Source: Histomonas meleagridis 2922-C6/04-290x
Taxonomy: Eukaryota; Protista; Parabasalia
Length of the DNA stretch: 64,000 nt
Direction: 5' to 3'
Assembly: GCA_020184695.1 (NCBI GenBank)
Contig: JAANOX010000278.1
Location: 124,001-188,000 of the forward strand
In this document: piece after piece, positions 1 through 64,000 of the stretch
Layout: the number at the start of each line of letters is the position of its first letter
Position numbering within the stretch: the stretch's first letter is position 1
Position numbers and translations under genes: made by a program
Notes under the pieces: model-generated
The model's database searches: none
Seen by the model: only the letters and a program-made list of their open reading frames with translations
Told to the model about the DNA's origin: nothing

Positions 1-886
1 TTAACATTACCTCTTCAATTACTGCTTTTTTTTTTTTTATTCTATCAATTATTACAACTCTTGGTATGCCAACTATATTTTTTATATTATCAAATACAAG
101 TTCAAATATTTTTTTTTTCTTTACTGGACATTATTGAAAATGCTAGTATCTGTGAATTATTATTCTCATCAATGAATAAGAAATTTAGAATAGGCATATC
201 AAAATCATTAGTCATCATTATGTTATCTATTTGTAATATATCTATAGATATTATTTTATTTTTTTAAACCTCCTTGAAACAAATGTTGCTGTGAGAATTT
301 GATTATCTGCTCTGTTCAAATGTAATCTCGTTTCATAATTATTTGATAACTGTTGAATAATAGATTGGATTGATTTGATTGTATCAACATTTCTTGATTT
401 TAAATAAGAACTTCTGATATCATAAAATTTCCGGACACTGACAGATTATGTTATTTTCCTTCTGATTTATGCAGCATTTTCTCGTTGTTTAGTGTAAGTT
501 ATACATTAATTTCGCGTAGAATTTGATGGACCCAACCAACTATTATATAAATCTTGTGATATTGGATGTTTGTGTCGAAAATTGCCTTCAACAAACATAA
601 CTTTTGATAAATTATGATCAACTTTCAATCTTATGAAGCTCTTGCGATCATATTGTTTTAGCGTACGGTTTTTTTTTGCTTTGCAACGTCCTCCAAAACG
701 ACACCAAAAATCGCAATATTCAAATTGGCCAAAGACCTTCGTTATTGTGAGTGAATAATGACCAACATTTTGCTTGAACATTTCTTGTATATCAGAAGGG
801 GAAGTCTCTTGTAAGTTAATCGACATTTCCCAATTTTTAAATAAAACAGGATATATAATTTCTAGAGTATCGATCGTGTTTTCCAT
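1..886 (-). mobile_element. Degenerate Mutator/MULE transposase (FAR1-like N-terminal domain plus DDE fragment), truncated by the window edge
   Basis: ORF 506-886 ends in a FAR1/WRKY-GCM1-like pattern (WCRFGGRC...YDRKSFIRLK...FVEGNFRHKHP). Hand translation of ~250-1 gives DILQIDNIMMTNDFDMPILNFLFIDENNNSQILAFSIMSSKE..FELVFDNIKNIVGIPRVVIIDR, matching the MULE catalytic core. Stops and frameshifts are present. Confidence 0.72.
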
Positions 887-1874
887 TCATCTGGGCTTGT
901 AAGATTATATCAAATTTGATGACCGGATGAACTTTTTGAGAATTTTGAAAGAGATTGTGATGATTTTTGATGGTTTTCAAAATTTGATAATTGAAATTAT
1001 TTTTAACCCCCTCATGTTGGCACTTTTAATTGAAATAAAATTATCGCGTAGAATACAAAAGTGACGCCGCTTCGTGTCAATTACGATTCCTCAAATTTTT
1101 TGTTTTGAGTGTACTAAAATTTTAGCTTATGAAATTCTGAATTCATTCAATTTTACTTGGGAGCGTATTTAACGGTTCCATTTCAGGATGGAGGAATATC
1201 CTTTTCAAATGATTGCGAAAAAAAAATTAATTTATGATAAAAATAAAATAAATTTTTAACAAATGTGCATGTTAATTTTCTATGTCATGGAGTAATTTAA
1301 CTATTGGTGCAAGGAAAAGGTGTAACTTCTTAATTAAAATTCAATTATAATCTTAAAATATTGTGTTAACAAAATAAATATTATATAAAACAAATAGCCA
1401 TTTTTTACATCAATATTAATTCCTTTTAGTTCAAGAAGTAACATCGCTTTTCATTGTGTTTATAATTAGATGAACAAATAAGTTATTAATTATTAAAAGA
1501 AAAATTCAAATGTCGTCTTGAAACATTATATAGTAAAAAAATATCAAACAAAACAAATAAAAATCATATCCGTTTTGTTCAAGAAGTAATTTAACTATTT
1601 CTAAATTTCCTTATTTTGCAGTACATATAAATGCTGTAAGAAATATTTTAATCACCTGTATCATAGTCATTTACACCATTCATATACAATAAGTAAATTT
1701 ACTTATTGATTTCCTTCGATATAAATGTCATTGTAAATTAAAATACTTGATGAATAATTAATCGAAAAAATCCGAATTTGAACACGATTAAAGTCAAATT
1801 TCTAATTTTGGATCAACAATTAAAATTAATATAATTTTATTGTTTATTTTTCATGATATACATTTATATTCGCA

Positions 1875-3518
1875 TCAAAAGATTTGCAGCATTTCGCCTT
1901 CGTCTTCAATTAGCATTTCATTTGAGTATTCCTTATTCATTGTTGGCGATGTTGTTCTCGGCGCAAATATACCCGCGTTTATTAGGTCCTTAGGTTCATC
2001 GAATTCGATCAATGGCTTACTGTTATCCCCATTATCGCCTCCTTTGAAGTTCATCATCGATTGCTGCAATTTTTGTCTCTGCTCAATAGGGACAAAGAAT
2101 TGGCTCTTTCCATCAGCGCTTTCGAAGGATGAGAATGCACATATCCATCCGAGCTTTGGATGTTCAATTGAATTCTTATTGATGAAATCAACAATTTGAG
2201 ATGCTTTCATAGGCATCACAAACGTGAACAACAATGGTGTTAGAATAGCGCTGAATAAGTCAAAGCAGATTTGCTTAGAGATTGGTTGAAACATCGAAGC
2301 AAATGTAGAATAAGTAATCCATGAATTAGCCGAATTACTTTGCTCTCTAAAGTCGTAATGTATGTATTTCTCGACTTCAGTAAGTGCTTCGTTTGGTGTA
2401 TAAGGATGAGAATCAGGTGTGATTGAAACTTTACAAACGCCATAGATAGAAACGGCGATTGAAAGAGCCCAAGTTAGTGACTTGTTCCCAAAGATTTTAA
2501 TGTTGAGGAGATGTCCCGAATCTGTGCAGAGGCCGATAACGAAAATAACCGCTATAAAAGCGCCGCTGATGAACGATAGGAGTTTGAGAAGCGGTTGTAC
2601 GATAGAACTTGGGAACAGGTCCATGTAAACGTTCGCAAACTCATAACTTTTTGAGATGCGTTCGTTGAAAAGATGCGGAAGTTCATTATACTCACGAATC
2701 TTCCATTTAGCTTGCGTAGTCCAACGGCGTCTTGAAAGTGAGTCAGGGCTATTACGAATTGCTTGGGCATAATTGAAAAATAAATAAAGAAGTTCGAATA
2801 TAAGAACAAACGGTGAAAATATTAGGAGAATAATCCCAACAAACTTAAAGCGGAAGGAAAGAGTGTTCGTAATTTTGAGACGGCGGACTGATTGAACTCC
2901 ATTGACAAGTGAACAACCATTGGAATCAAGAACAACGCCTGTGAGAGTAAGCTTGAGAACATAAAAGAAGAAGTCTGACATAGGAAACTGTTCAGCTGTG
3001 TTTGATTTTGTTAATTTCCATGTGAGTATTGATGGATCAGAAACAAGAGCACATATATAGTTGTCATAACGTAATATTTCCTGTGCAACTGAAAGCATGG
3101 TGTTGTTTTCTTCTGGTTCGTTAGCAATTATTGTTTCAAATACATCACTCCATTCTAAAACTGATAATTCATGATCTGATATACCTAGAGTTGCAAAATA
3201 ATTTCTGATTCGATAATACTTTGGAATAAGTAATAAAAATTGAACAATTTTTATCAAACAAAATAATGAAAAAATTATAGAGCAAATAATGCATAAAAAA
3301 AAGGTTTTGTGAAAGCCTACTGATAGAGGAACAAAAATTTCTGAAATATGTTCTGAGGTTGTTATCTTAGAATAATTGATACATCCGAATAAAAAAATAG
3401 GAGCAATTGCAACCATTGCACCAATTAGGCACGAAGCAGTGTTCTCTAATAGAAACGTTATAAACCCTTTCGTACGAAAGTATTCATATGCATCCACCCA
3501 ATTAAATTTGGATTTCAT
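1875..3518 (-). CDS. ATG9: Autophagy protein ATG9 (lipid scramblase)
   Basis: 547 aa multi-TM ORF with the ATG9 signature WKIREYNELPHLFNERISKSYEFANVYMDLFP and the late LGWICAFSSF motif. Confidence 0.88.
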   Translation of the reverse strand: MKSKFNWVDAYEYFRTKGFITFLLENTASCLIGAMVAIAPIFLFGCINYSKITTSEHISEIFVPLSVGFHKTFFLCIICSIIFSLFCLIKIVQFLLLIPKYYRIRNYFATLGISDHELSVLEWSDVFETIIANEPEENNTMLSVAQEILRYDNYICALVSDPSILTWKLTKSNTAEQFPMSDFFFYVLKLTLTGVVLDSNGCSLVNGVQSVRRLKITNTLSFRFKFVGIILLIFSPFVLIFELLYLFFNYAQAIRNSPDSLSRRRWTTQAKWKIREYNELPHLFNERISKSYEFANVYMDLFPSSIVQPLLKLLSFISGAFIAVIFVIGLCTDSGHLLNIKIFGNKSLTWALSIAVSIYGVCKVSITPDSHPYTPNEALTEVEKYIHYDFREQSNSANSWITYSTFASMFQPISKQICFDLFSAILTPLLFTFVMPMKASQIVDFINKNSIEHPKLGWICAFSSFESADGKSQFFVPIEQRQKLQQSMMNFKGGDNGDNSKPLIEFDEPKDLINAGIFAPRTTSPTMNKEYSNEMLIEDEGEMLQIF

Positions 3519-3924
3519 TTTGATTTTAAAAGTGTCAAAATTGAATTGATTTTTCGGTTTAAAATTTTGAAGAAGTACTTTAGCATTTCCTGATTAATTA
3601 TTCACAGCATATTAACCATTCTGATTGGATAATAACATTAAAATATAATTCCCATCAAAAACAGGAACAGAACAGTGAGAACCCTAAAAAAGTATTGTGT
3701 CCTTTTCTTTCTTTTTTATCCCATACCTTGTCACTTTTTTATATTGAATGGTTCAACTTATTCAAGCAACAAAAAATTATGAGCCATTATCATTATTCAC
3801 TTGACAAATAACACTTCAAACCAACTCCAGAAGTAAAAGAATTATTAATGAACGAAATTATTATAAGATTTTCTTGTTTCGAAAAAATCCTTGATAATTT
3901 ATAATATTTTTTTCTTTAGTACTA

Positions 3925-4944
3925 CATTCCCTGACAGCAAAAAATGTCCACGAAATTAACGAGCGCCGAAATTAACGTTCGTCGGTCAGTAATTTTGGCT
4001 ATGTGTCATCTGATTCTGTCCATTGGCCAGAAAAAATGTCCATTTCCTAAAAAGGCTAAATTGAAGTGTAAAGATTTGTGAAACAACTAATTGAAATGGA
4101 ATTTTTCAAATACAATGCATGATTTTCCAAAGAAATATATGAATAACAATGAATATTAATGTTATAATCATTTTTGCATTGATAAAAAACATTCTTTGCA
4201 AAAAAATGAATTCAATGTGTATCACCCTAATGTTGGCACTTTTAATTGAAAAATTTTCACGTGTTTTATTTAATATGTATTTTATATTATGTATGATTTT
4301 CAATAATAATAATATTATAAACGATTAAACAAATTCATATTCAAAAACGAAAAATACAGCATTGTAATATTTGTATTTATTTAAACAAAAATACCACAGG
4401 AGAAAAAAATAAGTATTAGCTGTACCAACAAAACTTTAAATGAATTTATAGAGTAAAAAATTGATTCCACAAATGTAAATTCTGATCCTAGAATAAAGAC
4501 GATCATAAATATCACAAATTTATGAATTTGACTGTTAAAACAAAAGAATCGATTCCATTTTGTAAGAGGAATTTTCAATAAAAAACATACTGTTTTCACA
4601 AAGAAAAATAATATGTTACTAAATAATATGTAAAATGTTTCAAATTAAACACTATTTTAGGAAATGAACATTTTTTCTGGCCAATGGACAGTTTTATGTC
4701 CGATGGATATTTTTTTCTGTCTCGTGACAAAACCGTAAAAGTGGAAAAATACGTTGACCAGCTTTTTATGTCAGATGCCCAAAATTACTGGCCGACGAAC
4801 GTTAATTTTGTCGTACGTTAACTTCGTAAACATTTTTTCTGACCGATGGACAGAATCAGATGACACATAGCCAAAATTACTGACCGACGAACGTTAATTT
4901 CGGCGCTCGTTAATTTCGTGGACATTTTTTGCTGTCAGGGACTG
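3925..4944. mobile_element. Non-autonomous Tc1/mariner-type element (MITE-like), about 1020 bp, with TA target duplication
   Basis: 115-bp terminal inverted repeats at 3925-4039 and 4830-4944 with about 3 mismatches. Ends read TA|CATTCCCTGACAGC ... GCTGTCAGGGACTG|TA. The interior is AT-rich with no credible ORF. Confidence 0.88.
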
Positions 4945-4945
4945 T

Positions 4946-5000
4946 ATTAATGCTTCTCAAAATGATCATGTCGAAATAGTAAAATATCTTTTTAAACAAA
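4946..5000 (+). pseudogene. Ankyrin-repeat fragment abutting the MITE right end
   Basis: Translates INASQNDHVEIVKYLFKQ, resembling the ankyrin A..NGH.EIVKYL motif. No start codon or continuation. Confidence 0.45.
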
Positions 5001-5035
5001 AACAAAGCAAAGTAAATGCTCAATTTTTTTTTATT

Positions 5036-5444
5036 TTATTTAAAAATAATATTTCGTTTATTATAATACTGTAGTATTTTGCCCATAAAATACATTTGTA
5101 ACCCATTTGATACACTTTCATCAGCACTTATATATGCATCAATGAATCGTAATACAGAAATTTTTAGAGTGTTTCTGATGGGATTTTCGATATAATTCAA
5201 TAAAGCCTCTGACTTTTCCTTCAGTAAAGGGAAATAGTTTAGGTGCCCCTTCAATAATCACAAAGTAATTAGCATAAATCTTGAGTAATCGTTGATATTG
5301 ATTTATAGAACTATCAGCTAGGCTTTTGGTTTCTATTTCGGTTGACGCTTGAACAAATGCATTGAAGTTTATTTTAAACAATAAATGATAAATTTTATTA
5401 TTCGTTATGGTAAATAAAAATCCTCTCACTTTTAGACACTCCAC
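5036..5444 (-). pseudogene. Frameshifted fragment of an unidentified helical protein
   Basis: Two overlapping ORFs (5139-5444, 5036-5254) with protein-like composition join by one frameshift. No family recognised. Confidence 0.25.
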
Positions 5445-5691
5445 TTTTTGAATCGTTTATGATGTTCAATGGTTCACCAACAAAAAAATTCGGAATAGAG
5501 TATCACTGATTTCGATACAATTCATGTTTAAGAAGGTACAACCCTCTACAAATTTTGTTGCAGATTACACATTTATTGAAGATAAAATGAATTGAAAAGT
5601 TAATGATATAATTACTTCAAAGAATTTGCAATTGAAAGAATTATTCATGAATCACACAATTTTTTGCAATTGAGTATTTACTAATTTTGAA

Positions 5692-6586
5692 ATGAGTTTC
5701 AATATCGAAGAGTTCATCAGCGATATCGAGAATCTAGGTGTCGAAAGGACAATGCAGAAATATCGAATTGAAAGAAAGAAGCTTCATTCGATCTGCCAAA
5801 TGTTCAATGAACCAAATCCCAAAGCAGGGTCCACCTAAGACTCCTCTAACTCAGAAAGAGATTGATTATATTGTTAAATATAATCAAAAAGCTCATGTGG
5901 GTTACATTACAATGGCAGGTATTGCCAAGAGAGATCCTTTCGCTCCCAAATCATTAACAATATGGCGATGCCATTTGGTATATGAAATAGAAGATCTCTA
6001 CCAATTCTTGCATTTGTATCGTTCAACAGATGATGAGGATCACCCAAACAGATATGTTGCTTGATACATTAATCAAGCTTTGCACACAAATCTCCACTAT
6101 TTGGAAAAACTTCCAGAAGAAAATTTCATACAAAAATGCCTGATCGCTTTTATTGATAACATGAGTAGAAAGATTATTCATTATCAGATACTTGATCAAA
6201 AAACAAGTATCTTCGCAATGAATGCTTGTGCGAATGCGTTTCAGAAGGAAAGCCCTCCTAAAACCATGATAATGGATAATGGAACTGAGTTCCAAGGTCC
6301 CTTTGAAGAACTTCTACATATGAACAATGTGGAAATAAAGAAGACTCTTCCTTATACACCACAACAAAATGGAAAGATCGAACGGTGGTGGGATATCATC
6401 GAAAGGAAAAAGACTCAACCACTTAGAGGCGAGTATATTGATTGGTTAGTTGATCAGTACAACAGCAAGTGGGAGCATAGCTCGCTCATGATTCTTACTG
6501 GTCAGAGGACCACACCGCAAGAAGCATTCCAAAGCATAACTCAGGTCAGCAAGATGCAAACTTCATTTTCAGTTAATAAAAACTGA
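5692..6586 (+). mobile_element. Inactivated rve/IS481-like DDE integrase/transposase
   Basis: ATG at 5692, frameshift near 5810, in-frame TGA at 6062-6064. Then RYVA*YINQALHTNLHY..IAFIDNMSRKI..IMDNGTEF..LPYTPQQNGKIERWW, an integrase core with the first catalytic D read as N. Confidence 0.82.
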
Positions 6587-6780
6587 AATGATTTATTTTT
6601 TTTGAGGGCTTTGTAATGAAAGCTTGGTGATCGATGCAATCGATCAGATTGCATCAACACCTTGGATGACTGTTTGTGTGTTTACTGTTAACTGTTGAAT
6701 AATTGTTTTTGAGTTTTGGTCCCGCCACAACTGTGACCGTATGTGGTCGTTCTTTTTGCGAGCGCCAAAAGCGCTAACGA

Positions 6781-6833
6781 TTTTGATCTTTATGCATTGA
6801 AAAATGAAGTTTTTCAATGCATAAAGATCAAAA
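6781..6833. repeat. Perfect 24-bp hairpin with 5-nt loop
   Basis: TTTTGATCTTTATGCATTGAAAAA-TGAAG-TTTTTCAATGCATAAAGATCAAAA. Confidence 0.95.
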
Positions 6834-7194
6834 CCATCCCTCCCCATTCTTGCCTGATTCTTTTCGATAAATGTGTATGCCATTCAAAAAGTGAGCGGAA
6901 TTTTATTTATTATAAATTTTATTATTCGTACACAGAAATGACATAATTTTATCATCTGACCAGTAATCAAGTAAAGTACTGAAAAAGTTGGTCAAGAACC
7001 GAATTCTATGGTGGCACTTTTAAATGAGCTTCTTCCAAATTATTTTAAACCACAGAAATGATTATATTTAAAATAAGACTATTAGCACTAATGTGGAAAG
7101 TTTAAAATGCAGTAAAATGAAAAAATTATAAATTTTTTCTTCAGAATTAAATTTCGCGGTTAATTTCCCACACACAAAAATTTCCATCGTAATA

Positions 7195-7204
7195 AACGGT
7201 TTCA
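7195..7204 (+). promoter_or_regulatory. M3 (Myb-recognition-like) element followed by TCA upstream of the Arf gene
   Basis: AACGGTT followed by TCA about 20-30 bp before the ATG at 7224. Similar GACCGTT motifs precede 21311, 25528, 32998 and 50019. Confidence 0.55.
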
Positions 7205-7223
7205 TATAAAGCAGTTCAACAAT

Positions 7224-7745
7224 ATGGGAGGTTGTTGCGCGAAACCAGAGTATCGAATCTTGATGCTTGGTATTGGAGCCGCAGGTAAAACCACTATATT
7301 GTATCGTCTTAAGAAGAATGAAGTTGTTCATACAGTTGCTACAGTTGGTTTTACCATGGAAACTGTTCATTTTGGAGATTTAGAATTTTGTGTCTGGGAT
7401 TTAGGAGGACAAGATAAAATTCGACCATTATGGCGACATTATTTTAATGGAGCACAAGGAGTAATTTTTGTCGTTGATTCTTCAGATAAAACACAATTTG
7501 CCACTGCCAAACAAGAATTTCATCAAATTGTTCAATCACCACAACTTAAAGGATGTCCTATCTTAATATTTGCCAACAAACAAGACATAGAAGGTGCAGT
7601 TTCAGTTGAAAAGCTTAGTGAAGCATTAGATTTACAAGTCATTGATCAATCGCGATATCACATTGAAGCAAGTTGTGCACTTACAGGGTTAGGACTTGTT
7701 GATGGAATGAATTGGTTATCTGATGCTGTTGTTAAAAAACATTAA
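7224..7745 (+). CDS. ADP-ribosylation factor family GTPase (Arf/Arl)
   Basis: GAAGKTT, WDLGGQDKIRPLWRHYF, FANKQD and SCALTG motifs; N-terminal Gly2. Confidence 0.93.
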   Translation: MGGCCAKPEYRILMLGIGAAGKTTILYRLKKNEVVHTVATVGFTMETVHFGDLEFCVWDLGGQDKIRPLWRHYFNGAQGVIFVVDSSDKTQFATAKQEFHQIVQSPQLKGCPILIFANKQDIEGAVSVEKLSEALDLQVIDQSRYHIEASCALTGLGLVDGMNWLSDAVVKKH

Positions 7746-7816
7746 TCAAAAAGAAAAAAATTTTTTTATTGGAATCAAATTTTCTAAAATTTATCTTTTC
7801 GAATTTAATATTTTAT

Positions 7817-9539
7817 TTAAAAATGAAAATTTAAAACAGAATTTGGTTGAAATATAATATTTCGATCAAATTTTTGTCCGAATTTACAATTATCATAAAA
7901 ATAATCTGATGTAACTTCACTAGTAACAATCGTAAGTCGTTGCATTTCATGATTATAATGAATGTTTTGTGGTGACGTTTCACCAATTGGTAATGTAAAT
8001 AAATGTTTAAATTCTCGAATATCCCAACATCGAACTATTCCATCATTACCCCCTGTAAAGATTAAATTCGGACTTTCTGTAACATTCCCAAAAACACTAG
8101 TAACAATCCCGTCATGTCGAATGATATTAAAAATAGGTTGTGAAACTCGTAAATCCCACATTTTACACGTTTGATCAGCTGATCCTGATAAAAACATATT
8201 TTCATCATAACTTGATAATGATGTAATTCCTGATGAATGGCCAATACATCGTGAAATTATGGCTCCATTCTTCGCATAGATTTGAATACTATGATATTCA
8301 CTTGATCCAACTACAAGTGATTCACCTAATGTAGTAACAGATGAAATATTCGGAAGAGATAAACATAAACAAATATCAAATTTCTCTTCATCTTCCGTTT
8401 CTTTAACTTGACTTAAAAGTTCTGGTGACCATGAAAGAATAGTTGAACCTGTCGCTAATACTAAATTATCATTCCAAAAATTAATTACTGATTGATATGA
8501 TCGACGATGACTAATTAGAAGATTATGTACATTTTCAAATGTATCAAGATAATATGATTTAATATATTTATCACTATGAACCCATATTAAATTATCTTGA
8601 TAATTATAAACTATAGATGTGACTGGTGATAAAAAAATTCAATATCATTAACTTGTTCTTTGAATATGAATCTTTCGTCGTTGTTCTTCTGTATTATATG
8701 TAATAATAATACTTTCACCATTATGTAATATATAACTACTTTCAATGAGTTCATATGGTTGATAATTATCTAAAGTAGGTAAATTATCTTCTTTGTTTTC
8801 ATTAGGATTAATATTAATAGAATTATTATTATTATTAAATGTATTAATTCGGCGAATGTTTTGAAATTCATGTTGTGGAACTGTCGAAAAATCAATTAAT
8901 GATGTTCGCGATTGTTGAACTCCAATTAATTCTTCCAATCTTTGATTATGTAATGATATAATTTTCTCTGTAATATGATTCTCTGATTCAACTTGTGCTT
9001 GAAAAATTTGTTGTGGTTTCTGTAATATGTTTTCATTAGAGATTAATAATTCCATAGCTAATGTACCACGTTTAGGTTGTTTACTTTGTGATGAAACATA
9101 TTGTGGCGTTGAAATGATTTGTGGTTCTTGTTCTTGTTTAATAGGAAATTGTGTAACTGATAAAGATCGCGTTGGAATCAAAAATTTGACTTGTGACGAA
9201 AAACTTGAACTCGTTTCTGTTTTAATTTCTTGTGATTGACTTGAAACAATATTCTGATTAGGACTTTGACTTGAACTTGACGAATTAGATGAATTAGGTG
9301 AATTTGGTCGTAAAAAAACGCGTTTATTATTATTAAACCATAAACGAACTGTTCGATGACTCCAATGTTTATTAGTCGTAGAAAGAATACCTACAACTGT
9401 TTGAACAACTTGTGATCGTTGAATAGATCTTTCTGGATGTGAAAAATAAATTTGAAGATAATGTAATTAAAATTTGCATTTCACTATCACTTGGGAAATA
9501 ACGTCCATCTTTGTTTTCTTCTTCATTCATACTTTTCAT
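7817..9539 (-). CDS. Homeodomain-like plus WD40-repeat protein, split by about 3 frameshifts (probably sequencing errors)
   Basis: Hand translation gives ..HWSHRTVRLWFNNNKRVF.. near 9320-9365, a low-complexity linker (ORF 8648-9181), then a continuous WD40 frame from ~8625 (IGHSSGITSL..LSGSADQTCKMWD; FTGGNDGIVRCWD). Confidence 0.65.
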
Positions 9540-9982
9540 ATTCCTTATTTATATCGTGATATTTAAAAATTTTGGTTGTGTTTGGCCAAAATCTTCTTGA
9601 ATTTAATTTTCAATCGATTTTAACGGATTCTTTTTACAAGAGGAAGACGTTTTTCTTCATGATTCATAATTTTGATGATTTTGCTAAATAATTTTTATTT
9701 TATATATTTTTTAAATTTTGTTATTCTAAAATATTATTTTTTTTTTTTTCATCAAGTACATAAATTAAATAAACATTAATCTTAATGATAATTAATTTAT
9801 TCTTCGAATTGATAATATTTTCTCTTTTTGATAGTGGATTCTTGTTGATAAAGATTTTATATATCTTTTTATTAAAAACAGAATATTTCATAAATCATAG
9901 GAAGCCGTTTATTTACAACTACGGTTATCATTACAATATTTTTTTCAGATATTTACAAAAATATAAAATAAACGTATTTCGT

Positions 9983-10719
9983 ATGAGTGACGAACGAGAA
10001 CAACTTATTTATTATCTTCGAATTCAATATAATAATGGAGTTCCTAATGAAGGTATGGAAGAACAAAATGAATATATTGATATGATTAAGAAGATTATTG
10101 AACTTAATCCAGTATTAAGTGAAGATGAGAAAGTTCTTCTTTCTTTAGTTTATAAAAAAATGCAGTTACATTGCGACGAAATGCTATTCGAGAAGTTGAG
10201 ACACATTTACAAGATCCATCTAATAACAACAAACCAGCACGTCAACAAAAGTTGTTTGAATATTTAACTATTCTCAAAAGCGAATTAAAAGATATTTGCT
10301 TAGATCTTATTAACCTTATCAAGGACACGTTATTACCACAAACATATGCAGGTGAACAACGAGTTTTTTATGCGAAAATGCAAGGAGATTATTACCGGTA
10401 TATTTGTGAGAACAAAGGCGAAGATGTTTCCGAATACATCACCAAAGCCAGTCAATGTTATGATGAAGCACTTGCCATTGCTAAGAATGAACTTTCACCC
10501 ACTTCGTCAACATATTTTAGGTGTTGTATTAAATTATTCCGTTTTTTTCTATATGAAATTATGGGCTTCCATGAACAAGCGATCGAACTCGCATCGCGTA
10601 CATTCACAGAGACAGTTGATAATTTGGATTCGATGAGTTCAGATTACAATGAGTCACTTATGATATTACGATTGTTGCAAGAAAATCATTTATTGTGGGT
10701 TGAAAAAGAAAATAACTAA
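9983..10719 (+). CDS. Divergent 14-3-3 protein with homopolymer frameshifts
   Basis: EKVLLSLVYK[N]..RRNAIR, FYAKMQGDYYRYICE, and in an alternate frame YLGVVLNYSVF. An extra A near 10160 and compensating shifts near 10515-10550. Confidence 0.85.
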
Positions 10720-10908
10720 AAGAAATATTTTTTATTTAATTCTAATTTTTGAATATTTTAAAAATGAAATAAAATAATTTTTGACTTTCATTAAAATACT
10801 TTAAAAATGGATTGATAGTGTAAAAATAAATTATGATTAATAATAACCAGAAATATCGATGTGAAAGAAATGAAAAATCACTTTTATGCTTATGAAAAGT
10901 GAATTTTT

Positions 10909-10944
10909 AGGGTGCTCCATTGAGCGGTTTGGTCGTCCTTTCGG
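10909..10944 (+). promoter_or_regulatory. Ribosomal-protein promoter: GGGTGCTCC element, M3 (GCGGTTT) and M5 (CCTTT)
   Basis: AGGGTGCTCC..GAGCGGTTTGGTCGTCCTTTCGG immediately precedes the ATG. The same architecture occurs at RPL13 and RPS14. Confidence 0.65.
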
Positions 10945-11316
10945 ATGGGACACCTTAAAGCCCACGAGCTCATACAAAAATCACGTGCAGATCTTCTTGA
11001 AGAACTTGCAACATTAGAGAAGAAGCTTTTCGAACTCCGCGGTCAGATTGCCACATCATCATCACGCCAAAAACTTTCAGAAATCCAAACTGTTCGTCGT
11101 GATGTTGCACGTGTTAAAACTGTTCTTATGGAACAACAACGTAAGGCCCTTAAAGAAAAGTACAATGGAAAGAAGTTAGTTCCAAAGGATATCCGTAAGA
11201 AACAAGTTAAATCACAGCGTAAGGTCCTTCCAGCCAAGTATGCCAACAAGCTTACAAAGAGAGCTGCACGCCGCGCCAAGTATCTCAAGCCAGTTAAATT
11301 TGCACTTAAGGCCTAA
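10945..11316 (+). CDS. RPL35: 60S ribosomal protein L35 (uL29)
   Basis: LLEELATLEKKLFELR..KLSEIQTVRRDVARVKTV..PKDIRKK; basic, 123 aa. Confidence 0.95.
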   Translation: MGHLKAHELIQKSRADLLEELATLEKKLFELRGQIATSSSRQKLSEIQTVRRDVARVKTVLMEQQRKALKEKYNGKKLVPKDIRKKQVKSQRKVLPAKYANKLTKRAARRAKYLKPVKFALKA

Positions 11317-11751
11317 GTAAATACTTATTTGAAAAATTAAAGCTAGAAGGAATTACAAACTGCTTTCTCGTTTCTCCAAATATTATAGCTAATTTTTTTT
11401 TATTAGCTGTCGAAATTTTTCTATGGTATTTCACATTGGTAAAATTCCTAGTGGGAATCATTAGTTATATCATTTATTCTGTTGTTTTTTCTTTTAATGA
11501 AAATAATTTTCAATTCTTTTTGGTATCTAGATAATTGGTAAAATTTTTATTTATTAAATAAATTATTTTTTTGCTTTTATTAAAGCGTGTTTTGATGAAA
11601 TTTAAATTACTGCCCATTATAAATTCATTTTTATTTCGTTTCTATATCTTTTTAGCCATTTGACCAAAATGTGTCAATTTTCTAACGATTATTTGTAATT
11701 CAATTTATCAACTTTTTAAAAAAAGTTCTATCGCAACCGTTTCCCATTTTT

Positions 11752-13950
11752 ATGAAAGCTCTCACACTTAAAACAGGTAAGTCACCGAATACTGAATGTG
11801 CCAAAACCAATAAAATATATGTTAGCCACAAGAATCTCGTTCAAATTCCAAATGAAGGCCATTATGTCAAAGTCGGACTGTATCTTTTTCTTGTTGATGA
11901 AAATCCAGGCGTAGACGACAATACTGTTGCCTTCAACACAGAACAACGACGGCTTCTCAATTGTTCGCTTCAACAATCAATAAATCTCAAATTTGAGGTT
12001 CCAAGTTACCAATGTACAAAAGTCACGTTTGATGTTTCATTTCTCACACGTAGCAAAGAACGCAAGCTTACACTTGATGCAGATAAACTTCGTGAAGTAT
12101 ATACTCGCACCATGTCACAAATACCATTAAATCTTAATCAAGCTCTTATCTTTCAATACGATGGAGATCAATTTTTACTTAAGATCGCTGCCATTGAAGG
12201 TGGAACACTTGGAAAAGATCTCGAAATTGTTCCAAAGGAACATATTTCTACTGCATTCTTTAATCCCAACATCACGTCTATGATCTTTAAGAAAGGTTCT
12301 GATTCACAAGTCATCATTGAAGACAATTCATCTCCAAGTGTTACCACTGTCATTCGACCAGATTTTAATTTCGAAGATTTAGGCATTGGAGGTCTTGATG
12401 CCGAATTTGCAACTCTTTTCCGCCGTGCGTTCAATTCCCGACTTTATCCACCCAAGATGATTCGAGATCGAGGCATCAAACATGTCAAAGGAATTTTACT
12501 TTATGGCCCTCCAGGTACCGGAAAGACTCTTATGGCGCGACAGATCGGTAAAATGCTTAATGCATGTGAGCCTAAAGTCATTAATGGACCGGAAGTTTTC
12601 GACAAATATGTTGGTGAAGGTGAACGAAAAATCCGCGAACTATTTGCAGACGCGGAGAAAGACCAACAAGAAAATGGGGACAATGCGCAATTACACTTAA
12701 TCATCTTCGATGAAATTGATTCCATCTGTAAAAAGAGAGGCACCGGTGCAATGTCCGGAGTTGGCGACACTATAGTTAACCAATTGTTGTCCAAGATCGA
12801 TGGCGTTGAAGCGTTAGATGACGTTTTATTGATTGGTATGACTAATCGTAAAGATCTGATCGATGAGGCATTGTTAAGACCGGGCCGTCTCGAGGTGCAA
12901 TTAATGATATCGTTGCCAGACCAACATGGGCGTGAGCAAATCTTTGCAATCCACACGAAGAAACTTGTTCAATGTGGCGCATTAGCAAGTGATGTTAGTA
13001 TTAAGGAGTTGGCTGAGCTTACACCGAATTATACTGGTGCAGAAATCGAAGGTGTTGTTAAATCTGCGCAATCATTCTCATTGAATAATGGATTTGATCC
13101 AAAGACAATGCAACTAAAGAGTGAAGCTGATCTAAAGGTCACACGCGAACATTTCATGCTTGCATTACAAGAAGTTCGTCCAGCATTTGGTGTTGAAGAT
13201 GACATTAAGAAATTATGTACACGCGGATTATGTGAATTTTCAAGTACATTCACTAATACGAAGAAACATGTCGAGAAATTCATCGATTCATTGCTACAAT
13301 CGAATGGTACTTCTTTAATGAGCTTTTGCATCTATGGCCTCCCCGCGACCGGTTTGACGTCATTTGCCGTGACGATAGCGAAACAGGGGTTCACTTATGT
13401 CAAAGTTATCCTTGCCAAAAAGTTCATTGGACGATCAGAAGACGCCGTATCGTTAGAAATTTTGGACACTTTTGAGAACGCTTATAAATCGAAGCAAAGT
13501 GCAATTATCATCGATGACATCGAGTCTATCATCGAATTCTCGCCAATTGGGCCAAGATTTGCGAACAAGACCTTGCAAGCTTTGTTAGTTTTGTTGAAAC
13601 AAACTCCACCTGAAGGTCATAAACTTGCAATCTTTACGACAACAAGTAAAAGAGAAGCAATGTCTATGATCGGAATTGACACAAGATATTTCTACGAAGA
13701 AATAGAATTGTTGCCATTGAACAAGCCAGAACATTTGATTAAGTTGGCAAAGGAATCTTGCAACGCCAATTTGATTATAGAAGAAGATGACTTGAGAAGC
13801 GCAAGCGAGTACTTAAGCGCTAACCCGGTGCCTGTGAAAAGAGCAATCGAGGCAATCGATTTCGCTGTGTTCGAGGCGAAGGACAAGCCGTTGGTTTGGA
13901 AGAACTTGGAGAAGTGCTTGAGACAGCACAACCGAACATCAGTTAATTGA
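11752..13950 (+). CDS. NSF: N-ethylmaleimide-sensitive factor (NSF/Sec18) AAA+ ATPase
   Basis: GIGGLDAEFATLFRRAFNSR, GILLYGPPGTGKTLMARQIG, LHLIIFDEIDSICK, ALLRPGRLEV and a degenerate second AAA domain. Confidence 0.96.
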   Translation: MKALTLKTGKSPNTECAKTNKIYVSHKNLVQIPNEGHYVKVGLYLFLVDENPGVDDNTVAFNTEQRRLLNCSLQQSINLKFEVPSYQCTKVTFDVSFLTRSKERKLTLDADKLREVYTRTMSQIPLNLNQALIFQYDGDQFLLKIAAIEGGTLGKDLEIVPKEHISTAFFNPNITSMIFKKGSDSQVIIEDNSSPSVTTVIRPDFNFEDLGIGGLDAEFATLFRRAFNSRLYPPKMIRDRGIKHVKGILLYGPPGTGKTLMARQIGKMLNACEPKVINGPEVFDKYVGEGERKIRELFADAEKDQQENGDNAQLHLIIFDEIDSICKKRGTGAMSGVGDTIVNQLLSKIDGVEALDDVLLIGMTNRKDLIDEALLRPGRLEVQLMISLPDQHGREQIFAIHTKKLVQCGALASDVSIKELAELTPNYTGAEIEGVVKSAQSFSLNNGFDPKTMQLKSEADLKVTREHFMLALQEVRPAFGVEDDIKKLCTRGLCEFSSTFTNTKKHVEKFIDSLLQSNGTSLMSFCIYGLPATGLTSFAVTIAKQGFTYVKVILAKKFIGRSEDAVSLEILDTFENAYKSKQSAIIIDDIESIIEFSPIGPRFANKTLQALLVLLKQTPPEGHKLAIFTTTSKREAMSMIGIDTRYFYEEIELLPLNKPEHLIKLAKESCNANLIIEEDDLRSASEYLSANPVPVKRAIEAIDFAVFEAKDKPLVWKNLEKCLRQHNRTSVN

Positions 13951-14049
13951 AATAAATAAAAAATATTTTCTTTATGGCGAAAGATGTTCAATGTGCATCA
14001 AATTCGAATTTGCTGTTTGACTATAAGTTCTTCATAACTTAATTTTGTT

Positions 14050-14730
14050 TGTTATGTATTTGTAGGTGAATGTATCTTCTGCAAAAGAGTATTGTTCAAT
14101 TGTTAAATAGTAATTCCTGTCGTTGAAAGAATTTGTGGTTTCATTTTCTTATGATATTCATTTTCATTAATTTCTGTGGCTTTATTTCAAATTCGAAATA
14201 TTAATACTACTTGTTGTGTTATGCCAATAACAATTACAACAGCACGAACAATAATACCAATTATTATTGCATGACTATTATTGTCATTTTGAAATTCTAC
14301 TGAATTTATATATGCAATGAAATTTGATGAAAAATTGTCATATGTCGCGTAAATAATGATTACATAATCATAATCATTATATGAAATTGTTGAATTATAA
14401 AGAAATAACTCAGACGATTTTGTTTGAGTTTCATAAATAGTGAATGAATGTGTAATTGATAACCAAACTGTTAATACGTAAGAAAAAGATCAAGTTAAAT
14501 CATTTTGAAGTGATATTGTGAATGCATTTGATTGTGCAAATGAATATATCGATAATTATATTCAATCTTTCCTGGAAATGGTCCAAATGCCGAAGTTCTT
14601 CCATATGTTAAATATGTAACAACTGTCGCTTTGACTGACGAAAATGCATTTTCACCAAACGCATCGAAGTTTGCAACAGTTCAATTACAGTGCTGAACTC
14701 CGATACTTTTGTTACATCGAAACATTATGT
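14050..14730 (-). pseudogene. BspA-like surface protein C-terminal remnant
   Basis: Hand translation gives FGENAFSSVKATVVTYLTY..FG, LTVWLSITHSFTIYETQ and YDYVIIIYATY..FSSNFIAYI, then a hydrophobic stretch, homologous to the tails of the 41713 and 62890 genes. Multiple stops. Confidence 0.6.
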
Positions 14731-14744
14731 GATAAAACTTTTAT

Positions 14745-15911
14745 TCAACTGCATGCAAATTGTATTATGAACTCACCAAAGTTATCATCAGTTGTCATCC
14801 AAACCTGCGCAGTTCCACAGTCGCCCCATGGGTTTGTCGTTTCATATGATTCTTCCATTTCCATCAGCAGCACAGTGTCGTCCGGCTGATCATCTCCTTG
14901 AACGAACAGTGGATAACCGCCTAAATAAGTTACGCATTTTCTGTTCGGGTTATACTCTTCTTCGATTATCCTATTTGCAATTAATAAGTCATCGCTTTGC
15001 ATGTTTGGGAGTAACTTCTTCAGCATTTCAAGTGATGTCGGATATGATGTCGATTGGCGCCATTGTTTAATCACTCGATTCTCATTAAATATGAATTGAG
15101 GATCGATTTCTTCATATATCAAATCATTAATTTCATCGTTTTTATAGCAAATGACTTTTAAATTGCTATAACAATGTTCACATGCTAATCCGATTAATAC
15201 ACATTCGCGTTCACTAATTGGAAAATAGCTTTGGATTTCAGTGGGAAGGGATGGGACATATAATGAAAATATTAATGAGGTCGTTTGACCGCATGATTCA
15301 CATTTATGATATCCGTTACATGGAAGATATGGAGCACGTCCGCCAAACTTGGACACGCGTGGATTAGTGGTATCATAATCTTCGACAATTGGTGCATAAC
15401 ATGGTTTAGCTAAAGATTCAATGATTGATTTAAGTTCTTTTACCTTTTCATTCACTTGTGAAACAACATCAGGAATATCAATGCCATTGCGAAGTTTGAT
15501 TAAATAAACAAGATATATCTGGGATTCAGTAAGTGATTTGCCAGAAAATGTTTTGACAAAGTCTTTGTCCAAATTAAGCTTTGCAAGAACACGGACAATG
15601 CTGTTCAAAAAGTAATAATCAATGTATTGCTTCCAATTAGAGCAGAAAGAATAGAAGCTATCAAGCATTTCTTTCGAATTTGTACAAAGTGAATCGATAG
15701 TGAGTTCAAGAAGATTTCCATTTCCAAGCGCGAAATAACCACAGATGATTTTCTTAATAATTATATGAAGATTTGTTGGTGTTGCATGTTTTTTAATGAC
15801 TGAAAGAAAATCATCAATAACTTTCTTGTCACCAGCATTTTGCCAGGGCACATTCTTTGCTTTGTTGAATGCTTCTTGGATCTCAGGGCAAAGCTCTTCG
15901 GCACCAAGCAT
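14745..15911 (-). CDS. Protein with C-terminal YwqG/DUF1963-like domain
   Basis: SKFGGRAPYLP..C..CG..LIFSLYVPSLP and LGGYPLFVQGDD..LLMEMEES..WGDCGTAQVWM..F..QFACS match the YwqG pattern as I recall it. The N-terminal ~200 aa is not recognised. Confidence 0.7.
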   Translation of the reverse strand: MLGAEELCPEIQEAFNKAKNVPWQNAGDKKVIDDFLSVIKKHATPTNLHIIIKKIICGYFALGNGNLLELTIDSLCTNSKEMLDSFYSFCSNWKQYIDYYFLNSIVRVLAKLNLDKDFVKTFSGKSLTESQIYLVYLIKLRNGIDIPDVVSQVNEKVKELKSIIESLAKPCYAPIVEDYDTTNPRVSKFGGRAPYLPCNGYHKCESCGQTTSLIFSLYVPSLPTEIQSYFPISERECVLIGLACEHCYSNLKVICYKNDEINDLIYEEIDPQFIFNENRVIKQWRQSTSYPTSLEMLKKLLPNMQSDDLLIANRIIEEEYNPNRKCVTYLGGYPLFVQGDDQPDDTVLLMEMEESYETTNPWGDCGTAQVWMTTDDNFGEFIIQFACS

Positions 15912-16051
15912 GTTTTTGTGAAGTCACTTGTGATGTGTATTAATAAACGTGCACACATTTGAATCGAATACAATTTTTGTGTGGTCGATTTTGACAAAGT
16001 CTGTTCGAATAATGCTTTTCAAAAAAAAAATTTCAGCGTTCATATTTTTAC

Positions 16052-18019
16052 TTATTCATCTTTTAAGTCTTGTACCGATGTTGCGCCTTCCTTTTCAACT
16101 GCCACCGACATATCATACAACAAGTCCTCATCATAGTCCTTAAAATTATCAATTTTTTCTTGCACCTGATCTATTGACAAGAAACAATACTTATCTCTTT
16201 TAAATATTTGTATGTTTTGGACCAATTTATTAACACCCAAACATTTTCTAATATTAATTAGTCCATTAACGAATGTTTGTGTGTTTTCATAAAACATAAA
16301 CAAATCTCTTAATAACATTCCTAAGTAAGGCAACACTGGTTTTGAAGCACTTAGTTTTTCTTCATTGAGTTTTCTAATTTTTGAAAAGTTATCATTAATA
16401 TCAAGTTTCTCCTGTAAAGCTTTTAACTTCTCCAAATAATTTGAATCGACTCTTTCCATTGTGATCTTTAGTCGAAACATTGCGTTGCTTTCGAAACTTG
16501 ACAAAACTGCCATCGCGTCATAAAAATTGTTATAATCGAATAACTGTTGTGCTAAATCGATCATTTGTTGAATCCTTTGTATCCTTACCTTTAAGCTTTT
16601 TGTGTCTAAGATTGAATATGTGACCCATTGTGATAATCGATTATAATGTTCAGTCAAAGCAGTAACGTTTGGAGCGCGATACTTTAAACGTGGCTTTTCC
16701 CATGCGCAATCCAATAGCTCGCTGCGCCCAATGTCATATAACTTGTTGGAGCACCAAACGGTCAACTGGCGGGCAAATTCGATAATTGGCAAATCCAAAA
16801 GCGAAAAGTCTCCGGTCCATAGCCCAACCACTCCATCCACTTTCACTCCGTCTTTAGGTGCATTAGCTTCTATTTGTTTAATACGTAAAATGGTTTCCTT
16901 GGAACGATTTTCAAACATTCCAGTAACTAATTTACCAAATCGTGGGACTAAGACTTCATCATTATAATGAGTGGCCGCATCAAGGATACGTGGCTCAATA
17001 TCATTGATAGAATTACGAATCCATACTTTGAATAATTTGACACATAATAATTGCTCTGCTTTTTGTGATGGATCATTTAAAACCATCGAGAAGCGATCAA
17101 TGAGCTTCTGAAGAAAGTTCTTGGATGAAGTATAGGAAGAAATTGTGAGACATATTGCATTCGTTAAATCGGATACAAAAGAGTTCTTAGTATTGGCATC
17201 GTCTTTGGATTCTTCATCGGGCGTTGTGATGTAGAATATGATTTGGTTAAGAGTGGCTTCGACAGGAAGATTAGTATTAGGATCATATTTGATGTCATCG
17301 GGATTATTAAATACATCCTCTTTGAGTGGTTTATCCGTCTGTGTACCACTTGGAGCTGCACCAATTGTTTGTGATATTTCATTATCAAGTGCTGCTTGAG
17401 TTATTTTGAATGTTGGAAATGAATGTGATGATGGCATAGATAACTCCCAAAACTTTTCAATTCGATGTACGCCGCGTTGAAGAAGTATGTTTAGTTGCGA
17501 ATAAAGCATATGTGGTGGAATTATAAAATCTGATCCCCATTCTGAATGAAGTAATGTTTGTGATGTTGTAAGACCAAGAGTCCTAAAATGTTGTGAGATA
17601 AGAGCTAAGATGAGTTCTTGTGAAAGAAGTCTTGATGGAGGTAAATACATTCTTGCAAATGCAGCTGAGCGAGTAATAGGATTAACAGCAAGACGAAGCC
17701 TTTGAATGCTTGGGTGTGAGGTTAGAACATCTTGAAGCCAACCATTTCGATTGATATGTTTATCAGCAGTACATTCAGATCTAAGACGATCAAACTCATC
17801 AGATATTTTCAGTAACTCTTTCGCTCTCCTCCTGTGTCTTTTTCGTTTTTCAGTTTGTGGCGTTTTTGAATTTATTTGTTGTTCTTTTTCTGGAATAACA
17901 ATTGTTTCTTGAGAAGATAAAACTGATTCCGCAGACACACTTGGCACTGGATCAAAAAAATCACATCCATGTTGTTCTTCTTCATTTTTATTGTTTGAAA
18001 TTTTTTTGTTTTCTTCCAT
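16052..18019 (-). CDS. RasGEF (LisH-like, REM and CDC25 domains)
   Basis: EFARQLTVW, APNVTALTEHYNRLSQWVTYSIL, NNFYDAMAVLSSF, PVLPYLGMLLRDLF and NGLINIRK. Start placed at MEENKK (18019). Confidence 0.9.
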   Translation of the reverse strand: MEENKKISNNKNEEEQHGCDFFDPVPSVSAESVLSSQETIVIPEKEQQINSKTPQTEKRKRHRRRAKELLKISDEFDRLRSECTADKHINRNGWLQDVLTSHPSIQRLRLAVNPITRSAAFARMYLPPSRLLSQELILALISQHFRTLGLTTSQTLLHSEWGSDFIIPPHMLYSQLNILLQRGVHRIEKFWELSMPSSHSFPTFKITQAALDNEISQTIGAAPSGTQTDKPLKEDVFNNPDDIKYDPNTNLPVEATLNQIIFYITTPDEESKDDANTKNSFVSDLTNAICLTISSYTSSKNFLQKLIDRFSMVLNDPSQKAEQLLCVKLFKVWIRNSINDIEPRILDAATHYNDEVLVPRFGKLVTGMFENRSKETILRIKQIEANAPKDGVKVDGVVGLWTGDFSLLDLPIIEFARQLTVWCSNKLYDIGRSELLDCAWEKPRLKYRAPNVTALTEHYNRLSQWVTYSILDTKSLKVRIQRIQQMIDLAQQLFDYNNFYDAMAVLSSFESNAMFRLKITMERVDSNYLEKLKALQEKLDINDNFSKIRKLNEEKLSASKPVLPYLGMLLRDLFMFYENTQTFVNGLINIRKCLGVNKLVQNIQIFKRDKYCFLSIDQVQEKIDNFKDYDEDLLYDMSVAVEKEGATSVQDLKDE

Positions 18020-19100
18020 TTGATTGTAAAAACAATTGAATCGCCAGTACAATCGGAAGGAGGGGGCCGTTATAATGGCTGATTAAAACAAATTCAATGA
18101 ATTTACGTTTTTGAATATAAATACGATTATATTTCATTCATTTGATTCTATCGTTGTGATATCACATGCAACCACTTTCAAGACTTTATGACAATTTTTT
18201 TTAAGAAAGATGTTTTTCATTTGGTTTATTTAATGCACAAAGAATTTGCTTCAAATTTAATGTACATCTAATCAAATGTGATAAATTCGTTTGTTACTTC
18301 AACTAGATATGAAATTTTGAAATAAATCTTTTTCGCTTATCATCATTGGTAATTGATATATTCTTCAATTTAAAGTAGCAAACCAAGATTTCAAAATAAT
18401 ATTTGAAATTTTAAATCACCTTAATTACAACTAATCATATGTTTTCACTTGTATCTATATTGTGTGAAATCCTCTATCCAAAAAAATAATAATTTTCACA
18501 TTTTTGAATCAAAAATCATTTAAAAATATACAAACCATTTTTTGTTCATATTAATAAAGATAAATCAGATAAATATGAATCTTTCTTTGACCAAGAAAAT
18601 ATTGCTTATGAAGAACTTTCGAAGTATGATTTTGCACTTATAATTAATATGATCGAAAAGAAAGAAGAATATTTAAAATGTAACAGATACCGTTAAAAAG
18701 CAAACAAAATTTGAACGAGCACTTTTTTCTTTAGGACTTCAGTAGATTGAATGAAAAACGATTAAATTCATGATTTGTTGTGAACGGTCACCACCGAGAA
18801 AATATTGTTTTGTCAATAAATCAATACATATTTATAGTTTAATATTCAATATTTTTGATGTGTTCTTTCAATAGTTTTTGTTTCTTATTCCATTTTCTGA
18901 TTATAGTTTTAAAATAATTCATCTCGTGTTTTATAAATACAATATAATTATATATTTTTTACATTATAATCGAACATGGAAATCTTCATACATGAAATAG
19001 AATAGCTCAATATGGTAATTATTCACATTATGTAAGCCGACAAGATTTTTCTTTCTCTGTGTATTTTCCATTCTGAAGAATTCATTGATTTTCATTGAAG

Positions 19101-19127
19101 TCAGTACTTCCATGAAGGAAGTACTGA
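19101..19127. repeat. Perfect 11-bp hairpin
   Basis: TCAGTACTTCC-ATGAA-GGAAGTACTGA. Confidence 0.9.
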
Positions 19128-19130
19128 ATG

Positions 19131-19546
<416 letters not shown>

Positions 19547-20571
19547 TTATTTTATTTAATTTTTTTTATAGTCTAATGCATACAATAGTTCATCATTCAC
19601 ATTGTTATTTTCAAAAATATTCATTAACAAATGATATCATTTATTTATGTGTTCATACGCAATGTGTGATATATTGATCAAACTCGAAATTAAATAAATA
19701 GCATCAAAATATTGTAATAAATATTTAGAATAAAGTAATAGAGGGATATTGTAGAAATTTTGAAAAACGATTCAATTGCAAATTGCAAGATAACTTCATA
19801 ATATTATCATGCTATTTTTTAGATTTATAATATATATACTAACGTTATTTATTTAATGCATCAAATAATTAAATTATATTTAAATTTGTAAACGAATTTT
19901 TCATGTTCCAACTTTTTAATTTTTTTCTATGGTTTTTGAACGTATTTTTTTATTATAAACATTTTTATTTCCAAATCAAATAATAATTTATCAAAATAAT
20001 ATTGTAGCATCAATTGAAATTATTATGTTATTTATTATATTTCAGAATCAATTTTCATTATTTTTTGGTTTTTAAAATGAATTATTCTGATAACTAAATA
20101 TTAAGTGAATATAAATCGACATTAATAAAAATACAAATATCGAATCGAATACTAAAAAATGTAATAAAGAGATTTCAAACCTCCTAATCTAAAGTGAATT
20201 GATTATCAATCATAAAAAAATCAAAATCAAAATAATTAAGTATTTAACAAAGAGCATTAATAATATCAAATATTTTTTGAGTTCACAAATTAAAATTATG
20301 AATATGTATTGATTTATTAACAAAAGAATATTTATCGGTGGTGACCGTTTGGAGTACGATTTTAATTCAGAATATTTTTGAGTGGGGCAACGGTTTTTTA
20401 TCAAAAATGTTTTGTTCGGACTTTATTCCAAATTAATTGATAAGTCAAAGTGTTTAAAAGAATCATTTAATTTAAGAAAAGAAAAATCATAATCAAGAAA
20501 TTGATATTTGAAAATAATCTCTGATCGAAATACAATTTTGATTATGTTGAAAATCAAGAAAAAAAAATGTA

Positions 20572-21228
20572 CTAAGATTCCTTATTTTTTATTTTTGCTG
20601 TGTTTTGTGGTTGATTCTTATTTTTGATTTGTCCAAGTAGTTCCTTCCTTAAAAAGAGCAGTCTGTTTATTTTCACTACGATTTCTTGTTGTTTCTTTTG
20701 CAAAACGAATAAGATTTCAGTTTCTTTTTCCTTCGTTTTAAAAAAATTATTTAAGAGTTCTGCTTCTTGTTGCTCATATTTTTTAAGAACTTCTAATTCA
20801 TAGTCTATTTCTTGCTTTTTTTGTTCAATTATGTTTTGATATGTATTTAATTTTTGAGTTGTTTTTAATTCATAATTTTGTAATGCTGCTTTTTGTTTCC
20901 TAATTAGCCTAGAATATTTGGATCTTACCTTAAGTGCACGCTTTAATTTTTCTTGTTCGATTATATCCATATTTGAATATTTTTCTTCAAATTGAGAAAT
21001 TAATAATTGTTCGTTCTTTTGAGCCATTGAAATTTGATCTTCAAGTGCTTGTTTTTGACGATTAAGTCCATTTACATATGTAACGACTTTTTCTTCATGA
21101 GATGTGAAATCTTTTAGATGTTTGCTATCTGAAGCAAATTTATCTTGTAGTTTTCGATAATCTCCTCTAATAGAATCTAATTGAGATCTTAATCTTTGTT
21201 TTTCTGAGCTGCTTTGCTTTGATTTCAT
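20572..21228 (-). CDS. Coiled-coil protein of unknown function
   Basis: 218 aa K/E/Q-rich heptad-like ORF, head-to-head with the sugar transporter across an 82-bp gap containing GACCGTT (21255-21261). Confidence 0.7.
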   Translation of the reverse strand: MKSKQSSSEKQRLRSQLDSIRGDYRKLQDKFASDSKHLKDFTSHEEKVVTYVNGLNRQKQALEDQISMAQKNEQLLISQFEEKYSNMDIIEQEKLKRALKVRSKYSRLIRKQKAALQNYELKTTQKLNTYQNIIEQKKQEIDYELEVLKKYEQQEAELLNNFFKTKEKETEILFVLQKKQQEIVVKINRLLFLRKELLGQIKNKNQPQNTAKIKNKES

Positions 21229-21310
21229 CTTTTGGAAATGTTATATGAAAACAAGACCGTTTATTAACGAAATGTGACAAAAAAATTAAATCTTTTAATA
21301 TTTTTTTATA

Positions 21311-22738
21311 ATGTCAACTTATACAGAAGTATTAAATGATTTCCCAGGATTTGATGACAGTTTGAATACAGATGTTGGTTACATTCCACTTGCTAGTCGT
21401 GATCATATTCCTATTATTCATATTGTTGGAATATGTTGTTCAATGCTCGCATATCAAATTGCTTATTCCGTTGAATTTGCATTGGGCACTCCAATTATGA
21501 AACGTCTTGGTGTATCACAAGTAGCTGCATCTATCATTTGGTTTTCAGGTCCATTATCAGGTTTAATTGTTCAACCATTAATAGGTTATTACAGTGATAT
21601 TTCTCGTTTCAAACTAGGTCGTCGACGTCCATATATCATTATTGGAGGTGTTGGCATCATCATTGGTTTTCTTCTTTTATATTTTGTTGAACAGATTGGC
21701 TCGCTTTTTGGGAGTGCCGAGCATGCCATGTCAATCTTTGTCTTTATCATTGCACTTCTTGAGACCAATATATCCATAAACATATTACAAGGTCCATCAC
21801 GAGCCATATTAGGTGACATTATCCCACAATCCCAACAAGTTCTTTCCAACACCATTGGTTCCCTTATGTTAGGCCTTGCAGCGATCATCACTAATCTCAT
21901 TGGCGGTTTGAAACTTGGTGACAAAACCAACGGCGTATTCACCAACGATGAGCTCACCATAATCGTAGGTGTAATCTTAATCATTATTGGCATTTTGATC
22001 ACACTTTTCTGCGGTAAAGAAGAACCGTTACTCGAAGTACCAATACGCGAAAACCCATTTAAGGAAATCTTTAAAGCCATAAAAAACATACCGCGACCAG
22101 TTCTTCGTATTTCGCTGGTCTACTTTTTTTCGTGGATGGCGTATTTCCCATTCCAAACGACGACGACCGATTTCTTCGGCTCTGACATCTATGGCGGCGT
22201 TGCCGACTCTGAAGATCCGACTGTTTTCCAACTGTACGAAGATGGGAAAGCGTTTGGAATGTTAGTCATTGCCATCTCTAACTTTTTAGTTTTGTTATAT
22301 TCATTTGTCCAATCAGCAATTATCAAATTGTTGGGACTAAAACTTTCGTATTCGATATCGCAAATAATCGAAGCGTTAGTGTTGATACCTGTTTTCTTCG
22401 TCAAGAATAAATGGGTATTGTTGGGCCTTTTGGCACCGCTCGGGATATCATGTACGATATTTAACTCAGTTCCTTTCGCTGTAGTCGGAATGATTATACC
22501 GTTGGAACAAATGGGTACGTACATGGGCGTATTGAACTGCTTCGCCGTCTTAGGACAGCAGTGTTCAAGCTTCTTGCTCGGATCTGGTGTTGGCGCACTG
22601 TCGAATAAAAAAGGTCCAATCATTGGATCGGGTTCGGCGTTTGCAATTGTGGCCGCAGTTTTGTGCTATTGGATAATTGTGCCACAAGAAAATAATGAAA
22701 TTAATGAAGAGCTTTTACGCTCAGATCCTATTAAATGA
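21311..22738 (+). CDS. Sucrose/H+ symporter-like MFS transporter (SUC/SUT-SLC45 family)
   Basis: About 12 hydrophobic segments; GPLSGLIVQPLIGYYSD..GRRRPYI, QGPSRAILGD, FFSWMAYFPF and GTYMGVLNCFAVLGQ. Confidence 0.9.
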   Translation: MSTYTEVLNDFPGFDDSLNTDVGYIPLASRDHIPIIHIVGICCSMLAYQIAYSVEFALGTPIMKRLGVSQVAASIIWFSGPLSGLIVQPLIGYYSDISRFKLGRRRPYIIIGGVGIIIGFLLLYFVEQIGSLFGSAEHAMSIFVFIIALLETNISINILQGPSRAILGDIIPQSQQVLSNTIGSLMLGLAAIITNLIGGLKLGDKTNGVFTNDELTIIVGVILIIIGILITLFCGKEEPLLEVPIRENPFKEIFKAIKNIPRPVLRISLVYFFSWMAYFPFQTTTTDFFGSDIYGGVADSEDPTVFQLYEDGKAFGMLVIAISNFLVLLYSFVQSAIIKLLGLKLSYSISQIIEALVLIPVFFVKNKWVLLGLLAPLGISCTIFNSVPFAVVGMIIPLEQMGTYMGVLNCFAVLGQQCSSFLLGSGVGALSNKKGPIIGSGSAFAIVAAVLCYWIIVPQENNEINEELLRSDPIK

Positions 22739-23849
22739 TTTGATTTATTTAGAATTAATAAAAAATTTTGTTGTTAAAATTTAGAGGAAAAATATCATAA
22801 TAAATGTTATGTAATGTTTGTTGTTTTTGGATAACGAAAATTTTACCAAAGTTTGAAACTGAAACATAAAAATGAAAAATAACTCGTAATGAGAATATGC
22901 ATTAAAGAATTCTTTCTCAAGATAAAATTGATTTCAAACCAAAAAACAACAATTATGATAACATCTAATGTACTCACAATAAAACATTTCATTTAAAAAT
23001 AAATCCACAAGACAATTTTTTGAAAGTCGTATAAATTTGAAGCTTTAATTTATGTATAAAAAAATTAAAAAAATCTATCTTCTGAAATTTTAGTAAATTT
23101 AATGGAAGTCATTACCTAGTGATCAGATTTATATTTTAATTATTACGGCTTTTCAAATCTATTTTTAATTTCCAGGTATGATTTCTATACTTTACATGTG
23201 AGAAGAAATTTACTTGATCAATAAAAGAATTTTATTAAATTCCGAATCATAATTCTATTATTAGAAGTCGGACGCTTCTTTTAATACTAATAATTTGTCG
23301 TTTTTTTATCTGATGTAATTGTTATATTCAGTAATTCTTCATTATGTAATAATATATGTATTAATATTTATTTGTTTAATTCAAAAATATTATAAACAGC
23401 ACTTTGGGCTTCTTTAGATGGTCATGTATAAAATATGGTATCATCAAAAAATATAAATACAGATATAATTTAAATGACGTAATAAGTTTTTATTTTGAAA
23501 CCTTCAATCAAAGAATAGTTACACATTCATAAAGTATTCAATAAATTATTGTGACAAGCATCACTTTTTTAATGTTTTTTAATCGGGCTGTATTTTGCCA
23601 AACCGTTGCTTGTTTTACATTTTCATTTAAAATATTTGTCATTTATATTTTTATTGAAAATCAAATTGAAATAAATTTGTTTTTTAAAGAATCGATCGAT
23701 TGAGAGGATTTGGAGGTTTGGTCTGCGGTTATGTAATTGATCCCTCACTTCACTAAAATTTAAATTCAAAAAGTTAGGGGAAACGGTTATGTATCCATGG
23801 AAATGCCATTCAATTTTAAGATTTTCATTGAAATAGTCAATTTTTAACC

Positions 23850-24407
23850 ATGTGCGAGAAGGACAAGTTTGTTCCAAATATCCACACACAAAAATTTGAA
23901 GGTTATTTAAGCGAAGTTAAAAACAACAGCGCTCTTCTCAGGTTTTGGTTTGAAAATGATCTTCTTGAATTTCCGATGAACGTTGAAATGTTTCATATGG
24001 ATGAAGATCCTCTTGAACAAGGCAAAAAAATTTCATTTCAACTCATGTTTTTTCAATGTGGACCCATTAAAATTTTCAAAGATAAAAAAGAGTTCAATAC
24101 CGACGAAGTACTGTGTGGCTTTGCAACTGAATCAATTATACCATCTGGTACTTTCTCTGCTTCTTCTGATGAAGAAGAAAAGAATTTTCAACAAAATCCA
24201 AGTGTAATTATGAACGGAATAGTAAACTCTGTAGAAAAATGTACAGAGGGTGAAGAAGACACCCTTTTCTTGGAGGTAATATGCCAAGGTTTCAGGTTCA
24301 CTGTAAGTATTAATGAACCAGAAAACCTATCTGTTGAAGAAGGAAATATTATTTCTGGTGTGTTTGAGGCAATTGGTTCACCAGTGCATAGAGATTATAG
24401 TTCATAA
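23850..24407 (+). CDS. Hypothetical acidic protein
   Basis: 185 aa intact ORF with coding-like composition; motif ESIIPSGTF...PSVIMNGIV. Confidence 0.65.
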   Translation: MCEKDKFVPNIHTQKFEGYLSEVKNNSALLRFWFENDLLEFPMNVEMFHMDEDPLEQGKKISFQLMFFQCGPIKIFKDKKEFNTDEVLCGFATESIIPSGTFSASSDEEEKNFQQNPSVIMNGIVNSVEKCTEGEEDTLFLEVICQGFRFTVSINEPENLSVEEGNIISGVFEAIGSPVHRDYSS

Positions 24408-24587
24408 AAAAAGATTATTTTATTTCACGAATTTTTTTGATTCTAAGTTGAGATAAATTTGATCAAAAATAATAATAATATGAATAACAAAATAATGTGT
24501 TAAGTGCAGTTTTTTGGTTCATATGCATTGAAACAACTTATTAAAGAAAAGGAAAAATAATTTTTTTAAAGAATGTGATGTTGGTTT

Positions 24588-24650
24588 GGAGTGCCCCAAA
24601 ATTTGGGGTGTTCTTTTAAACGGCTTTGTCGGTTTTGGTCCTTCCTTTTT
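24588..24650 (+). promoter_or_regulatory. Ribosomal-protein promoter of RPL13
   Basis: GGAGTGCCCCAAAATTTGGGGTG (small inverted repeat), then TCGGTTTTGGTCCTTCCTTT shortly before the ATG at 24659. Confidence 0.6.
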
Positions 24651-24658
24651 TAAGTCTC

Positions 24659-25234
24659 ATGGTTTGCAAAAATAATCGCGTTCCTAATGATCACCTTCGT
24701 AAAGATTGGTTCCGCCGCATAAAATTCTACTTTGATGACCCAGCTCGTAAGAAGAGGCGCCAAATTGCTAGAGCAATCCGTGCAAAGAAGATCGCTCCAA
24801 GACCAGTTGAAGGTCCACTTCGCCCACTTGTACATTGCCCAACAGTTCGTTACAATCGTAAAGTAAGACTCGGCCGTGGTTTCACAGTTGAAGAAGTCAA
24901 AGCTGCCGGATTTGAACCATCTCGTGCTAGGTTCATGGGCATTGCAATGGACAAATTCCGTGTTCATACAAAGGACGAAATTAAGCAAGCCAACATCGAA
25001 CGTCTCAAGGCTTATAAGGCTAAGATGGTTCGTGTTCATACAAAGACTGAAAAACTCCCAGCTGGTGAATCCATTCCATCACTCTTTGCCCTTCCAAAGG
25101 CTGATCAAAAAGTCACATGGCGTGTAATCAAAGATGAAGAAAAGAAGACAGAACTTTTCAAGGCTAAACAACAAGCCCACAAAGAATGGAGAGCATCAAT
25201 CAAAGCTAAGGAAGCTGCTAAACATAAGAAGTAA
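24659..25234 (+). CDS. RPL13: 60S ribosomal protein L13 (eL13)
   Basis: PNDHLRKDW, APRPVEGPLRPLVHCPTVRYNRKVRLGRGFTVEEVKAAG and ANIERLKAY. True ATG placed at 24659. Confidence 0.96.
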   Translation: MVCKNNRVPNDHLRKDWFRRIKFYFDDPARKKRRQIARAIRAKKIAPRPVEGPLRPLVHCPTVRYNRKVRLGRGFTVEEVKAAGFEPSRARFMGIAMDKFRVHTKDEIKQANIERLKAYKAKMVRVHTKTEKLPAGESIPSLFALPKADQKVTWRVIKDEEKKTELFKAKQQAHKEWRASIKAKEAAKHKK

Positions 25235-25527
25235 ATCATTAATCAATTGGTGATTGAAATCAACTTAATTTTTTATTGGAAAATGAAATACTAAGAACAT
25301 TAGGAAATAGTGAAATAAAATTCGAAAAACATTTTTTATCAAGATTTTATGGAAAAATTAAAAAAAGGATTTCATTGAGTTTGTTCGATTTGAGTAGACC
25401 GTTTACGATCCTTTTGGTAAGTTTATTTTCAGAAAAGTAGATCAAAATTCATAGAATAATTTGAATTGGAGGATAAAATGTCCACTTTTTGAGCGCTTGC
25501 AGCTGGTCATTTGGTAAAGTTGCTGAT

Positions 25528-26508
25528 ATGAAGAGCATTGCAGTTCTTTCAAGTGGTAATGACAACTGTGGGATAAACGGCGCAATTAGATCAGCTGTTA
25601 GAAGTGCAATTGGTCAAGGTTTAAAAATATATGGTGTCGAATGGGGTTTCCGAGGACTACTAGAAGATCGTATTCATCCTATTACAAGCAGATCAGTTAG
25701 TGGTATTATTGGTAAGTCAGGTTGCCTTCTTGGTACCACTCCACCCAAAGATGAAATGGACAAAAGCATTCGTCAAATTTTAGCAAACCTTAACAAAAGA
25801 TCCATTGAAGGTCTTGTTATTGTTGGAAACCTTGATTCATTCCAAAAGGCACAAAAGCTAATTGACAACGGAATCCGTGTTATTGGAATTCCATCTGATC
25901 TTCAAGACAGCATTCCATGCACAGAAATATCATTAGGAGTCGACTCTGCAGTCAACAATATCATGGGGTGCATTGATCACATCCGTAGTTGCGATTCTTC
26001 AAAAAATCGTAGTTTTCTTATCGAAGTTGAAGGAAGCCATAACGGTTCTCTTGCACTCAGGTCTGCAATTGTTTCAGGCTGTGAAGTCTGCTTAACACCA
26101 GAGAACTCAGCAAACGATGAAGCTGGACTTAAGAAAATTGCAGATATTATTGACAAAACAACAAAGCTCGGGAAGACGCAATGCCTTTGTATAATAGCTT
26201 CTGGATGGAAACCAGGAATTAAAGCCCTTAACCAATATCTTAGCGATCATTATGGAGAAAATGATGTTGCAATTCGAGAAACAATACTCGGTTATGTCCA
26301 GCGTGGTGGGTCTCCATCAGCATTTGATAGAATATTAGGTACAGAAATGGGCAACAAAGCTGTACAAGCACTCATTGATGGTGAAACCGAATCAATGGTT
26401 TCTTGGAATAATGGAAAACTAAGTTTGGTGCCATTCTCTACAGTAGCTAACTCTAAGAAGGACCTCTCAGAGCTATTACGAACTTTCAAGCTGACTAATT
26501 CCTATTGA
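25528..26508 (+). CDS. Short bacterial-type (PfkA-like) 6-phosphofructokinase homolog with degenerate active site
   Basis: IAVLSSGNDNCGINGAIR, GVEWGFRGLLE and ILGYVQRGGSPSAFDRILGTEMG give the PFK fold. Catalytic motifs are altered (see findings). Confidence 0.88.
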   Translation: MKSIAVLSSGNDNCGINGAIRSAVRSAIGQGLKIYGVEWGFRGLLEDRIHPITSRSVSGIIGKSGCLLGTTPPKDEMDKSIRQILANLNKRSIEGLVIVGNLDSFQKAQKLIDNGIRVIGIPSDLQDSIPCTEISLGVDSAVNNIMGCIDHIRSCDSSKNRSFLIEVEGSHNGSLALRSAIVSGCEVCLTPENSANDEAGLKKIADIIDKTTKLGKTQCLCIIASGWKPGIKALNQYLSDHYGENDVAIRETILGYVQRGGSPSAFDRILGTEMGNKAVQALIDGETESMVSWNNGKLSLVPFSTVANSKKDLSELLRTFKLTNSY

Positions 26509-27259
26509 GTAAAACTTTTGTTATTGATTTATATAAAAGTGGCAATGTATGATCGACCGTTTAAAAGTGTCGTTTATAATAAATAACTTTTCACCTGAAA
26601 TCAACATCATATGTTAAAATGTATATATCGCTTCTTCTTAAGCCCAAAACAGAGATTTCCTTGTAGATCCACAATTTAATACATCGCAAAAAAAAATTAT
26701 TTCTTTGTGTCTAAACCATTCCTCGTAAAAGTTGTTTCGTCGACAGATTTTAGGGGGGTCGTTATATAATAAACCGATTTTTGAGCACTTTTTGACCATC
26801 AGAATATCTTGGTAAATAATCAAAATTAAAAAATATAATATATATATTAATATTTACTCTATTTTAATATTATAGCTAGAAAAAAAAGACCACCACTTAA
26901 TAGAACTTTTTAGATACGATTTAAAATAAAGTGGTAATAAAATTAAGAAAATTGAATGAAAAAAATCATTCTGAAGATTTCAAGAACTACCATTTATAAA
27001 ATATAATATACATCGAAAATAATTAAGATTGGACTTAAAAAATATATATTTCGGCAAAAATTGATTTCGAAATTTGCATTTTGATCTGTATATTTTTTTC
27101 TCAATTTGAAGACAGATTTTTACTTAAGTGATGATAAGGATAATAAAAGTCAAAAAAATCATCAGAATATGTTTATTTTCCCAGTTTGAGTACTCATACA
27201 TGTTAATTAAACTGAAAATCAAAATTCAGAAAAACAATAAACTCATTCAAATCCGAAAA

Positions 27260-28497
27260 ATGTCAAAATTGCAGAATGAACAGTACCCAGTTTCAAAAGC
27301 AGAAAGATGAATCTATTCCTAAAATGCTTGCTTCTCATTATACTAATGAAGAAATACAAGATTTCTTAAGTGTTGGCTCGGAAAGAATATCTAAAGTTAA
27401 AAAAGGATTCCAAATGAACCAGAAGATTGGTCGTCCATCAGCTTTAACTTGGCAAATGATTGATTACATCGAAACTCTTTCATATGCGAATACCAGACTA
27501 ACTGATGGAGATATAACATCATCTCTAACAGAAAAGTTTTCAACAAAGATTTTGAAATCAACTGTTGCTCGCACAAAGAAGACGCTTGGGTATTTTTTAT
27601 AGGCCACCACTCGTTAAACAAGAGATCACTGAAATCCAAAAACAAATGAGATTCGAATTTTGTCAATGGGTTCTTGACAACAAATCCCAGTTCGAGAATA
27701 TCAACTTTTCTGATGAATCTCGTTTTGGAAAGTGTCCAGATAACAGCTGGTGAAGGATAAAACGTGGTCACTGGAACGATTCGTGTTATCATGAAAAATC
27801 CAAATTTACCCCGGGATTATGGTATGGGGAGCTATTGGGCATGGATTCACCATTAATGCAATGTTTGAGTTCGGTCGATTCATACGAGTACATCGAAATC
27901 TTGAAAAAAAGTCAACTGATTCCAACATGTGATATGAAATACGGACGTTTTAATTGGTTTTTTATGCAAGATGGGGCTCCATGTCATAATGCAACTCACA
28001 CAATTAATTGGTTATGCAATAATGTTTATAATGTGCCAGGATGGCCTCCAAACTCGCCCGACCTTAATCCAATAGAAATCTTGTGGGCGATTATTAAACG
28101 AAAATCAAAAAAGTTATAATTGGAGAAAGAAGATGATGTTTTCACAGCTATCAATCAAATTTGGATTACAATTGATGATAAAATTCTCGATGCGCTTTTA
28201 GGAGATTTTATCAGAAGATGCGAAATGATTAGAGATCTTGCAGGAGAAAGCGCATCGCAATTTATATCGAGTCACAGAACGGTGAGCAAAAAAATTGATG
28301 CAGATAATTTTCGTGCATGGACAAGATTTGAGGATGATATAATATTGGTGATGCAAAAGAATGTGGGGAATCGTCTGACATTGATTGGTCAAAAAATCGG
28401 GAGAAATAAGATTCAGATCAAAAATCACTATCATACATCTCTAATGAGGCAAAATAATGAAAGACTGAGGTCAATTACCCCACTTCCTAGCATTTAA
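27260..28497 (+). mobile_element. Inactivated Tc1-family DD34E transposase with C-terminal Myb/SANT-like domain
   Basis: HTH and GRP motif, FSDESRF, VWGAIG, MQDGAPCH-(34 residues)-NPIE and WPPNSPDLNPIE. Frameshifts plus stops at 27751 and 28117. The same frame continues to WTRFEDDII..GNRLTLIGQKIGRNKIQIKNHY. Confidence 0.88.
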
Positions 28498-28559
28498 AGC
28501 TTTCCATTCTGTGCTAACAACCCCACCTGCATTTGGAATTGACAACTTGATTTTCACAG

Positions 28560-28680
28560 ATCAAAACTCAGAAGTAAATCGAATGATTTACAGTTTTTTT
28601 TGAATTACGATAGAAACGATGATTTTTATACAAAGCCCGAAAACAGTCGTTTTAAATTCAATTCACTTCTGAGTTTTGAT
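28560..28680. repeat. 25-bp inverted repeat (23/25 match) with a 71-nt spacer downstream of the Tc1 transposase
   Basis: ATCAAAACTCAGAAGTAAATCGAAT (28560-28584) versus the reverse complement of 28656-28680, ATCAAAACTCAGAAGTGAATTGAAT. Confidence 0.85.
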
Positions 28681-29137
28681 TACCAGTTTACATAATTTAA
28701 TGAATCAAAAAAGTTATGGAAACTCAATAGAAAATTGCCTGTGGTAGCTTTTAATTTATTTTTTTTCACTAAAATAACTTTAAATTTCGTGAAAAAAAAA
28801 AAGCAAACAGCTGTAATAATTATATTTTTCACTCACTAAAAAAGAAAAAACGTTAACATCCAAATTTTTCGATATTAGCGGTTGTTTAAGAGGTAGATGG
28901 TTTGCACATGGGTGATCACGGTTGTTATTTAGATAAATCCCTCTTCCACATGATTCCATACGTTCTTTGTAAAAATATTTTTTTGATTAAGCCTTTGTTT
29001 TTGGTCTTCAAAATTTGTGATTTTTTTATTAACGGTCACTGGATCTCAAACTCAGCATCGGCATTCGGGGGCGGTTTTGATTTTTATATTTTACATAATC
29101 CGCTAAAATATTTCACTACTATTATAAACAATTAAAC

Positions 29138-29290
29138 ATGGATTTCAATTCAGTTGTAAATGTATTTTTAAATACATCTCAAGAATTTTATAATAAAATA
29201 GGAAACATTGTTCAATCTGCAAAATCAATCATTAACAAATTTGATAATACTTATCCATTATTTTTTTTTATCGAAATGATGAAATAGAAA
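29138..29290 (+). pseudogene. Possible short or frameshifted gene
   Basis: GGCGGTTTT (M3-like) and TCACT (Inr-like) precede the ATG at 29138 (MDFNSVVNVFLNTSQEFYNKIG..). The frame is lost at a T homopolymer. Confidence 0.25.
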
Positions 29291-29740
29291 AACATTAAGA
29301 AATATCATCACAAAATGATTTTAATTTTAACCAAACAATAAAACCATTGCTTTATGGAATATGTTTTTATATTAATTAATAAGAAATGTTACATTAATTA
29401 CAACGATATTATAACTTTCATTTTATATATATTTGTGATTAAATATTATTATACAATTAATTATATAAATATGGTTTATTCTTTAGTGATCACTCTTTTT
29501 ATTAAAAAAATATATCATAAAAATTTTCCCTTAACATATATAACAATCTGCAAATTACTATATGAATACTATACAAAACTTTTTAAACTTAATTCATTTA
29601 ATTAATTATTATAACAATATATTTACCGACCTACTAATAAATTATAAAATGACATAAATTTATAAAAATTATTTTTCTTAATTAAATAAATAAAAGTGTC
29701 AAAAATATTCTTTTTTATTATTTTACTAAAAATCATTTTT

Positions 29741-31498
29741 TTATATAAATTCGGACACTTTATTTTCATAAGCATTTTCAGGTAATAATAACATTGTTTC
29801 GTCAATGATTTGTCTTGGCGTTTTTGATCTTTTCATTAATTTTCTCATTTCTTTTCTTTCATTTGATATTTCTCTTGGTGTTTCCTTAATACAAAACGAA
29901 TCAAGTAACGCACCTTTATCCAATTTATCTTTTTGGAAATAATTTCTTAATTCTCCTTTATGTGTTGCGTAAGCATTGATAGTTTTTTGCCATGCATTTT
30001 TTGCCATTTCACTTAAATCATTCTCTTCAACTGTTGACATTGTTTCTTGTTTCATTCCATTAATTGCTTTTTGTTCATTATTTCCTTTCATTGCTGAAAC
30101 TCCTTTTTTAATAAGTTCTTTACATTTATATTCTTTAATATTAACTTTACTGTTTTGAAGTGATTGAATAAAACTTAATTCATTTTCACTTAAAAAAATA
30201 TATGATATACCTTCATTACCTATACGTGCTGTTCGCCCTATTCGATGAACATATTCTTCTTTATCAAGTGGTGAATCATATTGGATAATAGTAGTTACAT
30301 TTGGTATATCTAAACCTCGTGATGCGACATCAGTACAAAATAATACTCCAAATTCTTCTGATGTAAATTTACTTATCGTTTTAGATCGTTCAATTTGTTC
30401 AACATTCCCATGAATTCGAAATATTGGACATTTTAAATATGGAGAATATGAACCAATTTCATCATTATCTGTGCTGGAATGGATATCAATAATCGTGGCT
30501 TCTTGTTTGTTTCGTTTCTGCATTTCATTATATTGTAATCGTGGAACATGTCCACGTTCTGCATCTGTTTTAAAATCAAAGAAACTAAAAAAGTGATAAT
30601 GGAAATCAACTGAATCACATGTATTAATAAATACTATACTTTTCATCCCAGTATGTCGTCTTCGTGCATTCGTTATTTCTAATCGTAATAATAATGCTAA
30701 CATTACTAATCGTTGGCGAATATCAACAAGAAGATATCTTTGTTGTAGTTGTGGTGGAATTGAAAAATCTTTTTGGTTTTCTGTATGAACTCCAATTGTA
30801 ATGGGATCGTTTAATGATAAATTTGTTAACGCTTTAAGGTCTTCTGTTAATGTGGCTGAGATAAGAATAGTTTGTCGTGGTGGTAACGATTCAATAATTT
30901 CTGTAATGGGTTTGAAAAATCCTAAATCTAATAAACGATCGGCTTCATCTAAAACTAAAAATTGTAAATTTGGAAAAGATTTGAAATTTTGCGTGTTATG
31001 AAGATGATATAAAAAGCGTGATGGTGTAGTAATTAAAATATTAATACCTTTTCGAATACGTTTCTTTTCTGTATTAACTTTTTCACCACCAATTAAAATA
31101 CCGGCAACAATAAAATTAATACTTGAATTCATCTTATGAATGACTGAATATGTTTGAAGACAAAGTTCGCGTGTTGGACAAATAATTATAGCAAGTGGAC
31201 CCATAGATCGTTTGATAGGATTAACCTCAGTTGGAAATCTAACAGTTAATATTTGCATTAAAGGTATTAAATATGATAATGTTTTACCACTCCCTGTATC
31301 AGCACGCATTAAAATATCTCGGCCATCAATAATAGGTTGATATGATTCTGCTTGAATTTTGGTAAGTGTTTGAATATTCATTGCTTTAACTAAAGCATCA
31401 TAAACATAAGGATTTAAATTAAGTGAATCTGGTGTAATTTTTGAAAATAATTTTTCATCTATTTCTTGAGTTGGTTGCTCAATATCTTTTTTCTTCAT
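29741..31498 (-). CDS. DBP7: DEAD-box RNA helicase, DBP7/DDX31-like (60S biogenesis)
   Basis: TGSGKTLSY, PTREL, DEADRLLDLGF, SAT, RIHG, HRIGRTARIG and C-terminal AWQKTINAYATH. Confidence 0.8.
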   Translation of the reverse strand: MKKKDIEQPTQEIDEKLFSKITPDSLNLNPYVYDALVKAMNIQTLTKIQAESYQPIIDGRDILMRADTGSGKTLSYLIPLMQILTVRFPTEVNPIKRSMGPLAIIICPTRELCLQTYSVIHKMNSSINFIVAGILIGGEKVNTEKKRIRKGINILITTPSRFLYHLHNTQNFKSFPNLQFLVLDEADRLLDLGFFKPITEIIESLPPRQTILISATLTEDLKALTNLSLNDPITIGVHTENQKDFSIPPQLQQRYLLVDIRQRLVMLALLLRLEITNARRRHTGMKSIVFINTCDSVDFHYHFFSFFDFKTDAERGHVPRLQYNEMQKRNKQEATIIDIHSSTDNDEIGSYSPYLKCPIFRIHGNVEQIERSKTISKFTSEEFGVLFCTDVASRGLDIPNVTTIIQYDSPLDKEEYVHRIGRTARIGNEGISYIFLSENELSFIQSLQNSKVNIKEYKCKELIKKGVSAMKGNNEQKAINGMKQETMSTVEENDLSEMAKNAWQKTINAYATHKGELRNYFQKDKLDKGALLDSFCIKETPREISNERKEMRKLMKRSKTPRQIIDETMLLLPENAYENKVSEFI

Positions 31499-31733
31499 TT
31501 TTTTTTTAAATTTTTTCCTTTGGTCGTCATTTTTCAGTTATCATTCAAAATTTTGAAAACAAAATTTTTATGGGGTACCCTAACAGCCCCTGTCAAAAAA
31601 TTCTATCGTTTCAGCTGGAAAAAAGATTAAAAATATTTCATTTAAGTATTTGAACTTATACAAACAAATAATGCTCAATAAACATGGCCTTTAAATGAAA
31701 ATTTATCATATATGAAATTAGAATTTTACTGAT

Positions 31734-32204
31734 TTAAAGACGACGACCACGACGACCACCCTTACGACGTGTGGAATCATGTGGAAGAGGGGTAACATCT
31801 TCAATACGACCAATCTTAAGGCCGGCACGTGCTAATGCACGAAGAGCACTTTGAGCACCTTGAGCTGGAAGACGACGTGAAGAACCACCCTTACCTGAGA
31901 ATTTGATGTGAAGGCCATCAATACCCATTGTTTTGAGACGTGCAGCAACCATTTGTGCAGCAAGCATAGCAGCATATGGTGTAGATTGATCACGTTGAGC
32001 TTTAACAACCATACCACCAGTTACCTTAACAAGAGTTTCGGCACCAGAGAGATCTGTAACGTGGATAAAGGTATCATTCTTTGTAGCATAGATATGTGCA
32101 ACACCAAGTGCAATTTCGTTTTGTGCCTTAGTTGGACCAACATAAGCTTCTTCCTTTGTCTTTTTTGTTGTTTGTTGTTTTGCTTCAACAGCAGGTTTGG
32201 ACAT
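31734..32204 (-). CDS. RPS14: 40S ribosomal protein S14 (uS11)
   Basis: [32 protein letters not shown] and [26 protein letters not shown]. Confidence 0.97.
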
Positions 32205-32208
32205 TTTT

Positions 32209-32254
32209 GCAAAGGCCGACCAAACCGAAAAACCTCTGTTAGGGGTACCCCTAA
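32209..32254 (-). promoter_or_regulatory. Ribosomal-protein promoter of RPS14 with a perfect 16-bp palindrome
   Basis: TTAGGGGTACCCCTAA (32239-32254), then on the minus strand CGGTTTGGTCGGCCTTT just before the ATG. Confidence 0.7.
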
Positions 32255-32444
32255 TTATAAATCCAAAATTGAAAAACTTTTAATCGTTAATATTTCATAC
32301 GGATAATCTGGCTTTCACCACCATGAGTTAATGTTTTATTCATTAACTTTCCGGAATTGGTAACAATGAAAGAGTTCCATTTATCTCAAAAAAGAAAATT
32401 AATCAATCAAAAATAAAAATTTATTGATAAAAAAAATAATGTGG

Positions 32445-32783
32445 TTATAATTCCTTCCCTAAAAATGCATCTAACTTGGGATTTTCACAAGCACCTTTAG
32501 ATTTACATATTTCATATGGAGTCATCGTTGTTTTTGATGCTTCTGAAAAAAGCAAATCAATGTTATCGCGTACATAGCTGCGGCACCCAAACCTAAGAGT
32601 AAATTGCTTTAATGAAGCACATTTTCTAAATAATTTTTTTTGAACTTGTTCTTTTGGAATTCCCTTTTTTGCTAATCGAATTCCAAGTGATAAGGTTGTT
32701 TCGCAAAGTTTACAAATATTTGGTGTTTGTTCTTCACTTGAAGAAAGAGACAAAAGAATCAAAAACATCATCTGACCAAGCAT
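32445..32783 (-). CDS. Secreted saposin-like protein (SAPLIP)
   Basis: Signal-peptide-like N-terminus and six cysteines in saposin spacing (CKLC..KC..GC..IC..AC); K/R-rich. Confidence 0.82.
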   Translation of the reverse strand: MLGQMMFLILLSLSSSEEQTPNICKLCETTLSLGIRLAKKGIPKEQVQKKLFRKCASLKQFTLRFGCRSYVRDNIDLLFSEASKTTMTPYEICKSKGACENPKLDAFLGKEL

Positions 32784-32997
32784 TGTTAAAAAATTGAGAT
32801 GTTTACTTCTAATAACGAAAAAAAAATTACGATAAAATTCAATTAGAAAATAAACGGCTCAATCACACAGTTTGTTGGAAAACATTCAAAAAAGTTTAGG
32901 AACTTTTTCATAAAGTAATTAAAAAGTTTTCGAGTGACCGAATTACGAAAAGTGAACCATATTCTTGACCGTTTAGAATTTTAGGAAACCATTACAG

Positions 32998-35900
32998 ATG
33001 GAACAAAAAAAAGTAGAAAAGATCATTGGTATTGATTCCCAAATTATTACAGAAAAATCGGAATTTTATGTTAAGTTTTATGGACTTTCATACAGACATT
33101 GTGATTGGATTACCAAAAAACAATTAAAAAGTACTCCAAACTTTACAAACTTATATAGAAGATTCTCAAAGTATCATCAGCCTTTTCGCCCAATTAATTT
33201 TCTTAAAAATTTTACCATATACAAACCATACGAAGTTCCATTTGATGAAGGGTATATAACACCACAAAGGGTTATTGGGATTCAAGAAAACAAGAAACAA
33301 AAAGAATATTTGGTAAAATGGGTTTCTTTGGATTATGAATATTGTACTTGGGAAACTGATGTTCCAAAACAGCTAATTACTGAATATAAAAATTTCATAT
33401 CAAATCCAAATCCTGTTAAAATAACTACACCTTTTCCCAAAAATCCGGATAATTTTGTTCAAATAGTAAATTCACCACATTTTAAAAACGATCATACTCT
33501 TACTAACTATCAAATTGAGGGCCTAAATTGGCTTCACAATAATTGGTTAAGAGATGTTAATTGTATTTTAGCAGATGAAATGGGTCTTGGTAAAACCATT
33601 CAAGCCTTAGCTTTCTTAAAACTACTTGAACAAAAATATTCTATCCGAGGTCCATTTATGATTATTTCTCCACTTTCTGTGATTCCTAATTGGGTTCAAG
33701 AAATTAATGAATGGACAGATTTTCGAACTCTTGCGTATTTTGGAAATGAAGGGTCACGTGAAGTTCTTAGGCAACATTGTTTTTATTCACCAGTCAAGAA
33801 TGGAGGGAAGAAAACGTTGATCTTTGATATCGTTGTTATTTCATATGATTTACTTATCAAAGATTTCAATGTATTCAGAGGCATTGAATTTGCCTATTTA
33901 ATTTTGGATGAAGCACACAAAATTAAGAACTTCAATTCAAAATCATACAAATTTTGCAGTGAAGTCAAAGCACGAAATGTTTTGTTGCTTACAGGTACAC
34001 CCATTCAAAACAATGTATTAGAAATATATTCCTTATTTCATTTTATTGATCCACAAGAATTTAGAAACATTGATGAATTTGAAACTCAATATAATGAAAG
34101 TGATCCTGCCTCAATGAATCAATTACGAGAAAAAATAACACCATATATCTTAAGGCGGAAGAAAGTTGATGTTGATTATCCCATAACAGCCAAAGAAGAA
34201 ACGATTATTGAAGTTGAATTAACTAATTCACAACGAACAATATATAAATCCATTTTAAATGATAACAGAGAAGTTTTATTACAAACATTAACCAAGAAGA
34301 AGACCAATTTAAATAACATATTAATGCAATTACGTAAAGTTTGTTGTCATCCATATTTAATTGATGGTATCCAAACTACAGTTGAAGAACAATATAAACA
34401 AACGAAACAATATCCACCTGAATATCAATTAACTAATGATGAAGTTATGCAATTATTAATTATGTCGTCAGGCAAAACAATACTTATTGATAAACTATTA
34501 CCAAAACTTCATAGTTCAGGGCATAAAGTATTAATATTTTCACAGATGACACAAGTATTAGATATCTTAGAAGATTATTTAACATATAAAAACTATTTAT
34601 ATGAAAGACTTGATGGTGCTACTAATACATCAGATAGACAATATGCAATTGATCAATTTAAAACTAATCCAAATGTATTTATCTTTTTATTAAGTACAAG
34701 AGCAGGAGGCTTAGGATTAAACTTAACTGAAGCAGATACTGTAATTATATATGATAGTGATTGGAATCCACAAAATGATATTCAAGCTCAAGCTAGATGT
34801 CATCGAATTGGACAAGAGAAAGATGTAAAAGTATATCGTTTAATCACTAGAGCTACTTATGAATCAGAAATGTTTCTAAGAGCATCGAAGAAACTTGCGT
34901 TAAATTATGCGCTTTTAGATTCTAATTCTAGTGAACAAGACAAAGAAAGTTATAAAGAGATTGAATTAATATTAAGGAAAGGAGCATATTATACATTTAC
35001 TGAAGAATGTGATGAAGCCGATAAATTTTGTGCGGATGATATTGATCAAATATTAATACATAGAGCTCATGTAGTGAATAGAGATCTGATTAGTGGTGGG
35101 AACTCATTATTTTCGAAAGTTAACTTTAATGGTAATGAATCGAATGAGAATAAAGTTAATTTCGAAGCGCCGAATTTTTGGGAGACAATATTAGAACCAA
35201 ATAATAAAAAAGATGAAGAATTACCACGAAGAATTACAAGACATATTAGTTATGCTGAAATGGATCGATATGATTCTAGTGAAGAATCAGAAAACGAAGA
35301 TTTATCTGATAATGATTTTAAGCCATCACAAGATGAGCCTATAAATATTCCTTCTTCTGCTGAACAAATTAAGACATTTTCATCATCAAAGTTAAATTTA
35401 TTTTATAAGTATTTGTTTAATTATAGTTATCATGTTATTCAAAAGAATATGAATGAAAATGAATTTAGTTTCATTCAGTTTTTGATTTCATATTTTTATC
35501 GGAAATTAAGTTATAAATTACAAGAAAGATTTTATCTTTATATAAAAAGAACTATAGTTTTCCCTGAGATACATATTAATAATTTCTCTGTTTCTATATT
35601 TAGAAATCCTTTTTTTATAAATAATATTATCGGTGAAAAAGAATTTTTACTTATGGAAAAACTCGAAAATTTATATTATACTGCAATTTATATATCAAAT
35701 AATGCATTACCAAAGAATTTCGTGTTCGCGCCTTCGATGAAAATGGATTTATTTAATTGGTGTCCAAGTGATGATATTATGTTAATAATAAGTTCCGCAC
35801 ATTCTCCTTATGAAGTTTTTATGTTTACTATAAATAAAGTTTTCCCTCAATATGAAAACATTGAAAAATATTCAAAATTACTATTAAAAAGAAGGGATTT

Positions 35901-36642
35901 AATTGTCAATGAAATTTCATTGTTAATTCCGGAGAGTTTTTCAGCCGAAAACAAAATCATTAAATCATTTCCTGATATAAAATATTTAAGTCCAAACATT
36001 TTTAATCAAAACTTCCTTACAAAAAATGACCAATTAAAAATTATTCACGTTTTAAGTTTATACGGTGTGCCTCAATTGGACCCAATCCAAAAAATCCAAA
36101 AAATAGCTTGTTTAGAACATGTTAATATAAATGAAATTTATTCGTTCGTCCATTCAATTATCGAATCAAATCAACTTTTGAAAGAAAGAATCAAAATTAA
36201 TAACCCAAAGGGCACCCTGTACGATTTGAATTGGATTCCTAAGAAAAAGTTGGCATGGACAAAAAATTTGATTAGTTTACTTTGGGAGATAAGGTCGAGA
36301 TTCGAATGGTTTTTACTAAAGAAAGAAAAATTTAAATTCGATAAATGGAATAAAGCCCCGAATTGGTGGGTAAAAAGTTGCGATTGTTTCTTGTTCGAAA
36401 ATACTTGTAATTACGGTTTTTTATCTTTTGCTATATTTGCATATATAACCCCAACTTCCGATAGCAACAAACAAGAAACTCAACAGTTTATTGCAAAATG
36501 GAAAAAAAAAGAGATGGAAACATTAAGACCTTTTTGTTGTAAGAGATATGAACATTTGAAATTTTTGTTTCCTTTTAACACAAGATATGAAAGGCTTAAG
36601 AGTGTTTTTTCACAGGCATTAAAACAAGATGCACATGAATAA
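32998..36642 (+). CDS. CHD-family chromatin remodeler (double chromodomain plus SNF2 helicase)
   Basis: EFYVKFYGLSYRHCDW, EYLVKWVSLDYEYCTWE, ILADEMGLGKTIQ, DEAH, LSTRAGGLGLNLT and DSDWNPQNDIQAQARCHRIGQ. Confidence 0.95.
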   Translation: MEQKKVEKIIGIDSQIITEKSEFYVKFYGLSYRHCDWITKKQLKSTPNFTNLYRRFSKYHQPFRPINFLKNFTIYKPYEVPFDEGYITPQRVIGIQENKKQKEYLVKWVSLDYEYCTWETDVPKQLITEYKNFISNPNPVKITTPFPKNPDNFVQIVNSPHFKNDHTLTNYQIEGLNWLHNNWLRDVNCILADEMGLGKTIQALAFLKLLEQKYSIRGPFMIISPLSVIPNWVQEINEWTDFRTLAYFGNEGSREVLRQHCFYSPVKNGGKKTLIFDIVVISYDLLIKDFNVFRGIEFAYLILDEAHKIKNFNSKSYKFCSEVKARNVLLLTGTPIQNNVLEIYSLFHFIDPQEFRNIDEFETQYNESDPASMNQLREKITPYILRRKKVDVDYPITAKEETIIEVELTNSQRTIYKSILNDNREVLLQTLTKKKTNLNNILMQLRKVCCHPYLIDGIQTTVEEQYKQTKQYPPEYQLTNDEVMQLLIMSSGKTILIDKLLPKLHSSGHKVLIFSQMTQVLDILEDYLTYKNYLYERLDGATNTSDRQYAIDQFKTNPNVFIFLLSTRAGGLGLNLTEADTVIIYDSDWNPQNDIQAQARCHRIGQEKDVKVYRLITRATYESEMFLRASKKLALNYALLDSNSSEQDKESYKEIELILRKGAYYTFTEECDEADKFCADDIDQILIHRAHVVNRDLISGGNSLFSKVNFNGNESNENKVNFEAPNFWETILEPNNKKDEELPRRITRHISYAEMDRYDSSEESENEDLSDNDFKPSQDEPINIPSSAEQIKTFSSSKLNLFYKYLFNYSYHVIQKNMNENEFSFIQFLISYFYRKLSYKLQERFYLYIKRTIVFPEIHINNFSVSIFRNPFFINNIIGEKEFLLMEKLENLYYTAIYISNNALPKNFVFAPSMKMDLFNWCPSDDIMLIISSAHSPYEVFMFTINKVFPQYENIEKYSKLLLKRRDLIVNEISLLIPESFSAENKIIKSFPDIKYLSPNIFNQNFLTKNDQLKIIHVLSLYGVPQLDPIQKIQKIACLEHVNINEIYSFVHSIIESNQLLKERIKINNPKGTLYDLNWIPKKKLAWTKNLISLLWEIRSRFEWFLLKKEKFKFDKWNKAPNWWVKSCDCFLFENTCNYGFLSFAIFAYITPTSDSNKQETQQFIAKWKKKEMETLRPFCCKRYEHLKFLFPFNTRYERLKSVFSQALKQDAHE

Positions 36643-36874
36643 CAGATATTTTGATTTACCAAATTGTTTGATTTTTTTTATATAAATTAAAATTGTTAAT
36701 AAATCAAATTTTAGAGTACAGTGTTTTGCTTTTAATGAATATAAGTTTCACAAATAATTTTCTTCTTTTTGGATGACTTTTTAAATATAAACGATCATTT
36801 TTCATTCAATCTTCCATTTAAAAGTTGATAAGCAAAAAAATAAAAGCAATTCACTGTCAATTTACACATAATTT

Positions 36875-37774
36875 CTAAGCAGATCTTTTTCTTGAGCTCT
36901 TCCATTTGCAATTTTCAATTGTGTCTTCATCACATCCTTTAATGAAAATACCACTCTGGTGAACCAAAAGCCTTACTTTATCGAAGTCAACACCATTGAG
37001 TTCTGATTTGTCCACATATTCACTCGCTTCTTGCGATCCAAGCTCAACAAATCCATGTGAAGGGAAGTTGCCTTGTTGATGAAACAGTGATCCATCTATT
37101 GTTTTGATGCCTAAAAGTCTTGCAAATACGAATTTATCTACTTTAAGAACTTTTTCGTTGACCCATTCAATTCCAATAAAATCAATATAAAAAGGATCAT
37201 CTTCGACTATTTTCAAAGCATTGTATAACTTGTGGTAAAATCTGCTGTTAGCATTGTTCTTTCTTTGGAAAAATTCTCGTACTAATTCTCCAAATGTCAT
37301 TTCTTTGTCTTGCCAATAGGAATGAGGAATAAAGCCAAGCCTATGAGGATTAAACTTAACTCCTTGATCTGAACAAATTGAATTAAATTCATGGTCTGCA
37401 GAATTGACATTATTAATTTGGGGAATAGGTAGAGTTTTTTGTCTTGATCCTTTCTGGTTCTTGAATACATTGCCTAATTGTACTTGGCGTAGTAATTCAA
37501 GGAGATTAACATTTGGTGGAAAATTAATTGGTGTTGATGGAGCTCTTTGATGGCGACGTGACCCAGCCTTTGACTGCTGAGGACGTGAATTAGACTTTTT
37601 AGGTGAATTGTTTACTTTATCAAATTCAAGAGTATTTGGAAATAAAATTGATGAATTGTCATTTTCAAATGAAAGAGTGTCTTGATGTCCAAGGGTTGGG
37701 CTTGGTAATTCGCTTGGGACGTTGAATGCACTCCATCCAAACCCAAAATCGTCATTATCGAAGTTGAACGCCAT
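36875..37774 (-). CDS. IBP39-type initiator-binding-domain (IBD) family protein
   Basis: RFYHKLYNALKI..IGIEW..VLKVDKFVFARLLGIK..LFHQQGNFPSHGF, the parabasalid IBD-family pattern. Confidence 0.8.
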   Translation of the reverse strand: MAFNFDNDDFGFGWSAFNVPSELPSPTLGHQDTLSFENDNSSILFPNTLEFDKVNNSPKKSNSRPQQSKAGSRRHQRAPSTPINFPPNVNLLELLRQVQLGNVFKNQKGSRQKTLPIPQINNVNSADHEFNSICSDQGVKFNPHRLGFIPHSYWQDKEMTFGELVREFFQRKNNANSRFYHKLYNALKIVEDDPFYIDFIGIEWVNEKVLKVDKFVFARLLGIKTIDGSLFHQQGNFPSHGFVELGSQEASEYVDKSELNGVDFDKVRLLVHQSGIFIKGCDEDTIENCKWKSSRKRSA

Positions 37775-38440
37775 TTACTTGTTGTGTTCAAATGAAAAAG
37801 TATTCAATTTAAATAAAATTCTGAATTTTTTTCATTAACATATTTCAATGCATTTAGTAAATTGAAGAACGTTCTTCCATACAAATTTACCTGTCCGTTT
37901 ATTTTTATCGGAAATGGGGCTCCTTGTTTCGAATTTTCCTGCAAAGTGACAACTCTTCCCGCCAAATCCAAACAACATTATCGGTATAAAAAACCACCCC
38001 AAAAAACAATAAACGTATATTAAAGTGCTTTCCAGCTTTTCAAAATTTGAGTTAAACCAAAAAAATTGTGAAAGCTATATTCAATTCTTTTCTGACAGCG
38101 GTTATTTAGGGGTTGTTTGATCGAACAAATCAAATGAATATATTGAGCATAAAAATATTGTACTTCTAAAATATTTCTTTTGTCATTCTGTTGGTTGAAT
38201 TTATAGCTTGTCACTAAGCCCACAGAATAATTTTTGAGCTTAAGGAGAGTGACGATTGGATGCTAGAAATGGAAACCGTTTGTTTTTAATGTGTTTATTA
38301 TATATTTTGATCTTATTCGAAATTAAACTTTAAAAATATCCAATTCTTTATTCGTTTTATTTCAATAAAAATAAATTCAATTTTTAATTTAATTGCAAGA
38401 TAACATAAAAAAACAACATTTTTAAAACAGATCTGTTCTC

Positions 38441-39319
38441 TTAGAAGAATTCAGTCATCTTGTGCAAATATGGGCAATCAACAGGGTTGATTGAATTCCC
38501 TGGCTCACACACCGATAGAAAGGGGCACCCCTTACATGGCGTCTTTGAGATGGGGCACGCCAGTGGCTGCATCGGGCCTGGCTTGAGAGTATTCCCTATT
38601 TTAAAGATCTGGCCGCTGCTTATTGTAGCTGTTACCAATTGTTCGGCTTCATCATCATTATAACGAAGATTTCCAATGCCAGATGATTTGATCTTTCGCT
38701 TTAATTCTCCTACTGTGATACCTGGCTGGTTTATAACAAATTGCACTACGTGGGGAAGAAGTTGGTCGATTAGCTCTGAGTTAAAAGTTGATCCAGAAAA
38801 CCATATTCCACCTGTGACTTCTGATGAAGGATCAATCTCAAATAAGAATAGATTTTTCTTTTTGTCTGTGACAGAAGTAACTTCTTTTATAAGTTCTCTT
38901 TGTTTCATTTGGTTGAGAATTTGAACAAATTGCTTTTCATCAAGATTTGTTTTTTTCTTGATGTCACCTCTCCAAATTCCCTTATCGCCAGCTTGTTCAA
39001 TTAATGAATATATTCTGTGGTGTTCTTCATTTAGTCCAGAAAATTTATCTGCAAGTTCATCTGGAACATATCTATAAGTATTTCGACCATCTTCTGTTTG
39101 TATATTACGAACATTACCATTACTAATAAGATGTCTAAGGAACTTAAATAAAACTGTTGTTTCGATCGGACCACCTTCAACTTCAAGAGCCTGTTTAATT
39201 TCTTCAGGAGAAAAATTTCTCTCTGGTTGCTCTTGAAAAACATTCATAAAGCGTGCTATCATCGCTCTTTGTTTAATTTCTTCACGTTTTGATGCAATTT
39301 GTTTAGAAGCAGCAGACAT
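38441..39319 (-). CDS. RPC34: RNA polymerase III subunit RPC34/RPC6
   Basis: Winged-helix repeats (IEQAGDKGIW..IKKKTNL), LFEIDPSSEVTGGIWF and a C-terminal Cys cluster (PCKGCP..VC..INPVDCPYL). Confidence 0.87.
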   Translation of the reverse strand: MSAASKQIASKREEIKQRAMIARFMNVFQEQPERNFSPEEIKQALEVEGGPIETTVLFKFLRHLISNGNVRNIQTEDGRNTYRYVPDELADKFSGLNEEHHRIYSLIEQAGDKGIWRGDIKKKTNLDEKQFVQILNQMKQRELIKEVTSVTDKKKNLFLFEIDPSSEVTGGIWFSGSTFNSELIDQLLPHVVQFVINQPGITVGELKRKIKSSGIGNLRYNDDEAEQLVTATISSGQIFKIGNTLKPGPMQPLACPISKTPCKGCPFLSVCEPGNSINPVDCPYLHKMTEFF

Positions 39320-39942
39320 GAAACTAAAGCCAAAGCTTTGGCTTCTTCTTAAAAAGTCGAATTTTTGAATTCATATTGATCGTAAACCTCTTTTTGTGCA
39401 AATGGAAAGTTTCAGAATCATGATTGTTAGATCAAAATAAAATTTTGAAGTATTCCCAAGAATAACTTTATGAAATGTCTCGAATTGCCATTTCGAAAGT
39501 AAATTTAACTTTTAACCTTAGAACACATTCCACATCATTCGAAACGATGATAAGAATACGTTTAGATTCAGTTTGCTTTGGCTTGGCCACCCACCAATAA
39601 ATCCACAATTAACAAATATATTTTATGAATATATAATTATTTTTTAATGAGGAAATGATTTTGGAATGATTATACTTAATAATTAAAGAAATGTTTAGAA
39701 ATCATAAGTGAAATTTGAACCGTAACTCAATTTCTTTTAATTAGAAAGACTTAAACTTAAGCGATTTATGCTTTCTCTTTAGTTACTTCATTGCTCACTA
39801 TATGTGGGAATATAGAAGGAAAAAGGGCAGGTTTTTTGGCAAACCAAATAGACTTTTTAAATACAATATATTCAAACCGTTGTTTTTAAAAGAAAATTCA
39901 AAGAACTAAATTTAATACAAAAGTGTCATTACTCAGACTCGA

Positions 39943-40572
39943 ATGCAAGCAAGCGATCCTGACTTCCTTTTGAAAATTGTCCTTATTGGTGATTCAGGCG
40001 TTGGTAAGACCAACCTACTTTCTCGCTTTACAAGAGATCAATTCAATCCAGAATCTAAATCAACAATTGGTGTTGAATTTGCAACAAAGACAATGGAGAT
40101 TGAAGGCAAAACTGTAAAAGCACAGATTTGGGATACCGCCGGTCAAGAACGTTATCGTGCTATCACTTCCGCTTATTATCGAGGTGCAATTGGCGCTCTT
40201 CTTCTTTATGATATTTCCGCAGCTCTCACATTTAGCTCTCTTTCTAGGTGGCTCCAAGAACTTCGTGAGAATGCTGACAGCAATATTGTTGTTATGCTCG
40301 TTGGTAACAAATGCGACCTTAGTGAACTCAGAGCTGTTACCACCGAAGAAGGAATTGGTTTTGCTAAGAGCGAAAACCTTCTTTTCATTGAAACATCTGC
40401 TCGTCAAAGCATGAATGTTCAAGAAGCTTTCACAACTTTGATCACAGAAGTTGTTCACCGCCTTTCCAAGAACGATCTCTCTAAAGACAGTGGTTCACCA
40501 TCTCAACCTGAAAGAGGCGTTTCAATCACAAGCCAAGACAAGCCAAAGAAGAATGGTGGATGCTGCAAATAA
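39943..40572 (+). CDS. RAB11: Rab11-family GTPase
   Basis: [48 protein letters not shown] and C-terminal CCK. Confidence 0.95.
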
Positions 40573-41712
40573 AGTTCGTCGTAAAAAATCCTTTACTCGA
40601 TTCTATAATAGCAATGTTGTTTCTATTTTTTTAGCTTCTTGAAATGAAAAGTGTCGCCTTTATGTGAAAAGTGACGGATATTTTACCATCTTTTTCAAAT
40701 AGATAATTTCGCTACCAACTTTTTTTTATATTTAAATGTTTTGGCAATTGGGAAATAAGAAATACCTTAGAGTTGGCACATGAACGAAATGCAATTTCAT
40801 AATCGTTGTGTACGGAAACTCTCAAAAATCATTTAATTTTCGAGTAAACCACTCGAAAAGTGAAGAATAAGAGATAATTGATCGTTGTTAAAGCGATAGG
40901 AAAGTGACGGATGCATTTTTGGGATTTTTGAGAATTTTTATACAATTTGTGTACCAAAAATGATTTGAATGATTATCTATCCAAACAAACTACTCAATTA
41001 TTTCACAGTGTGGATGAAAATCTGTTCAATTTCCACTTTTTGAGTAATTTATACATCATGTGTTATTTGTGAATAAAATATTCAAAATTCATAATAAAAT
41101 TTGAATAGGATCCGTTCTTGAAATATTATAAATGTGAACATTATATCAAATAATTATAATTTATTAGCAGTGTTTTTTATTTCAACCATTTCGCCGTGTG
41201 TTGATGAAATTTCATTGATGGACCTGTATGTTGGCCCTTCACCAAAACAATCTTAAAATGAACAATTTTTATTTAACATGAATATTTTAATTTTTTTTTC
41301 TATCTTCATTCGAGGATTTTAATATATATTTTGTGAAATCAATTTATCAAAAAATTTATTTGTTTTAACAAAGAGCGATTTCAACATCATTTTCACACAA
41401 ACAATTGAAACATTTGAATCAACAACTGAAACTATTACTATCACTTAAATAGTATTTTGAGTTATCAAGAATATGAAAATGCAATCAAAAACAAAATCAA
41501 CACAGAAAATGTTATTAATTTATCTCTCTCTCATATTGAAGTAGATCCATTTGCCAAATATTTTAAAGAGAACAATTTTATATGAATGTAATGTTTTTAT
41601 TGTATTTGCTATAATAAACATATAATATATAATAGAAGGAAACACAAGACCCGTAAACAACAAAAATGTTTGTATCTAATAAATAATTATTTTGTTCTTA
41701 AAATATGTTTAT

Positions 41713-43260
41713 TTATATCTGACTGACAAATTTTTCTTCTTTTAAATCGTCTGCAAATGGATCTTCTTCAATATTTGAATTATTAATCCCAAATGAAAAT
41801 GTATTATCTATTTCATTAATTTTATTATTATTTTCATCTGAAATATTCATTTCTTCTTCATTTTGTTTCCGCTTCTTATTTTGATATTTAATCATAAATA
41901 TTATGATTATCATTATAAATACAATAATTATTACAATTACAATAACAATTATAATGATAATTAATGTATTATTATCATTAGTGTTTATTATTACATCTTC
42001 GATATAAGAAATATAAAAGAAATTCGAATAATAAGTAAAATATTCCGGAAAATATATAATTGTATAATTGTAATATATGAAATCGACATAAATATATTTA
42101 GTTTCAGATTCAATGAAAGTAACTGAATAAGATTTTAAGAACGTATAATAATAAATTGATAAAGTTTTTATTAACGATAAAGAATAAGTTAAAGTATAAG
42201 TGTTAACGAAAGTAAAATTCATCGAAAATGTATTGACATAAGTGTTTGAATCAAAATTACTTTTTGATTTCGTAAATGTATTTAATTTCGTAAATGTATT
42301 TGAGTTAGTGAATGTGCGTGTTGGCTGGAGACATTCGTCAAGTGTTGCTCCCTTAGTAATTTCCATATTTCCAAATGTTTCATTTTGATATGTTTCTATT
42401 GTCATAACTCTTGTCGCATTGATATTAACAAATGCATCATTTTGTATTTCTGGTGAAATTTCTCCATTAAAATGAATACATTGAAGTGATGTACAATTAG
42501 TAAATGCACATGAATTAATATAATGAACATTTTCATCAATAAAAATTCTTTCTAAATTATTACAATAAGCAAATGTATAATTCATAATAGAAATGACTGA
42601 TTTAGGAATTGTAAATGTTTTACTTTTCATATTCGGATAACTAATAATTTGTGTAATTACTTTATTATATAAAACGCCATCGTTTTCATAATTCGAATAT
42701 TTGAAATTTTTTTCTGAAACATTAATAAATTGAAGTTTCGTACATTCTAAAAATGGATTCCCAATTGAAGTAACTGCACTTGGTATATAAATATTCACAA
42801 GGTTTGTACATCCTCTGAATGCATCTGAGCCAATACTTCGGACGCCTTCATATAATGTTATCGTTTCAAGTCCTATACATTTGTAAAATGCATTATCACT
42901 AATGCTATTACAACGGATTGTAATGTTATTTAATGAAATACATTCTGCAAATGCACCACCTCCAATTCCACTCATTAATTTATCTGGAAATTGGACATGT
43001 TCTAATTTTGGACATGATGCAAATGCTCTACTATTTATATTTCCAACTGTTTCTCCAATTATTACTGTTGTTAATAAAGGCCATTCTCTGAATATATAAC
43101 TTTCAATCACGCCAACATTAATAATTATAATACGCTCTGTTACATTCATATAATATTTTTAATAATCAATGAAGTCAGATATTGTGAGATTTTTTGTCTC
43201 TTCGTCATATGATTGCTTTGTATTAACAAAAAATATAAGCAATAAAATCAGAATAACTTC
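41713..43260 (-). CDS. BspA-like (TpLRR/LRR_5) type I surface protein
   Basis: Repeats such as IGSDAFRGCTNLVNIYIPSAVTSIG, a T/S-rich stalk, a TM helix and the acidic tail EEDPFADDL. A signal-like segment lies in frame upstream of a TAA at 43159-43161, so the 5' end is broken or mis-sequenced. Confidence 0.85.
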
Positions 43261-44493
43261 GTTTTTTTGATGAATGCTTTTCTGATTAAAATAAATTTTG
43301 GAAAGAAAAGTAAAAACAAAAAATATAAATACGAACAAAGTTATATTTGAATATATAGATGTAATTAATGCATTAAATATCTTTGGTAGATTTTTAAGAA
43401 TATTATTGCTGAAATTCATTGATAAATTACATTGAAAACTTTCATTAAAATGATATATATTATGTAGGATATGAAAGATTGCAGTTATTTTGGAATATAA
43501 ATACGAAGTTATGAAATTTGAAGAAACGAAATGTTAAAAACCTATTCTGTTGTTATCTAGAGAATTGTTGAATGAAACGCATTGCAGTAAATGATCTATG
43601 TTGTTTGCTGTTCGAATTTTTTGTAAAAATATTTTACTTTTTATGTGTTCACTCTTGTTACTTGGCATGTAACTAATGCTTTTGTTATGCACATGTATGT
43701 TCATTGTTTTATTATGAATAAAAGGATTAGAATAATATTTATATGACATAAAAACATGTTTGTTGGAATTTACGAGTAGGATGAAAGTGCCAATGTGAAT
43801 TAATGTTATCATCAATTGAGAATATCCATCATATTTCATTGATTTGGTATATGCGTTTCCAATATAAATCTACTTTGGTTGTAACAAAAAACCTATAATT
43901 TTTCATTAGAAATGTGTGTAACAGCTGTTTTTTGATGTGACACGCGAGTTTTTTTCGAAATTATTTTAAATGTAAAGGCACACACATGAAGCATTAAATG
44001 ACATGAAAAGATTTCATTTACTTGCTCATAAGTGAGGACTCGACATTTGAATGGGATTTAAGGGAAAACGACAAAAAACAACCAACTTTTTATGAAAAAA
44101 AAGTTTCAATTGAATGTTCAATCAACTTTTGTGTGTCAATGGTACCGATCATTTTTAATACAAAAAAATGAAAATATAAATCTAAATATCTATATTTGGA
44201 ATTGGTTATAGAATAAAAAAAAGATATATATAATAAAACACATCATATGTTATTTATGAATTAAATATTCAAAATTTAATAAGAAAATTTGAATAGGACT
44301 TGTTCTCTTTTGTTGAACAAGCTGGTGATAAAAATCGGCGATATCGTTTTAACTTTTTGAACGTGTTCTATTAAAGCCGATAGGAAAGTGCTGGTTATCC
44401 ACAAGATATAGCAGAAAAAGCACTTTTCTAATAATTTACTTCGTTAACTTTTTGATGGCATATATGGTCATATAATATTCAACAAAAACAGCC

Positions 44494-44889
44494 ATGCTGA
44501 AAAATTTTGAAAAATTTAAAGAAAAGGCTCGGACATATATAGAGCCTAATGATTATGGTATCTTTGTATCACAAGACAATATATTTCGGATTGAAAGACC
44601 ATCTGTTTTTATTGGAAGAGCATCACCAAAATGCCATCCAGATATTGATTTATCAGAATATCAAAATCAAGATGTATCACGCGAGCATTGCCTTCTAACA
44701 CTTTGTTCTGATCGTAATTTTTATCTTGAAGTAATATCAAGAGATGTAATTGTGAACACCAAAATTTTTTATAAAGGCACACAAATACGTCTAAATGATG
44801 GAGACATCATTGATTTAGGGGGCATTTCGCTTCTTTTTTTAGAAAACAAATCTTTTATTGAACAGATCCAAATTAAATGTGAAAATTAG
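44494..44889 (+). CDS. Small FHA-domain protein
   Basis: FIGRAS..DIDLS..DVSREH..LNDGDIIDLGG contains the conserved GR and SxxH motifs. Confidence 0.8.
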   Translation: MLKNFEKFKEKARTYIEPNDYGIFVSQDNIFRIERPSVFIGRASPKCHPDIDLSEYQNQDVSREHCLLTLCSDRNFYLEVISRDVIVNTKIFYKGTQIRLNDGDIIDLGGISLLFLENKSFIEQIQIKCEN

Positions 44890-45210
44890 AATCCTTTTAA
44901 TAAAAAATAAATTATTTCAAATGTAATATAAAAGAATACTCAACGATCATTTTAATAAGCCATTACATGATATGACAAATGTAAAATTTTATTACTTCTC
45001 ATCGATCAGTTGAATATATTTGAGGAGAGTTCCGCAAACTCCAAATCGTGAAATATTTTCTCAGGAATAATTTTATATACAGTTTGGCGATTATGAAAAA
45101 CATTTTAATCTTTCATTACATTAAAAGTCATTAATTAAAAAAAATAAATTATAAAATAATATGAAATTTTATTTCAAACTCAAAAATATATAAAATATTT
45201 TCATTTAAAA

Positions 45211-46757
45211 TTAATATTTCATACCAAGTGCGATACCATAACCAACTGAACTAATAATTAATACTGCGATAATCATTGTTACCCAACCAATTTTGAAATA
45301 TTCTGGACCTTCTAAAAATGTTTCTTGTGTTAATTGATCTGGATAACCATAAACATGTTTACAAACACCACTAACTAATGCGTTAGGGAATGATGAAATA
45401 TGAAATAGTTGTGCGCCACTAATCATAATTGCACTTAAACAAACAAATAAACTAACATGACCTGTATGTCTTCCTAAGATTGCGATAACTGGATAAAGGA
45501 TTGAAGCAGCTGATGTAGAATTAATTAATGAACCAAGAATACCTTCGATAAGTAAAAAGATAGTTAAAAGTGGCCACATTGGAATAGATTCTAATGCACC
45601 TGATACTGATGAAAGTAAATCAAGAAGTCCGCTTAATTTCATAGCTTCACCAAGTGCAAGTCCTCCACCCATTAATGAAAGTGTTGACCAACGAATACTA
45701 TGAAAATCTTCAGTATTTAACATACCTGATCCAAAAAATGAGATAACTGGGATTAATGCTGTAATACCTACATTACCAAGAACACTTGGAAATGTTTCTT
45801 CAAGTGTCCATAAAACTATAGTTAATATAGTAATAATACATGCATATGTATGTTTAATTGACCATGGATCATATTTTTCATTAGAATTTAATGTAATATT
45901 AATATGATCTGTTAATGGTTTAAAACGTAATATTAAATATAACCATTCTGCTACACAAATTAAGATTGATAATGGAAATCCAAAAACACATCCAATCTGT
46001 AAATGAAATCTTAATCTTTTCTGATGTTTGCATATATTGTAATGCTAATACATTTTGTGGTGATGCTATAGTTGTAGGCATTCCTGCACGATTGCCTCTC
46101 CATGCAATACCAAATAAAAATGCTTTAATAAATGGATCATTAGGATCTAATGAACGAATAATTGGCATCGTTAATGATAATACTAATGTCGTCGATGCTA
46201 CATTAGATAAAAATGCTGCTATAAATAAATTAATTAACATTATCGTTAATAAAATCCACTTAGGATTTTTAGATAAACGTTTAAAAAACGAACCCTAAAA
46301 TACGATCTGTAATACGTAATTTAGATAAACATGCACTCATGGTCATAGATCCTAAAAATACAAAAATAATTGGATCCATAAACTTCCAAGCAAATGTAGA
46401 TGCTAATGTAGATGCACTAATACGAAGACGTGTTTCTGAATCAATACCAACTCCAAACCAAACACATATAATAGGGATTAAATAAGCTGAAGCATATGCT
46501 GGAAGTCCTTCTGTTGACCATAAAAATGCAACAGTAATTAATAATGCAAGACATGTATGTTCTGTTGGATATGATTTTAATATTGGGATAATATAAACAA
46601 CTCCAAAGATTAATCCTGCTATAAGTGGAAGAAATGATACTTTTTGTTTTGGTGGAGTATCAACTGTTAAGTTCTCAGTAGTAAACGCTGATAATTCGTT
46701 GTCACTCTGGAAGATTAATGGTGACGGATCAGTTTGAAGAACAGCTGTGTTGCTCAT
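45211..46757 (-). CDS. SLC13/PHO87-type anion (phosphate/carboxylate) transporter, copy A, frameshifted
   Basis: WSTEGLP, FLGSMTMSACLSK, FLSNVAST, GMPTTIASPQN, MGGGLALGEAM and SSFPNA. Frameshifts at ~46290 and ~45970. No SPX domain. Confidence 0.85.
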
Positions 46758-47407
46758 CTTGAACGGTAGCACTTTTCCATATCGTTTTCATATCGTTTTA
46801 TTATGGTCAAAATTGAATGTGCTTTATCGTTTTAATTCAATAAAAGTGACAAAATATGCCACATGCTTCTTTACAACACATGATATGCCAAATTCTTAAT
46901 TGCAGATAAAGAGAAACTTACGTTTGGACTGTAGCCTATTTTTTCCTCATGGACTAATAAGAAATATCTGGGAAATGTATTAATTTGAATCATGTTTCTG
47001 ATCAAATCGAAGAAACTCTTCGCTGAGGCTTTAGGAATTTTTGGAAACAATCGTTTCCAAAAAATAATACTTCATGTTGGTTGTTGGAAAAAATCATTTT
47101 AATGTTTCAAAATCTTCCCTATGTTCCTTTCTAGGTGATTTTTATTGTTTCGGAGCATGAAACATATCTTGGTTTTAGTTTTTTTGATGGAAGATAGGTT
47201 TTGGATGATCTCTTTTAAAATTTATTGTCAAACGCCACGTCGATCAAATTCAATTTAAATACAAGTGGGATGATTGGAATTGAATGGGATTTTGTGAGGA
47301 GTTAAAATGATTTTTTCGTGTTTGAATTACACCCCATTCATTTTTTCAATTGCGATTGAAAAACTTATTTAATTTTGAGGTTACAGCGATTCAAAAAGTG
47401 AAAAGTG

Positions 47408-48946
47408 ATGGAAGACTCCACTCTCCAGGCCCCTCTCCTTTTACAAAGCGATTCGGAATTATCAGCGTTTACTACTGAGAACTTAACAGTTGATACTCCA
47501 CCAAAACAAAAAGTATCATTTCTTCCACTTATAGCAGGATTAATCTTTGGAGTTGTTTATATTATCCCAATATTAAAATCATATCCAACAGAACATACAT
47601 GTCTTGCATTATTAATTACTGTTGCATTTTTATGGTCAACAGAAGGACTTCCAGCATATGCTTCAGCTTATTTAATCCCTATTATATGTGTTTGGTTTGG
47701 AGTTGGTATTGATTCAGAAACACGTCTTCGTATTAGTGCATCTACATTAGCATCTACATTTGCTTGGAAGTTTATGGATCCAATTATTTTTGTATTTTTA
47801 GGATCTATGACCATGAGTGCATGTTTATCTAAATTACGTATTACAGATCGTATTTCAGGGTTTGTTTTTAAACGTTTATCTAAAAATCCTAAGTGGATTT
47901 TATTAACGATAATGTTAATTAATTTATTTATAGCAGCATTTTTATCTAATGTAGCATCGACGACATTAGTATTATCATTAACGATGCCAATTATTCGTTC
48001 ATTAGATCCTAATGATCCATTTATTAAAGCATTTTTATTTGGTATTGCATGGAGTGGTAATTGTGGAGGAATGCCTACAACTATAGCATCACCACAAAAT
48101 GTATTAGCATTACAATATATGCAAACATCAGAAAAGATTAATATTTCATTTACAGATTGGATGTGTTTTGGATTTCCATTATCAATCTTAATTTGTGTAG
48201 CAGAATGGTTATATTTAATATTACGTTTTAAACCATTAACAGATCATATTAATATTACATTAAATTCTAATGAAAAATATGATCCATGGTCAATTAAACA
48301 TACATATGCATGTATTATTACTATATTAACTATAGTTTTATGGACACTTGAAGAAACATTTCCAAGTGTTCTTGGTAATGTAGGTATTACAGCATTAATC
48401 CCAGTTATCTCATTTTTTGGATCAGGTATGTTAAATACTGAAGATTTTTCATAGTATTCGTTGGTCAACACTTTCATTAATGGGTGGAGGACTTGCACTT
48501 GGTGAAGCTATGAAATTAAGCGGACTTCTTGATTTACTTTCATCAGTATCAGGTGCATTAGAATCTATTCCAATGTGGCCACTTTTTAACTATCTTTTTT
48601 TACTTATCGAAGGTATTCTTGGTTCATTAATTAATTCTACATCAGCTGCTTCAATCACTTTTATCCAGTTATCGCAATCTTAGGAAGACATACAGGTCAT
48701 GTTAGTTTATTTGTTTGTTTAAGTGCAATTATGATTAGTGGCGCACAACTATTTCATATTTCATCATTCCCTAACGCATTAGTTAGTGGTGTTTGTAAAC
48801 ATGTTTATGGTTATCCAGATCAATTAACACAAGAAACATTTTTAGAAGGTCCAGAATATTTCAAAATTGGTTGGGTAACAATGATTATCGCAGTATTAAT
48901 TATTAGTTCAGTTGGTTATGGTATCGCACTTGGTATGAAATATTAA
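47408..48946 (+). CDS. SLC13/PHO87-type anion transporter, copy B, frameshifted
   Basis: Same motifs; intact to 48450, then homopolymer frameshifts between ~48450 and ~48670. Confidence 0.85.
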
Positions 48947-49483
48947 TTTTAAATGAAAATATTTTATATATTTTTGAGTTTGAAATAAAATTTCATATTA
49001 TTTTATAATTTATTTTTTTAAGATGTTCCCATAAGATATTAATGAAATAACTTGAGAAGTAACAAAATTTTTGGTTATGTGAATCTTTAAAAAACTATCG
49101 AATAAGGAATTATCTTTTGAAAAAATGATTATAAATTATTTGGCAAAATGTGTTCCTCGTTAAATAAATTCAACAAGACATCAAAATGAAAATATGAACA
49201 TATAAGTTGGATGATTTATTTTAAATGATTGCAAACAAGAAGTTGAATATAATGAAAGATTATTAAATTATTTTCCTGATTAACCAAAGGTTAATCTTTT
49301 ACTTTATCATTTGGAATCACTTCAAAAATATGGATTTAATTTTAAAGAACTTAATCAACTTATTCATCGCTTTTAATTCATTACCGGGACAAATTTTGAA
49401 ACATTCAATTTTTCTAATCGATTCAGATCAAAATTGAGATTGATTAACGGTGAATCGGTGAAAATTTCTATACGAAACAAAGA

Positions 49484-49930
49484 TTGGAGAATTACTTCAT
49501 TTTTATTTTGATGTCAATGGAAGAACCACTTCTTGCAAATGCTGAAATTGATGTTACAACAGATAATGTAACAGAAATACCTTCACAAGAAAAAATAGAA
49601 ACACAACAAGAAGAAATAAATCTCATTTCATTTGATGAAAATGATGAACAACAAGAACAAAAAGAGAATCAAAAAGAAGAAGAAAAAATAAACATCAATA
49701 ATAAAGACGAAACATCTTCATGTCAAATAATCAAGAATGGATTTATAAGAGCTATTGAATTTGCAGATAGTGTTACATGTCAATGTGTTGATAAAGTAAA
49801 ACAATTACATGTCACGCAAGTCCTTTCTAATGTATTTGGGAAGATGTGTCATGCAGTTGATAATTCCACGATTACAATTTTTCATTTATTCCAAAGTAAA
49901 AGTAAAAAGAATCATTTAAAAACAGAATAA
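49484..49930 (+). CDS. Hypothetical acidic protein, left copy
   Basis: 148 aa ORF, probably starting at MSMEEP; mirrored at 59503-59850. Confidence 0.6.
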   Translation: MENYFIFILMSMEEPLLANAEIDVTTDNVTEIPSQEKIETQQEEINLISFDENDEQQEQKENQKEEEKININNKDETSSCQIIKNGFIRAIEFADSVTCQCVDKVKQLHVTQVLSNVFGKMCHAVDNSTITIFHLFQSKSKKNHLKTE

Positions 49931-50018
49931 ATAATATTTAATAATAATTTTATTTTTAAATTTATGTTTTATGACGACCGTTTACTAAGGATAAACGTTC
50001 TATTAATAAAAGAAAAAA

Positions 50019-51447
50019 ATGAGGAGCAAACCAGTTCTTATTGAAGAAAAGAAAAATTCGAAAGAGAAAGAGAAAGAAAATAATCCTCCTCAAGGAATTA
50101 AAAAAGAAGTTATTTCAAGTATTTCAAACCCACTTTTAACTCCTTTTCATTGGAATGGTTATGATGTATTTTTAATTATGATTCTTGTTATATTAGGTAC
50201 ATTTAGTCGATTTTGGATTATTCAATATCCACGACATCTAGTTTCATTTGAAAGTAACCAAATTCATGTTCTTAATTCGTTTCTTAATGGATCTTTATAT
50301 GTTGATAAACAACCACCATTTGGAAGTTATATTTTATCACAGTTAGCGAAATTTTCGAGTATGATCTTTCATTTGAAATTCTACGAACAGAATATAATTA
50401 TACATATCATAATATGAAATATGTTTCACTTCGTTCTATTCCTGCATTTTTTTCAACATTAACGATTCCAATTTCATATTTTATAGTTCGAAGTTTTGGG
50501 GGTAATCGTTTTACATCATTTTCGACAGGACTTTTTGTAATGTTTGATTTCTTATTGATTTCGCTTGGCCGACATTGTTTTACAGATGGACTTTTTACAA
50601 TTTTTTATTTCAGTTTCAGTACTTTTTTCATCACTTTCTACACATTTTAAAGTTTGAAGTATTTATCACAGTATATTATATTTAATTTCAGTTATTTTTC
50701 AGGATTTTTCATTGTCAACAGAATCTGAATGCTTTTGGAGTTTGCATCTTTTCATTATTATTTAGTCAATTTCGTCTTCGACTTCTTTTAACAGGAATTA
50801 TTATTCCAATTTTTATCTTTTTTATCTCATTTTCTATTCAAGTTATATCAGAGCCATATAAATCAGAGCATTCTTGGTCATTACCACAAGAATATCAAGA
50901 CACATTACTTTCACCAGGACAAATTTATAATATTCAACATAAATTAATTCTTCGACACAGCATTGAACTTATTAGAAATGTTTCGATTACGTCAATTAAC
51001 ATTTGTTGATAAATATGAATGGTATTTATGGAAAATTATGGGATGTAAATGGAATATTTTATGGACACAAATGAATCGATTTGTTTCATCATTTGGTAAT
51101 TTTATTGTTTGGGGCATAATAGTTCTTATTGTAATTTATTTGATTCTTAAAATGCTCATTTCGCCATCGAATTGAAAGACCGCTTGATAAACTTTGTGTT
51201 GGTTATGTTATTTGTTTAATTTATTATATTCAAGGGTTAAATGAACGTGCAATTTGCGATTATGAAATATCAGATCTTTTTGGTCTTTGGCTTTTAGCGC
51301 TTTTTATTGAAACAGAATTTAATGAAAGTGTTTATGGATTTGTTCTTCCATTGTTAAATATTATTACAGTTGTCATTTTTATGGAGTCCATTAGTTTATG
51401 GATATGAACATTTTGATCAACGCTTTCTTCCATATTTTGCAAAATAA
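50019..51447 (+). pseudogene. PMT-like glycosyltransferase, left copy with many frameshifts
   Basis: Fragments 50019-50417, 50414-50650 and 50963-51175 match the intact copy at 57881-59317. Confidence 0.8.
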
Positions 51448-51563
51448 ATTTTAACTTTTATAAATATATTTTTTTTTTTTTCATTTTTTCATTTTTTGTG
51501 ACCAAATAATGATTCAATAATGAAAAGTGACGAAAAATTAATAATTTTTTTCTTCTTTATTTA

Positions 51564-52216
51564 ATGGATTCACAATCATTAGGGATATGTATTTCTATTA
51601 CGAATGAATTTATGTCACGTCCATTAAATGCATAAATCCAGTTAGTAACGACGAGTTAGCCCGGATCTTCTGAGTTAATTCAAACCCTATGGATTTTTCA
51701 CTGATTGAAAGTAAATTAAGCCAACATTTATATCGAAATACATCAGAATGGTATAAAGATGTTTGTTTGATTTATGAGAACGCAGTTCAATATCATACAG
51801 AAACTAGTATTTGGGGTATTATAGCCACACAATTATTACATGATTTTGAAAAGATGGCCAAAGGATTAAATTTTCAAAGTCGTGAAGAATATTTCGAAAG
51901 TCTTTCTAAAGACACGATTAAATATGGGAAGCTTATTTCATCATCACCACATAAAACTGAGAATGATTCATTTCGTCAAGGCTGTATCAAACGCTCAGAA
52001 GGTGTTACTCGTTTTCCACAAGAAAGGTTGGTTATTCTTGATAAACTAACAGAGCATTCAGACGAAGAAATTGTTCGAATTTCTATTCTTTATATTATTA
52101 AAAGCATGCACAAAGATCCACCTTTAACATATGAAGACGACACAGTTACCATTGATTTTGATAAATTGAAAGATCAAACATTAAATGCGTTATATTTATA
52201 TTTTCAAAGTCTCTAA
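51564..52216 (+). pseudogene. Bromodomain plus ET-like protein, left copy with 5' frameshifts
   Basis: Mirrors 57102-57764; indels near 51630-51680. Confidence 0.8.
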
Positions 52217-52354
52217 TAATTTATACATGAATGAATAAATGAATAAATAAATAAATATAATAATAATAATAAAAATATTTTTCTGTTGACAAAAATCAAT
52301 CAAATCAATAAACGTACACCGAGCAATAATTGAATTGGTCAATCAAAAGAAAAG

Positions 52355-53553
52355 ATGGAAACAGTTACATGGGAAATATTAATAAGTTCAGAACCTCGTT
52401 TACTGAGTGCAGCCAAGAAATTATGGCCATCACCAACAAAAATTCAACAAAAAGTTATCCCTTTAGCATTAGAAGGTAAAGATATTTTAGCACGAGCACA
52501 AACGGGTAGTGGTAAAACAGCGTCTTATATTATACCTATTTTAATTGGAATTTTACGTTCACCACTTCCATGGAGTTATAAAGCTTTAATTTTAGTTCCT
52601 ACACGAGAATTATGTAAACAAGTTAAGATGCAATTTGAAGAATTATCACGTTATTGTCATATTTCTATAACACATTTAGGTGATGATGTTTCACTTGCGT
52701 CACAACGAGTTGCTTTAACAGCAAATCCACCCTGCATGTATTATTAGTACACCTGCGTATGTACATTATTATCACTTAATATTTATAAGAATATTTCATT
52801 TTTAGTTATAGACGAGTCAGATCAACAGTTGTTTTAAATTCACAATTACCAGTAGCATCACGTATTCATATTTTACAAGAATTTAATCGTGGTGGTATTG
52901 ATGTATTAGTTGCTATTGATGAAGATAATGAAATTTTTAGTCATGAATTTAGTGCATCACGAGGTATTGATTTTCAAAACATTGATTGTGTTATTAATTT
53001 TGAAGTTCCTAAAACTATTGAACAATATATTCATCGTGTTGGTCGTACAGCACGAGGTATGAAAGAAGGTATTGCTATTACATTTATTAATAATGAGAAA
53101 GATATTGAATTTATAACAGAATATCTTCGAACACAAGAAAACAATGAAATTCGACGATTTGATTTTAATGTTACTGATGCGGAAATCTTTCGATATCGAG
53201 TTAGTTCAGTCTTAGAAAGTATTACGAAGACACAAATTAAATCATCTAAACGCATTGATATTAAACGTGAATTATTAAATAGTGAACGCTTGAAGAGTCA
53301 TTTTGAAGAAAAATCCAGCCGATTTGCAAATGCTTAAACACGATTCGTCACTTCTTCCATCTCGTGTTGACAAGAATCTTCGAGTTTTACCCGATTATTT
53401 AGGTAACCAAATTCGACGGCAGCAAATCCACTCACACAGAGAAGGCGCGCGAAGCGAGTAATTCCACGCACACACGTAATCAATTGCGAAACTGACGGTA
53501 TCAACGCCGCGATTAAGAAACATAAACATAAGAACAAAAATCGACGTCATTAA
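52355..53553 (+). pseudogene. DBP9/DDX56-like helicase, left copy with a 334-bp internal deletion
   Basis: Junction GATCAACAGTT|GTTTTAAATTC at ~52830 removes the SAT motif region; further indels follow. Confidence 0.85.
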
Positions 53554-53779
53554 CATATAAATAGATAAATACATACACAAATATAATGTTATGAAGAATG
53601 ATAAATAATAAATTTAATAAATAATTATTATATAGAAATAATTTGTATTTTATTTTTATTTTTTAATAATTTGATGAAATGTAATATAAAATGTTATACA
53701 TCGATATCAAAAAATATTAAATATTTGGACCTGAATCATCAACTTCAGTCACTGCTCAAAAAACATGAAACTGTTGAAC

Positions 53780-54490
53780 GTAACTCTATATGAAAATGGT
53801 TTTTATTAGAGAAAATGTATATGCAATTGAGAATAATGCATTTTGTTCGTGTAAAAATCATATATTCATTAATGTTACAAATGAAAATTTATATTTTTCT
53901 AATTAAAAACTATGGAATTTTATATGGAAAACACATCAAGATGGTAATGATTAACCTTATGAATACTATCACAAAAAAAGAATACATTTACTAAATCATC
54001 TGATTCCATTTGTTATTTCAAATTTATTTACTTTTTTTTATTCAAATGGTATAAAATTGACTAATACAATAACATTAACACAAACATTCTCTGTTACACA
54101 AATAATTAATTATAATTTGACGTACGATTTCATTTTCTGTTTCTATTTACATTTTTTGTTGAATTATGTTTGGAAATAAATTTTTTCTGAATATATTATT
54201 GTTGTATATTTAATATTTTATATTATGGCAATTTTTTTACAATTATATATATATCAAAGTGAAAAAAACGATAATAAAAACACAATAATAATTATAAGTG
54301 TTTGTGTTGCTGTTGTTGTAATTATAATAATTGCAATACTTGTCATCATTTGTATTCGAATTCATAACAAAAAACAATTAAGTAATGAACTAGAAGTAAA
54401 AAGTTTCCGAGATAATCAATGAATAATATTAATGAAGGCCCATTTGCAGATGATTTTATAGAAGATAAATTTATTTATCATATTTATTGT
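53780..54490 (+). pseudogene. BspA-like surface protein remnant in the palindrome 2 spacer
   Basis: VYAIENNAFCSC..FINVTNEN, TFTKSS, the TM IIIISVCVAVVVIIIIAILVIICIRI (ORF 54225-54422) and the tail EGPFADDFIEDKF; many stops. Confidence 0.75.
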
Positions 54491-55424
54491 ATAAACGCAG
54501 GATGAGCAATTAAGAAAAATTAACAATAATTTCTTTTGATATAAAAAAAAATATATGTTTTACCTTTAAAATCTGTATTGATTAGCCTGTTGTCATGTTT
54601 TCAATACTTCTCAAGCAATATTATAATGTTTGTCTTTTCAAGGGATTTTTTATGTAACTACATAATATCGGTGATTTGAATTAAAATATATTAATAATAA
54701 TTGATGATAGTTGCGATTATTTTATATGTGCATTTATGACATTTCTAATACCAAAAGAAAATCATTAGTTTGAACCGAAATAATAATTAATGATATTGTA
54801 TGTGTTTCGATATACTGTATTTAAAAAATAATCGTGTTGATTTATTTAGGAAAATAATCTTATAAAATTTCCCAACTTGCAAATGTTATTTGTGAAGATG
54901 ATATATAATCCAATTATAAGAACAAATGTATATTATCAAATAATTTTAACTCATTTTAATGGAGTGAAAGTAGGTAATAGTATATTGAGGGTAAATACAT
55001 CAAAATATAAAAATTACATTTAAAGTAACAAGTTATTTTATATCATTATAAGGCTATCAAGCATAAGTTTATAAAATTTACAAGGGAGAAAATGCAATAA
55101 CGAAAGAAAACGCATTCTTGTATATTAAATATTATGAATTAAACTTGGGATGATAAATGATTGATAGAATTTGATTAATGGTCCCAATTTTTTATAGTAT
55201 CCATATTTTTTTGAAGCTATCAATAACGCACATTGAGTTCCTTAACTTGTTTCAATATAAAATTATTTAAAAATATAACATTTTATATTACATTTCATCA
55301 AATTATTAAAAAATAAAAATAAAAATAAAATACAAATTATTTCTATATAATAATTATTTATTAAATTTATTATTTATCATTCTTCATAACATTATATTTG
55401 TGTATGTATTTATCTATTTATATG

Positions 55425-56963
55425 TTAATGACGTCGATTTTTGTTCTTATGTTTATGTTTCTTAATCGCGGCGTTGATACTGTCAAGTTTCGCTAATTGA
55501 TTACGTGTGTGCGTGGAATTCATTTTCGCTTCGCGCGCCTTTTGTGTGAGTGGATTTTGTTGCCGTCGAATTTGGTTACCTAAATAATCGGGTAAAACTC
55601 GAAGATTCTTGTCAACACGAGATGGAAGAAGTGACGAATCGTGTTTAAGCATTTGCAAATCGGCTGGATTTTCTTCAAAATGACTCTTCAAGCGTTCACT
55701 ATTTAATAATTCACGTTTAATATCAATGCGTTTAGATGATTTAATTTGTGTCTTCGTAATACTTTCTAAGACTGAACTAACTCGATATCGAAAGATTTCC
55801 GCATCAGTAACATTAAAATCAAATCGTCGAATTTCATTGTTTTTCTTGTGTTCGAAGATATTCTGTTATAAATTCAATATCTTTTCTCATTATTAATAAA
55901 TGTAATAGCAATACCTTCTTTCATACCCTCGTGCTGTACGACCAACACGATGAATATATTGTTCAATAGTTTTAGGAACTTCAAAATTAATAACACAATC
56001 AATGTTTTGAAAATCAATACCTCGTGATGCACTAAATTCATGACTAAAAATTTCATTATCTTCATCAATAGCAACTAATACATCAATACCACCACGATTA
56101 AATTCTTGTAAAATATGAATACGTGATGCTACTGGTAATTGTGAATTTAAAACTGATGATTTAATACTAAATCGTTCTAAAAATAATCGAACTCGATATC
56201 CATTATTACTATTATTAACAAATAAAAGAATTCGTCGTCCAATACTTCTGTTTTGAAGTAAAGCATAAAATACTTCATATTTACGTTGTTCTTCAACTTT
56301 AATATAATAATGCATTAAATGATTACTACGACTTTCTTCTTGAATATCAATACGAACTGGACAATTTAAAACTAACGTTTGAAGTCGTTCAATTTCATCG
56401 CCTAATGTAGCTGACATTAAAAATGATTGTCGTGTAGATGGAAGTTTGCTAATAATTTGTTCAATGTCTGGGCCATGATCTAATCCTAACTGTTGATCTG
56501 ACTCGTCTATAACTAAAAATGAAATATTCTTATAAATATTAAGTGATAATAATGTAATACGTGCAGGTGTACTAATAATAATTGCGGGTGGATTGGCTGT
56601 TAAAGCAACTCGTTGTGACGCAAGTGAAACATCATCACCTAAATGTGTTATAGAAATATGACAATAACGTGATAATTCTTCAAATTGCATCTTAACTTGT
56701 TTACATAATTCTCGTGTAGGAACTAAAATTAAAGCTTTATAACTCCATGGAAGTGGTGAACGTAAAATTCCAATTAAAATAGGTATAATATAAGACGCTG
56801 TTTTACCACTACCCGTTTGTGCTCGTGCTAAAATATCTTTACCTTCTAATGCTAAAGGGATAACTTTTTGTTGAATTAATGTTGGTGATGGCCATAATTT
56901 CTTGGCTGCATCAAGTAAACGAGGTTCTGAACTTAATAATGTTTCCCATGTAACTGTTTCCAT
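55425..56963 (-). CDS. DBP9: DEAD-box RNA helicase DBP9/DDX56-like, frameshifted near 55880-55930
   Basis: ARAQTGSGKT, PTREL, DESD (DEAD variant), [18 protein letters not shown] and C-terminal [17 protein letters not shown]. Confidence 0.82.
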
Positions 56964-57101
56964 CTTTTCTTTTGAATGACCAAATCAATTATTACACGGT
57001 GGACGTTTATTGATTTGACTGATTTTTGTCAACAAAAAAATATTTTTATTATTATTATTATATTTATTTATTTATTCATTTATTCATTCATGTATAAATT
57101 A

Positions 57102-57764
57102 TTAGAGACTTTGAAAATATAAATATAACGCATTTAATGTTTGATCTTTCAATTTATCAAAATCAATGGTAACTGTGTCGTCTTCATATGTTAAAGGTGG
57201 ATCTTTGTGCATGCTTTTAATAATATAAAGAATAGAAATTCGAACAATTTCTTCGTCTGAATGCTCTGTTAGTTTATCAAGAATGTAACCAACCTTTTCT
57301 TGTGGAAAACGAGTAACACTTTCTGAACGTTTGATACATCCTTGAAGAAATGAATCATTCTCATATTTATGTGGTGATGATGAAATAAGTTTCCCAAATT
57401 TAATCGTTTCTTTAGAAAGACTTTCAAAATATTCTTCACGACTTTGAAAATTTAATCCTTTGGCCATCTTTTCAAAATCATGTAATAATTGTGTGGCTAT
57501 AATACCCCAAATACTAGTTTCTGTATGATATTGAACTGCGTTCTCATAAATCAAACAAACATCTTTATACCATTCTGATGTATTTCGATATAAATGTTGG
57601 CTTAATTTACTTTCAATCTGTGAAAAATCCATAGGGTTTGAAATAACTTCAGAATATCCGGGTAACTCGTCGTTACTAACTGGATTTAAAAAAAATGCAT
57701 TTAATGGACGTGACATAAATTCATTCGTAATAGAAATACATATCCCTAATGATTGTGAATCCAT
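57102..57764 (-). CDS. Small bromodomain plus ET-like domain protein
   Basis: FLNPV..LPGYSEVISNPMDFSQIESKL..LIYENAVQYH and C-terminal TIDFDKLKDQTLNALYLYF. Confidence 0.85.
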   Translation of the reverse strand: MDSQSLGICISITNEFMSRPLNAFFLNPVSNDELPGYSEVISNPMDFSQIESKLSQHLYRNTSEWYKDVCLIYENAVQYHTETSIWGIIATQLLHDFEKMAKGLNFQSREEYFESLSKETIKFGKLISSSPHKYENDSFLQGCIKRSESVTRFPQEKVGYILDKLTEHSDEEIVRISILYIIKSMHKDPPLTYEDDTVTIDFDKLKDQTLNALYLYFQSL

Positions 57765-57880
57765 TAAATAAAGAAGAAAAAAATTATTAATTTTTCGTCA
57801 CTTTTCATTATTGAATCATTATTTGGTCACAAAAAATGAAAAAATGAAAAAAAAAAAAATATATTTATAAAAGTTAAAAT

Positions 57881-59317
57881 TTATTTTGCAAAATATGGAA
57901 GAAAGCGTTGATCAAAATGTTCATATCCATAAACTAATGGACTCCATAAATAAAAAATGACAACTGTAATAATATTTAACAATGGAAGAACAAATCCATA
58001 AACACTTTCATTAAATTCTGTTTCAATAAAAAGCGCTAAAAGCCAAAGACCAAAAAGATCTGATATTTCATAATCGCAAATTGCACGTTCATTTAACCCT
58101 TGAATATAATAAATTAAACAAATAACATAACCAACACAAAGTTTATCAAGCGGTCTTTCAATTCGATGGCGAATGAGCATTTTAAGAATCAAATAAATTA
58201 CAATAAGAAATATTATCCCCCAAACAATAAAATTACCAAATGATGAAACAAATCGATTCATTTGTGTCCATAAAATATTCCATTTACATCCCATAATTGG
58301 CCATAAATACCATTCAGATTTATCAACAAATGTTAATTGACGTAATCGAAACATTTCTTTAATAAGTTCAATGCTGTGTCGAAGAATTAATTTATGTTGA
58401 ATATTATAAATTTGTCCTGGTGAAAGTAATGTGTCTTGATATTCTTGTGGTAATGACCAAGAATGCTCTGATTTATATGGCTCTGATATAACTTGAATAG
58501 AAAATGAGATAAAAAAGATAAAAATTGGAATAATAATTCCTGTTAAAAGAAGTCGAAGACGAAATTGACTAAATAATAATGAAAAGATGCAAACTCCAAA
58601 AGCATTCAGATTCGTTGACAATGAAAATCCTGAAAAAATAACTGAAATTAAATATAATATACTGTGATAAATACTTCCAACTTTAAAATGTGTAGAAAGT
58701 GATGAAAAAAGTACTGAAACTGAAATAAAAAATTGTAAAAGTCCATCTGTAAAACAATGTCGGCCAAGCGAAATCAATAAGAAATCAAACATTACAAAAA
58801 GTCCTGTCGAAAATGATGTAAAACGATTACCCCCAAAACTTCGAACTATAAAATATGAAATTGGAATCGTTAATGTTGAAAAAAATGCAGGAATAGAACG
58901 AAGTGAAACATATTTCATATTATGATATGTATAATTATATTCTGTTCGTGGCATTTCATACGAAAGATCATACTCCGAAAATTTCGCTAACTGTGATAAA
59001 ATATAACTTCCAAATGGTGGTTGTTTATCAACATATAAAGATCCATTAAGAAACGAATTAAGAACATGAATTTGGTTACTTTCAAATGAAACTAGATGTC
59101 GTGGATATTGAATAATCCAAAATCGACTAAATGTACCTAATATAACAAGAATCATAATTAAAAATACATCATAACCATTCCAATGAAAAGGAGTTAAAAG
59201 TGGGTTTGAAATACTTGAAATAACTTCTTTTTTAATTCCTTGAGGAGGATTATTTTCTTTCTCTTTCTCTTTCGAATTTTTCTTTTCTTCAATAAGAACT
59301 GGTTTTTTGCTCCTCAT
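57881..59317 (-). CDS. Protein O-mannosyltransferase-like (PMT/GT39) membrane protein without MIR domains
   Basis: RFWIIQYPRHLV..DKQPPFG, SEWYLWPIM, SFGNFIVWG and C-terminal FYLWSPLVYG. Confidence 0.78.
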   Translation of the reverse strand: MRSKKPVLIEEKKNSKEKEKENNPPQGIKKEVISSISNPLLTPFHWNGYDVFLIMILVILGTFSRFWIIQYPRHLVSFESNQIHVLNSFLNGSLYVDKQPPFGSYILSQLAKFSEYDLSYEMPRTEYNYTYHNMKYVSLRSIPAFFSTLTIPISYFIVRSFGGNRFTSFSTGLFVMFDFLLISLGRHCFTDGLLQFFISVSVLFSSLSTHFKVGSIYHSILYLISVIFSGFSLSTNLNAFGVCIFSLLFSQFRLRLLLTGIIIPIFIFFISFSIQVISEPYKSEHSWSLPQEYQDTLLSPGQIYNIQHKLILRHSIELIKEMFRLRQLTFVDKSEWYLWPIMGCKWNILWTQMNRFVSSFGNFIVWGIIFLIVIYLILKMLIRHRIERPLDKLCVGYVICLIYYIQGLNERAICDYEISDLFGLWLLALFIETEFNESVYGFVLPLLNIITVVIFYLWSPLVYGYEHFDQRFLPYFAK

Positions 59318-59502
59318 TTTTCTTTTATTAATAGAACGTTTATCCTTAGTAAACGGTCGTCATAAACATAAATTTAAAAATAAAATTATTATTAAATATT
59401 ATTTATTCTGTTTTTAAATGATTCTTTTTACTTTTACTTTGGAATAAATGAAAAATTGTAATCGTGGAATTATCAACTGCATGACACATCTTCCCAAATA
59501 CA

Positions 59503-59850
59503 TTAGAAAGGACTTGCGTGACATGTAATTGTTTTTCTTTTATCAACACATTGACATGTAACACTATCTGCAAATTCAATAGCTCTTATAAATCCATTCT
59601 TGATTATTTGACATGAAGATGTTTCGTCTTTATTATTGATGTTTATTTTTTCTTCTTCTTTTTGATTCTCTTTTTGTTCTTGTTGTTCATCATTTTCATC
59701 AAATGAAATGAGATTTATTTCTTCTTGTTGTGTTTCTATTTTTTCTTGTGAAGGTATTTCTGTTACATTATCTGTTGTAACATCAATTTCAGCATTTGCA
59801 AGAAGTGGTTCTTCCATTGACATCAAAATAAAAATGAAGTAATTCTCCAA
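59503..59850 (-). CDS. Hypothetical acidic protein, right copy (frameshift near 59530)
   Basis: Mirror of 49484-49930; its coding sequence would extend to ~59405 without the frameshift. Confidence 0.55.
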   Translation of the reverse strand: MENYFIFILMSMEEPLLANAEIDVTTDNVTEIPSQEKIETQQEEINLISFDENDEQQEQKENQKEEEKININNKDETSSCQIIKNGFIRAIEFADSVTCQCVDKRKTITCHASPF

Positions 59851-60099
59851 TCTTTGTTTCGTATAGAAATTTTCACCGATTCACCGTTAATCAATCTCAA
59901 TTTTGATCTGAATCGATTAGAAAAATTGAATGTTTCAAAATTTGTCCCGGTAATGAATTAAAAGCGATGAATAAGTTGATTAAGTTCTTTAAAATTAAAC
60001 ATAAATAAAAAGCAAATTCTTAAAGGTTGTGAAAAGAATTTTTTGTCAGTCACATAATTAAATATTTTTAGTTAATTTACATATTTTTTATTAAATTTT

Positions 60100-62565
60100 T
60101 CATTCTTTCGAAAACAATAACTGAAATTTTATACCATCGCCACCGCTATAATTTTCTTCAAGTTTATCTCTTATTTCTTGATGATTTTTCAAGAATATTT
60201 TTAAGAATGCGATTATTCCTTTTATGGTAACCTCATCTAATTTCAAATGAATTTGTTTTCTTTTTGTTAAAAATATCACATCAATTAATTTGTCACAAAT
60301 TAATTCGATGTGATTCTGTAACAATTCGATATTCTTTAGCACGTCCATACTCAAAGAAATCAAATCTTTTAAGATTTTTGGTATTGTATAAAATGAAAAC
60401 TGTAAACAATTTTCAAACAAATTATCAATGTTTTCATTTTGATAATTAATAATTTGCTTCTTTAATAACAATAAAATTATTTTTGTAACAAATGGTAATA
60501 TATTTTCTTCTTCATCTTTATCATCGTCATCGTCATCTTCCTCTTCATAACCTGAATTATATTGGAAAGATGGAAGTGTGAAAATTAAATCATTAAAATC
60601 ATTTATAAAATCTGAATAATTTTCGACTATCAAAGCTAAAGACTCTGCAATTAAAGCAAGTTCAGAACTAAATGTATAGTCTAAAAAGTGCACAGGCTTA
60701 ACCAAAAATTTATAAATTATATTTATATTTTCTTGGGAATCAATTTTATAATTTTTCAAAATTTCAACAACAGGATTCAAAACGTTCAAAAGCATTGAAT
60801 TTTGAACGGAGTAAAGCCAAGAAATTATCTTATCGACGAGGAATCCACTTTTTGAAGGGAAGACTCTAATAAAAGCAGCGTAAAGTAAAAACAAAAATTC
60901 ATTTAAAGATGAATTCATATAAGGAGGATAATTTCTTAATATATAAAATGATCCATTTATAGAATCTTGAATAAACGGGACAAATAAATCCCCGTCAACT
61001 TTTTTACTTAAGATAATTTTCGTTAAAAGATTACAAAATGAAACAAAAGTGTTCTTCGTCGAAACATAATTCGCCATTTTCCGAACAACAGTAATTATTA
61101 GACTTAATTTATCTGCTTCGATTAGATCAATAAGGTTAAGAATGGAGTTAGAAAGTACTAATTGAGCTTTAGCTATACGTGAAGAACATAAAGGTAATAT
61201 ACAATTAAACGATTTTAATGCAAATGATTGAAATGGTTTATTCTTTGTAATTAAACTTAAACAGAATAATATATAGTAACGATTAGTTTGATCAAACGAA
61301 GGATTATTAACATTATTAATTATATCATTTATATGATTTTGTATGATATTAATAGAGAATTTACTATTTAAACATGACGCACCTGCAAATAATGAAATGG
61401 TTCCAATTGTAATTCCGTTTTCTTTTATGAAATCATTTGAATATTCGATATCATCCTCGAAAATATCATAACAATCAATGGTATCAATAATAAAACTTAA
61501 TAATAACAAACAATTATCCTTTAAATAAATTGGTGAATTTTTATCGTGAATAACTTTATGAATATAATTAATTAAAACTTTTATTTCTTGTTTTGTTTTT
61601 GGTTTGTTTTCATTGTTATTGAAATCTAAAGGTTCATTTTCATCTTCTTCAAGTTCTTCAACTTCACTGATAGCTAAAATATAATGTTTAATAAGATGAT
61701 TATATTTATGAAGTCGATCCTTTGATATGTTTGGCATTATTGTTAATAATGATTCAATCGAAATCGGCGAAATGATTGTTAATGAATCAATTAATGTTTT
61801 CATCGATTGTGTAACAAGATAAAATAACGAAGGATCTTGCGTAGTTAATAAATTAACTAATATATCAAATATTGAATCGGAAATAGCATTCGAATCATCA
61901 TAAAAATAATCAGAATAAATCTTTAATAATATGCAGCCAATGCCTTGATTTAATGGATCACCCTTAAGTAATCGTTTTATGGTTTTAAAGAGAGTGGGCA
62001 AATAATTGTCGTTTTCTAATAACGTTTTTGATATTAATGCATACGATAACATCGCTCCGGGCGATTCTTTATCTTTGATGTATTGCAAAAATTCTTCAAT
62101 TAATCCAGATGAATAAGAACGATCAGAAAGAATAGTTTCAGTAAGGTCGTTGATTTCATGATATGGAATGTCTGAGGGAGTTTTTAAAATTGAATCAAAT
62201 ATTGTGACAAAAGATTTTAATATGATGAAACAATCAAAGGTATTCAAAAATGTTGATATATAAAGTAGAGGAAATATTAACTTGAGTTGGTCATTTGGAG
62301 ATAAAGATTCATTTTGAAGTGAAATGATGTCTTTTTGAATTTGGGGGTCTATGTTCGTTACTTCATCAGGATTTTCATCGCAGTACCTAGTAATATATGG
62401 CAAAATGGGAATTATTTGTTCAACATCAGATGTTTGTGAATAAAATTCCCTAATTAAGGACTGAGTATCAAATGTTTCAATTTGATCTGTGTCATCAGAG
62501 AAGTCAGATGAGACAAAGGCATTAATTAATTTCTGGAATATTTCTGGGATTTTCTTTCCAGACAT
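60100..62565 (-). CDS. Large alpha-solenoid (HEAT/ARM-like) protein of unknown function
   Basis: About 820 aa intact L/I/S-rich helical ORF with acidic loops. Start placed at MSGKK (62565); the ATG at 62586 is an alternative. Confidence 0.6.
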   Translation of the reverse strand: MSGKKIPEIFQKLINAFVSSDFSDDTDQIETFDTQSLIREFYSQTSDVEQIIPILPYITRYCDENPDEVTNIDPQIQKDIISLQNESLSPNDQLKLIFPLLYISTFLNTFDCFIILKSFVTIFDSILKTPSDIPYHEINDLTETILSDRSYSSGLIEEFLQYIKDKESPGAMLSYALISKTLLENDNYLPTLFKTIKRLLKGDPLNQGIGCILLKIYSDYFYDDSNAISDSIFDILVNLLTTQDPSLFYLVTQSMKTLIDSLTIISPISIESLLTIMPNISKDRLHKYNHLIKHYILAISEVEELEEDENEPLDFNNNENKPKTKQEIKVLINYIHKVIHDKNSPIYLKDNCLLLLSFIIDTIDCYDIFEDDIEYSNDFIKENGITIGTISLFAGASCLNSKFSINIIQNHINDIINNVNNPSFDQTNRYYILFCLSLITKNKPFQSFALKSFNCILPLCSSRIAKAQLVLSNSILNLIDLIEADKLSLIITVVRKMANYVSTKNTFVSFCNLLTKIILSKKVDGDLFVPFIQDSINGSFYILRNYPPYMNSSLNEFLFLLYAAFIRVFPSKSGFLVDKIISWLYSVQNSMLLNVLNPVVEILKNYKIDSQENINIIYKFLVKPVHFLDYTFSSELALIAESLALIVENYSDFINDFNDLIFTLPSFQYNSGYEEEDDDDDDKDEEENILPFVTKIILLLLKKQIINYQNENIDNLFENCLQFSFYTIPKILKDLISLSMDVLKNIELLQNHIELICDKLIDVIFLTKRKQIHLKLDEVTIKGIIAFLKIFLKNHQEIRDKLEENYSGGDGIKFQLLFSKE

Positions 62566-62692
62566 AATAGGGGTACCCCATTTCAATTAACCGTCAATGA
62601 ATAAAAAACCGTTTATTATCAATTGACTTTAAATCATCATTTTCGGGAATTACTGATTTAAGCCACAGCTTAGGGCTGATAAATGGTAAGTT

Positions 62693-62722
<30 letters not shown>
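62693..62722. repeat. (TA)n microsatellite
   Basis: About 15 TA units with one G interruption. Confidence 0.9.
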
Positions 62723-62723
<1 letters not shown>

Positions 62724-62889
62724 TATGATTATTTACAATTCAACAAATGAAAACAGTTGTATCTATATTAAAAATATGATCTTTTTATTTGTTTGCTAAA
62801 AACTATTTATAGGTGCCTACTTTAGTTTCAAATTTTCAAATCGGAAAAAAATCATTTTACTATTTTTACTAATGTCTCATTTATTCAAA

Positions 62890-64000
62890 TTATATTTGAA
62901 CAATAAATTTCTCATCATTAAAATCATCTGCAAATGGGTCTTCTTCGATGTTTTTATTTGACATTCCTCCTATAAATGTATTTGCACTTTCATTATTTTC
63001 TTCGTCATTATCATTTTCATAAATTATGTTATTACTTATTTGTTTATTATTTCGAATACGAATTATTATTTCAATGAGAACGATAATTACAATTACTATT
63101 ATAATGGAAACGCATACAGAGATAATAATTATATTTTTATTCATATCATCAGATTGTAATTGTTCATTTGTATATATAATAGTGAAGAAATTGGAGTAAT
63201 AACTATAAATCACTGTGTATATAACTATTGTGTAATCATAAAAGATAAATTCCGTTTTAATATAAACATTCGATGAATTAACAATACAAAGCGAATATGT
63301 ATTTCTTTGCGTAACATAAAATGATAATGTTTGCGTAATTGATAGTGAATATGCTAACCAAACTGTTAAAGACAAAGTTATATTAAGTAGAAATGAATTT
63401 GTTATTGTATTTAAGTGAGAAAATTTAAGTGATTCAGTAAATGTACTTGATTTAGTAAATGTACTTGATTTAGTAAATGTACTTGATTTGGTATATGTGT
63501 TTGATTTAGTATATGTATTTGTTGATATTTCCATGAAGAAATGCGATGTATTACTAAGTTTTCCATAGTTATCAATTAATATGACATGTATATAAACATT
63601 TTCATTTAAAATATCTGCAATAATTCTTTTTGTTATACTTGTATTATTTAAATTTACTAAGGTTAAAATTGTTGAATCATTGTTATCAATGATATAATAA
63701 TATTCTGTTGCAAATGATGTTAAATTAAAAAGAATTTCGTCTGATTCATATATTGTACCATTTGATGAATTTCCAATAACTTTATAAAAAATTGTTTCGG
63801 TTTCATTATTTGTGCTTAATTCAACAGTTCTATATCCTAATGTTGTAATGTTTGGAGATTTTAATTTAGGCGTTTCAATAGAATTATCATATGCATATTG
63901 AAGCGTTGTCTTCTGATATAAGTAGTATATAGTATTTGCAAGAAGTTGTCTTTCATATAGAGTAGCACTTGCAAATGTATGACCTGTTTGAATCATAGCT
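62890..64000 (-). CDS. Type I surface protein, 3' part (5' end probably outside the window)
   Basis: (TFTKSS)-type stalk repeats, a conserved beta-rich juxtamembrane segment, a TM helix and the tail EEDPFADDFNDEKFIVQI. Confidence 0.8.
   Translation of the reverse strand, partial: AMIQTGHTFASATLYERQLLANTIYYLYQKTTLQYAYDNSIETPKLKSPNITTLGYRTVELSTNNETETIFYKVIGNSSNGTIYESDEILFNLTSFATEYYYIIDNNDSTILTLVNLNNTSITKRIIADILNENVYIHVILIDNYGKLSNTSHFFMEISTNTYTKSNTYTKSSTFTKSSTFTKSSTFTESLKFSHLNTITNSFLLNITLSLTVWLAYSLSITQTLSFYVTQRNTYSLCIVNSSNVYIKTEFIFYDYTIVIYTVIYSYYSNFFTIIYTNEQLQSDDMNKNIIIISVCVSIIIVIVIIVLIEIIIRIRNNKQISNNIIYENDNDEENNESANTFIGGMSNKNIEEDPFADDFNDEKFIVQI

Follow-up and report, generated by a model that had tools for sequence, protein, structure and literature searches.

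Histomonas meleagridis, a poultry parasite, carries in the 64,000-nucleotide stretch of DNA analysed here (the window) two head-to-head transporter genes with near-identical bodies and old, different 5′ ends. The arrangement is best read as an old inverted pair of paralogues that was recently homogenised by arm-to-arm gene conversion, a reading to which, from the sequence, we give a probability of about three in four. The first-pass annotation of this DNA had proposed the same history, and it gains support from N-termini that are homologous although all their shared synonymous positions differ, from the lack of a third donor, and from the presence of two copies in a virulent strain as well. 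Identity of the bodies combined with diverged ends is the classic signature of such an event, which is of an ordinary kind. The features, with positions in the window, are as follows.

45138–46697, minus strand: left arm of the palindrome (left gene body, starting at the Glu of ELSAF and including the stop, followed by 73 nt of 3′ flank)
45211–46757, minus strand: left transporter gene, N-terminus MSNTAVLQTDPSPLIFQSDN..., split over three frames as assembled, with Pfam CitMHS matches on the pieces
46698–46757, minus strand: left-specific 5′ coding segment, 20 codons, with a family-typical N-terminus (by alignment; 24.4 bits against the family HMM)
46758–47407, no strand: centre of the spacer with the two divergent upstream (promoter) regions; non-coding, no notable ORF
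47408–47455, plus strand: 5′ coding segment unique to the right gene (MEDSTLQAPLLLQSDS, 16 codons), homologous to the left N-terminus but diverged from it
47408–48946, plus strand: right transporter gene, first 348 codons open, then broken as assembled
47456–49019, plus strand: right arm of the palindrome

A palindrome of two transporter genes

The encoded proteins, of ~510 aa with a start ~35 residues ahead of the first membrane helix, match the Pfam families CitMHS (PF03600, 1.6e-21) and Na_sulph_symp (PF00939, 1.7e-13), and residues 38–508 of a close homologue (P0001) align with the membrane domain of the yeast low-affinity phosphate transporter Pho90 (8r33, E=1.5e-53), with weaker structure-database matches to VcINDY and SLC13. 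The likeness to Pho90 and to the bacterial DASS transporter VcINDY (4f35) consists in the membrane-domain alignment and the two Pfam matches; the SPX regulatory domain of Pho90 is missing from the H. meleagridis protein, there being no Pfam match to SPX in the palindrome transporter genes. The genes are predicted to encode Pho90-type CitMHS/DASS anion transporters without SPX, the substrate being putative; source names for homologues include 'phosphate transporter' and 'sodium:sulfate symporter'. The two gene bodies are ~100% identical to one another, compared with 85–90% to their nearest relatives (P0001 and P0099), and the next paralogues in the genome have at most 74% DNA identity to the arms. 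A metagenome scan yielded three distant relatives only (56–63% identity), each lying on a long contig and present as a single copy within ±10 kb.

The left arm (1560 nt) and the reverse complement of the right arm (1564 nt) are 98.98% identical over 1566 columns (blastn) and enclose a unique spacer of 758 bp. Leaving aside the differences described below, the arms match perfectly from the Glu codon (GAA) of ELSAF as far as 73 nt beyond the TAA stop, in agreement with the earlier placement of the boundaries at this Glu and ~75 bp past the stop. The description of the arms as almost identical holds at this level of identity, although 7 indel events and 7 substitutions had gone unmentioned; the head-to-head transporter pair had likewise been recognised correctly, with the frameshifts in both copies overlooked. 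In the 43-Mb genome the arm occurs in two copies only, and the spacer and both 5′ ends occur once. The palindrome lies in the interior of a 519,561-bp contig, and its outer flanks are unique and mutually unrelated. A second, larger palindrome is located 316 bp from it.

The assembly examined, of an attenuated strain, was made from ONT reads with Flye --meta and polished with racon, short reads being mapped by default minimap2. With such an assembly, including a short-read polish that used default mapping, the structure might have been produced by a chimeric or fold-back nanopore read, by a template switch at paralogue homology or by homogenisation during polishing, and the clear assembly errors in the arms, together with the many arm differences of the second palindrome 316 bp away, could be taken in favour of this. 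We consider it very improbable. A fold-back or chimera is unlikely because the locus sits deep inside a long contig between unique, unrelated flanks; the palindrome has a unique spacer and two different, biologically sensible gene starts, rather than being a perfect hairpin without a distinct centre at a contig end; and, rather than being confined to one assembly, the two copies are also recovered from the independent library and assembly of the virulent strain. The structure is, moreover, short enough to be spanned by reads of >4 kb, and polishing could not have erased a divergence of several per cent, because reads map to the best-matching copy. The earlier judgement against a simple fold-back artefact is upheld by the contig position, the flanks and the virulent strain.

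Two diverged gene starts

Immediately inside the spacer, identity gives way abruptly to long-standing divergence, although homology can still be followed over ~16 residues. The right N-terminus carries a 3–4 residue deletion relative to the left; across the 15 aligned unique codons the DNA of the two copies is 49% identical, and all 7 of the 7 residues identical between the unique N-termini are encoded by different codons. The first-pass statement that the copies differ at every synonymous site is accurate in this sense, and the codons quoted for it (TTC CAG AGT GAC AAC GAA versus TTA CAA AGC GAT TCG GAA) are present as given. Each copy has, as was also claimed, its own N-terminus, both being found as described, and its own upstream region, the two halves showing no significant similarity (local score 13 versus a null of 11.6 ± 1.5, p=0.22).

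The evidence for homology of the 5′ ends comprises just 15–16 residues, over which the N-terminal peptides align (BLOSUM62, global) with a score of 28, compared with 5.2 ± 5.3 for shuffles (p=7.5e-4); none of the 1051 Met-started six-frame peptides of the window equals this score. Against a family N-terminal profile (HMM) made without H. meleagridis sequences, the left N-terminus scores 24.4 bits and the right 5.6 bits. The latter value lies in the top 0.19% of six-frame 16-mers and is reached by 0/1051 Met-started peptides, whereas 3.8% of the peptide's own shuffles score as well (p=0.038). The alignment reveals a family-wide motif, M..L...D..PL[VI]F..D.E[IL]S.FT; the left N-terminus is close to those of P0001 and P0099, both of the left type, and homologue searches found no other organism with an N-terminus of the MEDSTL type present in the right gene. 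The N-termini of the other paralogues in the genome are unrelated to the unique 5′ ends.

These results bear on whether the right gene was ever an old paralogue. In a recent partial inverted duplication, a fold-back or template-switch copy, beginning at codon 21 and ending 73 nt beyond the stop, would have been placed ~0.76 kb upstream of the original and fused in frame to a chance short ORF that provided a new start, no old paralogue having been involved. Incomplete copies likewise give an identical coding region with unrelated flanks, as cautioned for C. elegans (PMC3966223), and the absence of the MEDSTL N-terminus from other organisms, its profile score of only 5.6 bits and the 3.8% of shuffles that equal it are compatible with such an origin. 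However, homologous N-termini in which all synonymous positions differ are not what a recent partial duplication predicts. The 15 residues before the boundary match the left N-terminus (p=7.5e-4; 0/1051 Met-started peptides), the family pattern L.. PL[LV][FL] ..D.E is retained, and the segment is in frame with an ATG at the family-typical distance, for a joint chance well <1e-3. We regard partial duplication as quite unlikely; the contention that a recent duplication would not create two old starts is sustained by N-termini that are homologous yet saturated.

Frameshifts in the assembled arms and the virulent strain

As assembled, both genes are broken. Between the arms there are 7 substitutions and 7 indel events (an indel:substitution ratio of 1:1), and T-runs account for 6 of the indels. 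The left gene has frameshifting extra Ts at 46288 (T6 versus T5) and 45986 (T5 versus T4), as well as substitutions at 46297, 46290, 46097–46086 (four) and 46010, 5/7 of which alter family-conserved residues (S to L, S to R, C to R, G to A and N to K). The four clustered substitutions, within 12 nt of the left arm, are atypical for homopolymer error, and no paralogue in the genome matches them. The right gene is assembled as three ORFs, with frameshifts at 48445, where there is an extra T (T5 versus T4), and at 48657–48659 (+A/+T), and with T-runs that are expanded at 48587 and 48596 (net +3). At each differing site, one arm retains the in-frame or family-consensus state.

Reading frames are open in all 7 of the genome's remaining full-length members of the transporter family and in 17 of 19 matches to the PMT family. 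Because these genes are intact, we reject an assembly of uniformly poor quality as the source of the frameshifts; the errors are concentrated in the near-identical repeats.

According to the genome paper, the ONT/Flye and racon procedure gave a base accuracy of 99.79%, the virulent and attenuated strains are clonal descendants with just 2 validated indels genome-wide, and the 2 of 21,822 inter-assembly indels that were confirmed by Illumina data both lie outside the palindrome transporter genes (PMC8529796). In the virulent strain, which was independently sequenced and assembled, the adjacent models KAH0801057/58/59 comprise two overlapping C-terminal parts and a MEDSTL N-terminus, i.e. two copies. 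LLTIF and SILYPV are present in both copies, and WSGNCGG, KINISF, EDFHSIRW and an in-frame CFGFPLS in one of them. The attenuated-arm defects are thus absent from the virulent models at every covered site, at least 4 differences being missing; these models break elsewhere, after PIIFVF and after QETF, at other T-runs. The MEDSTL-type fragment (P0101) is the only one of the two N-termini in the virulent annotation, where a left-type start was not found; the left-type start is seen in the attenuated assembly and, by similarity, in relatives.

Genuine frameshifts would make both copies pseudogenes, and the palindrome and the conversion could be real with the pair having been homogenised shortly before or during decay. 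The assembled sequence, with at least two frameshifts per copy and five conserved-residue replacements in the left, can be read in this way, as can the neighbouring palindrome, one arm of which is full of broken genes and has lost 334 bp, something base-calling can hardly explain. Decay is nonetheless unlikely, given the 1:1 ratio of indels to substitutions, the T-run expansions that make up 6/7 of the indels, the family-consensus state kept by one arm at every difference, and the lack of common defects between strains that are clonal, the virulent models being broken at other T-runs. The 14 arm differences, including all frameshifts, are most likely nanopore consensus errors left after polishing, and both genes are probably intact, with essentially identical arms.

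The public annotation can be corrected on this point: six 'sodium:sulfate symporter' fragments, three per strain (e.g. KAH0801057–59), correspond to two full-length genes, their fragmentation being most likely due to nanopore homopolymer errors. It is specifically in near-identical repeats that polishing leaves such errors in place. Since ~20% of the H. meleagridis genome is reported to be duplicated, many other duplicated genes are probably affected by leftover errors, which could pass for pseudogenisation or for differences between virulent and attenuated strains.

Probable gene conversion and its precedents

Under the favoured reading of an old pair homogenised by conversion, two paralogous Pho90-type genes would have stood head-to-head in H. 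meleagridis for so long that their promoters can no longer be aligned and the synonymous sites in the first 16–20 codons are saturated, although fast divergence of one 5′ end may account for this instead of great age of the pair. A recent non-reciprocal recombination, as one event or a series, would then have copied ~1.56 kb from gene to gene, most likely when a broken arm was repaired off the other, i.e. by intrachromosomal gene conversion. The converted tract would begin at codon 17/21 and end 73 nt beyond the stop, and the outcome would be one protein body and 3′ end with two promoters and N-termini. The mechanism, direction and timing of the recombination are what we infer from this pattern. 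A third donor was considered for the 5′ ends and for the substitution cluster, and was rejected: neither the spacer nor the 5′ ends recur in the genome, the N-termini of other paralogues are unrelated, and the cluster is without a match.

GC3 is 0.11–0.13 in the arms versus 0.45–0.56 in their own unconverted 5′ codons. There is no sign of GC-biased gene conversion, the low arm GC3 being within the range of genes in the AT-rich part of the window. A further proposal, which we consider unlikely, is that the palindrome is a long-lived device, in which repeated conversion would keep one body under two promoters and tails, and crossovers would occasionally flip the 758-bp spacer. If so, the two N-terminal tails and promoters would mean different regulation or targeting of one transporter body, the low arm GC3 would reflect AT-biased mutation associated with recombination, the opposite of the GC-biased mammalian palindromes, and the neighbouring second palindrome would mark the device as general in Histomonas genome dynamics.

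The biology is modest. The pair is a neat small-scale case of concerted evolution between inverted paralogues, and it comes from the parabasalids, in which recombination is little understood; to our knowledge, no sexual cycle has been described for parabasalids, including H. meleagridis. Direct parabasalid precedent for conversion between paralogues comes from the transmembrane cyclases of Trichomonas vaginalis, for which gene conversion or crossover is reported (PMC2914791). Those cyclases form a dispersed, large family with many pseudogenes, in contrast with the two-copy head-to-head palindrome of H. meleagridis.

Sex-chromosome palindromes (human Y P1–P8, and X) likewise have inverted arms with >99% identity on either side of a unique spacer; conversion takes place between the arms, and rare crossovers invert the spacer (PMC3723533, PMC8981503). 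The proposal in the first-pass annotation that the spacer flips follows from these crossovers, and at the transporter palindrome such flipping would be purely inferential. The sex-chromosome arms range from 9 kb to 1.45 Mb and hold whole genes, compared with 1.56 kb and one partial gene here; their conversion is GC-biased, whereas the H. meleagridis arms are GC3-poor; and it has been demonstrated by population and phylogenetic data, as against the single genome from which conversion is deduced here.

Parallels also exist among adjacent inverted or tandem paralogues of C. elegans, where the hsp16 modules are arranged as an inverted repeat around a 416-bp unique spacer, and where hsp16 and col-12/col-13 are likewise neighbouring paralogues with (near-)100% identical bodies and wholly diverged flanks (PMC3966223). 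In these pairs, too, conversion is deduced from a sharp identity boundary, with arms of 1–2 kb and a sub-kb spacer (PMC3966223). Unlike the C. elegans pairs, the H. meleagridis palindrome has its boundary inside the coding region, because of which the two proteins keep different N-termini.

The palindrome and its surroundings

Comparison of the window with itself by blastn reveals an inverted repeat (45138-46697 / 47456-49019; 98.98% identity over 1566 columns), each arm of which carries most of one Pho90-type (CitMHS/DASS) transporter gene, around a centre of 758 bp.

45138-46697, minus strand: left arm (window self-comparison)
47456-49019, plus strand: right arm (window self-comparison)
45211-46757, minus strand: left transporter gene, reading outward from the centre
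47408-48946, plus strand: right transporter gene, reading outward from the centre

The inner limit of identity is exactly the GAA codon of the ELSAF motif and the outer limit lies 73 nt beyond the TAA stop, in accord with the first-pass annotation, which had placed near-identity from the Glu of ELSAF to ~75 bp past the stop. The sequences flanking the arms on either side bear no relation to each other, the left carrying an FHA-domain gene and a BspA-type leucine-rich-repeat (LRR) gene, and the right being where another duplicated block begins.

Pieces of the transporter genes match Pfam CitMHS (1.6e-21) and Na_sulph_symp (1.7e-13). The nearest full-length homologue, the metagenomic protein P0001 (513 aa, 84-90% identical), aligns with yeast Pho90 across the Pho90 membrane domain (8r33, E=1.5e-53), and its matches to VcINDY and SLC13 are weaker; an SPX domain is absent from the transporter. 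Homologues were found exclusively in parabasalids or on unnamed metagenomic contigs. Seven further paralogs occur in the genome searched (281 contigs, 43,133,364 bp), four of them close (~52% protein identity) and three distant, with open frames in 7/7. Four paralogous proteins translated from it have NCBI H. meleagridis counterparts at 100% identity. P0001 and a second metagenomic protein, P0099, the transporter's two nearest relatives, are 93% identical without gaps, share the left gene's type of N-terminus and come from contigs of 2.5-2.8 kb; they could come from different strains, or be the members of a pair that has stayed unhomogenised in a sister organism.

The BspA-type surface protein gene (41713-43149, minus strand; LRR_5 match 2.7e-36) encodes a C-terminal membrane anchor, has a very AT-rich low-complexity tail and is of a kind typical of trichomonad surface families. 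One unit of a tandem array at 19134-19569 (period ~51 nt, 95-96% identity by window self-blast) has weak, 70% similarity to 41799-41993 within that tail. A second, larger palindrome, with arms of ~4.4 kb that are ~97.5% identical, begins 316 bp to the right of the first.

49335-53698, plus strand: left arm of the second palindrome
53699-55273: spacer of the second palindrome
55274-59999, minus strand: right arm of the second palindrome

This palindrome occurs in just two copies genome-wide. As assembled, its PMT, bromodomain/BET and DEAD-box helicase genes have open frames on the right side alone (57881-59317, 57102-57764, 55893-56963) and are fragmented in the left arm. Between the arms there are 22 indel events, and the left one additionally lacks 334 bp at 52830, differences that may reflect real decay and/or assembly error.

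Two different gene starts

The left gene begins with MSNTAVLQTDPSPLIFQSDN and the right with MEDSTLQAPLLLQSDS, ELSAFT... being common to both thereafter. This stretch is conserved across the family as M..L...D..PL[VI]F..D.E[IL]S.FT in an alignment with 13 homologues, where the left N-terminus nearly matches that of the nearest relatives. On a family profile built without Histomonas sequences, the left peptide scores 24.4 bits and the right 5.6 bits; at least 5.6 bits was reached by 3.8% of right-peptide shuffles, by 0.19% of the window's stop-free six-frame 16-mers and by 0/1051 Met-started ones. A direct global alignment of the left and right peptides (BLOSUM62), with every arm residue left out, gave a score of 28; shuffles gave 5.2 +/- 5.3 (p=7.5e-4), and the top score among the 1051 Met-started peptides was 20. 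Over the 15 aligned codons DNA identity is 49%, with different codons at 7/7 identical residues.

These peptide scores, profile fits and codon divergence argue that the two starts are old homologues of one another, as had been proposed from their protein similarity and synonymous differences. The separate upstream region claimed for each gene is likewise consistent with the 333 nt before each ATG, where similarity is at chance level (p=0.22). Since the entire spacer is single-copy in the genome and the N-termini of the other genomic paralogs bear no relation to either start, no other genomic sequence could have supplied either one.

A simple fold-back artefact, already dismissed in the first-pass annotation, is highly improbable because two different, biologically sensible gene starts lie at the centre; the locus is also interior to a 519,561-bp contig, away from its ends (the window being C278:124001-188000).

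Frameshifts and probable assembly errors

Both copies are broken as assembled, a point overlooked when the arms were first described as almost identical, which holds at 98.98% identity. A single surplus T shifts the frame of the left copy at 46288 (T6/T5) and again at 45986 (T5/T4), and five of its seven substitutions alter conserved residues. In the right copy there is one surplus T at 48445; two T-runs, at 48587 and 48596, are expanded (net +3), and an A and a T are added at 48657-48659. T-run expansions make up 6/7 indel events between the arms, and at each arm difference the opposite arm has the in-frame state that agrees with the family consensus.

The virulent strain has its own reads and assembly, independent of those for the attenuated strain studied here, and its annotation holds three consecutive transporter fragments that cluster with ORFs of this locus.

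KAH0801057, 318 aa, virulent strain: C-terminal two-thirds
KAH0801058, 141 aa, virulent strain: MEDSTL-type N-terminus (that of the right gene)
KAH0801059, 140 aa, virulent strain: second C-terminal part, overlapping KAH0801057

It follows from this overlap that the virulent assembly, too, has two copies, seen there as protein models, which speaks against an artefact. At all covered sites these models are without the attenuated-arm defects, WPLLTIFLLIEG and SAASILYPVIA being present in both copies and WSGNCGG, KINISF, in-frame CFGFPLS and EDFHSIRW in one; their own breaks lie at two T-runs elsewhere, one following PIIFVF and the other QETF.

The assembly was made from ONT reads with Flye and three racon rounds with Illumina reads placed by default minimap2, at a reported base accuracy of 99.79%; the two strains are clonal descendants whose assemblies differ by 21,822 raw indels, 2 of them Illumina-confirmed and neither in the transporter gene (PMC8529796). 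On these grounds, and given the open frames of other family members and the different breaks of the virulent models, we concluded that the arm differences are uncorrected nanopore consensus errors. They would have escaped correction because short reads lack unique placement in near-identical repeats, where they tend to align with the copy that is already right at a given spot. On this reading each of the two genes is probably intact, with arms that are in essence identical, and real pseudogenisation is improbable. A cluster of four substitutions (46086-46097) is atypical of homopolymer error and matched by no paralog.

The public annotation has three fragments per strain for two genes (348/158/153 aa attenuated, 318/141/140 aa virulent). 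The strains' breaks fall at different T-runs, a sign that nanopore errors which escaped polishing in duplicated regions can be taken for gene truncations. Of the by-products of the analysis, this point about annotation and assembly quality is the most useful.

Probable gene conversion between the arms

Saturated divergence switches within one codon to ~1.56 kb of identity, followed by unrelated 3' flanks, a pattern that classically marks non-reciprocal recombination between paralogs. Gene conversion is thus the best-supported explanation, with a probability of roughly three in four; it would have homogenised the gene bodies in one recent event or by ongoing exchange, in either direction. The proposal of an old inverted pair so homogenised is upheld by the abrupt switch, the homologous but saturated starts and the lack of a third donor. 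Incomplete recent duplication, raised in the literature as a rival to conversion (PMC3966223), predicts unrelated sequence past the boundary, whereas here the N-terminus is in frame and homologous and the right gene's ATG lies at the right distance; it is therefore highly improbable, and the initial view of recent duplication as a poor fit stands. The spacer may also invert by crossover between the arms, a reasonable inference.

GC3 is 9/20 in the unconverted N-terminal codons of the left gene (46698-46757) and 9/16 in those of the right (47408-47455), against 0.11-0.13 in the arms, a step that runs opposite to the expectation for GC-biased conversion and rests on small samples, another window gene having a GC3 of 0.55 in its first 20 codons. 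Genes of both palindromes (0.09-0.17) are among the lowest in the window (mean 0.23), a range shared by a few other window genes.

Conversion between paralogs or palindrome arms is a well-known kind of event, with precedents in C. elegans hsp16 and col-12/col-13 (PMC3966223), in Trichomonas cyclase paralogs (PMC2914791) and in sex-chromosome palindromes (PMC3723533, PMC8981503).
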